From positions 124,001-188,000 of the forward strand of contig MCFE01000052.1 of the NCBI GenBank assembly GCA_002104905.1: DNA of 64,000 nucleotides, written 5' to 3'. Both the position numbers and the translations under genes were made by a program. Numbering within the stretch: position 1 is the stretch's first letter; each line of letters begins with the position of its first letter. Below, piece after piece: positions 1 through 64,000 of the stretch. The DNA comes from Basidiobolus meristosporus CBS 931.73. Lineage: Eukaryota; Fungi; Basidiobolomycota. The notes beneath the pieces were generated by a model. That model saw only the letters and a list, made by a program, of their open reading frames with translations, ran no database searches and was not told the DNA's origin.

Positions 1-1387
1 AAAAGCGAGCTAAAAAGTAGGTGGGCCCACTTCATAAAGATGGTAGAGAAATCCGGAGTATACAAAGGTGCTAACGATGTTTAATTGCCATTGATAATAG
101 GTGGTAAAATCCACCGTGTGAAAGAAATTCAACCATTCCCAAGTATCACAAATCATGGGGTGAAAGTTCGATGGAAGACTCTATACGCGTATCTCATAAA
201 CTTGTTCACTTGCTCAGAGTCATGTGGACAGTGTTTCGAAATACAAATGATGATGCATGTCTAGTGTTGGATGTAGCGAATTTTAGCGATCTAACTAGTA
301 GTAGTGTATTACTAGACCTACAGAGCACGTTCTATCATCTGGTTTATGTCATCAAATTGGCACAAATCCAAACAAAATATGCGCTGTGAATGGACAAATA
401 GTAGTGGTTAGATTAGATCTCCCGGAAGAGGTGTTACAGTTCAATTGTTCTCCAAGGGCTACCACCCCATCCTGAATATGGACCATACTGCCGTGACGAA
501 GTCCTGTCAGTCAAGAAGTGGGCCTCCCACAAGGAATCAGAATTGCATTGTGTCACTTTAAGCTAGGCTAATTTGTTGGAAATTCATTTGACTAGTGGCT
601 TTGTTAAAAAGACTTCAAACTGTGCGCTTACCCTCTAAAACATACTCTTGCCAAGAATCTACAAATATCCCTTTTCACTTCATGAATTTTCTCCGGATAC
701 CCAAAAAGTAATTCACATGCTTCGGGCCCAAACCCTACAGAAAGATGCTAGTTCTTATGAAATAGATTAATGCAACTTGCCAATCGACTAATATTTTAGC
801 GCTTTGTGACTGATTTATGTATTTGAAGGAGCATTTAATCCTCAGATACAAAATTCACCCAACAATGAGCTCATGATTTACAAAGAACACATTTGAATAG
901 AAATATCTGGTGATAGTTCAATTATCGGGATGTTCGATTCTTACAGAATTCCCTGTAGAAAACAAAGTACCTTCCAATATCCACAGCAACCTCTTCGATT
1001 AATTTGTTTCAGTCTGGCACTTGTGGTTGTAATGCAATCAGATATATGCACTTTTTAAGTTTGGTTTCTTCAGGCTAATTCCCGTTGGAGTCTGGCCTAT
1101 CCAATGTGTGAGTACAATTTCAAGCGAATTATGACATAGATTTCAATAGCCAGTTTTAGTGGAATCCAAGCATTTATGAATCCACTGGTACATCTTGATA
1201 TGAAAGCATTTGCCAGTAAAGATAGCTCTAATGTTGGTAAATATTTCCGAAACACTCTATATGCTGTATTTTAGGGTTGCTCAATGAAAGTTGCCTTCAT
1301 GTTGAGTTTATTTAACTACTATATTGATAAGTTGGTTTCATCAGTCTCATAAAATTACTATGCTCAATAGAATCGATTCTTGGGTCA

Positions 1388-2419
1388 TTACGTCAATAAG
1401 ATGGTAACTAAGCCGAAGACAATACCGCCTAAGTAAACACCGCCAATGTTGGAAGATGCGCCACTTTTAGGAGTTGTAGTTGGATTGGATCCACCAGTTG
1501 TGGTGCTGGAGTTAGACTGTTGCCCTGGGATCAACACTCCATCTAGAACATGAACTACACCGTTGCTTGTGAGTACATTCGCAGTGACCACCTTGGCCCC
1601 ATTGATGGTCACACTCCCATTGGCGATCTTCACGTTCAGCACATTCCCCTGCACTGTGGTCAGTTTGTCGCCATCCTTGAGGTCGGTGGAGTACTTGACA
1701 CCTGGACTGACCACATGGTACTTGAGGACGTTGGTGAGAGCGGTGGCATTCAGCGAGCCAGCATTGGCCTTCTTGAATGCCTCATCCACTGGGGCGAAGA
1801 TGGTAGCACCCTTCAGCCCGTCTACGGTTTCCACAAGATTGGCCTTGGTGAGAGCATCCACGAGGGCGGTGAGATTGGCATTGGACGCGGTCTGGCTGGG
1901 CTTCACCGGAGGCAACAGGACCTGATCAATGATGTGAATCACACCATTCGATGACTCGAGATCAGCCTTGACAACATTGGCACTCTTCAGTCCATACGCC
2001 ACTGTGACCCCCTTGTCACCCTTGGTCACCCCCACCACCTGGCCCTTGCCGTCAGGAAGGTTCACCAAACTAGCATCAGTTAGCAGAGTGGTCGGGAACT
2101 GGATTGCTTGGAGATCGGCCGACTGGATCTTGCCAGAGATGACATGGTACTTGAGGACATTCTCCACGAGTGCAGTGTTGGATGTGTCGATGTTTGCCGC
2201 GGTGAAGGCGGCATCGTTCGGGGCAAACACGGTGAATGGACCAGCACCAGATAAGGCGGTCTTGATGGCACTGAAAGCGGGACTGCCAACAATACTGGCC
2301 AAGGTTTTGAGGTCAGAGTTAGCGACAGCGTTGTCGACTATGGACTTCTGAGCATCCTGAGCAACGGTACTTGCAATCAAGGATAGAGCAACGGTAGATA
2401 GAAATAGTTGGACTTTCAT
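1388..2419 (-). CDS. Fasciclin copy A: signal peptide + 2 FAS1 domains + S/T linker + GPI-anchor-like tail
   Basis: Intronless 343-aa ORF with hydrophobic N-terminus MKVQLFLSTVALSLIA. FAS1 motifs FTVFAPNDAAF, LKYHV and NGVIHIIDQVL, then IFAPVDEAF, LKYHVV and NGVVHVLDGVL. Ends in a small-residue site plus hydrophobic tail (SGASSNIGGVYLGGIVFGLVTILLT). Confidence 0.93.
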   Translation of the reverse strand: MKVQLFLSTVALSLIASTVAQDAQKSIVDNAVANSDLKTLASIVGSPAFSAIKTALSGAGPFTVFAPNDAAFTAANIDTSNTALVENVLKYHVISGKIQSADLQAIQFPTTLLTDASLVNLPDGKGQVVGVTKGDKGVTVAYGLKSANVVKADLESSNGVIHIIDQVLLPPVKPSQTASNANLTALVDALTKANLVETVDGLKGATIFAPVDEAFKKANAGSLNATALTNVLKYHVVSPGVKYSTDLKDGDKLTTVQGNVLNVKIANGSVTINGAKVVTANVLTSNGVVHVLDGVLIPGQQSNSSTTTGGSNPTTTPKSGASSNIGGVYLGGIVFGLVTILLT

Positions 2420-2986
2420 ATTTGTATGTTAGATATGCCTGGTCAACTCGGGTGGATTTTATATGGTTCAGCAAGTCTGATGGAGTTATTATCCTTTCGA
2501 TTATTCGATCCAGGGGTATTCACTGGAATGAAAAAATACCAAAACTGTACTGAGTCAGGATCAGTGAACATATTAATCATCATTATATCGACACTCTCCT
2601 TAGTACAGCTCGATCAAATCGAGTTGTGACAATTGCCAAGGTGTGTGCAACCAAATATATCGTAAGTTTGAAGTACGAATGCCTACCCCCATCGAATATT
2701 ACAATGATAAATAGAGGATTCAGGATTCCCACAACCACACGTCTCAATAATAGAAAGTTCCTTTCATCGAAATAAGCTTTCATCAGTGTCTGATCTCCCA
2801 CCACTCCAATTTCCTCAGCAAATATGCACAAGACCAAAATAATAATGGATGCTCGATTGGGCTAGTATTGTCCGGATATCATACCTGACCTACCATGAAC
2901 CTTATTTCACCTTGCATAATTACAGCCATTAAAATGATATATAAAGGGTTTACCTGTTGAAGTGGATCCCAACAATCTCAAGATAA
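2420..2986. promoter_or_regulatory. Divergent intergenic/promoter region between fasciclin A and B
   Basis: Lies between two head-to-head ATGs. TATATAAA-like box near 2937. Homologous in blocks to 7237-7942. Confidence 0.6.
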
Positions 2987-4021
2987 ATGAAAGTCCAACG
3001 ACTGCTATCTACCGTTGCTCTATCCTTGATTGCAAGTACCGTTGCTCAGGATGCTCAGAAGTCCATAGTCGACAACGCTGTCGCCAACTCTGACCTCAAA
3101 ACCTTGGCCAGCATTGTTGGCAGTCCCGCTTTCAGTGCCATCAAGACCGCCTTATCTGGTGCTGGTCCATTCACCGTGTTTGCCCCGAACGATGCCGCCT
3201 TCACCGCGGCAAACATCGACACATCCAACACTGCACTCGTGGAGAATGTCCTCAAGTACCATGTCATCTCTGGCAAGATCCAGTCGGCCGATCTCCAAGC
3301 AATCCAGTTCCCGACCACTCTGCTAACTGATGCTAGTTTGGTGAACCTTCCTGACGGCAAGGGCCAGGTGGTGGGGGTGACCAAGGGTGACAAGGGGGTC
3401 ACAGTGGCGTATGGACTGAAGAGTGCCAATGTTGTCAAGGCTGATCTCGAGTCATCGAATGGTGTGATTCACATCATTGATCAGGTCCTGTTGCCTCCGG
3501 TGAAGCCCAGCCAGACCGCGTCCAATGCCAATCTCACCGCCCTCGTGGATGCTCTCACCAAGGCCAATCTTGTGGAAACCGTAGACGGGCTGAAGGGTGC
3601 TACCATCTTCGCCCCAGTGGATGAGGCATTCAAGAAGGCCAATGCTGGCTCGCTGAATGCCACCGCTCTCACCAACGTCCTCAAGTACCATGTGGTCAGT
3701 CCAGGTGTCAAGTACTCCACCGACCTCAAGGATGGCGACAAGCTGACCACAGTGCAGGGGGATGTGCTGAACGTGAAGATCGCCAATGGGAGTGTGACCA
3801 TCAATGGGGCCAAGGTGGTTACTGCGAATGTACTCACGAGCAACGGTGTAGTTCATGTTCTGGATGGAGTGTTGATCCCAGGGCAACAGTCTAACTCCAG
3901 CACCGCAACCGGTGGATCGAACACGATTTCCATGAATTCAGCCGCTTCCCTTTACCCACATAGCATATACATTTCATTAGTATTGTATCCAGTATCATAC
4001 TTGATTAATAACTCATTTTAA
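2987..4021 (+). CDS. Fasciclin copy B: signal peptide + 2 FAS1 domains + divergent hydrophobic tail
   Basis: 344-aa ORF with core near-identical to copy A. Tail SNTISMNSAASLYPHSIYISLVLYPVSYLINNSF shows no clear similarity to the A/D tail. Confidence 0.92.
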   Translation: MKVQRLLSTVALSLIASTVAQDAQKSIVDNAVANSDLKTLASIVGSPAFSAIKTALSGAGPFTVFAPNDAAFTAANIDTSNTALVENVLKYHVISGKIQSADLQAIQFPTTLLTDASLVNLPDGKGQVVGVTKGDKGVTVAYGLKSANVVKADLESSNGVIHIIDQVLLPPVKPSQTASNANLTALVDALTKANLVETVDGLKGATIFAPVDEAFKKANAGSLNATALTNVLKYHVVSPGVKYSTDLKDGDKLTTVQGDVLNVKIANGSVTINGAKVVTANVLTSNGVVHVLDGVLIPGQQSNSSTATGGSNTISMNSAASLYPHSIYISLVLYPVSYLINNSF

Positions 4022-4395
4022 CACTTTCAATGCCCACTTAAACCTTGGTTGAGCTGCAGCAACAAAGTTACTGACACTTTAATCTGAACCGTTTTAATCT
4101 TGTATGTGATATAACAAAGATATTTCTTCCAAACCATCCGATAGGTTTTGTTTGCATGATGTAACATTGAAAACTTAAACCTTTATATATCAGCTGCCAG
4201 TCCTTGTATTTAGAAAATAGATCCTACTTACCATTCTCATTTACGACCAGCTCAATTGTGAGCACAGGTAATACAGCAACATGCAAGAGTTGTAATAAGG
4301 GGAGCCGACAAAAGCCCACAAATTAATATAGCTTTTTAGATATTTTGGAAACACTTATTTTGCTTTATTTTGCTGCAAACATGCTTTGGACCTTA

Positions 4396-5322
4396 CTAAA
4401 CTGATGAGGTGTGGTTCGACTTCTGTCCTGGGATCAACACCCTATCCAGAACATGAACTACACCGTTGCTTGTGAGTACATTCGCAGTGACCACCTTGGC
4501 CCCATTGATGGTCACACTCCCATGGGCTATCTTCACGTTCAGCACACCCCCCTGCACTGTGGTCAGCTTGTCACCATCCTTGAGGTCGGTGGAGTACTTG
4601 ACACCTGGACTGACCACATGGTACTTGAGGACGTTGGTGAGAGCGGTGGCATTCAGCGAGCCAGCATTGGCCTTCTTGAATGCCTCATCCACTGGGGCGA
4701 AGATGGTAGCACCCTTCAGCCCGTCTACGGTTTCCACAAGATTGGCCTTGGTGAGAGCATCCACGAGGGCGGTGAGATTGGCATTGGACGCGGTCTGGCT
4801 GGGCTTCACCGGAGGCAACAGGACCTGATCAATGATGTGAATCACACCATTCGATGACTCGAGATCAGCCTTGACAACATTGGCACTCTTCAGTCCATAC
4901 GCCACTGTGACCCCCTTGTCACCCTTGGTCACCCCCACCACCTGGCCCTTGCCGTCAGGAAGGTTCACCAAACTAGCATCAGTTAGCAGAGTGGTCGGGA
5001 ACTGGATTGCTTGGAGATCGGCCGACTGGATCTTGCCAGAGATGACATGGTACTTGAGGACATTCTCCACGAGTGCAGTGTTGGATGTGTCGATGTTTGC
5101 CGCGGTGAAGGCGGCATCGTTCGGGGCAAACACGGTGAATGGACCAGCACCAGATAAGGCGGTCTTGATGGCACTGAAAGCGGGACTGCCAACAATGCTG
5201 GCCAAGGTTTTGAGGTCAGAGTTGGCGACAGCGTTGTCGACTATGGACTTCTGAGCATCCTGAGCAACGGTACTGGCAATCAAGTATAGTGCTACAGTAG
5301 ATAGTAGTGCCTGGATTTTCAT
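4396..5322 (-). CDS. Fasciclin copy C: signal peptide + 2 FAS1 domains, no anchor (predicted secreted)
   Basis: 308-aa ORF with the same core. Stops 11 codons after VLI (PGQKSNHTSSV*), with no S/T linker or hydrophobic tail. Confidence 0.9.
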   Translation of the reverse strand: MKIQALLSTVALYLIASTVAQDAQKSIVDNAVANSDLKTLASIVGSPAFSAIKTALSGAGPFTVFAPNDAAFTAANIDTSNTALVENVLKYHVISGKIQSADLQAIQFPTTLLTDASLVNLPDGKGQVVGVTKGDKGVTVAYGLKSANVVKADLESSNGVIHIIDQVLLPPVKPSQTASNANLTALVDALTKANLVETVDGLKGATIFAPVDEAFKKANAGSLNATALTNVLKYHVVSPGVKYSTDLKDGDKLTTVQGGVLNVKIAHGSVTINGAKVVTANVLTSNGVVHVLDRVLIPGQKSNHTSSV

Positions 5323-6201
5323 GGTTGTCTTTGAGATCGGAAAGTTCTTATCTCTCTATCGTCAACTAATACAGGTTTTATATCTCTTTCGGCTCTTCAA
5401 TGGAAGTTTCTGTTCGATTGTTTTAGTTTGAGATGTTGCAAGGTGTCATTCACCTCATTTCTCAATGGCAAGTTATAATCGGTATGAGTCCTCGATCGCC
5501 CGATATAGAGACGTTCAATAGAGATACTGAATAGGGACCAAGGAACGTGAGCGCTAAAATGACCTGGCCTTATTGTACACTCTGGATCGACATCTATATT
5601 ATATTACCTCGATCTTACAAAGTTCCATTGACAGCCAATGGAGCGTGTTAAGCGCTAAAATCTGTGTTAATAACACAGGGATTTGTCGAAATCCTAGGAA
5701 ATTCTTAACACATCCGACTCGGAATTTCAAACAACGATATTCGCTTGATTTAATATTACCACACAAATAGGAAACATACTGACGAACTCCATTGGTCAAT
5801 TTCAATGAAATGGTTACGACCTGCTATACTACATTTTGAAAAGTTTTGATAAACTAACGGTTGGGCTTAAATAGCATATTGTTGGATCACGAAATACGGT
5901 GAGGACAATTCCACATCAATCGTGTTTAAACCGAGCAAATCGATGCACGACAACGTCTTTGATTCATCCAGACTGAGTGTAGTCTCCCAATTAACGCGAT
6001 CACATACATAAAATGGTTTACGTGGTGTTAGTTGCTGTATTATATTGGTTTCTCGTAAGATGTTTGGCGGTACCAATGGGACGAGATATGCTCATAATAA
6101 TGTAAAGTCTAAAGAAATAAGCAAGCTATAAGAATAATGTAGATTTACTGCTACTTGTATTTATTATAATGCGATCGATACGGAAACAACCTCACCATCG
6201 T

Positions 6202-7236
6202 TCATAAAGCAAATGAGATGGCAATTAAACCCAAGAGGATTCCACCAAAGTTGATATTGCCCATGCTGGAAGATGCACCACTTTTAGGAGTAGTGGTTGG
6301 GTTGGATCCACCAGTTGTGGTGCTGGAGTTAGACTGTTGCCCTGGAATCAACACCCCATCCAGAACATGAACTACACCGTTGCTTGTGAGTACATTCGCA
6401 GTGACCACCTTGGCCCCATTGATGGTCACACTCCCATTGGCGATCTTCACGTTCAGCACATCCCCCTGCACTGTGGTCAGCTTGTCGCCATCCTTGAGGT
6501 CGGTGGAGTACTTGACACCTGGACTGACCACATGGTACTTGAGGACGTTGGTGAGAGCGGTGGCATTCAGCGAGCCAGCATTGGCCTTCTTGAATGCCTC
6601 ATCCACTGGGGCGAAGATGGTAGCACCCTTCAGCCCGTCTACGGTTTCCACAAGATTGGCCTTGGTGAGAGCATCCACGAGGGCGGTGAGATTGGCATTG
6701 GACGCGGTCTGGCTGGGCTTCACCGGAGGCAACAGGACCTGATCAATGATGTGAATCACACCATTCGATGACTCGAGATCAGCCTTGACAACATTGGCAC
6801 TCTTCAGTCCATACGCCACTGTGACCCCCTTGTCACCCTTGGTCACCCCCACCACCTGGCCCTTGCCGTCAGGAAGGTTCACCAAACTAGCATCAGTTAG
6901 CAGAGTGGTCGGGAACTGGATTGCTTGGAGATCGGCCGACTGGATCTTGCCAGAGATGACATGGTACTTGAGGACATTCTCCACGAGTGCAGTGTTGGAT
7001 GTGTCGATGTTTGCCGCGGTGAAGGCGGCATCGTTCGGGGCAAACACGGTGAATGGACCAGCACCAGATAAGGCGGTCTTGATGGCACTGAAAGCGGGAC
7101 TGCCAACAATGCTGGCCAAGGTTTTGAGGTCAGAGTTGGCGACAGCGTTGTCGACTATGGACTTCTGAGCATCTTGAGCAATAGTGTTGGCAATCAGGGA
7201 TAGAGCAACGGTAGATAGAAATAGTTGGACTTTCAT
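6202..7236 (-). CDS. Fasciclin copy D: signal peptide + 2 FAS1 domains + GPI-anchor-like tail
   Basis: 344-aa ORF with the same core. Tail SGASSSMGNINFGGILLGLIAISFAL is a diverged homolog of the A tail. Confidence 0.93.
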   Translation of the reverse strand: MKVQLFLSTVALSLIANTIAQDAQKSIVDNAVANSDLKTLASIVGSPAFSAIKTALSGAGPFTVFAPNDAAFTAANIDTSNTALVENVLKYHVISGKIQSADLQAIQFPTTLLTDASLVNLPDGKGQVVGVTKGDKGVTVAYGLKSANVVKADLESSNGVIHIIDQVLLPPVKPSQTASNANLTALVDALTKANLVETVDGLKGATIFAPVDEAFKKANAGSLNATALTNVLKYHVVSPGVKYSTDLKDGDKLTTVQGDVLNVKIANGSVTINGAKVVTANVLTSNGVVHVLDGVLIPGQQSNSSTTTGGSNPTTTPKSGASSSMGNINFGGILLGLIAISFAL

Positions 7237-7942
7237 AGTGGTATGTTAGAATTAGTTTGTATGAGTATCAATGGAATGATTGATATTCATGCCCATTCAA
7301 GTGGCTTTATATGATTTTTTCTTGTATGTTGGGTCGAGTTTATTCGATGGAGATACTCCCTATATTTCCGATCGTTCGATCTAGAGACACTCGATGTAAA
7401 ATTCCCATCGCCATATTCCTGGCTGGACAAGCACAACAGATGGTACTGGATTTGGACCAGCATATTTGAACGGGATGTTTACATTCAGATCGAGATTTGT
7501 TTTAGGACTGCGCGATCATAGAGTACATAATGTCAACTAATTTGTGTCGAGAGTTGCCAAGGGGTGTACAATTTCATAGTGGTTTGTATTCATCGAACAT
7601 TGAAAGATAAATAGTGGACTCAAAAATCACATAATCCCACGTCTCAACAATAGAAAATTCCTTACATCGAGTCTTTTGTCATCAGTCTCTGATCTGCCAA
7701 CACTCCGATTTCCTCCTGGAATTCATCCGGTACACATGGCCAAGATAGTTGCTAATGCTCGATTGGGTGGAAGTCTTACTTTATATGGATTAGTATTGAC
7801 CGGATATTTTACCCAATCCGATACAAACCCTATCTCATTTAAAATACTTGCTGAATTTAGGTCATGGAAATTCCATTGTGTATAAAGCACTATATTATCT
7901 GGTAAAATCAAGATGGTTTCTACAGCGTATTTTATCAGATAT
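7237..7942. promoter_or_regulatory. Divergent intergenic/promoter region between fasciclin D and E, paralogous to 2420-2986
   Basis: Shares ordered blocks with the A/B spacer, e.g. 7606-7670 vs 2706-2770 (12 mismatches in 65 nt by hand alignment). Confidence 0.6.
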
Positions 7943-8681
7943 ATGAAAGTCCAACTATTATTATCTAAATTGGCTATATCCGTTATTATGGGCTACGTGG
8001 TAAGAGTAACCAAGGGTGACAAGGGGGTCACAGTGGCGTATGGACTGAAGAGTGCCAATGTTGTCAAGGCTGATCTCGAGTCATCGAATGGTGTGATTCA
8101 CATCATTGATCAGGTCCTGTTGCCTCCGGTGAAGCCCAGCCAGACCGCGTCCAATGCCAATCTCACCGCCCTCGTGGATGCTCTCACCAAGGCCAATCTT
8201 GTGGAAACCGTAGACGGGACTGAAGGGTGCTACCATCTTCGCCCCAGTGGATGAGGCATTCAAGAAGGCCAATGCTGGCTCGCTGAATGCCACCGCTCTC
8301 ACCAACGTCCTCAAGTACCATGTGGTCAGTCCAGGTGTCAAGTACTCCACCGACCTCAAGGATGGCGACAAGCTGACCACAGTGCAGGGGGATGTGCTGA
8401 ACGTGAAGATCGCCAATGGGAGTGTGACCATCAATGGGGCCAAGGTGGTCACTGCGAATGTACTCACGAGCAACGGTGTAGTTCATGTTCTGGATGGGTT
8501 GTTGATCCCAGGACAACGATCGAATTCGCGTGCAACCAATACTACCAATTCTACAACTGACCCTGAAAGTGCTACGTCTTCTGATTGTGGTGAGCTTCGC
8601 CTTGGTGTTATTTCATTAAGAATAATGATATTTCTCGATTGCTTTCATAAGCGGTCAAATATTTACAATAATACGTATTGA
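7943..8681 (+). pseudogene. Fasciclin copy E: probable pseudogene (in-frame loss of about 109 codons of FAS1 domain 1, +1 frameshift, decayed tail)
   Basis: ATG at 7943. Signal-like MKVQLLLSKLAISVIM is joined directly to GYVVRVTKGDKG, which is codon 126 in copy B. Extra A at 8219 (GACGGGACTGAAG vs GACGGGCTGAAG) splits ORFs 7913-8254 and 8247-8681. Confidence 0.8.
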
Positions 8682-9872
8682 TGATTAATCTATCGACTCA
8701 CCAGAATCGATCAATAGTCGATTAATCCGCAAAGGATGATTTCAATTCACCCCTGAACGATAAAAATTTTAATTATGGCATTTTAAAACCATACCCATAT
8801 AATCGCTTGGGAGTATATTGATTGCCAGAAGCATTCATTATAACTAATGAGGATTAGGTTAGTTCTGATCTGGACTACAGAGGTTCGACGCATTTATAGA
8901 TGTGGATGACATGAACGACTTGTATTTTTCATAAATTTCGGGGCACATTTCAGCTGAATTTGCAACCGAATCACCCTAGCTTTATTGTTGCATCTTTATA
9001 CCAATAGCCTGAGTGTAGCTAGCGGACTTTCTAGAACATTAGTCCGGTGTTCTTTCAAGGAATGTCTGGTCAATTTCCGTAAGATCGTCAGTACCATTCA
9101 GATGATTAATGTTTTTCGGCAGAATTCACTAAAGTCAAAAGCCTAATAATTTGGCATGACCTGCCTCCAAATACCTTCCATGCACACTTCGTCATAGCTG
9201 TTTTACAGCGTACATGCTTTCATGAGAAACTCGTCAGGAAATCTGCCCTAATCACGATCAAGTCTTTGGCCTCATGAGTATCTGACATTGGTTGTTCAAT
9301 TTTGGGACCGGGTTCCATGTGCAGTGCTGGAACGGTGATCCGTATATGGGGCAATCCAGTTTGATGCTATCACGATTGTATCGATATGTAACTTGATAAA
9401 CTATATTTAATAAGCTAATACCACCACATTTATTTGGTAGATTCATATTGAATGAGTGTACACACTTACCAATTCTCCTTTCACACTCTGGACTCTACTA
9501 GTGAAGATCCGGGTAGGCTTGACCTTCTTACAGCAACATTTTCATACTAAGACTCCGGAATGAAGTACAAAAGCACCTCCAGTATATACACTTGCTGCTG
9601 GAGAATTTGTCAGCAAAGATGCCGACACTAAAAACCACTCATATCTCAAGCCCTATTTACTGCATTTCGGCCAAGATATTATGGTGATCTCCAAAAGCAC
9701 ATGATCCCTACAACTATCGCTGAAATGAGTCAGTTTCCATGTACTACGTAAAGTTGCCATCTCGGACTCCATCCATCCGGACACCTTTCTCCTACAACAC
9801 AGCGAAGAATACCGCTTTTTCAACGTAGCCCGAACTTCACAGAACAAACGGCACTGAACCACCACCAACCCA

Positions 9873-10589
9873 ATGCAATTCAAAAAAGTCGGCGTCTGGA
9901 TTCTGTCCATTCTCGCTGCTCTACTAGCGGTGCTTATAGCTGACCATAAGCTGGAGACCTGTCTCATAAGGAACCAACTGTTCAACCTGATGTGGGATTA
10001 TATGGGACCAGGGGTAGATGAATGCTTGACTCCTACCAAACTTTCACTGCTGAAGCAGGTAACAGGAAAGGTAGTGGAGCTGGGACCCGGGCACGGTTCG
10101 AACTTTAAGTACTTTGCCAAAAATAGTGTAACTAAGGTGTACGCCGTTGAACCCAACCTTTCTATGCACCCGAAGCTTAGCTCAACGGCAAAGGACGTTG
10201 GACTTGACGTAGAAATCATCGGAGCGTTGTGGGAGAATTCCAATCTCGAACGTGGCTCTTTCGATACGGTGGTCTCCAACCTGGTGCTGTGCTCTGTGAA
10301 CGATCTGCAAGGTAGCCTAGATCTAATCCAAGATTATTTGAGGCCAGGTGGGGTTTTCCTTTTCATCGAGCATGTTGCCCAACCTAACGGGACTGCCTGG
10401 CGAACCGCTCAAAATCTCATCAATCCATTCTGGAAATACATTGGCGATAATTGCCAGGTAAATCGGGAAACCGGCATGTTGTTGAAAGCCATGCAAGGAT
10501 GGAAAGAAGTGAGCATCGAATCTGAAGACTTATGCGGCGGTATGGGTCTCGTCAACCCAAAAATATACGGGTATGCCATCAAAGCATAA
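9873..10589 (+). CDS. Class I SAM-dependent methyltransferase, METTL7/TMT1-like, with N-terminal membrane anchor
   Basis: Intronless 238-aa ORF with hydrophobic N-terminus. Motif I VVELGPGHGSNF, VYAVEPN, SFDTVVSNLVLCSV, LRPGGVFLFIEHV and DNCQVNR are typical of the METTL7 family. Confidence 0.85.
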   Translation: MQFKKVGVWILSILAALLAVLIADHKLETCLIRNQLFNLMWDYMGPGVDECLTPTKLSLLKQVTGKVVELGPGHGSNFKYFAKNSVTKVYAVEPNLSMHPKLSSTAKDVGLDVEIIGALWENSNLERGSFDTVVSNLVLCSVNDLQGSLDLIQDYLRPGGVFLFIEHVAQPNGTAWRTAQNLINPFWKYIGDNCQVNRETGMLLKAMQGWKEVSIESEDLCGGMGLVNPKIYGYAIKA

Positions 10590-12431
10590 ATGCTCGAGGT
10601 ACATCCAATGTATTAGCTTATCAATAAATAAAGCCACTTGAGAAGATAAACACATGCTACGACCATCCACACATACCAATCAAGAGAATGCCTGTGTTTT
10701 ACAGTGGGCAGCCTGCAGGCTTCGGGTGCTGGTTTTAGAAAGGCAAATCCACGTCATTATGGAGGATGAGGTGCAGGAACATGGAACGGAATGAAATACA
10801 TCCATGTTTCTCTCATGTCAAGCACAGATCTTGATATGAGAAGTCCCGGGCCTCCATTGTTGAACACATTCTTCCGTAATGCATGGATGGGCGCCATTCC
10901 AGCGCCTAAATAGAGCTTCACTGATATTTCGACCGAATCAGAAACGACATTTCCTTATTTCTGTATGGTATCAGTACTTCGATTAGATAAGAGCACTAGT
11001 GTCCAGATAATTGTCTTGGGTAAGGCAACAAATGTGATACACGAGACCTCAAAATGGGCTGGTCCCGGACATGGGATTCCGTTGTGTACTCGGGCCGCCG
11101 AAAACCTTGGCTGTTGGTTTGTTCAAGAGAACCTATAATGACCACTCAGCCTCAACTCGTTTCTCCTAGCTGGATAATGTCCATGGTCTCAGGACAAGGG
11201 GATGTTACGTCAATGAATAAGGCAGAATTAGTATATACGTTTCACTCTATAGTAAGTTGACTACAGAGAGTGGAGTTCATAATGCAGAAGACATCATCCA
11301 CCCTTACGAAAAACAGCAGATTTGAGACCTTGTGACAAGTCATATTGTCCATAAGCCCGAAAACCACTTTTCAGGTTATAATACAAGTCAATATGATCGG
11401 TCTAAAGGTCTACCCCATGGCCCATATTCGAATACAATGGATAAAATTGATCGTATTTAAAGGACATATATAGATACTGTTACTGTGGTTACTATTACTG
11501 TTGCCATTACCATATCTCGACTTGCAAGGTTCACACGGAATTCAACGCAATCTGTTGCGAGGGAATGGCAAGATTCGCCAGCCTAAAGGAAATTACATCA
11601 CTATTCAATCATTTCGGCTTACAATTGGTCACACAGACATCTGGGGCAAACATACAGATTTATCGTTGTATGAAACTATCCGTCAAGGCCATTGGATCTG
11701 CGCGATGTAACTAGAGTTGATTTAGCCAAATGACGAGGGATATTACGATGGATTTACGTATAGTTGGCGATATTATCTTGGTGAAAACACCGCAAACTCT
11801 GATTTTATCATCCGCCAATTGGGACCAGATTCTGTTGATTTCCAATTCGGTGTATCGCTCATGCCACCCTATAGCAACCAATACTCACGGGCTGCGTATC
11901 TATTTGGACACTTGTGTACATGGAAAATCTCCATTGAAACACTGGCCTGTTACGCTGATGTGGATGAGCGCGCGTCGCCTGGATTTCTCATCTGACGAGT
12001 TTGTCAACCAAAGCATAATCTCAACAAATCACTGTCCATTTCCTTTTATGTCGTCGATGTAATATATACCTTTTCCCATTTATATCCACGTTTGAAAAAT
12101 ACACTCTTCCTGAGAGAAATAAACTCAATGGCTTGCCTAAAGTTTGACCTTAATTTACCAATTTAAGTCACAGCGCTATATGAAAACCTTAGTTTGCGTG
12201 AGCTCGATTCAATAAGAATTCCATAGGAACTGTTGGTAGGTTGTCGAGTATAAAAACCCGCATGGGCACCTCTCTCTTGAAAAAACAGTTCGCCCTCACT
12301 TATCAGCTAGAAAGCGGGTATTCATTACATTCTCCGAGAATAGCCTGCTACCAATCCTTCTCTGGCAGCCCTTTCAATTTCTGTTTCGAAAAGGGGTCAA
12401 ATCCATCAAACCTTCAATATCCGCTGTTACG

Positions 12432-15400
12432 ATGGCGTCCATAAATATAGCCTGGCTTCTTGCTGTCATTGCCTTGATAGCTCAAGTTAACTCGGTCCCG
12501 TTGATCCCAAGTGAGTGTGACTGTCCATCATGGCTCATAATTGTACGTGGTGCTAATGATACTTTTGTTTATAGTAAATGAGAAAACCGCTAGTGGTCAA
12601 ACATGCCCTTTGGGTACTAGAAAGCATGCCATGTGCCCCGTATTGTGTGTGAGTGATATTAGCCAATGCCCCGAATCAATCCGACCATCTTGTCCAGAGG
12701 GCCAAACCTATTGTTCTGATGGTTCTTGCAAGAGCTCATGCTCAGGCGTGAACAGTAAATGTACTTGTCCAGGAATTGAACTGGCCCAACAATACTATCC
12801 TTGCAAGGATGGCCAGTGGGTAAATGTTCCACAATTTGATCCAAAGAAAGCCGACTCACAGACTGCCGAAGTATGCGCAGGCAATTTGGGTCTTAGCAAT
12901 ATCCCCCAAGTTGGGCCTGGTGTGAGTGGAAGCCAAATGTGGCTTTCTTGTCCCAAGAGCACCCAAGTCCAACAGTTCTCATACACAGAGCCAATGTGGA
13001 TTGGAGTGTGGACGATTTTGGCCATAGAGGTGTTCCTTCTTGTCACATGGCATCTATACAAGGTCTTCGCCGAAAGGAGGGTTCGTAAGGATTTCGAATC
13101 TCGCCGTCTAGAGGCCGCTCAAAATGAACGCGACATGTCGATGATGGAGAAAAGTAACGAAAAGATCAAGAAGGATCAAGTGGAGGTCGACGAAGATCAA
13201 GATAACAACGATTTTATCATCAAAGGATACAACAACAATTTCTACGGAACCATCGGATTCTTCTCCGTTATATTCATGGTACTTGGGTGGTTCGTCTGGA
13301 TGGGTGTTCTGACCGGAGATTATTACGGAACCATCACTGGTGCACCATTCGGGATCACCAAATTAGATGGAACCTTATCCTCGAATGTATTTGTTTCCGT
13401 ATGGTACTTCGCTGCTTTCTGGATGTTGGGTGTCAATATTCTTCGTGCACGTATCCGCAATTACTTCCGCATTCAAAGCTATCCAAATACCTCCAGGTAC
13501 ATCCAATTCGAGCGTGAACTGAAAACCAACATTCTCCTTGATGATCAAAGCCGCCTCTTGGTTGCAGTCAGAAAAGTGGAAGCTAAACTCAAGCACTTCT
13601 TTGGCTGGGATTACCATGTTACCACATGCCTGGTGCAAAGAACTACCCTCGGACGCCGCTTTTTCGAGTTCCAGTGCACCCGATTCGTATTCGATGACGA
13701 TATCCAAGATTACAAGCCATTCCAAATTGAAGTTGGCCATAGCAACCATGACCTGCTCCAACAAGTGAATGGACTGTCCAACGAAGAAGCCATCAAACGA
13801 AAGGAGTTGGTAGGAAGTAACTTCATCAGCGTCAAGGTCCCCTCGTTCCCGGTAGCCTTGTTGCAGGAGTTTACCTCGTTCTTCTACTTGTACCAGTTCA
13901 TGATCCTATGGCTTTTCTATTACTACAACTATTACTACATCGGTATTGTGGATACCGCTGTAATCCTGATTTCTTCGCTGATCCGTGTGATCACCAGACT
14001 GACCTCCGAGCATCGAGTCAAGAAGATGGCTGAGCATCAAAGTGACTGCTTTGTACTTCGTGATGGCCAATGGAAAGAACTCTCTACTGCTGACCTGGTA
14101 CCGGGTGATGTGTTTGAAGTAACCAAGGATATGGTGGTACCTTGTGATGGTGTTGTGATCAGTGGTAATATCGTTGCCGATGAGAGTTCGCTTACCGGAG
14201 AGCCATTGCCGATCCGAAAGTTCCCATTAAAGGACGATAACATGGAATATGATGCGGCTGGATCCGGTAAAAATAACACTCTATACGCTGGAACCACCAT
14301 CTCACAAGCCACCCCAATCGGCCAAGGTGCTCAACAGAAGGTAACAGCCTTGGTGCTCCGAACAAACACCTCCACCGATAAAGGAAAGCTTGTGCGTAAA
14401 ATCCTCTTCCCCAACCCCATCCTGTTCATCTTCGACGAGCAACTACGCATTGTCATGGCTGTTCTGCTCGTTTACGGCTTAGTTTGTTTCGGAGTTGCCC
14501 TCTGGCTTGGTGGTAGAGGTGACATCGCTGCCTGGTTCTACGGCATGTTCACCATCTCGCAGATCATTACTCCACTACTTCCTGCCGCCTTGGTTGTTGG
14601 TCAGAGTGTAGCAGCCAACCGCTTACGTAAACTGAAAATCTTCTGTGTTGATCTTCCAAGAATCATCATTGCCGGCAAAGTCCGCATCTTCTGCTTCGAT
14701 AAAACCGGCACACTGACCAAGGAGGGGCTCGAATTCTACGGGGTCCAGCCGATCAACACCTATGACGAAACGGAAAGCACCCTGACCGAAAAGAACGGCC
14801 CACCCCAGTTCTTGGCAAGAAACGGGAACTTCGTCGATATTGCTCGGATCATTCGTCTAGGTGTCGCCACATGCCATACTGTAACCAAGGTCGAGGATCA
14901 ACTGATTGGTAATCCAGTGGATATTGAAATGTTCCGTTCGACTAAATGGGAACTCGCCCCACAGGCAGAGGGAAACTATCTGGACACTCTGATCCCCACC
15001 GAGGAACCTAATGCAACACCAATCCATGTGGTGAAGAGATACGAATTTGTTCATGCGCGTGCCTCGATGTCGGTCGCTATTCTCGATCCTACCACTGGTC
15101 ACGTCCACGTATACGTAAAAGGGTCCTTCGAAAAAGTAAAGGAGCTGTGTGACCCAGCGTCAATCCCCGAGGACTACGATGGCATGTGCAACAAGCTAGC
15201 AATGGAAGGATGCTATGTTCTGGCTATGGCATACCGTGATTTGGGTAAAATTGATCCCAACTCCATCCATGAATGGTCTCGCGAGGAAATGGAGAGCCAA
15301 GTCAAACTAATGGGCCTCGTTCTCTTCAAAAACATGCTCAAGGAAGATACAACCGATGCCATTGCACAGCTCAAGGAAGGAGGTACCCGTACCGTGATGA

Positions 15401-16698
15401 TCACCGGTGATACCGCATTGACTGGAATCTATATTGCCCGCCAGTGTGGCATGATCCCACCCAATAACCGCGTCCTTCTTGGCGATATATCCAAGAGTGG
15501 GGAACTCTTATGGACTGATGTGGATACAGGAGAGCCCTCGAACATGGAGCAAGCTGTAATCGACAAGTCCAACGTTCCGGTGGAACTGGCGGTAACCAAT
15601 AAGGCCTTCAACTACATGACCGAAGACGACTCTATCCGTAAGTACCTGTTGGACGTCCGCGTATTTGCCAGAATGAAGCCCAACGATAAGGTTGAATGTG
15701 TGCAATTACACATGGAGCGTGGGGTTACAGCCATGTGCGGTGATGGTGGTAATGACTGTGGCGCTCTTCGTGCCTCTCATGTTGGACTTGCTTTGAGCGA
15801 AGCCGAAGCCTCCATCGTATCACCTTTCAGTAGTAGCACCCGCTCCATCATCTCTTGCGTGGAACTCTTGAAGCAAGGACGAGCTGCATTGGCAACTTCG
15901 TTTGCTGCCTACAAGTATTTGATCATGTACGGGCAGACCATGGCTTGGGTGAAAATCTTCAGTTTCTACTACTCGATGCAACCCTCGCAAAACGTATGGA
16001 TTCTGGTGGATGCCTTTGTGACTGTTGGTCTGGCTTGGGCCGTAACCCAATCCCAAGCTGCCTCTAGATTAGCCGATACCCGCCCTACTGCTCGTATTCT
16101 TGGTCCGGAAACACTAGCCTCAGTCCTGGGACAGATCGTTATCAATCACCTGTTCTTCATTGGAGCATTTATCTTCCTTCGCCAACAGAGCTGGTATCGC
16201 TGCAATGAATTCGACTCGAGCATCGTCGATTACGCCAAATGGTGGCTCTTGGGTGACAACTATGAATCTCAGACCGCTTCTTTCGTCTCTCTATATCAGT
16301 TCGTTAACGCAGCCATGGTATTCAACTTTGGTCATAAATACCGCGCAGCCTGGTGGAGAAATTGGAAACTGCTTATTCTCTGGGCCGGATTCCTGGTAAT
16401 TGTGATGTTCTCCGAGCTTGCAGATCCCAATCGACTCGGTTGCCTGCTACGCCTGAACTGCGGCACCCCTGAGGTCCTTGAGGAATTAGGATACGGTTAT
16501 CCCAGCTGGTACATCGAGCCATACAGCTTGCCACAAGGTCACAATGTATATCCAACTGATTTTAGATGGAAACTCTGGGGATTAAGTATTGCCAACATGG
16601 CTGTTGGCATCCTGTGGCAAGTAGTGGTTGTTCTTGGGCCAGTGCGAGAATACGCAAAACGCAGATATCCACTTGATAGATTGAAGCTCAAGTTGTAA
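12432..16698 (+). CDS. P5-type (ATP13A/Ypk9-like) P-type ATPase with signal peptide and Cys-rich N-terminal domain; 2 exons (12432-12510, 12575-16698)
   Basis: DESSLTGE, phosphorylation motif FDKTGTLT, KGSFE, MITGD, FARMKPNDK and MCGDGGNDCGAL. Exon 1 (MASINIAWLLAVIALIAQVNSVPLIP) splices in frame via a GTGAGT...GCTAAT...TAG intron at 12511-12574. Confidence 0.92.
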
Positions 16699-16844
16699 AC
16701 AAAAGATCCTTCACACCCCCTCATGTATTTTACTTCATCCTTCACTTCTGTTGATGCTTGCCATCACCCAAACTAATATCACCACCATCATTATATTCAA
16801 TTAATAAAGTTTCTAAAATAGAAGTCCCTGGCCCTGTTTATTCG

Positions 16845-17927
16845 TTAAGAATTGCCTACTGAATTGCCTGCGATAAAGGAGCGAATTTCCTCCTTGAAAC
16901 CCGACTGTTGGTAAGTATTTTCATGGGTCCCATATGGGAATTTTACGATCTTCGAGGTGTTCAATCTTGAGCTCAACTCTAATGATTTCCAGAGGTTCAA
17001 CATCATATCAGTGGGAACGATGGCATCTTGCTGCGAGGATAGAATCAAGACCGGTGTACGCCGCATCTGCTTCATCAGAGTCTCCGACTCCCATCGATTC
17101 CACAAAAACCATTTCGCAAGGTACCGATATGGCAGCCAGGCAGGATACAGGTGGTGCACCATGTCCATTATGGAGGTGAATGTATTTTCGAGAACCAGCC
17201 CAGCAACACGGCTCTTCTCGGGATGGCGAGTCTCTACCTGGTGCGCGAGGTATGCTGCCACTGCACCACCCAAACTATGCCCGTAAAGGAATATTTGCGA
17301 GTGCGGGAATTTCTTTTCGACGTAGTTCAGTATGCATAGGCTATCTTGCTGCAGCCCTTTTTCGCTGGGAGAACCTGTGGAACCGCCATATCCACGATAA
17401 TCAAAAGCCACCACTGCAATGTCAGGTACGGCTCGGGTAAATGTAGCGAATACCGGGATGCGATGGCCAACATTACCAGCATTACTAGAGCATAAAACAG
17501 AAGTGAAAACAAGGTTACTACCTTGGTATCAACACTTCGCTATGTGAAGTCCATACCCGTGAAAATACAAAAGCACCTGCTTCGGTTCTGGCAACACTGC
17601 GGCTTCTAAGCTCTCTTTTCTCCTCACACTGATACCCTCAAGTGTACAATTGTCCACCGTTCTTACCGTTAGCTTTTCGAAAAGATGGCCAGAGGGATTC
17701 TGTGGAAGCTCTATTGGTTGTCTAGAACCAGGGGGTAGATATGACATGTAGACAATTTTATTCTGGAACAACACCATCATCGCTGATTTGTAGGCGTACA
17801 TCCCCAACGGAACACCGAGCACGATGCCTACCAGCGTTGCCGTGGTAGAAAGGAGACGTCTAGGTGGACGATGGAGAAGGCTATTGCATGACAACTTGCT
17901 TCCGAACTGAAAGCCTCCACGATACAT
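16845..17927 (-). CDS. bem46: ABHD13/Bem46-like alpha/beta hydrolase; 2 exons (17927-17557, 17484-16845)
   Basis: Removing intron 17485-17556 (GTATGG...TAG) restores YFHGNAGNVGHR. DYRGYG, nucleophile motif GHSLGG, LENTFTS, catalytic D (QQDAIVP) and H (GTHEN) are present. Confidence 0.88.
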
Positions 17928-18242
17928 GATACTACAGTCTATAGTGACGCACGGCTTCCGTACGGATAGGTTTTGCCACCAATTTCCAAAAAAAAGTGGC
18001 TTGATTACCGAGAGATAAAGACAAGACCCATCTCACATGATGTGATATCGTGGCCGCAGGCCTTCGGTTACTTTTATTAAATAATGACTTAGATTAAAGG
18101 ATGCATGATGTTTATAGAAGTAAATAAGCGATGATTGTAGAAGAAACTAAATAGAAGGATGTGGAGACTAGTGATAGTATCTATGAGAGAATAAAAGAGG
18201 AAAATATTTACTCGAAACGGACGAAGAAAATTAAAGTGATTT

Positions 18243-20166
18243 TTAAACGCCCCTGGCAACGCCGTTCATCATTCCATCATAGAGGGAGCCTTCTCCGATA
18301 AAATTCTCGGTAGTGCTAGAAGCGGGAAATCCATTGGCAAGTTCCGAATCGTTCCCGTTCTTGGGGGGTCGGGGTGGGTTGCCACATCGATCTTTGCCGT
18401 AGTTGATACGGAAGTTTGCATAATCCATGTTGGACTTGATCCCGTCGATGGCCTTGACGGCAGAGAGGATGTTGGTGAAGTTGACAAATGCGCAATTCTT
18501 GTCTTTTAACGTATTGACAAGCTCGATCTCCCCAAATACCGAAAAGTCTTGCTTCAGCTTCTCCTCGGTAATACTATCGTCGATGTTGCCTATGTAAACA
18601 TTGCGTGTGGCGCCTGATTGAACAGCCATGGCCACTGCGGGAGGGAGAGGGGTGTTCTTGCCCCACCCAACCTTCAACCTGCGGTTCTTTATGACGATTC
18701 CGGTATAGCTAGCGAGGTTGTAGAAACTCATGGCTGCATTTGGATCAACAAAGCTAACGAAAGCTATATGTTTATCGGTCATGAACCGAATTTGATGGAG
18801 AATCCCACCACGAACGACATTGCAGATGTCCTCGCAGGTAGTTTCCGGGTGAATGTTCCCGAGATAGATTGTACGGTTGCTACCAGCGTTGCCAAAGTTG
18901 GGCGCGGAAAATTGGCCATTGGCATCATGAGGTAGACCACCTCCAGAATACGGATCAAAAGAAATCCCATTGAAGTGATTGTTCCCATTGTATCCGTTAG
19001 AATAACCGAGATTGTTGACTCCGTTGTTGGCCAGGTATCCATTGTTCTGGGAGGTTTTTGTGGGCTGGGCGCATCTGTCTTTGCCATAGTTCACTCGCTT
19101 GCCAGACCACTTAGGATCAGACTGCAAAGTGGCCACGCACTTGACAGCATTGGTGATGGACAGAAAGTGCACGAAGCCAATGTTTTTCTCGCGGATGATT
19201 TTTATCGTATCGATGGGCCCAAACACTGACAACTCTTCCCGAAGACTATCCTCATTGGTGAACTCATCCAGACTTCCAAGGTAAACATTTCGTGTAGCGC
19301 CGGTCTGCACCGCCACTAAGACATTGCTTGGAACAGGGGATGGCTTTCCCCAGCCAACCTTAAGATCCTGCCCCCTCAACATAATCTTTTTGGTATTGGC
19401 ATCATGATAGAAAGCATGGGCACTATTTCCATCCAGGAACGAAATAAAAATACAATTTTTCTCCGGAAGCAGCTTGACACTTTCGATTGGACCCCCTCGG
19501 ACCTGACCAAGAACCTCATCCACCGGCGTGTCAGAGGAAATGTTCCCAACATAAATTGTTCTCCCTACAGAATATGGTCAGTGTTAAGGAATCCCGAATT
19601 CCACGAGCGACCAGGCACTAACCCATACCACCGTAAGTGTTTCCATTTTGGATTTGTGGAAGAATATGAGGGAACTGGTTGTTGTTCTGATATTGGTGGT
19701 TGAAGACCTGATACTGAGGGGAAACCAACAGTGGCGGCGCCATGGAGGGATATTGGCTGTACATGCCACTGGCTGGGGTGCTTACTGGAAGACCAAGGCC
19801 AAGCCCCTGTGGAGATCCGTTTCCAGTGAGTGGGTAGTTATATTCCTGAGGGAAAAACCGGATAGTTTAGTATAAGGCTTTTGGTAAGGGAAAATTACTG
19901 GTGCGAAGGGCCCAAAATAAACGAAGCAAGCTTTGCGAGGGAAAAGATGCCAGCAATACACTCAAGCACTCGGACAATCCCGAGCTTCCTCAAATCTGCA
20001 CCAAGGCGAGAAGCGACTAAACAGGTGGTTTAAAGGGGGGGCTGAAGCAAAAGTGTCTGGTCAAGCTACAAGATGAAGCACAAAAGGGGCAAACCAGCAA
20101 CCAGAGATTAGATAGGACAGAGAAGATACTTACAAACTCGACTTTCTGAGAGGCGTGTTCTTTCAT
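18243..20166 (-). CDS. nrd1: Four-RRM RNA-binding protein, Nrd1(S. pombe)/Mrn1-like; probable exons 20166-20134, 19845-19629, 19564-18243
   Basis: Four RRMs (RTIYVGNI, TRNVYLGSL, NRTIYLGNI, TRNVYIGNI) with paired KVGWGK and NYGKDRC motifs. Upstream exons splice in frame through canonical GT-AG sites. The first exon is less certain. Confidence 0.85.
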
Positions 20167-21292
20167 ACAATGCAATTTAAGAAAAGAAATGATATCGGGT
20201 GAATAAAAATGCCAAAAGTGCCTTGTGGGAGAGAATGAAAAGAAAGAACCAAGGCTTAGAAATGAATGGAATTGAGTTGATATATTGGGAGCCCGGCTCT
20301 ATGAGATGGGTACTAAAAGAGGGGGGTAGTGCGATGCACAGAAACGGTCAGAAAATTAACTTAATGTTGCATTAAAAGATTGCTGGGACATTTTGGTATG
20401 AGAAAATAGAAATTCCACTACAGATCAATAACAAACTAGAGCACTATTCCGAGACTCGACATTTTTTCTTTTTTTTCTTATCGCTGATGAGAGATTCCCG
20501 TAATTTGCCCATCCAAATGGGACCCATCCTGAACGGCTGGTGGTGAGCCAACATCCCTGCACAATGCCCTCCGCAGAGGACGTACGAATCTACCTGAGCT
20601 CTTGGTGGGAGAGATCTTGGTTGAGCATTCACATCCAAGCCTTTACCCCATTTCTTTCACACAAATTAACTTAGTATTACACCAGGAATATATCTGGGCA
20701 GCACACGGGATTGATTGGTGGACGAGTCATCGTGGCAATAAGCTTTGGGTGGATTTTCTTGTATAAATATTGCCTATCTCGTTGTCAAGCATAAATGTTG
20801 GATCCACACCGCCGATATATATTAAGAATGATTCGACTATCGTACAATTGGCTATTTTTTAAGATACTTGATTGTCCGGCCATGTCATGACTATCTCATT
20901 GCCTGCTTTGTTTCTTACATTGCGCTGGTTACTAGCGAATACAGGTATAGCCAAGACATAATGTGATGTTGATGTATAATTCCTCGATACAGGCGACACA
21001 GGCGTGCATTGCACTATAGAGGAGTCGTTAAAATACAAGGGTGAGGTAAAAATTAATCCTTCAACCAAGAGCAAGCTCGAGTTGAATGAGAATGAAATAA
21101 TGATAATGATAGTAATAATAATACAGGTGGTGTGGAACGGGGTGGAGGGTGAGGCCAACGTTGCTTGGATCGCTTGCGAAGTAAAAGGGATAGTGGCTTG
21201 ACAAAGTATTGAGAAAAGATTATGTTGACGGGGGTGGAGGCAGGGCATATATATATATACACCGGTCGAATCTAAGTTGAATTCAGTTTCTT

Positions 21293-24200
21293 CTAGAGGT
21301 GGCTTTCTTCAGGCTTTGGTGTGGCGAGCTCTTGTAAGATAGGATCAGACATTTCCTTGGTCACAACCATCCCCAAAGGTCGATTTTTCGGTTGGAAGGA
21401 TGGATTCAGCGAGCTTACTCGGACTGGAGGGCTCTTTGTTCTGGGTTGCTCAATCATCGTGCTCTGTATGCAGGTTGTTGATGAGGTAGAGACGGGAAGG
21501 TCGTCAAGTGTTGGTGGTTTCGAGGCGTTAGTATCTGGGGCCAGCAACTTACGAAGTTGCCCCAAGGCGTTACGTATATCTTCAATGTTGACATTGTTTA
21601 AATCAAACTCGTCTCCAAATACTTCAGCAACGGTGGCAGCGATAGGCTCATATTTCCTAAGGTACAGGGTGGAGAAGGCATTTTCAATTCGCGCTACCAA
21701 CCCTTCTAGTATCCGGATCAATTCATGGTCTTCCGCATTATCCTTGACATGGAACGTAAGTAAGCCACTCAAGTAGTCCGTTCTTGAAGCACGGCGACTC
21801 ATCTGGCTGATATTTCCGGAGGCCACACGCTCAAGGCGTATGCAGATATATCCCAAGGAGCGAATCAACGCAGGATCGATGGTCTGTATAAATGCTTTCT
21901 CATAAGTAACCTCTGGCTCTTCCTTTGCCTGTGCCTCTTGCCAGCGAGCCCATCGAGCTAACAGAGATCTGGGGAAAATCAAGGACAACTCCTCGGGGTT
22001 CTCGAGGCCCTTCAACTTCCGTTCACCAAGTTTGACCACCTCTAGTCGCAGCTGTTTCAGCGCCAGTTCATCTCTGCCTAGCTCGGTAGTCGGTAAATCT
22101 TCTGGGACATCGGACTCTGGAGATTCGTCAAATATTCCTTCGATATTGTTGATTTCGTTGATCACGTCGGAGCTAACGCAGATTTGGCCACCGTCAGCTA
22201 CGTTGCAAATACGGGCAGATCGATTTACCATCGGGCCAAAGTAGTCCATGCGGTTCGTAATCGGATCATTTTCGCATACTGGTTTACCGTAATGAAGCCC
22301 CATTCGAACCGATAATCCACGATAGAGGAGCTCATTAGTAAGGCCGGGTGCGAAAATTTCTCGGCCATCTTCCGAATTCAAAATCTCCTGGGGCCAGTCC
22401 GCTTGAAGCAGTTGTAGCTGCACAGTAAGACACCACCTCAATGCTGATGACACAGTGGGGAATGATACCATGAAGGCATCTCCTTCGGTCTTGACCTCGT
22501 AACCACCTATAGCACGCAGTAGACGACGTAGAATTTTGTTGTGGATTTTGATCGCAGAGTTCATCGCATTCGGAAGTGTCTCCCATAAGAATGTCGAGTT
22601 CTTGATGTCAGTGAACACCATTGCGACTGTACCCTTAGGGGGTTGCACTTCTCGGTCCAACCGCGCCAAGGTGGAATCTCCAGGAAGTTCATCCTTTCCA
22701 CGGCGATTTTTGCGGTAAAGTATAGCTTCATCATAGCCTTCAGCGAAGCCAAACATGCCTTTACCAGGGTGAAATTGCTGGCTACTGCCATTCATCCCTT
22801 GTCGTGGTCGTCTGTTGAACAGGTCGCCGACCCCAATGATCATCACAACGATGCTCTCACTAGCACCGTACGTGATGGCAAAGTCACGGAGTTTCTGAGT
22901 GGCCAACATCAAGTCAAATCTGGAGGTGCAAGCAATGTCTACTGCCGTCTGATAGGATACATAATCCCATAGGCCTTTGCTAGCCATGATGACGAACTCG
23001 TCTTGCTCACACAACTCAATTTTCTGAATCGCTGGGTTTGCATTTACTGCAGGCAGCAGATTAAACTGTCCAAAGCATCTGCCGACCTCGACTTGACCCC
23101 CGACGAAGCCATTTGAGGATATCCAACCGGCTGAATCTCTGATTCGGTTGATTTCTTTCTGGCTCGAAGGGGAGTGTTTGGTAGATATCAGTTGAGCGCT
23201 ACTTCCACGAGAGATTACGGCCAATACATCTCCAACATTGGCAACATAGAGAGTTTTGTCCGAAATGTAGATCACCAAGGCAGAGGCGCCCGCATTTCTT
23301 CCCTTTTCAATGAACTGCGTGCCTAACTCCTTCTCAATCCCAAGGAATGTGCGCCGCAAAGCATCCTCCGGCGTTTCTGATGAATCGCGCAACTTCTTAA
23401 GCTCGGAGGTGAATTGATAGGTAAACCAGTCATTCAAGTATTTCGAAAACGATGATCCTCCCCGCTTTACATTGATGGAGTCAAACAAAGCAAACAGGCA
23501 TTCCTTCTCGGAACTCCGGAATCTGGGAACCGCTAGATCCCATGAGCACAGTGCTCCAGATGAGCCAAGGTAATCGGCCATACCATAGCTCATGTAGTTC
23601 ACTTCTGATGTGGAGGTACGGATTCTACGGTTCTCCGTCTCCTCAGGCACACCCACCATCAAGGTGACATCCATCAAGCCGAGTACACTAAGAACCTGCA
23701 ACGAGCTGAAATCAGCCAAATTCCTCTCCCTGTTCGGATTGAGATCAGTGTGATTGTTTTTGATCTGCAAACGTTTGTTTCCGGAAAGATTCAGGTAGCG
23801 GAGCTCGCGATTCCAGTTCCAGTTCCAATCGTATGGCCAGTTCGAGATGTTGTATTTCAAATTGTTACTACCCACATCTAGCACCTCCAGCTTTCCTATT
23901 TTCCCGAGTTCAGCTGGTAATGTATGTAGCTTATTGGCATTCACATGGAGTGTACGCAGGCTGCGAAGACGTTCAATTTCATCCGTAGGCAGGGAGCTTA
24001 TCTGATTGCCAGATAGATATAGCTCCACCAGATTCACCAGGCCGAACAAGGTGTTTGGAGGAATCTCGTAGATTGCATTGAAAGAGACGTTTAAAACTCT
24101 GAGCTCGGTTAATAAACCGACGAGAGGGAAAATATCATCGGTCAAGCGATTATCTCCCAAATACAATTTCTGGATACATAGAGTCAGCGGGGGCGGCGCA

Positions 24201-27178
24201 GTACGAGATAACGCACTCTCCTTTACCGGAGTGACAGGCGAAGTGGGCGCGTCAAATGTAGGTGGCAATACGGTTGGAGCTGGGAAAGTTTCTAGAAGGT
24301 TTGAACTTGCGTTCAAGACGGTAAGCCTTGGGCACCACCAAAATTCTTCTGGTAGAGTCTTCAAGTTGTTATTGTGCACGTCTAGCACTCGTAGATCAAG
24401 TAGGCTAGCAATCTCAACTGGCAGCGCACCAAGTAGATTGTTGGTACAGCTCAACACCTGCAGATGCTTCAAAGCACCAATGCAGCTAGGAATGGACCCA
24501 AGGTGATTGTTATCCAGCTTCAATCTCTGTAGTCCTCCCAAATGTTCAAACACGTCATCCGGAAGCGTAGATAATTTACTCGAAGACAAGTTCAGATCTG
24601 TGAGGGTATTCGACACGCACGAGAGATTGAATTGGGTCAGGTGGTTCTTCGACAAAGTCAAATGCTGAAGAGACTGGAACTGGGCAGTAAGATTGGACAC
24701 CGAGTTGTGATCGCTGAATAATCTTTGCAAGCGAGGTAGAGATGCCAGCACATCCAAGTCATGGATTTTGTTCTGGTGTATATCGAGCTCGACCAATTGC
24801 CGAAGGTTTTGGAACCCTTTGGGCAAAGATCCAGTGATCTGATTGCAGGATAAATGCAGCGTCTCCAAGTTGAACAGTTTCCCAATACTTTCTGGGAGCA
24901 AATGAAGCCGGTTGTACGATACATAGAGTTCTCTGAGGTTGACAAGCTCGCATACCGGATCAGGGAATTCGGTGAACTTGTTGTTGGATATGTCAAGGGT
25001 CGTTAAGGTCTGAAGCTCCATGAACTCGGGTGGCAGTGTGTTGATGCGATTGTTGAAAAGATAAAGCCTGTCCAATGTCGTGATGGAATGCAACTGAGCG
25101 GATTCGACCTCTTTCAGTCTATTGTGGGATAAATCCAAACACTCCAGTTTGCTAGCATAACGAATACTATTCGGAATGTGCTTGTATTCGTTGTTTCGTA
25201 ATTTCAAATCTTTCAAGTTGGTGCAGACCTGAATGAAATCTGAGGGAATATCCAACATCAGGTTTTTCGAGAGGTTTAACGTGACAATGCTGGATGCGTG
25301 TTTGAATAGTAAGATCGGGACCGTCTGCAGATTGCGTGAAGGGAGGTTGACCTCTTCAAAGCTAGCTGGCCAGGATTCCTAACATACGTATTAGCAATTG
25401 TCAAGGTTTATGCTCTATCAAAGTCAACATACCACGTTGGTGGTCTGCAAACTATTCAAGCTAAATGTGAACCGACACAGATAGGTGTTATCCTCTCGGC
25501 ATTGATCCCTTAGCTTGTCTTTGCTGGTATATCCCATTTGCTCCAACATCCGTTTAAGATATTGGATAGGTCGTTCTTGAGGTGCAAACATTCTTACTAA
25601 TGATATAAGGCATAAATGAAAGGAAAAGCCTCTACGATGCTGCTGGATATATTACCAAGACCATGCCGATGGACGTAGAGGTTGTATTTCAGTGGTTCCG
25701 TAAGAAAGAATTTACGTCCTAGAATTTCACATAGATCAGCAGCGACGATGTGGATGGGAACAGTGACGGTGCCGAAAGTAGAGTCTTCACGAAATATGCG
25801 AATGCAAAACTAAAGAGATATTAGCACTACTTCAATTCACATGGTGCATGAGTCAGTAATTACCGGCTCGTTGCTAGCAAAGAGGTTCTCTTTTTCTACT
25901 TGTTGTACCTCCTGGTCATCCTCTTCGTCGTCGGTAATTTGATGACTGGAGGACGGCAGGACAACTGCCCAAGATTCTGGTGGGATCCAGGCCTCTGTGG
26001 ATTCCTTTCTATGTATGGCATCACTCCATTCCTCCAGTCGCATGAAATTCTCCCCGCCCTCGATAAATGATGCAACATGCGCTCTACTATTAGCTCTAGC
26101 TATCGCCTCGGGATTAACAATTCCATCCATTTCCACTAGATTCTCGAAAAGTAAATCACCATACAGAACTGAGAAGAGCTCAACTTGAATACATACATTC
26201 GGTCCCGTTGATCCCGCGAATCTGATAAAAAGCTAAAATTGGTACCATTTACTAGAATAAACATTACAAGATGTGAGATATTTACCGGCTGTAAGTCATC
26301 TTCATTTCGCTTATGATGCCTGGGCCAAGCACCGTCACTACCACGGCGCTTTGGAAAATACGATGACTCATCGCTTCCAAAGCTTTTATCAGAAGAGTGG
26401 GAGCCTTTCCTATTAACATCTGTTGGCATAGTAAGTACGTCATCAATTGCCACCCCGAGCGCTTGTTGTGTCAAAAGGAGTTTACCATCTGTGCTGCTCA
26501 CTTTCTCTTTGCTCTTTCGCTTGCCGAACTGGAAGAACTTTTTCTTTTCCTTCTCCTTGGTTTGGTTCAAATGTGAAGCAGCTGGTATAAAATTCTCCGG
26601 GATTTTATTCCTCAGAGATTTCCAAACCCCAGCGTGCGTCTGAGAAGCAGTACTATTGGAGCTGGGTGAGTTCTCATAATTCGAGCCCATATACGTGTGA
26701 GTGCTGTCTTTGCCCTCCCGTGACATATCTAAAGCCATGGAGGATGTTCTACTAGGGGTAGTGTTATTTAAGCCTAGATGGCTTGAAGACGAGGATTTGC
26801 GCAATTCTTTAGCTGAGGAGAAAGGGCTATGGCCTTCCTGTATACAGAGGAATAGGGAAGTTCGTTGTTTGTGAGTAAAGATGGATGTTGCGTAGAAGTG
26901 CAGGCTTCCCTTTGGAAATACCAGCAGAGTGTAGGAGAAGCCGAAATACCAACCTCTGAGGGAATAGTTAAATCCTTCTGGAAATTATCCAAATATGAAG
27001 GGGATGGTGAGGGATATATATTAATATCTGGCACAGTGGTCTTGTCGTTCAAGTAATACGTTTTGATAGGCTCCGTTTTCAACCGGTCAAGTGAAGCGCA
27101 ATCGTGAAGATATAGCGGGTTTTTCGTGAGAGTGTCGGTAGTGGTGTTATCTTGTTTGTTCGTATCAGGTTTTGGCAT
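21293..27178 (-). CDS. CYR1: Fungal adenylate cyclase (G-alpha-binding, Ras-association, LRR, PP2C-like, cyclase catalytic and CAP-binding regions), multi-exon
   Basis: Large exon 21293-25378 has LRRs, NWNWNRELRYLNLSGN, a PP2C-like region, and cyclase motifs VFTDIKNST, EVKTEGDAFM and DYFGPMVNRSAR. RA exons (FCIRIFREDSTF, 25433-25809) and EMDGIV exons lie upstream. The 5' start at 27178 is tentative. Confidence 0.93.
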
Positions 27179-27670
27179 AACGAAGGCCAGGGTAAATATA
27201 GACTAAAACAGGTTGATATCAGAAAGCAAATTGGTTAGTGGGAAATGGGAAACACTCAGCGGTATATTCCCCAGGCAGAAAGAACGCGCAGGGTCGACTC
27301 CCTTCTAAAGAAGGGAATTCATATATGCCACCAGGAAACATAGGACTTACTGGCTGGACTAAGGTATCACCGATAATATACAAAACTCAAAGTGGAATGG
27401 AGGCAGAGCTTAAAGAAGAGAGAAAATGATTCTTGCTAAATCGCAACGAATGATTGCTGTGAATATAGACTGATATGGGATGATGACTTGAAATAGGAGA
27501 AGCGATAGGGGAATACAGATCAAATCACAAGAACACTCAACCTCGTATGTGAGAAAATCCATGGGTGGGTCAGGTAAGTGTAGGCTTAGTTCGGCAACGT
27601 GAGATTTGTTGCGAAATCGCTGAAGATTAGATGAACAGACATGCCGCAACAACCACATTCGATTCATGGG

Positions 27671-27736
27671 TCAATAAGAAACATGCATAAAGAGGTGTCA
27701 AGTTCAATAAGAAACATGCATAAAGAAGTGTCAAGT
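27671..27736. repeat. 33-bp tandem duplication
   Basis: TCAATAAGAAACATGCATAAAGA(G/A)GTGTCAAGT twice, one mismatch. Confidence 0.9.
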
Positions 27737-28161
27737 TCATTGGGTGTCACACAAACGGCATCAGCAACACCGACTGCTGGGGACGGGGGTCGAACGGATC
27801 CAACCTCCGCCTCTCATATATTTCAATCTCCTCCTTTCGTGTATATTAGAGTGAACCTATCAACTGGAATTGTGCAACATTAGCCGTCTGACTGGTGATC
27901 GATAGCAGTTAGTTATATGCATCATTGTTTTATATCTTTTGCGGATTCGTCAAGCTGATAATAAATAGGAAGCATGGATATCAAGTAGAAACGGGATGTT
28001 AGAGCAAAAGAAGAAAATAAAAGTGGGTGGCTTAGGGAATTTAGGAAGGGCACCGAAAATAAGGTGGATTAAATACATGAGAAATATTAGACTTGGAAGG
28101 GCTTTTAGATTAGACTGGCAATCGGTCAGCGGAAGAATTATGACAGCAGCAGAGAGATGGT

Positions 28162-31100
28162 TTACGAAAGTGCATGATACCACTGGTCGATCTGACCAAT
28201 CCAATCATCCATTTCCACTTGGGATGGTGCTTGCAGCAGATACGAATTGTGGCTGGTGTAGATGGCAAATACATGTTTTCGCTAGCAAATGGATGCGGTT
28301 AGTGATTAGCTACGGGACGTGGGGAACTGGCTTACCTGTAGCATGTTTTCGAGGTCTTGTTGGTAGTCCACTCGCACAGCAGTCAAGTTGATCACGGCTT
28401 GCTCGTCTGACTCGGAATTATTGGAATACATGAATAAGTATGGCCGGCGAATAACAAACCACTTTTTGGACCAGTTGAAGATGTCCTGCGGGTTCTCCGG
28501 GTAGAACAGATATCCCTTCTTAGCCACTGTGTCTGATTTGTTGATGATTTTGACTTGAGCCGTGAGCTTCACTTGGTCTTTGATGGATCCAATTGATTGA
28601 ACTGGAGTCTTAGAAGACCCTTCCGAAATAGAAGGGGGTGCCGATGCCCCTATGGCACTATCATCAAACGAAGATTCTGCTCCCCCGATGCCCAATTCTT
28701 CAGGAAGGGGTGGGTTTGGATCGATCACAATCTCATCATCAATGCTACGTGTCGGTCGCTGCCACAAGGCGACTACTTTTTGGCAGAGCTCCTCGGGAGG
28801 AATTCCGCTGGGGCCTGGCGTCTGCATCCCTAGAAGCTCCCTCATCTTTAATAACTGCCTGGTGTCCTCAACATCCTCTACAACACGAATACGCTCGTGG
28901 ATCCGGCGATATTCTTTGACGAGGGATACCCCACGGGGCTTCCACCCTCCCAAAAACTCTTCTCCGCGGATGTAGGTCGATGCAGTATTCATTCGCCACA
29001 ATTCAGTCAACTTGCGAGTAATCGGGGGCTTCAGGGTTACTTGGAATACGGTGCTCATTTTGTAGAGCTGTTTGTTGGAGCCGCCTAGGAATTTCATCAG
29101 GCCTTTTGTAAGAGTGCGGCTCTCCCGTCCTTGGACTTGAACAGCAATATCCATGCTAAAGCTGATTGGTTCGGATACACGGTCAGCTTCAAGTTCCCAA
29201 CTCAGCGTCATCATAACACGATGGTTCGAGGCAGTGGCTCTATTAAGGAAGATGGAATCATGCAACGAACTATCCCAAGATGCCTGAGCAATTAAACAAC
29301 TGGTTCCATCAGGTCGGTACACTACGGATTGCGACGGGACTATATTCAATTCGAGATCTTTACGTGGCTTGGACTCGATAATTCGGGCTCGATTTTCAAG
29401 TAATCGAACGCGACTAACCTTCATCTTGGTGACTTTCGTCCATTCGAATTGATGCCCGCTGTTGTGGGATAGTGTCAGGACGATTCGACGCTGCAGGCCC
29501 TGGCGTAGCGTAAACGCTCCCGAGTCCATAGCGTTGGTGGTCTGTACTGGTACAGGAATATACTCTCCTGTCGGAGTCAATTCGCAAATCTGTGCCCAAG
29601 CTAACACGTCGTGATGCTCCTCCGCAACCAGTTCTTCATCAGACCTTCTCTCCACTGGCTTGGATCTATCGGAGGTAATACTGACGGTATCGGGTAACGG
29701 CACAGCGTCACTACCCTCTTGCTGGGAATCCCATTGCTCGATTTCAAACAGCACTTTGGGCCTGGCACGGCCATACACTTCAAATGTGAGATGTCCAGAG
29801 CGGAGATGACTCAGGCTCTCCTCTGTCAACATCATAGAGATGATTTGATGGTAGCCAAAGTAAATAGGCGAGCTCTCGAAATCAGTGACCGGATCAGTGG
29901 CGAAAATCTTGTCATTTTCCGAGAGCGGCTTGACACTTCCAAACCCGGCCAGTCGGAATTGGCAATGGACTTGTGTGTAATCATCTTCGGAGAATCCGGA
30001 CAGTTCAATTATACTGACTTTGAATTTCAGCTGATCCCCTACGGCGAGAGATTGCGGTGTATTCATTTCAGCTTCCTCAACCCCATTTACGGTGGGGGAG
30101 ACAAGTGGTGTGACTATTCCGTTGGTGTCTTTCTCAGTGACCGGGGACAGAGCAATGCGGCAATAGCCTTTGATTCTACCGGTGTACCTGCAAAGCACTG
30201 GGATGTTATGCTCCTGGGCCAGATTGTACAATAGATTCTTGAGATACACAGAAGCGCCACCGATGAGAGTAAAAGAGGTGGGTGGATCTTCATAGAAGGG
30301 CTCCTCGAAATTGAAATGCTTCCTGTAAGTAGGCTGATCAATGTAATTGTACAATTGACGCATGCGTCTCAATCGAGATTTGAGCTTGTCGATCGACCAG
30401 GTATAGATCACCTCGTTCTTCATATCGATTACTTTGACTCCTATGCATGGTTTGGCGCACTCGAATAAGTCTGAATCCTCCTGGTTATCGAATTGATTTA
30501 ATGCCGACATACATTCCCAGAATGAAACGGGCTGAATAAACGGATAATCCTCCACAATGGTGAATTGGTAAGTAACCTGTTTCCCTAGCTCTTTACTGAT
30601 GACATTGGCCTCCTTCAAAACAACAGCATTGGTGAGAACTGTTTCGGCCATATTGACGGTACGACGAGCGCGCATACGATCAAGTGTCCAGTTGATTAAT
30701 TGCTTTTCCCGCTCGGTATAGACAACCGGTTCCTCGTAGTACGCGCCGGGGGGTAAAGTAGAAATGCGTCTAATTTTTTTTTCGTATTCATCTCGCTGCT
30801 TTACCAACATCTGCTCCATTTTAACTTGGGTCTCTTTCAGTTTCTCCTCTAGAGTCTCTCTTTCGATTGTCTGCTCCGGAGACTTGCTTCCTGTTTCGAG
30901 TTTTTTGAGCTTCTCTTCGTAGCCTTGCTTTTGAACCTCCAACTGCTGCTGCATTTCATTCCGCGCTAGATGAAGCTTCACCTCAAATTCAAGACGAGCT
31001 GGGTCAGGGCTGGTTAACATTAAAGCATCCTCGCCGTCTCCATCTTTGATACTCAAAGGAAATGGTGTACCATCGGCATTATACATCGAGTTTGCTACTT

Positions 31101-33377
31101 CTTTCCAGGCAAAATTCCAATCCACCACTTCCGATGCTAAGGAGACAGTAGATGTGGGAGATTCGGGTCTCTCGTGCTCATCGGGTGTTGGTGATGAGGC
31201 TTCGGGAAAGACGGAATTACTGAGCGCGCTCTTTTGCATATCACGCTCACGTCTAACCTCTTCCGGGTTGTTGAAACGAAACACATGATTGTCCCCGAGA
31301 ATAACACGAAAGCCGGATCTTAATCTCTTAGGCTCGATGCATCGTCGTCCGTTCACCATTGTCATACTATTCTCATCAGCATGCAAGGTGACAACCCCGT
31401 TGTTGTTTTCAAAATAGCAGTGTTCTTCGAGAATATTGGAGCCACTAAGTCGAATATCCGCAGGTACATCAGAATCCATTCTCCCAACCTTAGTCACACC
31501 AAACTTTAAGTTGTAAACAAGACATTCAGACATCAGTGGATCTTCGTTTAGATTAACCAGATGCGGTACTCGCTTCGGAGAGTATACGCCAACTTGATTC
31601 TTTTCAATGGAAATTCCCAATTCTTCAAGAACCTTCTCCCGCTCAGCTTGGATGTCTTGAGTTTTCTTCAATTTGTCTTCCCACGACTCGTTCAGCTCAG
31701 CCATAAGTTTCTCTGACGCTTGAAGTTGTTCTCTAATTTTCCCAGCTGGCCCAGAAGTAAGCCCAGGGCTAGAGCTGACGTAGCTACCCCCGCCTGCTGC
31801 AAGTGCTTCGGCTTCAGCTGGGTCGTAGGCAACCAGCTTCGTACGAAGCATTTGTAGCTCCTCTTTGAGCTCACGGATCAACTTGGCATTTGGATCCTCG
31901 TTAACAACAGCCTTGTTCTGGATCTTCTTTGCACGATCCGCGTAACGAAGCGTACTCAACGTTTCATCGTAATCGGCAGCAGAAATTGCTGCGATCATAG
32001 CAGTTTTGGAGTTTCCACCAAGAGAATCTTTCAGAAGCCAGGTAAGAATCTAGCAAGGATCAGTAACAGCTATATGTACGAACAGTCTGCGAATAGCACA
32101 GATACTCACCGAATCTCTGTATGGTACGAATTCGTCCTTTTTGCTCTTCTTCTTGGTGGATGCCTCCGCCAGGGCGGAAATAACCTTACCGAGAGTTGTC
32201 AAAGATTTGTTGATATTGGCACCTTCTTTCAATCTAGTTCCCGTTGCCCCGGTGGAATCCGCTCGCTCACTTCCAGCAAGATCTACAAGACTAAATGGCA
32301 GAGATGCGTTAAAAATCAGGGTTACTACCCATGGCAGGGGGATACCTCAGAATAGGTGGTTTTACCTAATTTTCGACACTTTTTCCGAAGACATCTTGGT
32401 TTGCTGGTCATATCTGATCTGGGTCAATATGAGGGTAAAGACAGCATGCGAACGACTAGACGTTTCGTTCATGTTGGTTGCAGCAACTGTTCTAGACTGG
32501 GTGTTTCCGAAGCAACAGATTAAGTGTCCCGAAGAAAGTGGTGCATCCGAGCGCGTAAGTTGGCCATGTTCCTACCTTGTTACCGGCATCCATAAGCGCC
32601 TCGATATCAGCGAATGACGTCACCATAAGCTTGGAGAGGTCTTCAACATATGGGCCCATACTTGGATGCTCACGAACTTTCATGTTTCCTTTCGCCTTTG
32701 GGTTCAACAGATCTCGAACTCTTTCGCAATAAATTTCCATATATGATACTTGCACGTTGTATTTTACATCCGGGTCATCGTTTGAATCAATCCGATGGAA
32801 CAACTCGCAACATGTCAGAGGGATAATTCCCTTATCCTCACCGTATCCCATCTTGTAGCAAGAAGAATTGATGAATTTAGTGGCAAGTCAGTAAAGAGAT
32901 GCATGTTATGGTCGGCTTACCATAGAGTATGATTTTCCAGAACCTGTCTGACCATCTATCATAAAGTAGAACAGTAGAAAAGTTCAGTTTCAACGACAAC
33001 AGCGTAGGGCCTTTTCAGAAAATCGTTGCTCTTACGTACAAGCAAAAATACAAGTATTGTAGCCGCCAAAGGCGTGGTCCAGCAACTCTTCACCCAAGTC
33101 ATTGTACAAGGTAGCCTGAGAGGCGTAGGTTGGATCGTTCTTGTCAAATGACCAGTACGAGCGATCAAAGGCAAAGGACTTCACACTGTTATCATCTGGC
33201 TTCGTGATGAAAGTTTGATTTCCCTCCATCCGGATGAGGCACGTTGCCCCTCTCGCCTTCTCTATTGTATCATTCGTATTAAAAGATGATTCCAAAGAGC
33301 ATTGTCCAAGCTAAAATGGTTTTACCTCTGGCATTGAGAGGACGGCAACGAACAACGACTTTGATATTGTTACTCAT
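28162..33377 (-). CDS. unc-104: Kinesin-3 (Unc104/KIF1A-like): motor, FHA, stalk and C-terminal PH domain; multi-exon
   Basis: ATG 33377 [74 protein letters not shown] region [11 protein letters not shown] region KKGYL...WFVIRRPYL. Last exon RKHVFAIYT...WYHALS* ends at 28162. Confidence 0.93.
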
Positions 33378-34560
33378 GTAGACTATCAATCAATCCGGAG
33401 TAATGATGATACTGTTACTAGTCGCCTCCACAAGTACAAGGTACGCTCAACGTTTGGAGAGTTGGATAAAAATGAGAAAGCAATTAGACGCCGATGATGT
33501 TGAAACGCCTATGTCGGTGAAGGTTAATGGACGTGAGATATCCAAAGATTTGATAAATTCTTTCACACACGTTGGTGAAACTTAAGCTGAATAATGTATT
33601 AGGGAATGTTAAGGGATAAAGAAAGGTATATGAAAATAAACAAGCGCAATGAAACAACGGTGTGCAGAAGGAAACTAGACCTCTATCAATCAAATAAAAA
33701 TAAGAGGAAGAACTAACAAAGAATCTCAGAAGCCCAATTGTCAAGCCAAACTCGCAAGACCTTCACACACTGTCTTGAAGTAATTACCTGGGATTCTAAG
33801 GAGAGCGATGCCTCCATCACAAATATCTGTACCCTATTAGCATTCCCCAAATATGCCATCGGTGAGCTCATTGGGTACAAAGTATCGATAGCCAAAAATG
33901 TCGGAGATTTCCAGCATACTCCGATAAATTTCATTATGTAAAGTGCATAAAGCTATGGGACTGTGTGGTAGTGTATTACAACCTCTACCCTATCACTAAA
34001 AGAGCCCAATCCATATGATATGACTGAAATGGAGGTATGATGAACTCTTAATATTTGTGTTATGAAATAAATCCTAGCATTTATTGCATAGCATGGATCA
34101 GTGACCATTTAGAAATCCGATCCAACTCGACCTTTTATGTTGGAATCATAAACACAACACTGAACCCACAAGATAAGAGGCAACTATATGGATCTACGTG
34201 CTGTGAGATTACATTCTATACTTGTGTTGAATAGAGGTTGGCAAGCGTAAGGGCTGTTGATACACTGTAGTACCAATGGCGCGGCAGGTTTTTCTCAAAA
34301 CCGAGCTTATTCGAACCAGAAAGCACCACTGCCCACCCTTCATCAATGGAAGATGGCGGTCCTCATTGATATCCGTAAACGAGGATATCGTCTACATGCA
34401 TGCGCAACTGGGTTCGGTGGTCCATCATATCATGGAGTTGGGCAATTGAGATGGCCGATTTAATTTGGAATTAATATGTTGAAAAACGAGGATGGATCAT
34501 GTGAAATTGTATAATATATATGCACTATGACAGATGAATGAATTAATGGAGATACGCTTC

Positions 34561-35901
34561 TTAATCTTCAGGTGGTCGCATATGCTGGGTAGGTTTGGAA
34601 TACGGGATGTTCCTTTGTTGCAAGTACATGTTGAACAATTTGGAAAACCCGTCTCCCGGGCGTCTGGGCTGCGATGTACTCCTATTCACCGCTGGATAGA
34701 AATTACTGTCGTGGGGAAAGCACGGATTAAACTCGGTAGTAGTATTCACCACCACTGGCCTGACCGACTCAGCCTCAGAATACCATGCTCTATTTCCAGT
34801 CTCGACTGGTTGGTATTGCAGCTGATCTGTCTTTAGTAAAGGCTGAATCTCTGACCCAATTGAGGTCGAATATGTAGAATTGAGTGGGCGTGCTCGCTCA
34901 TTTTCGTACGACATACGCGGAGAAGTCTCTTGCTCAGACTTTCGTTTGGATGTCGTGCTAGGAATATTCTCACTAAGAGGCGTGGATCAGTATCACTCGG
35001 CTGAGTACTCACCGATGGGGCAAACCTCCAATACCTTAAGTTACGAACTCTGTTCTCCTTACGAATCCGAATTCGTACTCCCTGCTCGGCAAAGTAGCGA
35101 GAGAGTAAGGTCGACTCTGACATCCCAGGAAATTGCTTCGGTGCATAGACAGTAAATGGATCCGAAACCGTATCATTGATATAGTCGACACTTGTTCTTT
35201 GATGAATCGATATTAGCAAATCTCCCGTCGCATCCTGACAACCAAACCTTATTCACAAACCCGTTAATTTCGTAAAGACTGAAGCGGAGACGAAATTGGC
35301 CTTCTAGACGAACAGAGACATCGGGGAATACAAAGAACCCGCCATCTGAAAAAGGGATTTTTGCCAATGTGAATACATGCTCGGGGCCGAGTTGCTGCGC
35401 TAATAAACATGGCAATACCAGAGTTGTCAATATCCTTCAGTCTGTAAAGGGAGGAAACAGTTGTTCCAGTTAAACACTTTGGATGTATATACTCGGGCTG
35501 CGCTGTATCGGCCGATATTAAGCTGACAAAAAGCACGATATTGGGGTTTTGGAAAAGGTCGCTAAAATGACCCGATAAAACCAAATCCCGGTTAACTCCT
35601 GTGTGGTGACGATATGGTAGCAACAAAGTACATACTCATCTCCATCACCAATATCTATCTGTACAATAGGTGGTGGGTCGATAGGGCGTCTGTCCACTTT
35701 TTCTTTTGAACTACACAGACGAGCATGTACAGGTTGTTGTCTAACTTTCAGCTGACAGGCTCTATAGTATTGTTGCTAAATCAGTACTTGAACAGGCGAG
35801 GGCTTCAAACCACAAGAAGGCACTCACTTTGTTGCGTATGGACGAAAGCACTGCTGCGAGGTCAAAAAGTGAGGCTGTTGTATACAACCGGGATTATTCA
35901 T
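34561..35901 (-). CDS. Velvet-domain transcription regulator, paralog 1 (VosA/VelB-like); 6 exons
   Basis: Spliced translation gives [67 protein letters not shown] and [36 protein letters not shown], the canonical velvet motifs. Confidence 0.9.
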
Positions 35902-36927
35902 TTATAAAACAGTTAAAGTAGGTATGATAAGACGAAGGAAAACGATTTACTAAATAATGTAAGAAAAAGATTACATGGAGCTTGAAAAGTCTACCGAAGG
36001 GGGAGTCGGGTATATTTATCGTACAACTGATGGTGAGCCGATTTTGGCTATGATTGTGGGTAAAAACTCTTTCCTCGAGGATACCATTGGAATTATAACC
36101 AAAAATATCCCCATGAAGGACCACTTTGTATGGAAAAAGAAAGAAATAACCCAATTGCGGAGAACACCAGCCAAAATCGGTATTTTCTCATCACATCGAG
36201 TCTCTTTGATATACGCGTAATTCCAAAATACCTGATCGAAAAGACCCAGCAAGCCAATAAGAAGAACCGCCTTACAATGGGATGGACGTAGTGGCTTTTT
36301 TTCAACAATCGAGTTTGTCCCACTCCTCTCCGGTCGATGTCATAGAGCATCACCTAACAGAATGGACTCAAATATTTACTGACCATTCAGACGAAGCATA
36401 GATCCACTGGGTAGCCCAACCAAAACAAAAATCAAGTATTCCTCCGTGTGACATTATATTTTCCCGATTGGCTGAGCGAAAATGAGAGGGATAAATATTC
36501 CACAAATTAGATACAATTCAGTGCTAGGTGATTGCCATCTCCAACGCGTATGTGGAGTTTCAAGCACTCAGCATGGCCCTTGGGTAATCGAATAGGAGGC
36601 CGAAGCATTCGTTGTATCCGACTTTTCAAATGGTTCTCAGCTCATGCTGTCCAACCCATATGATGTAACAGCAGGGTAAATCGTGGGAACCAGGGGTTTG
36701 CCCAGAGTGGTATCGAATCTAGGCTGGGTCCATTCCATTTCTGCGGTTACAACAGCCCAGTGATCAGGTATTCTCATCACCACTTCCCCATATATCCCTT
36801 TTGGCTATATATTCTAGTCACAAGGAGGAGCTCTGAGGGATTTAGATACTGTACCATGCGTGATCTGGATCCGATATCTTGCGAAGTGAGCCATGTCCAT
36901 CCTCTAGGAATGGATCAAGGCCCCAAG

Positions 36928-36977
36928 CATCGAAATTAGCCATTCTGCATATCATCGAAATCAGCCATTCTGCACAT
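36928..36977. repeat. 25-bp tandem duplication in the region between the velvet genes
   Basis: CATCGAAAT(T/C)AGCCATTCTGCA(T/C)AT twice, two mismatches. Confidence 0.85.
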
Positions 36978-37995
36978 GGCTTGGGATATCCATCTGTTTG
37001 GTAAGAAGATTACGTTACGAGGCAACTAGTTTAGCTTTGAGACATCGTGTCATGAGATTCTAAACTGGTGCCTTGTTTCAAATCAGGGAATTACATAATC
37101 CGCTAGCGGGAAAACCCGAGTATGGTTTCATTCAGTGACCAGTGAATGTAGTCAAGTGGCCAGTTAATATAGACTACTGTGGCCTAAATATCAGCATGTA
37201 TACAAGCAAATTACCACCAAACATGTAGTAGGTGCTTTCGTATCACTACACCATGGCACACTGGAATTGCGTTGTACTGAGAGTAAAGATTCGATCAAAG
37301 GTCCAGCAATTTAGCAAAAGTAATCCGAAATAAAGAAGTGACTCAAACGATGGTAAAGCCTCAGTCAGATGATGAGCCTCGGGAATCTGTATCGACTGTA
37401 ATTCCCAACAAAATTCCCCGATTCTCCTTACGAAAACCAGTTGACTACCCGAAGGACATCCTCAAATTTCTTGACTCACACTATCCTTGCGGGAGATCCT
37501 GACTAATCAACACGGTTTCGTGGCGTCTTTATCAGGCTATAGTGGACTGTTTCCTGATTAATCTTGATCATTCGCTGCAACTCGATGTGTATCTTACGTC
37601 CCACGAAATGAGGTATTTTACGCTTCATAACATTTCGTATTTTTACCAACTCCGTATATACGTGCATCCAAGTGGCTAGCTATCCAAATCAGGTGCGAAA
37701 TAAATTGAACCCACTGCATTCTTGAATCAACCAAGCTCATCCACCACCCGTTTAGGTAATGGCTGTTTGCTGGAGATGAAGCCGGTTTCCGGATACTGGA
37801 CTCGTTTTGCGACAATCCAATGGTTTATGCAAGATCATACCACTTGGATGAAAATATTTGGCATCGCCTATATATATGCCTCCAACTGCTCCGGTATTGT
37901 GGTTTTTTTCTTAATTTTACTGCTACCATACTTCTCACAATACTCTGCACTGCATTGGTCGACACCACACAGGATTTTTGAACCTTTTGGCAACC

Positions 37996-39376
37996 ATGAC
38001 TAAAGGATACTCAGCACAAAGCTATAAGTTTATCCAAAGCTCCGAGCGCTTTGGGTATCGTCCTGACAGGTAATTGAGATTGCATTGCGGTCAAGCAATA
38101 AAAGTACTCACATTATCTGGGATTAGGTCGTATCGCCTGATAATGCGCCAGCAGCCGCGGCAAGCTCGCCTATGTAGCTCCAAAGAAAAGGTGGACCGGC
38201 GACCGATCGATCCCCCTCCCGTTGTACAAATTTGCACAGATGGCGACAATGGAGAGGACGAATATCTTCAGAACCCTAATTTCATAGTCTACGTCTCCTT
38301 ACTGTCAGACCAGGAAGAGCTTCAGGAAAAAATTCCACCGCGAAGGCTTGCAGGAACACTGGTATCTTCACTCCACAAACTGAAGGACATTGATCAATGT
38401 GGTAAATATATTCGCCCACCTTTCATCAAACCTCAGTTCCTCAACCTTGTTAAACGTAGAGAAGGGATTTTTCATTTTTCCGGATATCTCAGTAAGACTA
38501 GAGGGAAAATTTCGCCTTCGCTTTAATCTTTATGAGCTTATCAGGTGTGTGGCCTATATTATCGATCCATGCATCCGTCATAATCTCACTGGTTGCGTTG
38601 CTTAGTCAATCCGCAGTTCATCTCTGCTCAGTAGTTTCGGATGTATTCACAGTATATTCTCCTAAACTATTTCCCGGGATGTCAGAGTCGACCGCTTTGA
38701 GTCGAGTGTTCTCGGATCAAGGTGTGCGGATTCGTATCCGCAAAGATCGCCCAAGGTAAGCATCATGCTGTTTGGTCCTGAATGGTGCCAGAAAGATATT
38801 TACGATGAGCGTGATTGTAGGAGCAATGAACGAACAGAGCTTTTGGAGGTGGATGATGTATCCTTCAAAAAGCGCAAGGCCTCATCACCCTTATTGCGGG
38901 CTAGTGCCTCTCTACCCCACGAGAATATCAACTCTTACGAGAAATACAATGGTAGAGGCGCCGCGCTGTCGCCCAGCTCTGGACATAACTCAGATTTTGA
39001 GCAAGAGATCGATGATGAGATTATATCTCACCCTAGACATTCCTTCTCCCAATGTAAACCAGTCCACGCCAAAGGCCATTTATCGGAATCCGGTCTGTCG
39101 CGCCTTGGTTTCAATGAAAGGCGACCCTACTTCCGCCGAGATACCAACTTTTATCCAGCAGAGATTTCTGACCCTATATCAGCATCGTACGCTCCATTGC
39201 ACACACGCATTAGCAACCCGATTCAAATGGCGGAGAGCCGATCAGGCTTCAAGAGGGACACCAATTTCTATGTGAACCCCGAGCCCGCACGAGGATCTTT
39301 GACCAAGCATGAGGATAAGGGATTTTCCCTTCTGTTTGACAACTACCTGCGTCAGAAAAACATCCCCCACTATTAA
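37996..39376 (+). CDS. Velvet-domain transcription regulator, paralog 2; 5 exons
   Basis: ATG 37996 splices in frame (intron 38070-38126) to [71 protein letters not shown] and [25 protein letters not shown] follow. Last exon 38821-39376. Confidence 0.9.
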
Positions 39377-40882
39377 GCCGCCTGCCGATGTGTTATGAGT
39401 ATATCGCCCATTGCCTCTCCAACATTTATGACTGATTTGTAAATAACTAGCCTCAAATTCATACTAATAGCTAGCCCAGGATTCATACACTGCGGTTAGG
39501 GGACCCGAATGAGCTCCTACATATTTGTTCAAAGCACCCTTTTTTACATATATTTTTGGCATGTTCACTGGCTCCTCAACATCCCCTTCGATTCTCCACT
39601 TCGGATATACTTCACCTATCGTTCTTCCCTACTTTCACAATAAACCATCGCGTCTCGATGATAATCAAATCTGACTGGCCGTCAAGTTCGTTTCTCTCCG
39701 CGATAGTCGTAGATATATAGTATATTTGTACCTCCACCATTTCCTGGATCCAAGACGGACGGTCGCATTGACTACATTTCAGTCAATTAGAATGGCGAAT
39801 CTTTATTCCGGAGTTTCTTGATATATCTTTGGAGGTAACCAGCCATTGTTAACTGACAATCGCTTAATCAAATGGTTGACTTCTGAACAAGTTTAAGCTG
39901 GTTTTACCGCTCTAGGAGGGGTCAGGTGAGACCGCCAGATTAGGTCAATCATAGTCCTTGAAATTGTCCCGAAAGCGCAGATGGCATTGTCATCACAAAG
40001 ACTCGTGGTATGTAGTTGATATGGGTGGTACGCATGCTTGTTGGCAACTCTACATCCGCTTAGAGTCTGTACAACGAAGTCAACGAATGCGGAATTTTCA
40101 TCCTCTGGATTACTCCGGAGCACAACCATGTGTTTTGGCACTTGGAACTCAAGGAAAGTAAGGGTTGGTCCATTCGAAAGTCACACACCTTCGGTAGAAT
40201 CAGAGAAAATTCCACTCGGGATTTCGTGATCCAACGTTACTGTGAGTCATTCCTTCGGTTATACAAGAAAACAGTGAATGAGTTTGGGAGAAAAAGTTGT
40301 ATAAGCAAGTGGTGCATCTGGTGGTTGAAATGGTGTGTAGCACCTGTTCAACCAAAAGGTAAAACTAAGGATTGCTCAACCATCCCTTAAGAGTATTCGG
40401 CACAGTGGAGATGCTGAGGAGTACTAGCCTGACTACCGTGTTTGCAGAAGATTCCGTTAGAATAGGAAAATCATGGCGAAATTCGAGTGAAGTCCTGTTA
40501 ACAGGCTGAATGCAGTGATGACTGGTATATCAAATACTTTTTGCTATTTGGATATGTATGATCCGTGATACTTGACGTTAATAACTCATGATCGTAGATT
40601 GAGATTTTATATTCAATAGAATGCCGCAGCTAGCGCCTGAGTTCATCGTGTTCTTTGCGCATTTACTGTTTCTCAAATCAATTGGGTTTCCGATCCTTTA
40701 CCATTTAAAGATAGATTCGCAAAATCCAGGAAACTTACTCAGGAGTTAATCAAATATGTAGATTTAACCATAAAACCAGTATCAAGCATATCATAAATTC
40801 TTACCTATTCAAGACAAATGAAGTTTGACTATATGTAAACACACCAGCCCTACAACCGGCACTCCACTTTCTTCCAACATAT

Positions 40883-42541
40883 ATGCTTGATCACCAAAGG
40901 AATCCCGTACAGGATGGTGTCAAAAGCCCTCAAGAACAGCCTCCCTCCTTTGAAACTCTTTTGGAAAATTTTCGTAGCTCCACAAAATTTCAATCCAATC
41001 TAGTTGCAATACTTGGGCAATCTTTTGATAAGATAGGTACGTTTTTGCACTGTATTCCTCCACTTCGTTTCAAGATACCTTCTGTAGAATATATCCCAAA
41101 ATAAAAGCGGCATTTTAGCTAACTTTCTCGAGGAATCGGTCTGCACTTCAACAGAGAAGTTCCACTTTCCTCCTCCGCCGAAGACCACTTTAGAAACTAG
41201 GGTTTGGAGGGGATTTTTCGAAAGAGACGCAGAAATCAAAAATCCCGAGTATAACGAGCTTGTTATTCGCAAATTCCAAATCAACCCCTATGTTGGTGTT
41301 TTAGATGAGCCAGAGACTTCTCGAGCCGACAGGTATGAGAAAAAGACTACGGTGGAAGAGGGAGGAAGGCTTTAGCGATTATGTTGACTATAAGCTAATG
41401 CTCGAATACTTTTCAATCGAACTACAGTGGCAGCACACTCAGCGAAGACTATCTCACGCTACGTGAATTCCAGAACAAAGAATGGGCTGTGGATACGTAA
41501 GTTTTTTGTTAGAAGAGTTTAACGTAACCTTTTTTCGTTGATTGATCGGATTTATTCGCAGTGTTGCATTTGGGGTCAAGCTCGCAAAGGAATGCAAATA
41601 CGACGAAGCCATAAGGCAGTATAATCATGCGCTAGAGATATACGGAAAATGTAAAGAGGCGTTTATTGCTCGTGGGGCAGCGTACGTATACCAGCATGGT
41701 GGTTTATGCACATGTGATATTCCTAATGGTTTCCCCAGTCTCGCAAATACTGGTGCTCTTTTCAAAGCAGTGGACGAGTTCAAGAAAGCTCTAGATATTG
41801 ATCCCGAGCATTCCAACGCCAAATCCTACTTAGAGGCAACTCTGGAGAAGATCAAGGCTGAGGTAGGTATTCGTGTGCAAGTGGGATAAAGAGTTGGAAC
41901 TAACCTATTTCAAGAATCTGACTCAGACAAAGTCTACGCACGAGAAAAATGAGCTAAGCCCTCAAAAAAGAGAGCATGACCGCGAACGTCACCATGAAGA
42001 TGACGATTGCGACAGAAGCAGGCCCAAGAAGAAACACAAGAAAGAAAAAAGCAAGAAGAAAAAGAAGAAAAGTCGTCGCCATAGCAGACGTTATGATTCC
42101 GACGAAAGCGAAGGTCGTTCGGATGATTCCTATAGATCGAGGACAATGTCGCCTAACGAAAAAACCCGCTCTCACTCAGTCGAATCAAGGTCTTCGGAGT
42201 ACGGGCATCGACACCGGAGTCGGAGAGGAAATGAGTCCCATGGTGCGGATGAGAGATCTCAGCGTAGCCAAGGGCACTCTGCCGCGTCGAAGGATTGTCC
42301 AGACAACCATCAATCGGAGAGTCAAAGCACCCTGCCAGATAAGCCAAGCGAGTACCAGTATTACGGGCCAGAAAAAATTGATTTTGCACTGGTGGATGGC
42401 AATCAATCCAGGGAGGATCGCCGTGAGAGTGCACACAATAGCGGCTCTAGCCGGAGTTCTCGGCGGAGAAGCCACCGGCATCGAACCCGGTCTCGTTCCC
42501 GCAGTAGGGATTACCATAGAGATAGGCATCACCGTCGTTAA
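40883..42541 (+). CDS. TTC14: TTC14-like TPR protein with K/R/S-rich low-complexity C-terminus; multi-exon, 5' end tentative
   Basis: Spliced EDYLTLREFQNKEWAVDTVAFGVKLAK...EAIRQYNHALEI...AFIARGAALANTGALFKAVDEFKKALDIDPEHSNAKSYL parallels the TPR block of animal TTC14, recalled from memory. Ends in RSRSRSRD repeats. Confidence 0.7.
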
Positions 42542-42927
42542 ATGCAGTGGGGGTTTTCCTACGTGGCTCCAGTGCTTTCGCCAAAAGGCTCGGGAAATTT
42601 TGACATCTAGTCGTTTCCCAGATAAACCCATGAATCAATAAATTCCGCACTTCCAATCAATCAATTAAATAGCGACCAATAAATGCTTATCGACTCCCAC
42701 CAGCTATGTTTTGGTGGCAATCGTAGGTGTCCCCAAATTTGATTCATCTTCTATTACTGCAACAATTTACGTTGATGCCATTCCATGGCCTTTTTCTCGC
42801 TGTACGCCTCGCGTTTCCAATAGAGATAACTAACGCGTTTTCGGAATTGTAGTTTACCATTAATTATACATCAGGAATAGTATTAGAAAAAGTAGCTGAA
42901 AGTATACTTTAGACAGAGACTGCATTA

Positions 42928-45900
42928 ATGTCAAATCCTTTTCAGCAGAATCCAGATTTATGGCAACAGCTTCAACAGCAACAATTGCTACAACATCGTC
43001 AACAGCTGTTACAACAACAACAACAGCAACAGCAACAGATGCTACAGCAATCGCCATCAAATCAAGGACAACCCCAGCAATCTACAACGCAGCGATCTTT
43101 TGCGGGCCTACAAAACAGTCAGTTCATGAGCTCTAGTCAGCAGCAACAGCTTTTATTTATGAGAAATCAGCAAATGCAGCAGCAGCAATCCAGTGCCTCA
43201 CAGAACAATTTTCAGGAGCAGGAGGCTTATGGTTCTGGTCCCAAGGAGGATTCTTTGAACATCGGGTCGTCCGGTTTCTTAAATTCCACTTTACCCCAGT
43301 TGCAAGCCAACCAGCAATCTGGATTTTCACACAACCTTGGTGCCAATCCAATTCCTGGTTCTTCCTCTCTACAAATGCCAAACATGTATTCTTCCCTCCA
43401 AAACAACGTGCCAACTTCTAGAGCGATGGGCCTCTCTCGTCACTCGCCGATACCGCAACAAACTAATGAGCAAAATCAAACGAATCACTTTGGTGCTGGT
43501 GGGGTCTTTCCAGGTAACAATGGCTTGGAGCAAAGTTACTCCAACGATTCTGCCCAGTTCCTGGGGAACAGCCCTTTGAATGCAACCTTACTCTCTCAGC
43601 AAGCGCAGCCGATCACTGTTCAACAACAGTATGCACAAATGTTGGCCTCTAAGCACCGGCAATCGATCGGTTCCCAAGGGTCCATCGGCTCTACGCAAGC
43701 TAGTTTTGGGAATTTCACTAAAGAATCATCTCCGTTACAAAGTGGACAGGCAAGCCAACAACAATTGCAGTCAATCATGCAGCAACGCCGAAGTCGGCAA
43801 TCAACGCCTCAGAGCGGTCAGCTTCCTCAACTACAGCCGCGGCAGCAAAGCCAACAGCCCTCTCCTGTATTGAACGTGCAACGGGTCCAGCAACCGGAGA
43901 CGGGCCAATTGAACCCTCAGCTACAATCCGCTAGAAACCTGCAAACACAGCAAGAAGCAGCCAGAATGCGTTCCGAGTCGTTGCCGAAAGGTCTGTCATC
44001 GAAGGGAACCCCTCCTATACCTGATTCACGGCCTATACCTACGCAGTATCCAACAAACTCGACCTTTCCCGAACGAGTAAGTCAGTATCAATCACCCGAG
44101 CCGGCCCGACTAGATAGAGTAAGGAGTAGCCTTTCGCCCACTCATTTTCAAGAGCAAAGCGCCCAGGCCAGCACCGGCGAAACAATGTCGAACTCGGCTG
44201 ATCAGGTCAGTGCTAATGGGTACGCCGAGAGCGATGTAGCGGAGGAAGAAGAGCAAGCTGCTGTTGATCCAGGTAATGATTGTTTTCATACGTGTCAAAA
44301 AATGGGGAATTTTTCTCACACAACTGGCTCCTTTAGAGCTGCTGAAAAAGCAACAATCTTTGGCCGAGGTGTATACAAAGAGGGAGAAGCAGTACAAAGT
44401 AATTCTCGAAAAACAGCAAGCACGCCAAAACCAACTGCTGAACCGGAAACGCCAGGAGGTCGAGTTGATGGTTATGGAGCAGCGAAATGTGTCAATCAAC
44501 GGCCCTTACGCTTTTGGGCTTGGCTACAATGGGTATGGCAATGGATTTACTGGACAGCGATTCCAAATCATCCTGCCCTCCAGAAGAAAGCGAGTTCGTA
44601 AATCGAGGGAATTCAAATTGTAAAGTCATTGATGTGGTCGTTTGAGTGTACCGAGTATTAACTTGCCAATCAATTACTCTAGCTCAAGGGACAAGTTAAG
44701 AGAGCAGGCTGACCAAGAGGAATCTCTTGTGCCAATTCGGCTGGAGGTTGATGGTGAAGGGCAGAAGCTGAGAGACACGTTTACCTGGAATGTCAATGGT
44801 ATATTTTCAATGCATGTACTATTTCCATTTTACTGGCTTTTGTCTGACCGGAATTTCTTGCAGATACCACCATCAGTTACGAGCATTTTGCTGAAGTGCT
44901 GTGTGAGGATTTTCACCTGTCACCTTCTACATTTGTGCCATCCATCGTCAGCTCGATTAAAGAGCAAGTGGAAGACTTCTTGATCCATAACCGAAAGCCC
45001 ACTGCAGAGAGTGATGAAGTTTCAAAGGAATCGCCGGCAGAGGGAGAGTCCCAATCGTATGAAGTTGACGAGCTGGAACAGCCATTTGAGGGAATAGATT
45101 CGGAGTTGCGGATCCAAATCAAGATCGACATAACCGTTGGAAACGTGTCCCTGCTGGATCAATTTGAATGGGATATCAATTGTCCGAACAACGATCCGGA
45201 ACAGTTTGCCGAAGTGCTGGCTAATGAGCTTGGCTTGGGTGGAGAATTCAAGTACAGTTCTCACAAATTTCACGGAAATCAGTCCGATTTTGGTGATTAA
45301 CCTCGTATTCAAATATAGAACCGCCATTGCGCACTCGATACGCGAGCAGATCTATATCTACATGAAGTCGCTGTTGCTGCTGGGATACTCTTTTGACGGC
45401 TCACCCATCTACGACGGAGAGCTCGCATCAAGCTTTCTTCCCAACGTCATTGAGGCTATTCGTGACGAGGAGTCCGTGGATCAATATACGCCTATGCTTG
45501 TAGAATTAACCGATGCCGAAGTGGAGAAATTAGAACGTGACAGAGAAAGGGAGACAAGGTAAGCAACAGGAGACATCTAGCTTATTCGACATCAATCACT
45601 GACTTTGGATTAGACGTAAACGCCGTCAGAACCGCGGACGTAGAGGTGTTGTCTTACCAGATAGAGACCCACCGAAGACAAGTCGCTCGTTAATTATGCC
45701 ACCGTCGATGGATAATGGCCAGACTGGCTCGGATGGCTCCACTACACCAAGCACACCCAATATTTGGAAGACTCATCTGACGGGGACTAGCTTTGGCCAG
45801 TCGCATTCCTCCACTCCCATTCTCTCCAGTAGCAATTTATCCGCTCTCTCCAGGACATCGGCCAGAATTCGAGCCAAGGCTGATTCGCCAAGCCGTACTA

Positions 45901-46485
45901 CTCCCGTAAGAGAGGTTACGCGCCGAACACCTTCCAGGGTTGACAAGGGCCTTGATGACTGGGCCTGTGCTAACTGTGGGTGTTCCTCCAGTAGTACGCC
46001 TCTACTGAGAAAAGGGCCCAACGGAGACAAGGTGGGCTCACTTCAAGATTTCCCCCATTCATCAGTTACTGACCGCTCTTTCATCTATTTACAGACGTTA
46101 TGCAACGCATGTGGTAGGTCTTCAAGGTGATGTTTACACACCAGTCCGGTGCTAACCTAAATTTGAACTAGGCCTATATTATCAGAAAAACAACACGCCA
46201 CGGCCTGTGAAAGTCATGCCAACCAATGTCACGGATACCCCAACTGGGCCACGCACCCAATTCGCTCACACCCCATCACAACTTCACCTTTCGACCGCTG
46301 CCAATGATTCGGATACACATAGAATTGCGCAGACTGTATCATCCACCCCGGCCTCCTTACCGCTTAATTCCCATTCAATATATTCGAACCCACCGTTATC
46401 ACAAGCGCCCAACCCCTTGCCGCACATGAGCAACAATCACATCCCCGTCTCCACGAAAGAAACGGATACTTCATTCCCGAGGTAA
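42928..46485 (+). CDS. SNF5: SWI/SNF subunit Snf5 with Q-rich N-terminus and C-terminal GATA-type zinc finger; multi-exon
   Basis: PolyQ N-terminus and GYGNGFT. SNF5 repeats [21 protein letters not shown] and [17 protein letters not shown]...LGLGGEF, then [10 protein letters not shown]. Spliced C-terminal CANC-x20-CNACGLYYQK. Confidence 0.88.
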
Positions 46486-46734
46486 AAGATCACCGCCCCT
46501 CTCATCCAACATCCCACATTCCTCCTCCTCCTCCCCCACACAACACAATAAATACTTAATACCAGAATGGTTGCTGGCGGGTAGTTTGGCGGCGGTCTCG
46601 TGCGACTCAGGCGATGAATCAAAGTAGAATTTATTTTTGATTTTATACATGAGGATATCGATTTTCATGATGATCACAAGGGCGAGATTAACATTGGTTG
46701 TTTGTACTTCCCAGTAATCTATTCTACCATCCGC

Positions 46735-46760
46735 CGGAACGGAACGGAACGAAACGGAAC
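46735..46760. repeat. (CGGAA)n pentanucleotide microsatellite between the convergent SNF5 and eIF5B ends
   Basis: CGGAA CGGAA CGGAA CGAAA CGGAA C. Confidence 0.8.
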
Positions 46761-46808
46761 AGAAGGGAGCTGGGCTGAATTCAGATAAGATTACAACAAA
46801 ATTGAAGT

Positions 46809-49800
46809 TTACTGGATGTCGAGAGTCTTCTTCAATTTCACCACCAAGGCCCACTCCTCCTTGGACAGATCATTACGGAAGGATTCCTTCAAGATGTCAA
46901 TGGATCCACGGGTGATGCGAGAGTAAAGCTCATCGGACTCAACGAAATGTCTACCGAAAGTCTTGGGGGTCTCATAGACGGCGCATTCAATCTTGATGGC
47001 GATACCACCACCGGCTTGTCCCTTCTTGACTTGGTCGACGCTCTTGTGGTTCTGTTCCATACTGGTGACACGTCCAAGGGTGGTAATTTCCTTCTTACCG
47101 GTGACTGGGTCGGGTCTGACCACACAGATGGGAGTGCCCGATCTCAAGACACCCTCAACGACATCCACACCAAGGATAAGAGGGTCTCTCTTGTTGAAGA
47201 CGCATCCGGGAATGATCTTGAGAACGCAGGGGAACACAGCCTGTGGAGCTTGGTCCTTTCTCTTCTGCTCGACGATCTCTTGATTGTAGGCGGTGAATTG
47301 ATCGAACAAGTGATAAATAATATCTGCCTTGAACACCTTGACACCAAATTCATCAGCCAAATCTTGAGCATCTTTGTCGACCTTAACATCGAAGCAGAGC
47401 ATTACGGCGAATTCCTTGGCCTTCTCAAGCATCACTGAGGCTCGGATGATATCCTTCTTGTGGACTGGACCGATGTTGATACCGGAGACTGGGATGTTGG
47501 AGGTACGCAAGAATTCCAACAAAGCTTCCAGGGATCCAAGTGTAGAGGCCTGTACGCATACACCACGACCAGTGGTATCGATGTAGCTTTGCAAGTTCTG
47601 CAAATCGGACATGACTTCGTCCATGAGGTCCTCCTCGTCGTCATCAGGTCCAACAACAAGAAGTCGAGAACCAGCAATGGCCTTATCGAGATCCTGGGCA
47701 GAAATCTTGATACCAAGGGCGGCCTTGACAGACTTGTGATGAACATAGGCCGATTTGACACGAAGTTCACGAAGAGGTTGAGGAGTCAAGAGCGCACGAA
47801 CTGTGGTTACAATGGGGCCGTTCAGACCACACACCACAATCCTATCTCCCTCGTTCAACACACCGTTGGACAACACGACATCGATGGTGGTACCAAGACC
47901 TTCAATAACCTTGACTTCAAGCACGGTACACTCAAGCTCAGAAAGATACATAAGCTTGTCACTCATTCTGGTCTGAGTCAAATGCACAAGCAAATTCAAC
48001 AAGTCAGGGATACCTTCACCAGTAATGGCGGAAGTAGGGATCAAGGACACGTTACGACCCAAGTTCTTGTTGTCAAAGTAAAGGCAGGCGTTGAGACCTT
48101 GTTCGGCGAACTCGGTGATGGTCTTGGTGACACGGTTTTCGAACTCACGCTTAACGTTGGCATTCTGTTTCTCATACGAGTCGCGGAATGAGTTGTTGGG
48201 GATTTGTTCCCATCCGTAAATACGATCGATCTTGTTCAAGGCGACAACGAAAGGAGTCTTTTTGTCTCTAAGCAATCTCAGTGATTCGAGAGTTTGAGGC
48301 TCTAATCCGTGCATGATATCCACAACAAGAACGGCGATGTTACAGAGAGAAGAACCACGGGAACGCAAGTTGGTGAAAGATTCGTGACCAGGGGTATCAA
48401 TAACCAAAAGACCAGGAAGCTTGTACTCCATGTCACTTTTGAGGACGGCAGTCTTCTGCTTGATGGCGTCCATGGGGAAATAGGTGGCACCAATCTGCTG
48501 GGTAATACCACCAGCTTCTCCTTCTTGAACATTGGTTTGACGGATTTTATCTAGGAGCTTGGTTTTACCGGTATCTACGTGACCGAGAATACAGCAAATT
48601 GGGGAGCGGAGATCATCCTTAGATCTTGCAGCCATGGCCTCCTCGTGACGTTTGTGACGACGCTCAGCAGCCTCTTGCTTACGCTGGAGAGCTTGTTTTT
48701 GAGCGGTAGTGAGTTCTTCGTCAGAATCATCTTCACTGTCATAGTCACTGGAGTCCTCGTCGGAGTCTTCCTCAGAGTCATCTTCCGATCCGTCCGATTC
48801 CTCAGATTCGTCGGATTCGGATTTAGTGGCCGGTTTGGCTGCGGGTTTAGGTGTAGGCTTAGGTTCAGCCTTAGGCTCAGCTGGTGCAGGAGCTTTGGCC
48901 TCTGGCTTCTCTTCATCTTCAGACGAGTCGTCCCAGTTATCCTTGGTAGCTTCTTCTTTTTCATCCTCGCTAGACATTTCCCAGGATTCCTTGACTTCCT
49001 CCTCTTGAGGTTTTTCATCCTCACTAGACATTTCCCAGGACTCCTTGGCCTCGACCTCCTCTTCAGGCTCTGGCTTGGCCTCCACCTTAGGCTTGACAGG
49101 TTCTGGCTTCTTCTCGACTGGCTCCTTCTTTTGGTTGTTGTTCTTCTTTCTCTTGCCATAAACAACCTTCTTGGGCTTATTGTCGTTTTCTTGCTGCTCG
49201 GCAATACCTTGAACAATGACACCAGAGTCAAGCATTTGTTGAAGTCTTAATTCGGCCAATCTCTTAGCCTCCTTCTCTTTCTTTGACAAGAGTTTTCCTT
49301 CTTTTTTCAGCTGCTCGCGCTTGGCCTTCTCCTTTTCCTTCTTCTTTCTCTTGGCCTCTTCGGCAGCACGCTCCTCCTCCTCAATTCTCTTGCGTTCTTC
49401 CTCGAGTTTACGTTTTTCCTCTTCCTCCTTCAACCTTTCTTCCTCCTCGGCCAACCTCTGAGCCTCTAGCATCTTTTGCAAAGCAGCGATATTTGGTCCA
49501 CCCTTCTTTTTCTTGGGCTTCTCCTCCTCAGCGGCCTTCTTCTTCTTCTTCTTCTTTTTCTTATCCTTGGCACTCTTGCTCTCGCCTTCAGCCTCTTCGT
49601 CATCAGAGTCTTGGGGAGTAGCTTCGGCGACTTCCTGGACTGGAGATTCAACTGGAGTCTCTACAGGCTTCTGCTCCTCAGCAGGCTTAGAAGCGTTCTG
49701 AGCCTTCTTTTCCTGGGCCTTCTTCTTCTTGGCCTCCTTCTGCTTCTCCTTCTTTTCTCTCTCCTTCTCCTTCTTGGACTTGATGACAATCACTGGCTCC

Positions 49801-50248
49801 TCAGGGATCTCAATGTCCATGGGGACCTCAGGAGTCTCGACCTCAGCAGCCTTCTTGTTCTTTTTGTTTTTCTTGTTGGCACGAGATATTTGGGACATCA
49901 AACCACCGCCAACAGAGTCATCCTCGCCATTGGCATCTTGGCCCTCCTCAGCGGGGGCATCGGGGTTGAGGGCCTGAGCATCTTCTTCAAACTCATTATC
50001 CCTGGAAGTTAAGAAAGCGTTCGGGTAAGTGACTGAGGATCCACCATAAGCGAAGCACGAATTGGGGGAAGGGGGATTGTCAGGCCAATGCGATTCAGTC
50101 CAATAGACAGCCAATTTTCAGGCCACATTGCTCACGTCCACACGGCTTGGGTCAGAGTACGGGATAGGTTATAGTGATACAGAATACAGAAACCGGCTTA
50201 CCAGTAATCGTCTTGCTTCTTTTTATTTCCTCCCTTCTTTTTCGCCAT
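46809..50248 (-). CDS. FUN12: Translation initiation factor eIF5B; 2 exons (50248-50202, 50001-46809)
   Basis: Charged N-terminus. G-domain [31 protein letters not shown]. Exon 1 [16 protein letters not shown] splices in frame via GTAAGC...CAG. Confidence 0.95.
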
Positions 50249-50538
50249 CTCGGGTACCAAGTGTCAAAGAACACAAAGGAGAGCAGACGCAGGTTTCAAT
50301 TCAATTAATAGTATCCTCCTAAGATCGTGGTGACGAGGGTAGGGTTCGCAAAAGAAAAAAAAAAGGATCAAAAATTTCCACTGATGCTTGGTTTATTTCA
50401 TAATCGCCTGAATCCCCATTTGGCTTGGTGGTCCAGTACGGGAGTGGGAATTGATTTCATATATTCATCCATAGATTTTCTGGCTGTTACATGCATTTCT
50501 ATCGGAGATGTGTGTCGATGCTAAAAGTTGCGATTTCT

Positions 50539-52432
50539 CTAGGAGTATTTGGAGAAGCAGAGTGAGGCATTGGTGCCTCCGAATCCAAACGAGTTGGTGA
50601 TCGCCGCGCGAACCTCTTTCTCTTGCGCGACTTTAGGAACATAATTCAAGTTGAACTCTGTTGAGCAGCTGGGTTGTTCGAAGTTCAATGTTGGCGGTAC
50701 CACATTCTATTTTAAGCGATGGCATTAGTAAGATCGTTGGCCGATTCGGCACTACATGCGACGTACCTTGTTTACCGCCAAGATGGTGAAGATCGCTTCT
50801 ACCGCACCGGCTGCACCTAAAAGATGCCCAATGGCACTCTTGGTTGAAGATACAGCAATACGCTTGGCATCCTTGTTCTGGAAGATGGATTTGATGGCCC
50901 GATTTTCAGCCGCATCCCCTGTGTCAAGAGTTTAGCAACAACGTACAAAGATCGTATTTTCTGGTGCCTCACCTAGTGGAGTGGATGTTGCATGAGCATT
51001 GATGTAGTCGATATCGGAAGCAGACAAGCCAGCTACTTCCATAGCACGTTTCATCGCTCTGGCTGCACCGTTTCCATCTTCGGGCGGAGCAGTCATATGA
51101 TTAGCGTCTCCTAGAAACCGTTCAAGCAACAGTGAGTATTGACACGCATAGCAAGTACCCCACTCAAAAACCACCTGAGAGGCCGTATCCTCTAATCTCG
51201 GCGTAAATATGGGCACCACGCTTTTTTGCGTGCTCAAGCTCCTGTTGAACAATTCATGAGTCTAGTTTCCTATTTCAGCCGCAAGCAAAACTCGCCTCTT
51301 ACTTCCAATACTACAATGCCGGAGCCTTCTCCGATTACAAACCCATCTCGTCCTTTATCGAATGGTCTGGAAGCAGCTGTGGGATCTTGGTTGAAGGCGG
51401 TGGACAATGATTTGGCGCTAAAGCACTCATGTTAATGCCTGGTACATGCTCAAGCAAGGAATTGAGGGATTACCGAGCAAAGCCTGCTATTGAAAGAGGA
51501 GTGATGCTGGCCTCACTTCCACCAGCAACCATCACATCAGCATCACCGAACTGAATGAACCTCATGGCATCGCCAATGGAGTGTGCTCCAGTGGTACAGG
51601 CAGTAGAGGCGGCGTGATTTGGCCCCTTGGCAACCAAAGGAGTTAGTAATAACCAATAGAAAAAACTTGCCAAAACTATATTACCTTCAACCCGTACTTC
51701 AGAGTCAAATGGCCAGCGGCCATGTTAACCAATATGCGCGGAATAAACATAGGACTAACTCGACGATAGCCCTAAGCAACAGTAAACTTTGAATGCTTGC
51801 ACCGCTTGTCATAGCTTGTGGGAAACTTACTTGGTTGTAGTATGTATTTGCAGTGCTTGCAATATCCTCTACGCTTCCTATACCAGACCCCACACAGACC
51901 CCCTATTGACGTGTAACTTTTCAATGGCCATACAAGGAACCCCTTCAAAACTAAACACTAACGGTACGAATTCGGTCCTCTTCGTTATCGGGTAGCCAAC
52001 CAGCATCCTCCAAGGCTTGCTGAGCAGCACACAACGCGTATTGAGTAAAATCAGCCATCTTTCGGTCGTCCTGTAGCAAATAACACATTGAGTGATTCAC
52101 TTCGAAGGTATGCTGAATGACAGCGGGAAACATGGTCATAGCATGAATTTGTTGGGACCGTTTTGCGAACTTACCCCGCGCTCCAGCCACTCCGAAGGAT
52201 CAAAAAGATTCTCAGTTTTACTACCTCTTAAAACGACCCCTGCTACGGTAGAGGGTAGCCCATCGAAGTCATGCTGGGTGCTTGGAAAATGCTCAGGTCG
52301 GTTCTCTTTGGTCAAGGAAACGAGGCCTGATTTGGAATTTATAAGCCGCTCCCAGCTTGCTTTAACGCCAGTTGCTAGAGGAGTCACTAAGCCCAGGCCG
52401 GTAACGACCACACGTCTAGTTGCTATGCTCAT
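50539..52432 (-). CDS. CEM1: Mitochondrial 3-oxoacyl-ACP synthase (KAS II/FabF-like); multi-exon
   Basis: [20 protein letters not shown], catalytic [55 protein letters not shown] and [10 protein letters not shown]. Confidence 0.92.
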
Positions 52433-52601
52433 TTGTTCTACCAACCTTACTGCAGGATAGACACTAATGTGGATTATTCGTGATTGATGGCAGTCGAAAA
52501 CTTATCAAATATCCAATCTACCCTGACCAGTGACTGATCAATTGTGCACTAGATAATCTTGATGAATCGGTTTATTGATGGATGCTATTGATGGATGCTA
52601 C

Positions 52602-55600
52602 TCACGAACTTAACACCTGAAGTATGTTGTCCATGAATGGTTTGGCCAGTTTTGGGAGCAGCTCGAATTCAGGATATTCTATTTTAGGCTCATTCAGGGT
52701 GCCCTGGGATTTCTCGGGAACAGCGTCCCAATTACCGATGAATTCCTCCTCACCGTCTGCAGCTGTCGAGGATTGCACCTCCAGAACATCGTCCAGAGAA
52801 ATATTGATGTCTCCCAAATCGATTTCCGGGATCTCATCACTTGTGTCGCTGTCAGATTGTGTCAGGCTAACATCTCTAAGCAATTCAGAATCATCCGGGA
52901 TGTGGCTTAGATCCGAGCTGCGTAACAATCTGTCGAGAACCTCCTTTGGGATGGGTGTTTCAACTGTGTAGAGAAATTCTGGCTCAGTGCTGGCTAGCAT
53001 CTTCTTGGTTAATTTTCGGAACTGGCGCAGCTTTGTACGAAACGTATACTGCTTCAATAGATCGATGTCTTTCCGGAGGGTGTGGGCTTCGGTCGAGTCG
53101 ATGGTGGTTTGAGCGATGCTCTCCAAGTCAATCGACTTTGAAGTGATACCATCACGTAAGGTCCCTAGAATGTGTTCAATCCAGCCGATCAATTGCTGGA
53201 ACAAACCATCTCGACGCTGCTTATACAACGAGTGAACAAACTGGTAGAACGTTTCTTGGTGAGATTCCACTAGCTTGGTGAACCGTTTCATTGTAGTCAT
53301 AGCCGAGTGATCTTTAAAAACGGGTTAGGGTTATGCCATTTGTTCATTCCGCTCTAACGGCTGGATCCACTTACCAGAGCTTTGGTTCGTTTCTTCGACA
53401 ACTCGGATAAGATCCTCTATGAACTTTGCTGAGCTTGAGATAAAGTCGCTAATCTTGGCATCCTATGGTAAACACGTGAGCTACTGTTGCTCGCGTGTAA
53501 TAATCTGACGGTTTAGCTACCTTGTAGATCTGAGCTAGAGGCTGGTAGAATATGGTGAGAATGTCCTTCAAAAGCTCCCCAGTGACCCCCTAGACCATGT
53601 ATCGGTAAGATTGGACGGTTCCCTTGCAGCACAGGTATTCGACTAACCTCAAATACAAGTTTGATGGTATTCTCTATCTCTCGGATCTGACCATGCAATA
53701 CCATGACTCGGTACAATGTCTTGAGCATCAATTCGTTCTCACCATAGACACACATCTTTTCATCAAGGTCTAGCGAAGTGTCTTCATTGCTTTCACTAAT
53801 TGCTGATTCCATCAAAGGGTCTACCAAGTTCGCTTCCTTCAGGTATTTGAGGGCTTCGCCAAGAATCGCTCCTGTCTCGGAAGCGATTGAAGGGGAAATG
53901 TTCGGATCCTGGATAATGTGCACAAGCCTATCCAAATCATTTTCAACTGAAGGGGCCATTAGTAAATGTTGAAATCATGAGCGATCATCTCCCAAACATG
54001 TACAACCTTCGCTATCCCAAAGTGGACTCTCTTGCAAATAAATGTAATTGCGGATCTTCTCGCACAAGGCACTCTCATTGATAGACTCTTCAATCCGGTT
54101 GATTTCCTCCTTCTTTCTGTTGATCGATTCATTCAATGTGATCGACACAGTTCTTTACGCCGTATTCTTAGTAAACCCGCACGCCAATTGGTAAATTGTT
54201 GTCAGCGCGTACCTTTGTAGTATACTGGGTTGCCCGAAGGGTTGGGCAAGAAATAGGTCCAACACTCCCTTCATCATGGCTGTGGGATTAGCAATGCGCA
54301 GAATACCGCCCAACGCCCGATAAGGTATCAAACTGTGAGTTTGTTTCAATTGGTGAAAGTTACAAGTTGCATTATCATCTGCACAAAATACTCTATACAG
54401 CGTGAATGCAAAACTATCCCCAATAATAGATGCGTTAGTGAGGTGAAGTTGGTTCAGAATATTCTTGGGCCAGGAGAGAGGGAGGGGCACTTACTTGATA
54501 GTGAAGAGCTCGATCAATTTCTTATAGTGTGACGGCAGTTCCGAAGTGGTTGAGATGTCATGGAGAGTGTTCGAGAACGTTTTAAATCCACCTGTATATG
54601 TTGGTCACTTGCACATTCGTAATATTCATGGAATCGAGTATGTACCTTCATGAAGTAATTCTTTCTTGAATTTCGCAATGGTTTCTTTGAGCTCTTCGGC
54701 CTTCTCCTCGGTCATGATCATGATTTTTTGGTACTCTGCGTTCTTATCTGCGACGTAGACTCTTCTATTTTCCGCATCAGCAAAATCCTCTTCGTCCAAC
54801 TCGATCGGAGTTGACGTGAGGAAATCTTTGGTAGCTCGGCACCGCAATATCAATGGATTTCGAAGCACACTGCGGATATACGTCTGAAGGGATATCCGAT
54901 CTTTCTCGCGGTAATAGGTCTCCTGGGATGCATGCTTGAACTTTGGTGGTGGTGAAGGCAACTCTAGCGTTGGAAACGTCCGTTTGATCTAGGCCACGAG
55001 GTTAGAAGCGAGAAAATGGGGTTAATACCTATTGGCAAGCCTATGATCGAATAAGCCTACCTGATCGAAGAATTTTGTACATTGCGAGTAGCTTCGGAGA
55101 ACATAGATATCACCACCCCAATCTGGTAAACTGCATTTGATAATAAACATCTGAAGCATAATGTCAGTGCTTGTCAATATCCTGCAGGCAATCTGTGTGT
55201 GTATACCGCTTTTTCTTTCTGTATCAGGAACTTCTTTTTGAACTGGCGCCTGACTGAGACGATCTCCACAAACGGCCCTAATTTAGTGTCGGCGGTGTGG
55301 TCAGTAGATGGGCTCAGCTTAGCTGTATTCTTTTTCGAGCCAGGCTCAGGATGGCGATTGGTTGGCGATAGCTTATCAATGCTGATTGGTATGCCAGTAT
55401 TAAACAGCAGTACCAGGACTTTTTCAAGCTTCAATGCAAGCTTGTCCGGTTTGCCGTTCGATCTGAAGTTGATCGACCGCGTGCATGATCTGTATTCTTC
55501 AAATGCGTTCAAAAACTGCTGCAGTTTAGGCCAGAAGTTCAAGTTGACTTCCTTAAGAAATGGGAAAGTCAACACGTATTGTGTGAAGGCAAATCTCAAT

Positions 55601-55932
55601 AGAGGGGTGCCATTGAATTCCTCTGATGTCACGGGTTTATCCACGCAGGCGACTGACTCGGATTCATTCCGCCTTCTATACAGGAAATCTAGGAAAGAGG
55701 AGCTTCTATGACTTGAGGGTAGCTGTAGTAACGAGTGATCGTGAACGAGGTGATTAAGAGTCAATGTTCTTCTAAAAGTATCCATCTCAGAGTGGATTTG
55801 TCGGGCAAGTAGGTCGCGTTTTATCAGATGTTGCTCTTTGCGCGACAACTGGACCAGCGTTTCGTGGGGCTCCAAAGCCATCCTTCCGTGATGAATAAAG
55901 TTTGATATGTATGAGTGATGTTCCTCAGGCAA
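52602..55932 (-). CDS. PX-domain + DUF3818 protein (yeast YPR097W/Lec1-like); multi-exon, true start unresolved
   Basis: PLLRFAFTQYVLTFPFL...FWPKLQQF, PX region with YREKDRISLQTYIRSVL, and LKQTHSLIPY...NPTAMMKGVLDLFLAQPFG...SILQR typical of DUF3818. Acidic C-terminus. Confidence 0.75.
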
Positions 55933-56634
55933 AGTATTTATAGGAACTGGGAAGAATAGGGTGAAACCGTTAACAAAAGGATTATTGCGATTATTCGTGG
56001 TAGATAATGATACTATATCGGATTAGGTTGGATCCGCGCAAAACCAAGGAAATAATCTTCCTGGCCTAGCCAAAGAGAGAAGAAGAGAGAGACGGGATAG
56101 ATACAATGATGGCCAGTGAAAGATGATAAGAGAGATGGGATAGATACAATGATGGCCCGTATACTTGTACACACAAGACATATTGATACCTGTGCACAAA
56201 GTTCATGTACGATCTCCCCTGGAAACATGGTCCCTTCCATCCTGCAGATCCATTCACTACTCCTTTTTGCTAACCAAACGTGTAGCTGTACGTATTATTG
56301 CTGATGATATCATCCGCCCATCAATTATCCCAATCAGGAATGCAACGAACAACGGATTGAAGAACTAATTTCGATTCATGCAATCATACTGATAATAGAT
56401 GAAACAATGATTACTCCACATCGAGTTGTCATTGGTAGCTGCTGGCCGAAAATGAGGTTGAGTCATGTGTGCGTCCCTTGGGATCAACATTCGTTTGTAA
56501 CTTGCTTACTATTGTTATCTATTTATTCGGAACTTGCCAACTAATGCCTATGTTTGATTCGGTGGGTTGACGGCTTGGTGGCGGTCAACTAAAGATGTAT
56601 GCTTGCTTTTTATATGTAGATGTATGCTTGCTTT

Positions 56635-59011
56635 TCATATGCTGCGCTCAACAAACGACTGAATGATGCCTTCAATGGTAGCTGGGTATTCTTTCAGGAT
56701 TACCGAGTCTCCTTCCCGAACTGTATTGGCCTGAACGAATAGCTTTCGGGGCTGCTTGTGTGAAAGGACAATATCTCGCAGAGGAATCCAATCATCCGGA
56801 ACTGAAGTCACCTCCGCATACATGGCTGAGCCAGCCTCAAAGTCCGCCGTGGCCTTGTACACTTGAAGCTTTTGGAGGAATTCGTGCATAGCTGGCATTC
56901 CTACGGTCATGATTTTATTACGGTCCAGTGTGATGACAGCATCAGTGTCATCAGAATTACGCTCAAGTCTGACGAAGTCCTGCCCTGCCTCCAGAAGGAC
57001 ACGTAATATAGCATAGCGTGCCATCATGTGGGCCTGTCCCCATTTCCTTGCTGCTGGATTGTAGAATTCCAAACCGAGTAGCCCAGCCCGAACCATTGAC
57101 AGCCATCCAATATACATGACATCATCGGCCAATCCCTTGTCGTGACTACAATCGGTATGGCCAAATACGCGCAGAGCATCTTTGTCGGTGGACAAGTAAA
57201 GCGCCACGGATTCAGCACGGCATTCCTCATAGGAGGATGCGATATTTTTAAAGACCGATCCCCATGTTTCCCCAGGCTTGTACCAAGTGGTGATAGGGCT
57301 CTTGGTAATGGGCGAAATAGGAGGAGCTGTCGTATTGAAGTTGAACATTCCAGGCTCTTGCTCTGCTAATAATTTGCCTGAACCATGCCCAAGCAATTCG
57401 TGCAAGCCGACTTGGACCTCAAACGAAGGGCCTTTCAACCTCTCGTATAGAATCCGATCAGATTCCGTGAGAAACGGATATTTCTCCGTGGAGGATTTTG
57501 CATTCAATACATTACCCAAGCTCACATTCTTGAAGCCATAGGATTCACGAATATCGTCGTAATTGGGGATGTTGATACCTACATGGAGAGCGTTATGATT
57601 TGCGAGTGGCTTGAAAGTTTAGTTCGCTTACCAGCAGGAATTCCCCCCGTGGCGAACGATAGCACTTCTAGCGAAGTAAAGTCAGGCTTGTGGAAGCTAT
57701 CTTTCTCGTAATCAACACCCCTTATATACAGCAGTTAGTGGATAGAATTTGGTGAATTGCAAAGGCACGCCTACCAAGGTAATTTCGAAATGAAATACTC
57801 CGCATTGTCAACTAGCACGCCAAACTTTTTGGTGCGATCTTTGTTAACCATTGCAACGAAGCCTTCCCATTCAGCACGAATCCCAGCAGGGTCACGGTAG
57901 GTCTCAATGAATCCAATGTTGGACTCTACTGTTGGCCCAATATCCTTTATCCAATGCTTTTGAGATTCTTTATGAGCGGGTATCGAGCCGGTGGCAAAGC
58001 TCTCTGCGTATTTCTCCAACATAAGTCGCTGATTATCATTGGCCGCGTGTGGGATTGCTGCTAGGATCTCAGCGGTGATTTTTTCCATGATTGTGTGGTA
58101 ATCCCCGTACACTATTCTAATGGTTTTCCCCTCCTTCGTTTGGTGGATTTCGGGTGCTTTGACACTAGCAGATGCGACTCTGACTTCAAACTCAGTGTCT
58201 GATACCTTGAATAGCCTAGAATGGAAGTCAGTAAATATCGGTTTCCAGAGGCCAATCGTACTCAGTACCTGGTATTTAATGAGTCTGTATCTATGGATTC
58301 CAGATATTTCTGAACTTCTAAGATATCCTGCTTGGTAACATTTTCTGAATAGTAATTTGAAATGTGGCCATCATCAACATATCCCAGGAGGTTCTTAGAT
58401 ATCGGAGTGACGGAGTATAGGTGATCTTTGACAGAGTTAAACAAATCTGTAACACGTTGTACTCCTCTAGCTCCAACTATAGCTTCCAAAGAGGCTTCAG
58501 GTATTCTTGGGATGAATTTCGTATCGCCAAAAGACTTGTAATTGGCCAAATTAGTAAGAAATTGACCAGCATATTGAAGCCAATGCTGAAACGTCTCCTT
58601 GTCAACACCACTCCTCTGTTGAAGTTCGTTCAAATCTATAAGCTGCCCACTCTTTTGATCCTTAAATAACGCAACGATAAAGTCGAAAATACTCTCGCTT
58701 TCTTGAGTAGTTTGTCTTAATATTATGCGTGCTCCGAGCCAACTGGCCTGGCTAATATGGTGAGCGTAAATTTTTTCGCTATTCTGTAATAAATCAAAGT
58801 GCCGTTTGATTTCTAATCTACAAACTGGCGCTTCGCGGTCAGCATAGTGTTGTTCTTCGATAGTGGAGGTAGTTACAAATCGAGGAAAAACAGAGCAAGC
58901 ATGCTTAACGGGTGACAACGCGACGGGAATTGCCACCTTTGATAAACGCAAGAAGTTTTGGCCAACAGCTGAAAACCTGTTGGCTGGAATTATCCTATTT
59001 AACGACAGCAT
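56635..59011 (-). CDS. DPP3: Dipeptidyl peptidase III (M49 metallopeptidase); multi-exon
   Basis: Zinc motifs HELLGHGSG and [17 protein letters not shown]-like [34 protein letters not shown] and [13 protein letters not shown] at 59011. Confidence 0.93.
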
Positions 59012-59224
59012 AATACGATAACAATAAGTTATAGACAGTAGCAAGAGTCAAAAACTTCAGTTATTAACTATCAAATGGAAATGAAAATCCACCAATCTCC
59101 GCCATTCACTCCAATGGAAATCTATAATATCGAAATATAGGAACAACTTGCTTTCGAGTGTTCAAATTTAGGTGATCCAAGCCACTTAAATATGAATATG
59201 ATTAAATCGCCCATATTTATTGCA

Positions 59225-60051
59225 TTATAGTGTACCGTATACAGACTTGAAATTCTCTCTAGATGCTACCTTGGCCAGATACCGTTGTATGTTAGGTCTT
59301 CCCTCCAACACCACATCTCCCTTGACTGACTTCAGACGAACCAATAATGGAATGGCATGCACATCGGCCGATGTATACTTCTCTCCCACGATATATGGCC
59401 CACTCGCTAACTGGGCGTCTAACTGATCCAGATACGATTCTGCCTTTTGCCATTCAGCTCGGTGAAGATCAAATAAAGGTTGTGCTTGTTCAGGATGTTC
59501 ATAGGCAACCAAGATCGATTTCAATTGACCTAGTTTTTCATGATAGAATGGTGTGTCTTGTTTCTGAATGAACTCTGTCAAGGCTTTTACACGACCACCG
59601 AAAAACCCTTCGACAAAGGCTCTTTTTTGCTCCAATTCAACTGGATCAGCAGGGGAAAAGGCCAAGAAATTTCCATCAATGCGGTGTGTTTCTTTGATCC
59701 AGTGGGTGATGGCTGCTCTATCACTGGCGGGGTAAAGCTCGGTTCCTGGGTACTTTTCATCGAGATACTCGGTAATCGTAGTAGAATCATCCAGAATCTT
59801 GTTTGTTTCTGAGTTTACCAAGGCAGGCACAGTGCCATTCGCATTGATCCTGGAACGAAAGGTTACAATCTAAATGTGACTAAGATAGAGACTACATCAT
59901 GATGTTACCTAAGGTATTCAGGGGAGAAGTTTTCACCACCCGGCAAATCGACTTCCACTACCTCGATATCGGTTATGTTCTTCTCGGCCAGAGTAAGACG
60001 AACTGGACCAGGCCATAGCGCTTGTTTGAAAGAGTAGATTTTGACTGGCAT
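59225..60051 (-). CDS. Glutathione S-transferase family protein; 2 exons (60051-59909, 59849-59225)
   Basis: VRLTLAEK...VDL..GENFSPEYLRINANGTVPAL...DSTTITEYLD (GST-N) and GPYIVGEKYTSADV (GST-C N-capping box). Intron 59850-59908 is GTAACA...CAG. Confidence 0.88.
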
Positions 60052-60840
60052 TATTTTAGAGATTTTAGAGATGATTGTAAAATTGCGTGCCATTGACTTT
60101 ATATAGTATTTAGTGTGGTGCTTTGCGTAATCCCAGACCGATGATTATGAACGTGTGTACAATTTGGGATTCGCATTTGATGAAGATTTCAGAACGAATA
60201 CCCTATAAACGGCCCTTTTAGTAATCAACTGCCTGAAATAGTGGGATGCGGATTTATAAGCATGTCAATTGGAAGATATTTCAGATAACTCAATGCCTTT
60301 CTGAATCAATGAAAATGTCGGAATTGCGTATGAAGAGCATGTGTGAAAGGCGTAGTTCAGCCGAGTGGTTGGTGACAACCGTGGAACGATGTACATATAG
60401 CTCGGCCCATAATGTGTCGCATTACTTTTCCTAACACAAGCCCGATACTAGTTTCTACATATTGGCAGCTTATCGGTGAATCAGAAGTAGGCAGAGATGC
60501 CTTCCTGTCTAGGCATAGTTCATCAGGGAGCTTGGCATTAATTCAACAAGAGGAGCTGAGCTCATCCATTTCCCCATTGATAACCAACTGATCGGCTTTA
60601 TAATGTTTGTTTACCGTTCAGAATGCTTTGACAAGTTGTATGTGATTGCAAACTTTAACCACATTGCAATAATAAATATCCCTGCCAGAAATCGCTACCC
60701 TAATTATGCAAATGTTTATTTATTGATCTTTGAATAAATTCCTTCACAGGCATTACAACAATGCTTCTAAAAGAGTTAGGGTTCGATTGCACTCGTATAG
60801 AAGATGTTCTACTGTGGACCGTATACAGACTTTATTTTTT

Positions 60841-60982
60841 TAAGATACTGTGGCGAAAGATTTCCAGCAGCAGCTAGATCGACCTCCACTACCGAGATAT
60901 CGGTTCTGTTCTTCTCGGCCAGAGTAAAACGAACTGGACCAGGCCATAGCGCTTGCTTGTTGGGATAAATCTTGATAGGCGT
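60841..60982 (-). pseudogene. Orphan duplicate of GST exon 1
   Basis: TPIKIYPNKQALWPGPVRFTLAEKNRTDISVVEVDLAAAGNLSPQYL matches exon 1 of the adjacent GST. ATG is replaced by ACG, the GT donor is absent and no exon 2 copy follows. Confidence 0.85.
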
Positions 60983-62606
60983 ATTTTCTAATGTGGCTAG
61001 AATATGTCTGAGCACAAGACTTATTAGTACTCGTTACTCTTCTTGATGTAATAGGTTGTATGGGTCGTTTGCCGGCTTCCGTCGTTGCTTACATTTTATT
61101 ATTAATGATTGTCACTACTACGACTATCATTTCCTATATACTCCACAGCAAATATGTTGTACAACATAACTTTCACACATCGTAGGCTATCTACTTCGGC
61201 CTATCACGTAATGCTTTCTGGATGAGTAGAATTTATTAATCTGAATCAATCATCAAGGCTAAGCCTCGATAGTGGTTTATTGAAATTCTTCTACTTGATG
61301 TTAATTAGTATATTGTAGAGATGTCAGGTTATTAACTTCATGCGGAATAACACACCAATAATCAGTTGGGTCAAGCTACATGGATTACAGGGTTCTTCAG
61401 TGGGCTGCTTTGCTACAGTATGGATTCTAATCAATATCTGAGTTGTAAAACTTGCTGATGGAAAGACATAACTAAAGTCGAGGTAGATTTCCTGGTCAAT
61501 TTGACCAATACCGAAATAGCGCTTATCTCTTTTTCCTCACTAAGTGTAGCTCTCAACATCAGGTTTCTGTTCAGACATGCTTATTAGTATGCCTACGATG
61601 TTCTTAGCTTAGTTCTTTGGAATCGCAGAGTGATCTGATTGAATAGTCGGATTGGCCTTGGTATTTGCCAGTGTGACTTGCTGTGAAAGTTAAATGCAGA
61701 TATCTGAAAATCCAAAGAATGGGAGAATATGTGAAGTGGGAGCGAATGAAGTGGCTGCAACGGCTTACTTCTGTACCACATATGTTAATTCAGGCTTATT
61801 AAAAAATGATGGTGGGTAGGAAGTATGGTAATTTTTATGCATCAAAAAAATATATTATGGAGCTAGGGTACTCAAGGATCGAGCAGCTCAAAAAACTGGC
61901 CTAAATCAGTTGGTCTACACTATCTGTAATGTGCGAGGTAAATCCCGGATTGGTAGCCAAGTTTGGCAACGTCGCTCACCATATGCCATTATTACAATAG
62001 AAATATTTGTCAGATACTTTTATCAACACCAGATAGCCCCACTATGTGCGGTTGCGGAGTATTGTGGTCCAATTCTGATACTTCACAATGCCAAGACACG
62101 CTTGAAGTGTGCTATTAGGTCAAATATATCCTCAAAACTATGTTTTGGGGTTTAGGGTACAATTGGGAAGTACCACGCCCTAGGAAAAAAAATTGAAAAA
62201 AGCCAGCAGAACACTGTCATAATATCAGCTGAATTCCATGTTTCTCAAAACCGACAACTCTCAATATCTCAGGAACTAGCTGCTGGTCAGTTAGGGGAGG
62301 GAAAGTCACCAAGTCAGTGAAATCTTTATTTGAGTTAAGAACTAATCTAAGTACAAATAAAGAAGCCAATTAAGAGGTCTAGAACCTCTCTAATAAGTAA
62401 TCTAATTTATGTTTTGTTTCATCTCTAATGTTTGTTTCAATAAAGTGAAGCTCATCAGGGGTAAATATAAAATTCAGGGGTTTTGGGGGAAGTACAAATT
62501 GTAGATGTTTCTGATCAATATAATCCAAGACTGGAACCCAGCCTGGGATTAGGTGTAGTAGGAAAGGTGTGTGGACTTGTTAGTAGCTCTGCCACATAGA
62601 TCTTAG

Positions 62607-62955
62607 TGTTGTAAGAGTCTTGGAGATATTGGAAGTGATTGGGAGAACAAGTAGATTATGTGGTTTTCACTTAATGATTTATTGATTGTAAAAGTAGTAT
62701 TTATACTTTTACCAAGTCTTGGCATAACAAACACGTAGAATAGGTTAAGGAAGGTCCCAAGAACATGTGTGCAAAGTTTGGGGCTGTTTGGACAACTTTG
62801 AGAATTTTCATGTTCTGGGTACCTGGTATTTTGGTGAAAATATTCTAAGTAAATCCCGACAAGGAATTTGGTCAGTATTTTCTAGGATTTGAAGGTAATG
62901 ATCTAAGTGACTAAGTTAGGTAAATATTTAGGTGGAAATACGAATTTTTACAACA
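62607..62955 (-). repeat. 3' LTR (349 bp) of the copia element
   Basis: 8-bp terminal inverted repeats TGTTGTAA...TTACAACA, internal TATAAA and AATAAA on the minus strand, directly after the PPT-like tract. Confidence 0.88.
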
Positions 62956-62966
62956 CTCCTACTCAG

Positions 62967-64000
62967 CTAAATGTTCATACTGACTAGTCCTAATTTTGAC
63001 CTAAGATATTCAAACTTGTCTCTAGCTAATGGTTTGGTAATTATGTCTGCAATCATTTCATCTGTAGGACAGTAAACTAAGCTAACTAAGTTACTCTCTA
63101 TAGCTTCACGTATGAAATGATGTCTAATATCTATGTGCTTGGTACTAGCATGAAAAGTTGGATTTCTACCTAATTGTATACATCCTTGATTATCTTGAAA
63201 TAAAGTAATAGGCGTTTTTTGACATAGGCCTAAATCTGTTAAGAGTTTTCTTAACCACATTGCTTCTTTTGTAGCTTCACAGGCTGCCATATACTCTGCC
63301 TCTGTGGTGGAAAGTGCTACAGTTGGTTGCTTTCTTGAATTCCATGAAATTGCTCCTTTACAATAAAGAAAGGTGTATCCTGTGGTGGATCTTCTGTCTT
63401 CCAAATTTCGTCCCCAATCTGCATCAGAGTATCCCACAAGATCCTGTTCTGAGTTGTTATAAGTGTATCTTAAGCAAATATCAGCAGTTCCTTTTAGGTA
63501 TCTAAAAATCCGCTTAACTGCTGCAATATGATCAGATCCATAGTTCTGATTATGTTGGCTGACAACTCCCACTGAATATGAGATATCTGGACGTGTTCCA
63601 AGCATGATATACATCAGACTGCCGACCATAGATTGATAAGGAAAGTCAGGGCTTTCTGATGGCACCAAGCTCTCTTGATTTGGTTGAGTTTTGACCAAGT
63701 TAAGGTTTGTCTCCATTGGGGTAGCTGCCGGTTTACAGTCTTCCATTTTGTACTTCTTTAGTATATCTTGAATATACTTGGATTGGCTTAGGGTAATAGT
63801 CTGGGTGCTTCTGTCTATGGAAAACTTAATCCCTAAGTAGTAACTAAGTTCTCCTAAATCAGACATCTTGAACTCCTTAGATAGGCTGGATTTAGTCTCT
63901 TCCAGTGTTTCTAGGTTATTGGCGGCTATAATAAGATCATCCACATATAGAGCTAATAGAACTGGATTTGCTCTATCTGGCTTATAGTATATACTATGGT
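62967..64000 (-). CDS. Copia pol C-terminus: reverse transcriptase and RNase H
   Basis: Open to the window edge: LLALYVDDLIIA, MSDLGELSYYLGI, GSLMYIMLGTRPDI, GYSDADWG...RRSTTGY, ALSTTEAEY, TKHIDIRHHFIRE and MIADIITKPL. Confidence 0.93.
   Translation of the reverse strand, partial: HSIYYKPDRANPVLLALYVDDLIIAANNLETLEETKSSLSKEFKMSDLGELSYYLGIKFSIDRSTQTITLSQSKYIQDILKKYKMEDCKPAATPMETNLNLVKTQPNQESLVPSESPDFPYQSMVGSLMYIMLGTRPDISYSVGVVSQHNQNYGSDHIAAVKRIFRYLKGTADICLRYTYNNSEQDLVGYSDADWGRNLEDRRSTTGYTFLYCKGAISWNSRKQPTVALSTTEAEYMAACEATKEAMWLRKLLTDLGLCQKTPITLFQDNQGCIQLGRNPTFHASTKHIDIRHHFIREAIESNLVSLVYCPTDEMIADIITKPLARDKFEYLRSKLGLVSMNI

Follow-up and report, generated by a model that had tools for sequence, protein, structure and literature searches.

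How can neighbouring genes be nearly identical in their middle and old at both ends? The question is raised by a 64-kb window of the Basidiobolus meristosporus genome, which is the whole stretch of DNA analysed here. It holds five fasciclin genes, named A to E, whose centres hardly differ. An earlier note on this DNA proposed that they are old paralogs whose core is kept identical by gene conversion, and read the locus as a surface-protein system with a constant core and variable tails. The first proposal is borne out by synonymous divergence (dS), tract ends, mosaic sites, inverted copies, the broken copy E, a second locus and trees. Judging from these sequence comparisons, the central ~830 nt of the old paralogs are very probably kept near-identical by repeated ectopic (interlocus) gene conversion. 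The second proposal fares less well, as discussed in the section on copies C and E.

Organisation of the array

The earlier description of a five-copy fasciclin array holds, with PF02469 (FAS1) matches in all five genes (Table 1). The window contains five fasciclin ORFs or fragments, and genes A to E are intronless. A self-megablast of the whole 64-kb window found no repeats outside the array. The outer gene at the left edge is about 52% identical to the core at the nucleotide level and has a GC3 of 0.49-0.50; it is diverged and takes no part in homogenisation.

Table 1. Features of the fasciclin array and its neighbours (positions within the 64-kb window)
Feature	Position	Strand	Remarks
Window			Basidiobolus meristosporus CBS 931.73, scaffold MCFE01000052.1; five tandem-FAS1 genes A-E, E broken
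Sixth tandem-FAS1 gene (outer gene), first 35 nt	1-35	-	352 aa; remainder left of the window
Copy A	1388-2419	-	343 aa; putative signal peptide, two FAS1 domains, Ser/Thr-rich linker, hydrophobic GPI-like C-terminus
Homogenised core of A (CDS 64-897)	1523-2356	-	1671-2293 100% identical to B, C and D
A/B head-to-head intergenic region	2420-2986		shared divergent promoter region
Copy B	2987-4021	+	344 aa; diverged, weakly hydrophobic tail
Homogenised core of B	3050-3883	+	
Copy C	4396-5322	-	308 aa; stop directly after core; no GPI-like end
Homogenised core of C	4426-5259	-	
Copy D	6202-7236	-	344 aa; GPI-like C-terminus; positional twin of A
Homogenised core of D	6340-7173	-	
D/E head-to-head intergenic region	7237-7942		old duplicate of 2420-2986
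Copy E, probably a pseudogene	7943-8681	+	
Homogenised core of E	8009-8513	+	4 of 504 sites differ from B and D
Methyltransferase gene	9873-10589	+	unique right-hand neighbour of the array; synteny anchor to B. ranarum contig L002

The alignments suggest how the array was built. D/E would stem from an ancient duplication of an ancestral head-to-head pair, A/B, with C as an addition. Every one of the five cores, even the one in the broken copy E, would later have been overwritten by conversion.

Protein architecture

The old paralogs of the array encode tandem-FAS1 (fasciclin-like) proteins that are predicted to be secreted or GPI-anchored. Copies A to D match the FAS1 profile in two stretches each, at E-values of about 1e-54 to 8e-54, and copy E in one stretch at 8e-21. 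The same profile matches TGFBIp and periostin at 1e-38. All copies begin with MK(V/I)Q..LSTVAL..AQ|D, by inspection a putative signal peptide. At the other end, the last 17 residues have a mean Kyte-Doolittle hydropathy of 2.1-2.2 in A and D, where inspection suggests a putative GPI signal, 0.98 in B and -0.39 in C, which has no hydrophobic end.

The fungal fasciclin-like proteins MoFlp1 of Magnaporthe oryzae and LeFlp1 of Lentinula edodes have been reviewed (PMC6032426). Like the GPI-anchored tandem-FAS1 protein MoFlp1, copies A to D have two FAS1 domains after a putative signal peptide, and A and D resemble MoFlp1 and LeFlp1 in their Ser/Thr-rich stretch and their hydrophobic, GPI-like C-terminus (PMC6032426). 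The likeness is one of architecture, with no close sequence relationship established, and in contrast to the present array, no homogenised arrays are reported for those genes. The best protein-search matches outside Basidiobolus were bacterial FAS1 proteins, with 34-49% identity.

Young cores in old genes

The core was defined as CDS 64-897. Its length is therefore about 834 nt, rather than the roughly 860 nt first estimated. The number of differences over these 834 sites is 4 for B/D, 7 each for A/B, A/D and C/D, 9 for B/C and 12 for A/C. This agrees with the identity of about 99% first noted among A to D, and the estimate of about seven differences between A and B proved exact. No variable site was found among A to D in CDS 127-749, an interval that includes the part of copy B (3130-3720) in which no difference had been noticed. 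Copy E is 100% identical to A-D over CDS 394-749.

The ends tell a different story. Among A to D, dS is 0.019-0.032 in the core, 0.37-0.92 in the signal peptide and 0.34-1.8 in the tail. The divergence of signal peptides, tails and flanks described earlier is thus confirmed (dS of 0.3-1.8 versus 0.02-0.03 in the core). A global alignment of A..B with D..E gives 100% identity in the cores, but only 30-70%, interrupted by indels, in the intergenic regions. Signal peptides, tails and spacers are old. The comparison of identity and dS in cores versus tails and spacers, which the earlier note had called for, gave a large contrast, with the cores far younger.

Could this contrast have arisen without conversion, by very recent duplication or by strong selection on codon usage or mRNA structure? 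A core dN/dS of about 0.03 between lineages and species indicates strong purifying selection at the protein level, and the raised GC3 of the core could reflect the codon bias of a highly expressed gene. Recent duplication, however, should have left the flanks equally similar, yet heavy divergence is seen in the tails, signal peptides and intergenic DNA, homologous as they are. As for selection, core dS between lineages or species reaches 1.0-2.5 and is saturated. Since synonymous core sites vary in this way, constraint does not explain the identity. Moreover, the core is perfect even in the broken copy E, so protein-level selection is not what keeps the core identical. An origin without conversion is barely credible; as far as sequence tells, it is refuted by the contrast between core and flanks and by copy E.

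Probable conversion tracts and their ends

Repeated gene conversion would proceed as follows. A break or gap in one copy would be repaired by homologous recombination without crossover, with a neighbouring copy in either orientation serving as template. The conversion tracts would begin within the shared core and end where identity drops too low. Because tracts stop at low identity, signal-peptide codons, tails, promoters and spacers would have escaped and diverged, and the tract ends would vary from copy to copy.

The ends indeed differ between copies, at the points first noticed by eye. A and D are ~95% identical up to about CDS 972, B remains similar to about 935, and C and E only to about 896. 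The 5' edge of the converted core of E lies 21 nt inside its deletion junction, and the nucleotides in between (7988-8008) are at the old level of divergence, with 5 of 21 sites differing. At the 3' edge of its core, copy C has three amino-acid changes found in no other copy. Four-gamete incompatibilities at sites 16/48, 852/882 and 852/897 reveal mosaics at both edges. A test for conversion fragments, also called for earlier, was significant. For each of the six pairs that A to D form, no more than 1 in 10000 Sawyer-type permutations of the polymorphic sites gave a concordant run as long as the longest one observed. Unequal crossing-over is unable to homogenise inverted copies, and the identity of A, C and D (minus strand) with B and E (plus strand) therefore does not stem from it.

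The template itself may be considered in two ways. A cDNA donor, i.e., reverse-transcribed mRNA of one copy recombining into the others, would lead to the same concerted evolution. Such donors have been argued for in fungi (PMC6993855). Homogenisation in the window is confined to coding sequence, as a cDNA donor would predict, but the tracts omit the first 63-126 nt or so of the CDS, about the last 100-140 nt and all UTRs, so the unit is not the mRNA. In addition, cDNA primed from the polyA end should favour the 3' end, which is unconverted here, and DNA-templated conversion classically acts on close repeats, whether inverted or direct. At the second locus described below, the tract starts ~45 nt before the ATG, a plausible 5'UTR start. 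As the genes are intronless, the two donors are indistinguishable here; on balance, a cDNA donor is considered improbable. The favoured molecular route would be a genomic DNA template and non-crossover repair.

Assembly and read evidence

The B. meristosporus genome is a PacBio assembly (PMC7466969), and consensus errors do arise at near-identical repeats. Polishing could have made divergent cores identical, or copies could have been collapsed and re-expanded. The array was therefore compared with Illumina-derived contigs (collapsed k-mer contigs) from the same sample as the assembly. They show 0 differences from the unique parts of the array, and 0 differences in a contig across 3875-4473, which reaches into copy C. 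Contigs stop exactly 30 nt beyond the last copy-specific base (for example, at CDS 29 and 906 in A, CDS 48 in B and CDS 906 in D), and they branch at the predicted bases of several boundaries. Both junctions of copy E are present, the deletion junction (joint 2045->2395) and the junction between core and tail (loose end at 4424).

Depth, too, could be taken to favour an artefact. Core contigs reach a mere 2-3x the depth of the flanks, the naive expectation being 4-5x; relative to the GC-rich A-specific core contig, the value is 3.5-5x. Nevertheless, copy-specific core variants appear as separate contigs, e.g., the A-specific contig at 2264-2350 with a depth of 151 versus 524 for the contig shared by B, C and D. 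The second locus has the same pattern, and in B. ranarum the assembled contigs end within these genes. An artefact of assembly or polishing is accordingly regarded as highly improbable.

A second locus and Basidiobolus ranarum

A paralogous block is found on MCFE01000054.1, where the flanking genes are 73-77% identical to those of the window at the nucleotide level. The two genes of its head-to-head fasciclin pair share 99.3% identity across about 1,080 nt, their flanks are unalignable, and their core is 65-70% identical to that of the window. The tract begins about 45 nt upstream of the ATG and takes in the signal as well as most of the tail. This pair is independently homogenised with a different core. 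Taken alone, it leaves some small probability to a recent inverted duplication of the gene only, against which speak the last ~45 nt of the CDS, homologous but diverged. Between the two paralogous loci, no exchange was detected (longest concordant runs of 5 sites, p about 0.25).

The cross-species tree proposed in the earlier note was made with B. ranarum. Cores group by locus and not by position: A to E form one clade, B. ranarum P0002 groups with the locus-2 pair (support 98-100%), and the AU test rejected clades by position or strand (p 1.5e-8 and 1.9e-7). Nor do the two genes of B. ranarum pair with each other as closest relatives (p 0.008). The B. ranarum assembly is more fragmented and breaks within these genes. 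Its contig L002 has the methyltransferase common to the window locus and a 197-aa gene common to the sister locus.

Base composition

The core was described as GC-rich and the tails and flanks as AT-rich, which the counts support: GC is 0.55 in the core and 0.33-0.40 in the flanks. Core GC3 is 0.65-0.67 in the array and 0.65-0.72 in the wider comparison of GC3. In the unconverted ends, it is 0.33-0.38 (signal peptide) and 0.41-0.43 (tail), and in the other genes of the window 0.44-0.56. At the second locus, where the tract spans these two segments for the most part, GC3 is higher, at 0.48 in the signal and 0.60 in the tail. However, core GC3 also exceeds tail GC3 in the B. ranarum genes, and the segments are short. 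Codon bias is a possible alternative to GC-biased conversion.

Two other origins of the composition were considered. A bacterial origin of the GC-rich core is not favoured, as GC3 is at background level in the outer paralog, which is unconverted. Mutation of the flanks by a RIP-like process was rejected on reasoning, because RIP hits the repeated part and not unique flanks and is not known outside Dikarya.

Apparent decay of copies C and E

In copy C, a 2-nt indel has introduced the stop that shortens the tail, and diverged remnants of the old tail follow. Copy E keeps its signal-peptide start, which is ~76% identical to B. It has an in-frame 327-nt deletion of CDS 46-372 (109 codons; junction 7987/7988), a +1 A insertion at 8219 in the assembly and a diverged tail. 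Part of the variation thus looks, from the sequences, like decay: the stop in C, the deletion and insertion in E and the weakly hydrophobic C-terminus of B. Copies C and E appear degraded rather than designed, against the reading of the locus as a system of constant core and variable tail in which localisation and promoter parts vary freely. The simplest explanation for the unconverted ends is that homology there has become too low for conversion tracts to extend. A benefit through the dosage of an abundant wall protein is possible, as is none.

Comparison with known systems and implications

In fungal ribosomal-protein paralogs, coding parts are homogenised by repeated conversion and non-coding parts are diverged (Mullis et al. 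2019, PMC6993855). As in that case, the fasciclin paralogs group by species or locus in trees. In contrast to the dispersed ribosomal-protein ohnologs, however, the fasciclin copies are clustered, tandem or inverted. They encode cell-surface proteins, and their tracts are limited to the central part of the CDS. The contrast between exons and introns left by a cDNA donor is inapplicable to intronless genes.

Arm-to-arm conversion in close inverted repeats occurs in Drosophila hsp70Aa/Ab and in human Y-chromosome palindromes. The head-to-head pairs (A/B, D/E and the locus-2 pair) resemble them in being near-identical, in the proposed intrachromosomal non-crossover recombination and in spacers that are not homogenised. 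In contrast to both, the homogenised fasciclin segment measures about 0.8-1.1 kb and lies within the gene, and a single core is common to direct as well as inverted copies that lie up to ~6 kb from one another. The array is a clean but ordinary case of a well-known process, with no new mechanism or kind of system. A literature search found no paper on gene conversion in Basidiobolus.

A broader picture is put forward tentatively and is doubtful at present. B. meristosporus might show unusually pervasive, coding-limited ectopic conversion across many unrelated families, with tracts of raised GC3. Its two fasciclin loci would each be fixed for a different ancient core type, with B. ranarum keeping both as distinct genes. 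If true, an early-diverging gut fungus would offer a natural system outside Dikarya for measuring how fast conversion proceeds, how long its tracts are and how strong its GC bias is. The locus is, in any event, a tidy teaching example of concerted evolution. Inverted and direct copies, a converted probable pseudogene and copy-specific tract ends occur in one locus, the unconverted, diverged neighbour provides an internal control, and there is an independently homogenised sister locus.

There are practical consequences as well. Paralog trees in Basidiobolus will give misleading ages for duplications. Such genes will interrupt short-read assemblies, as is seen in the contigs of B. ranarum, and RNA-seq reads will multi-map. 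Runs labelled as the same species contained next to none of the 31-mers searched for, and the stretch appeared in none of the runs on record as RNA. Run X3 yielded one 909-nt contig on D CDS 57-959 with 4 differences, which may be transcript-derived.

Fasciclin array and its homogenised core

The window corresponds to positions 124001-188000 of MCFE01000052.1, a 195,875-bp scaffold of Basidiobolus meristosporus CBS 931.73. Four intact tandem-FAS1 genes (A-D) and one fragment (E) were found in the window by ORF listing and Pfam (see table). The earlier note had described a near-identical core with diverging ends, and the ORFs, the Pfam domains and a site-by-site comparison of A-D confirmed this layout. 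The core identity of ~99% held, but the core length of ~860 nt did not, as it measured ~834 nt (CDS 64-897). Pairwise, A-D differ at 4-12 sites per 834 nt, and the 7 sites separating A and B equal the number counted before. CDS 1-927 contains 47 variable sites, none of them in CDS 127-749 and two in CDS 64-749, each synonymous and private to A. As had been noticed, identity fades at copy-dependent points, at CDS ~972 in A and D, ~935 in B, and ~896 in C and E. The reported GC-rich core with C/G-ending codons was also recovered: GC is 0.55 in the core versus 0.33-0.40 in the flanks, and GC3 reaches 0.65-0.67 in the core, with lower values in the tails (0.41-0.43) and in the codons of the signal peptide (0.33-0.38).

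Features of the fasciclin locus (window coordinates unless a contig is named), of the sister locus on MCFE01000054.1 (L003) and ends of k-mer contigs
Feature	Position	Strand	Remark
Cyclin gene		+	left of outer fasciclin on MCFE01000052.1
Outer fasciclin, 352 aa	1-35 (first 35 nt), rest left of window (L004:1065-2123)	-	tandem with A
Fasciclin A	1388-2419	-	right of outer fasciclin; A-E consecutive
Fasciclin B	2987-4021	+	
Fasciclin C	4396-5322	-	
Fasciclin D	6202-7236	-	
Fasciclin E	7943-8681	+	
Methyltransferase	9873-10589		right of E
P-type ATPase, hydrolase, RRM protein			in this order, right of methyltransferase
Sister fasciclin gene	L003:8158-9195	-	head-to-head with next
Sister fasciclin gene	L003:9965-11002	+	
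K-mer contig end	2391		A CDS 29
K-mer contig end	3034		B CDS 48
K-mer contig end	1514		A CDS 906
K-mer contig end	6331		D CDS 906

Copy E begins at an ATG (7943) and shares ~76% identity with B over the initial 45 nt. It lacks CDS 46-372 through an in-frame deletion of 327 nt (junction between 7987 and 7988). The 21 nt directly after the junction show 5 differences to the other copies, and 8009-8513 differs from B and D at 4/504 sites. An extra A at 8219 disrupts the reading frame in the assembled sequence, and the public model of E (P0008) spans this frameshift with an ad hoc intron. Since the broken E has the core, protein-level selection cannot be the cause of the identity.

Support for the assembly

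CBS 931.73 was assembled from PacBio reads (PMC7466969). Two DNA runs from the same sample, containing ~0.9 of the sampled words, gave k-mer contigs which cover every unique spacer with 0 differences and end at precisely the points beyond which 31-mers can no longer tell the assembled copies apart. By per-contig depth, a rough measure, the A-specific core variant forms its own contig at 151 and the counterpart shared by B, C and D reaches 524; deeper core contigs lie at 500-760 versus 230-300 for spacers. The deletion junction of E was seen as a joint and its tail junction as a loose end. These contigs, which come from the same sample, support the assembled boundaries and a core present in several copies.

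Runs X4-X6, which carry the source strain's species label, contain hardly any 31-mers from a 6-kb stretch, conserved core included, so that isolate must have diverged considerably from CBS 931.73. Run X3 (27 Mb of contigs), from the same study under a different organism label, includes a 909-nt high-depth contig at 6278-7180, spanning D CDS 57-959 only, with 4 differences. It may be transcript-derived and partly chimeric, which would imply strong expression.

Age of the copies and signs of gene conversion

In a global alignment of A to B against D to E, the cores are 100% identical and the head-to-head intergenic regions 30-70% identical with many indels; homology stops at the stop codons of A and D. 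The best-conserved block of these decayed regions (2718-2830 versus 7618-7736, ~70% identical) is a candidate shared promoter element.

The earlier note had attributed the core identity to repeated gene conversion among old paralogs, and Nei-Gojobori estimates bear this out. Among A-D, dS is far lower in the core (0.019-0.032) than in the tails (0.34-1.8); signal peptides give 0.37-0.92 (A/B 0.06). For the same core between lineages or species, dS is 1.0-2.5, with a between-lineage dN/dS of ~0.03. Synonymous core sites are therefore free to change, yet are identical in neighbours. A Sawyer-type permutation (10000 shuffles), with polymorphic sites supplied by adding sister-locus and B. ranarum sequences, found that the longest concordant runs between A-D pairs span 265-336 polymorphic sites, lengths reached in <=1/10000 shuffles for all six pairs. 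The same permutation gave no signal of conversion between the window locus and the sister locus. Mosaic sites that are incompatible under the four-gamete rule lie at either edge (16/48, 852/882, 852/897). Unequal crossing-over cannot be the homogeniser because the core is common to copies of opposite orientation.

Sister locus and comparison with B. ranarum

A paralogous block on MCFE01000054.1 comprises a cyclin gene, a fasciclin pair, a P-type ATPase and an RRM protein. The genes around the pair share 73-77% nucleotide identity with their counterparts in the window, about as distant as the B. ranarum orthologs (61-80%). The fasciclin pair is ~99.3% identical over a stretch that begins 45 nt ahead of the ATG and ends ~45 nt short of the stop codon; beyond, it is unalignable, or homologous but diverged. 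Its core is 65-70% identical to that of the window. The sister locus is a second, independent case of homogenised fasciclin cores. Its + gene is annotated as 'partial' (292 aa), and the full ORF has 345 aa.

In B. ranarum (GCA_040143965.1), one contig (L001) carries cyclin, the ortholog of the outer fasciclin (357 aa, L001:1171-2244, same position) and then a fasciclin gene, P0007, at the position of A. On a second contig (L002), the fasciclin gene P0002 lies upstream of the methyltransferase, as E does. Both contigs stop within these genes (L001:1-664, ~CDS 370; L002:1-994, ~CDS 38), which hints that this assembly broke on repeated fasciclin sequence too.

Maximum-likelihood trees (CDS 405-897) unite A-E in one clade and place P0002 with the sister-locus pair (support 98/98; 100/99 with CDS 64-897). 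Cores do not group by their position within the locus, as anticipated under gene conversion: forced clades of the + strand (ATPase-side) genes and of the - strand (cyclin-side) genes worsened lnL by 393 and 386 (AU p 1.5e-8 and 1.9e-7). Uniting the two B. ranarum genes was rejected (p 0.008); placing P0007 with A-E was not (p 0.12). These results imply at least two core lineages older than the species split, of which each B. meristosporus locus now shows just one throughout. L002 carries markers of both B. meristosporus loci. A gene of 197/198 aa with no assigned function (L002:6222-7336, L003:3925-5029) sits to the right of the methyltransferase in B. ranarum but on the left side of cyclin in the sister locus, so the region was rearranged between species or loci.

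Mechanism

Homologous repair without crossover between neighbouring copies is the best-supported mechanism, with tracts probably ending where homology is lost. The outer fasciclin serves as an internal control: ~52% identical at the nucleotide level and 1.35 kb from A, it is untouched and has background GC3.

The raised GC3 within tracts fits GC-biased conversion, as does locus 2, where the longer tract takes in signal and tail codons and their GC3 is likewise raised. However, the B. ranarum genes are also richer in the core than in the tail, and an abundant protein's codon bias would push the same way; GC-biased conversion is thus not proven. For ribosomal-protein paralogs of fungi, cDNA has been proposed as the donor (PMC6993855); here such a donor is less likely, since both CDS ends and the UTRs lie outside the tracts.

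Concerted evolution driven by gene conversion is a textbook process. A literature search found no published description of it in Basidiobolus, and the array is a well-documented further instance.

Origin and protein type

Besides Basidiobolus, every named match among the best 120 is a bacterial FAS1 protein (Bacteroidota, Balneolaceae and others; 34-49% identity), with no other fungus among them; a word-based search of this kind cannot test ancestry fairly. The fasciclin genes are intronless. A bacterial ancestry is possible, as ~5% HGT candidates are reported for Basidiobolus (PMC7466969).

The layout of the array proteins would fit GPI-anchored fungal fasciclin-like proteins such as MoFlp1 (PMC6032426), and their closest solved relatives are the FAS1 domains of TGFBIp and periostin. 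The C-termini are strongly hydrophobic in A and D, weakly so in B and not at all in C, differences which may reflect anchored and secreted forms, or decay.
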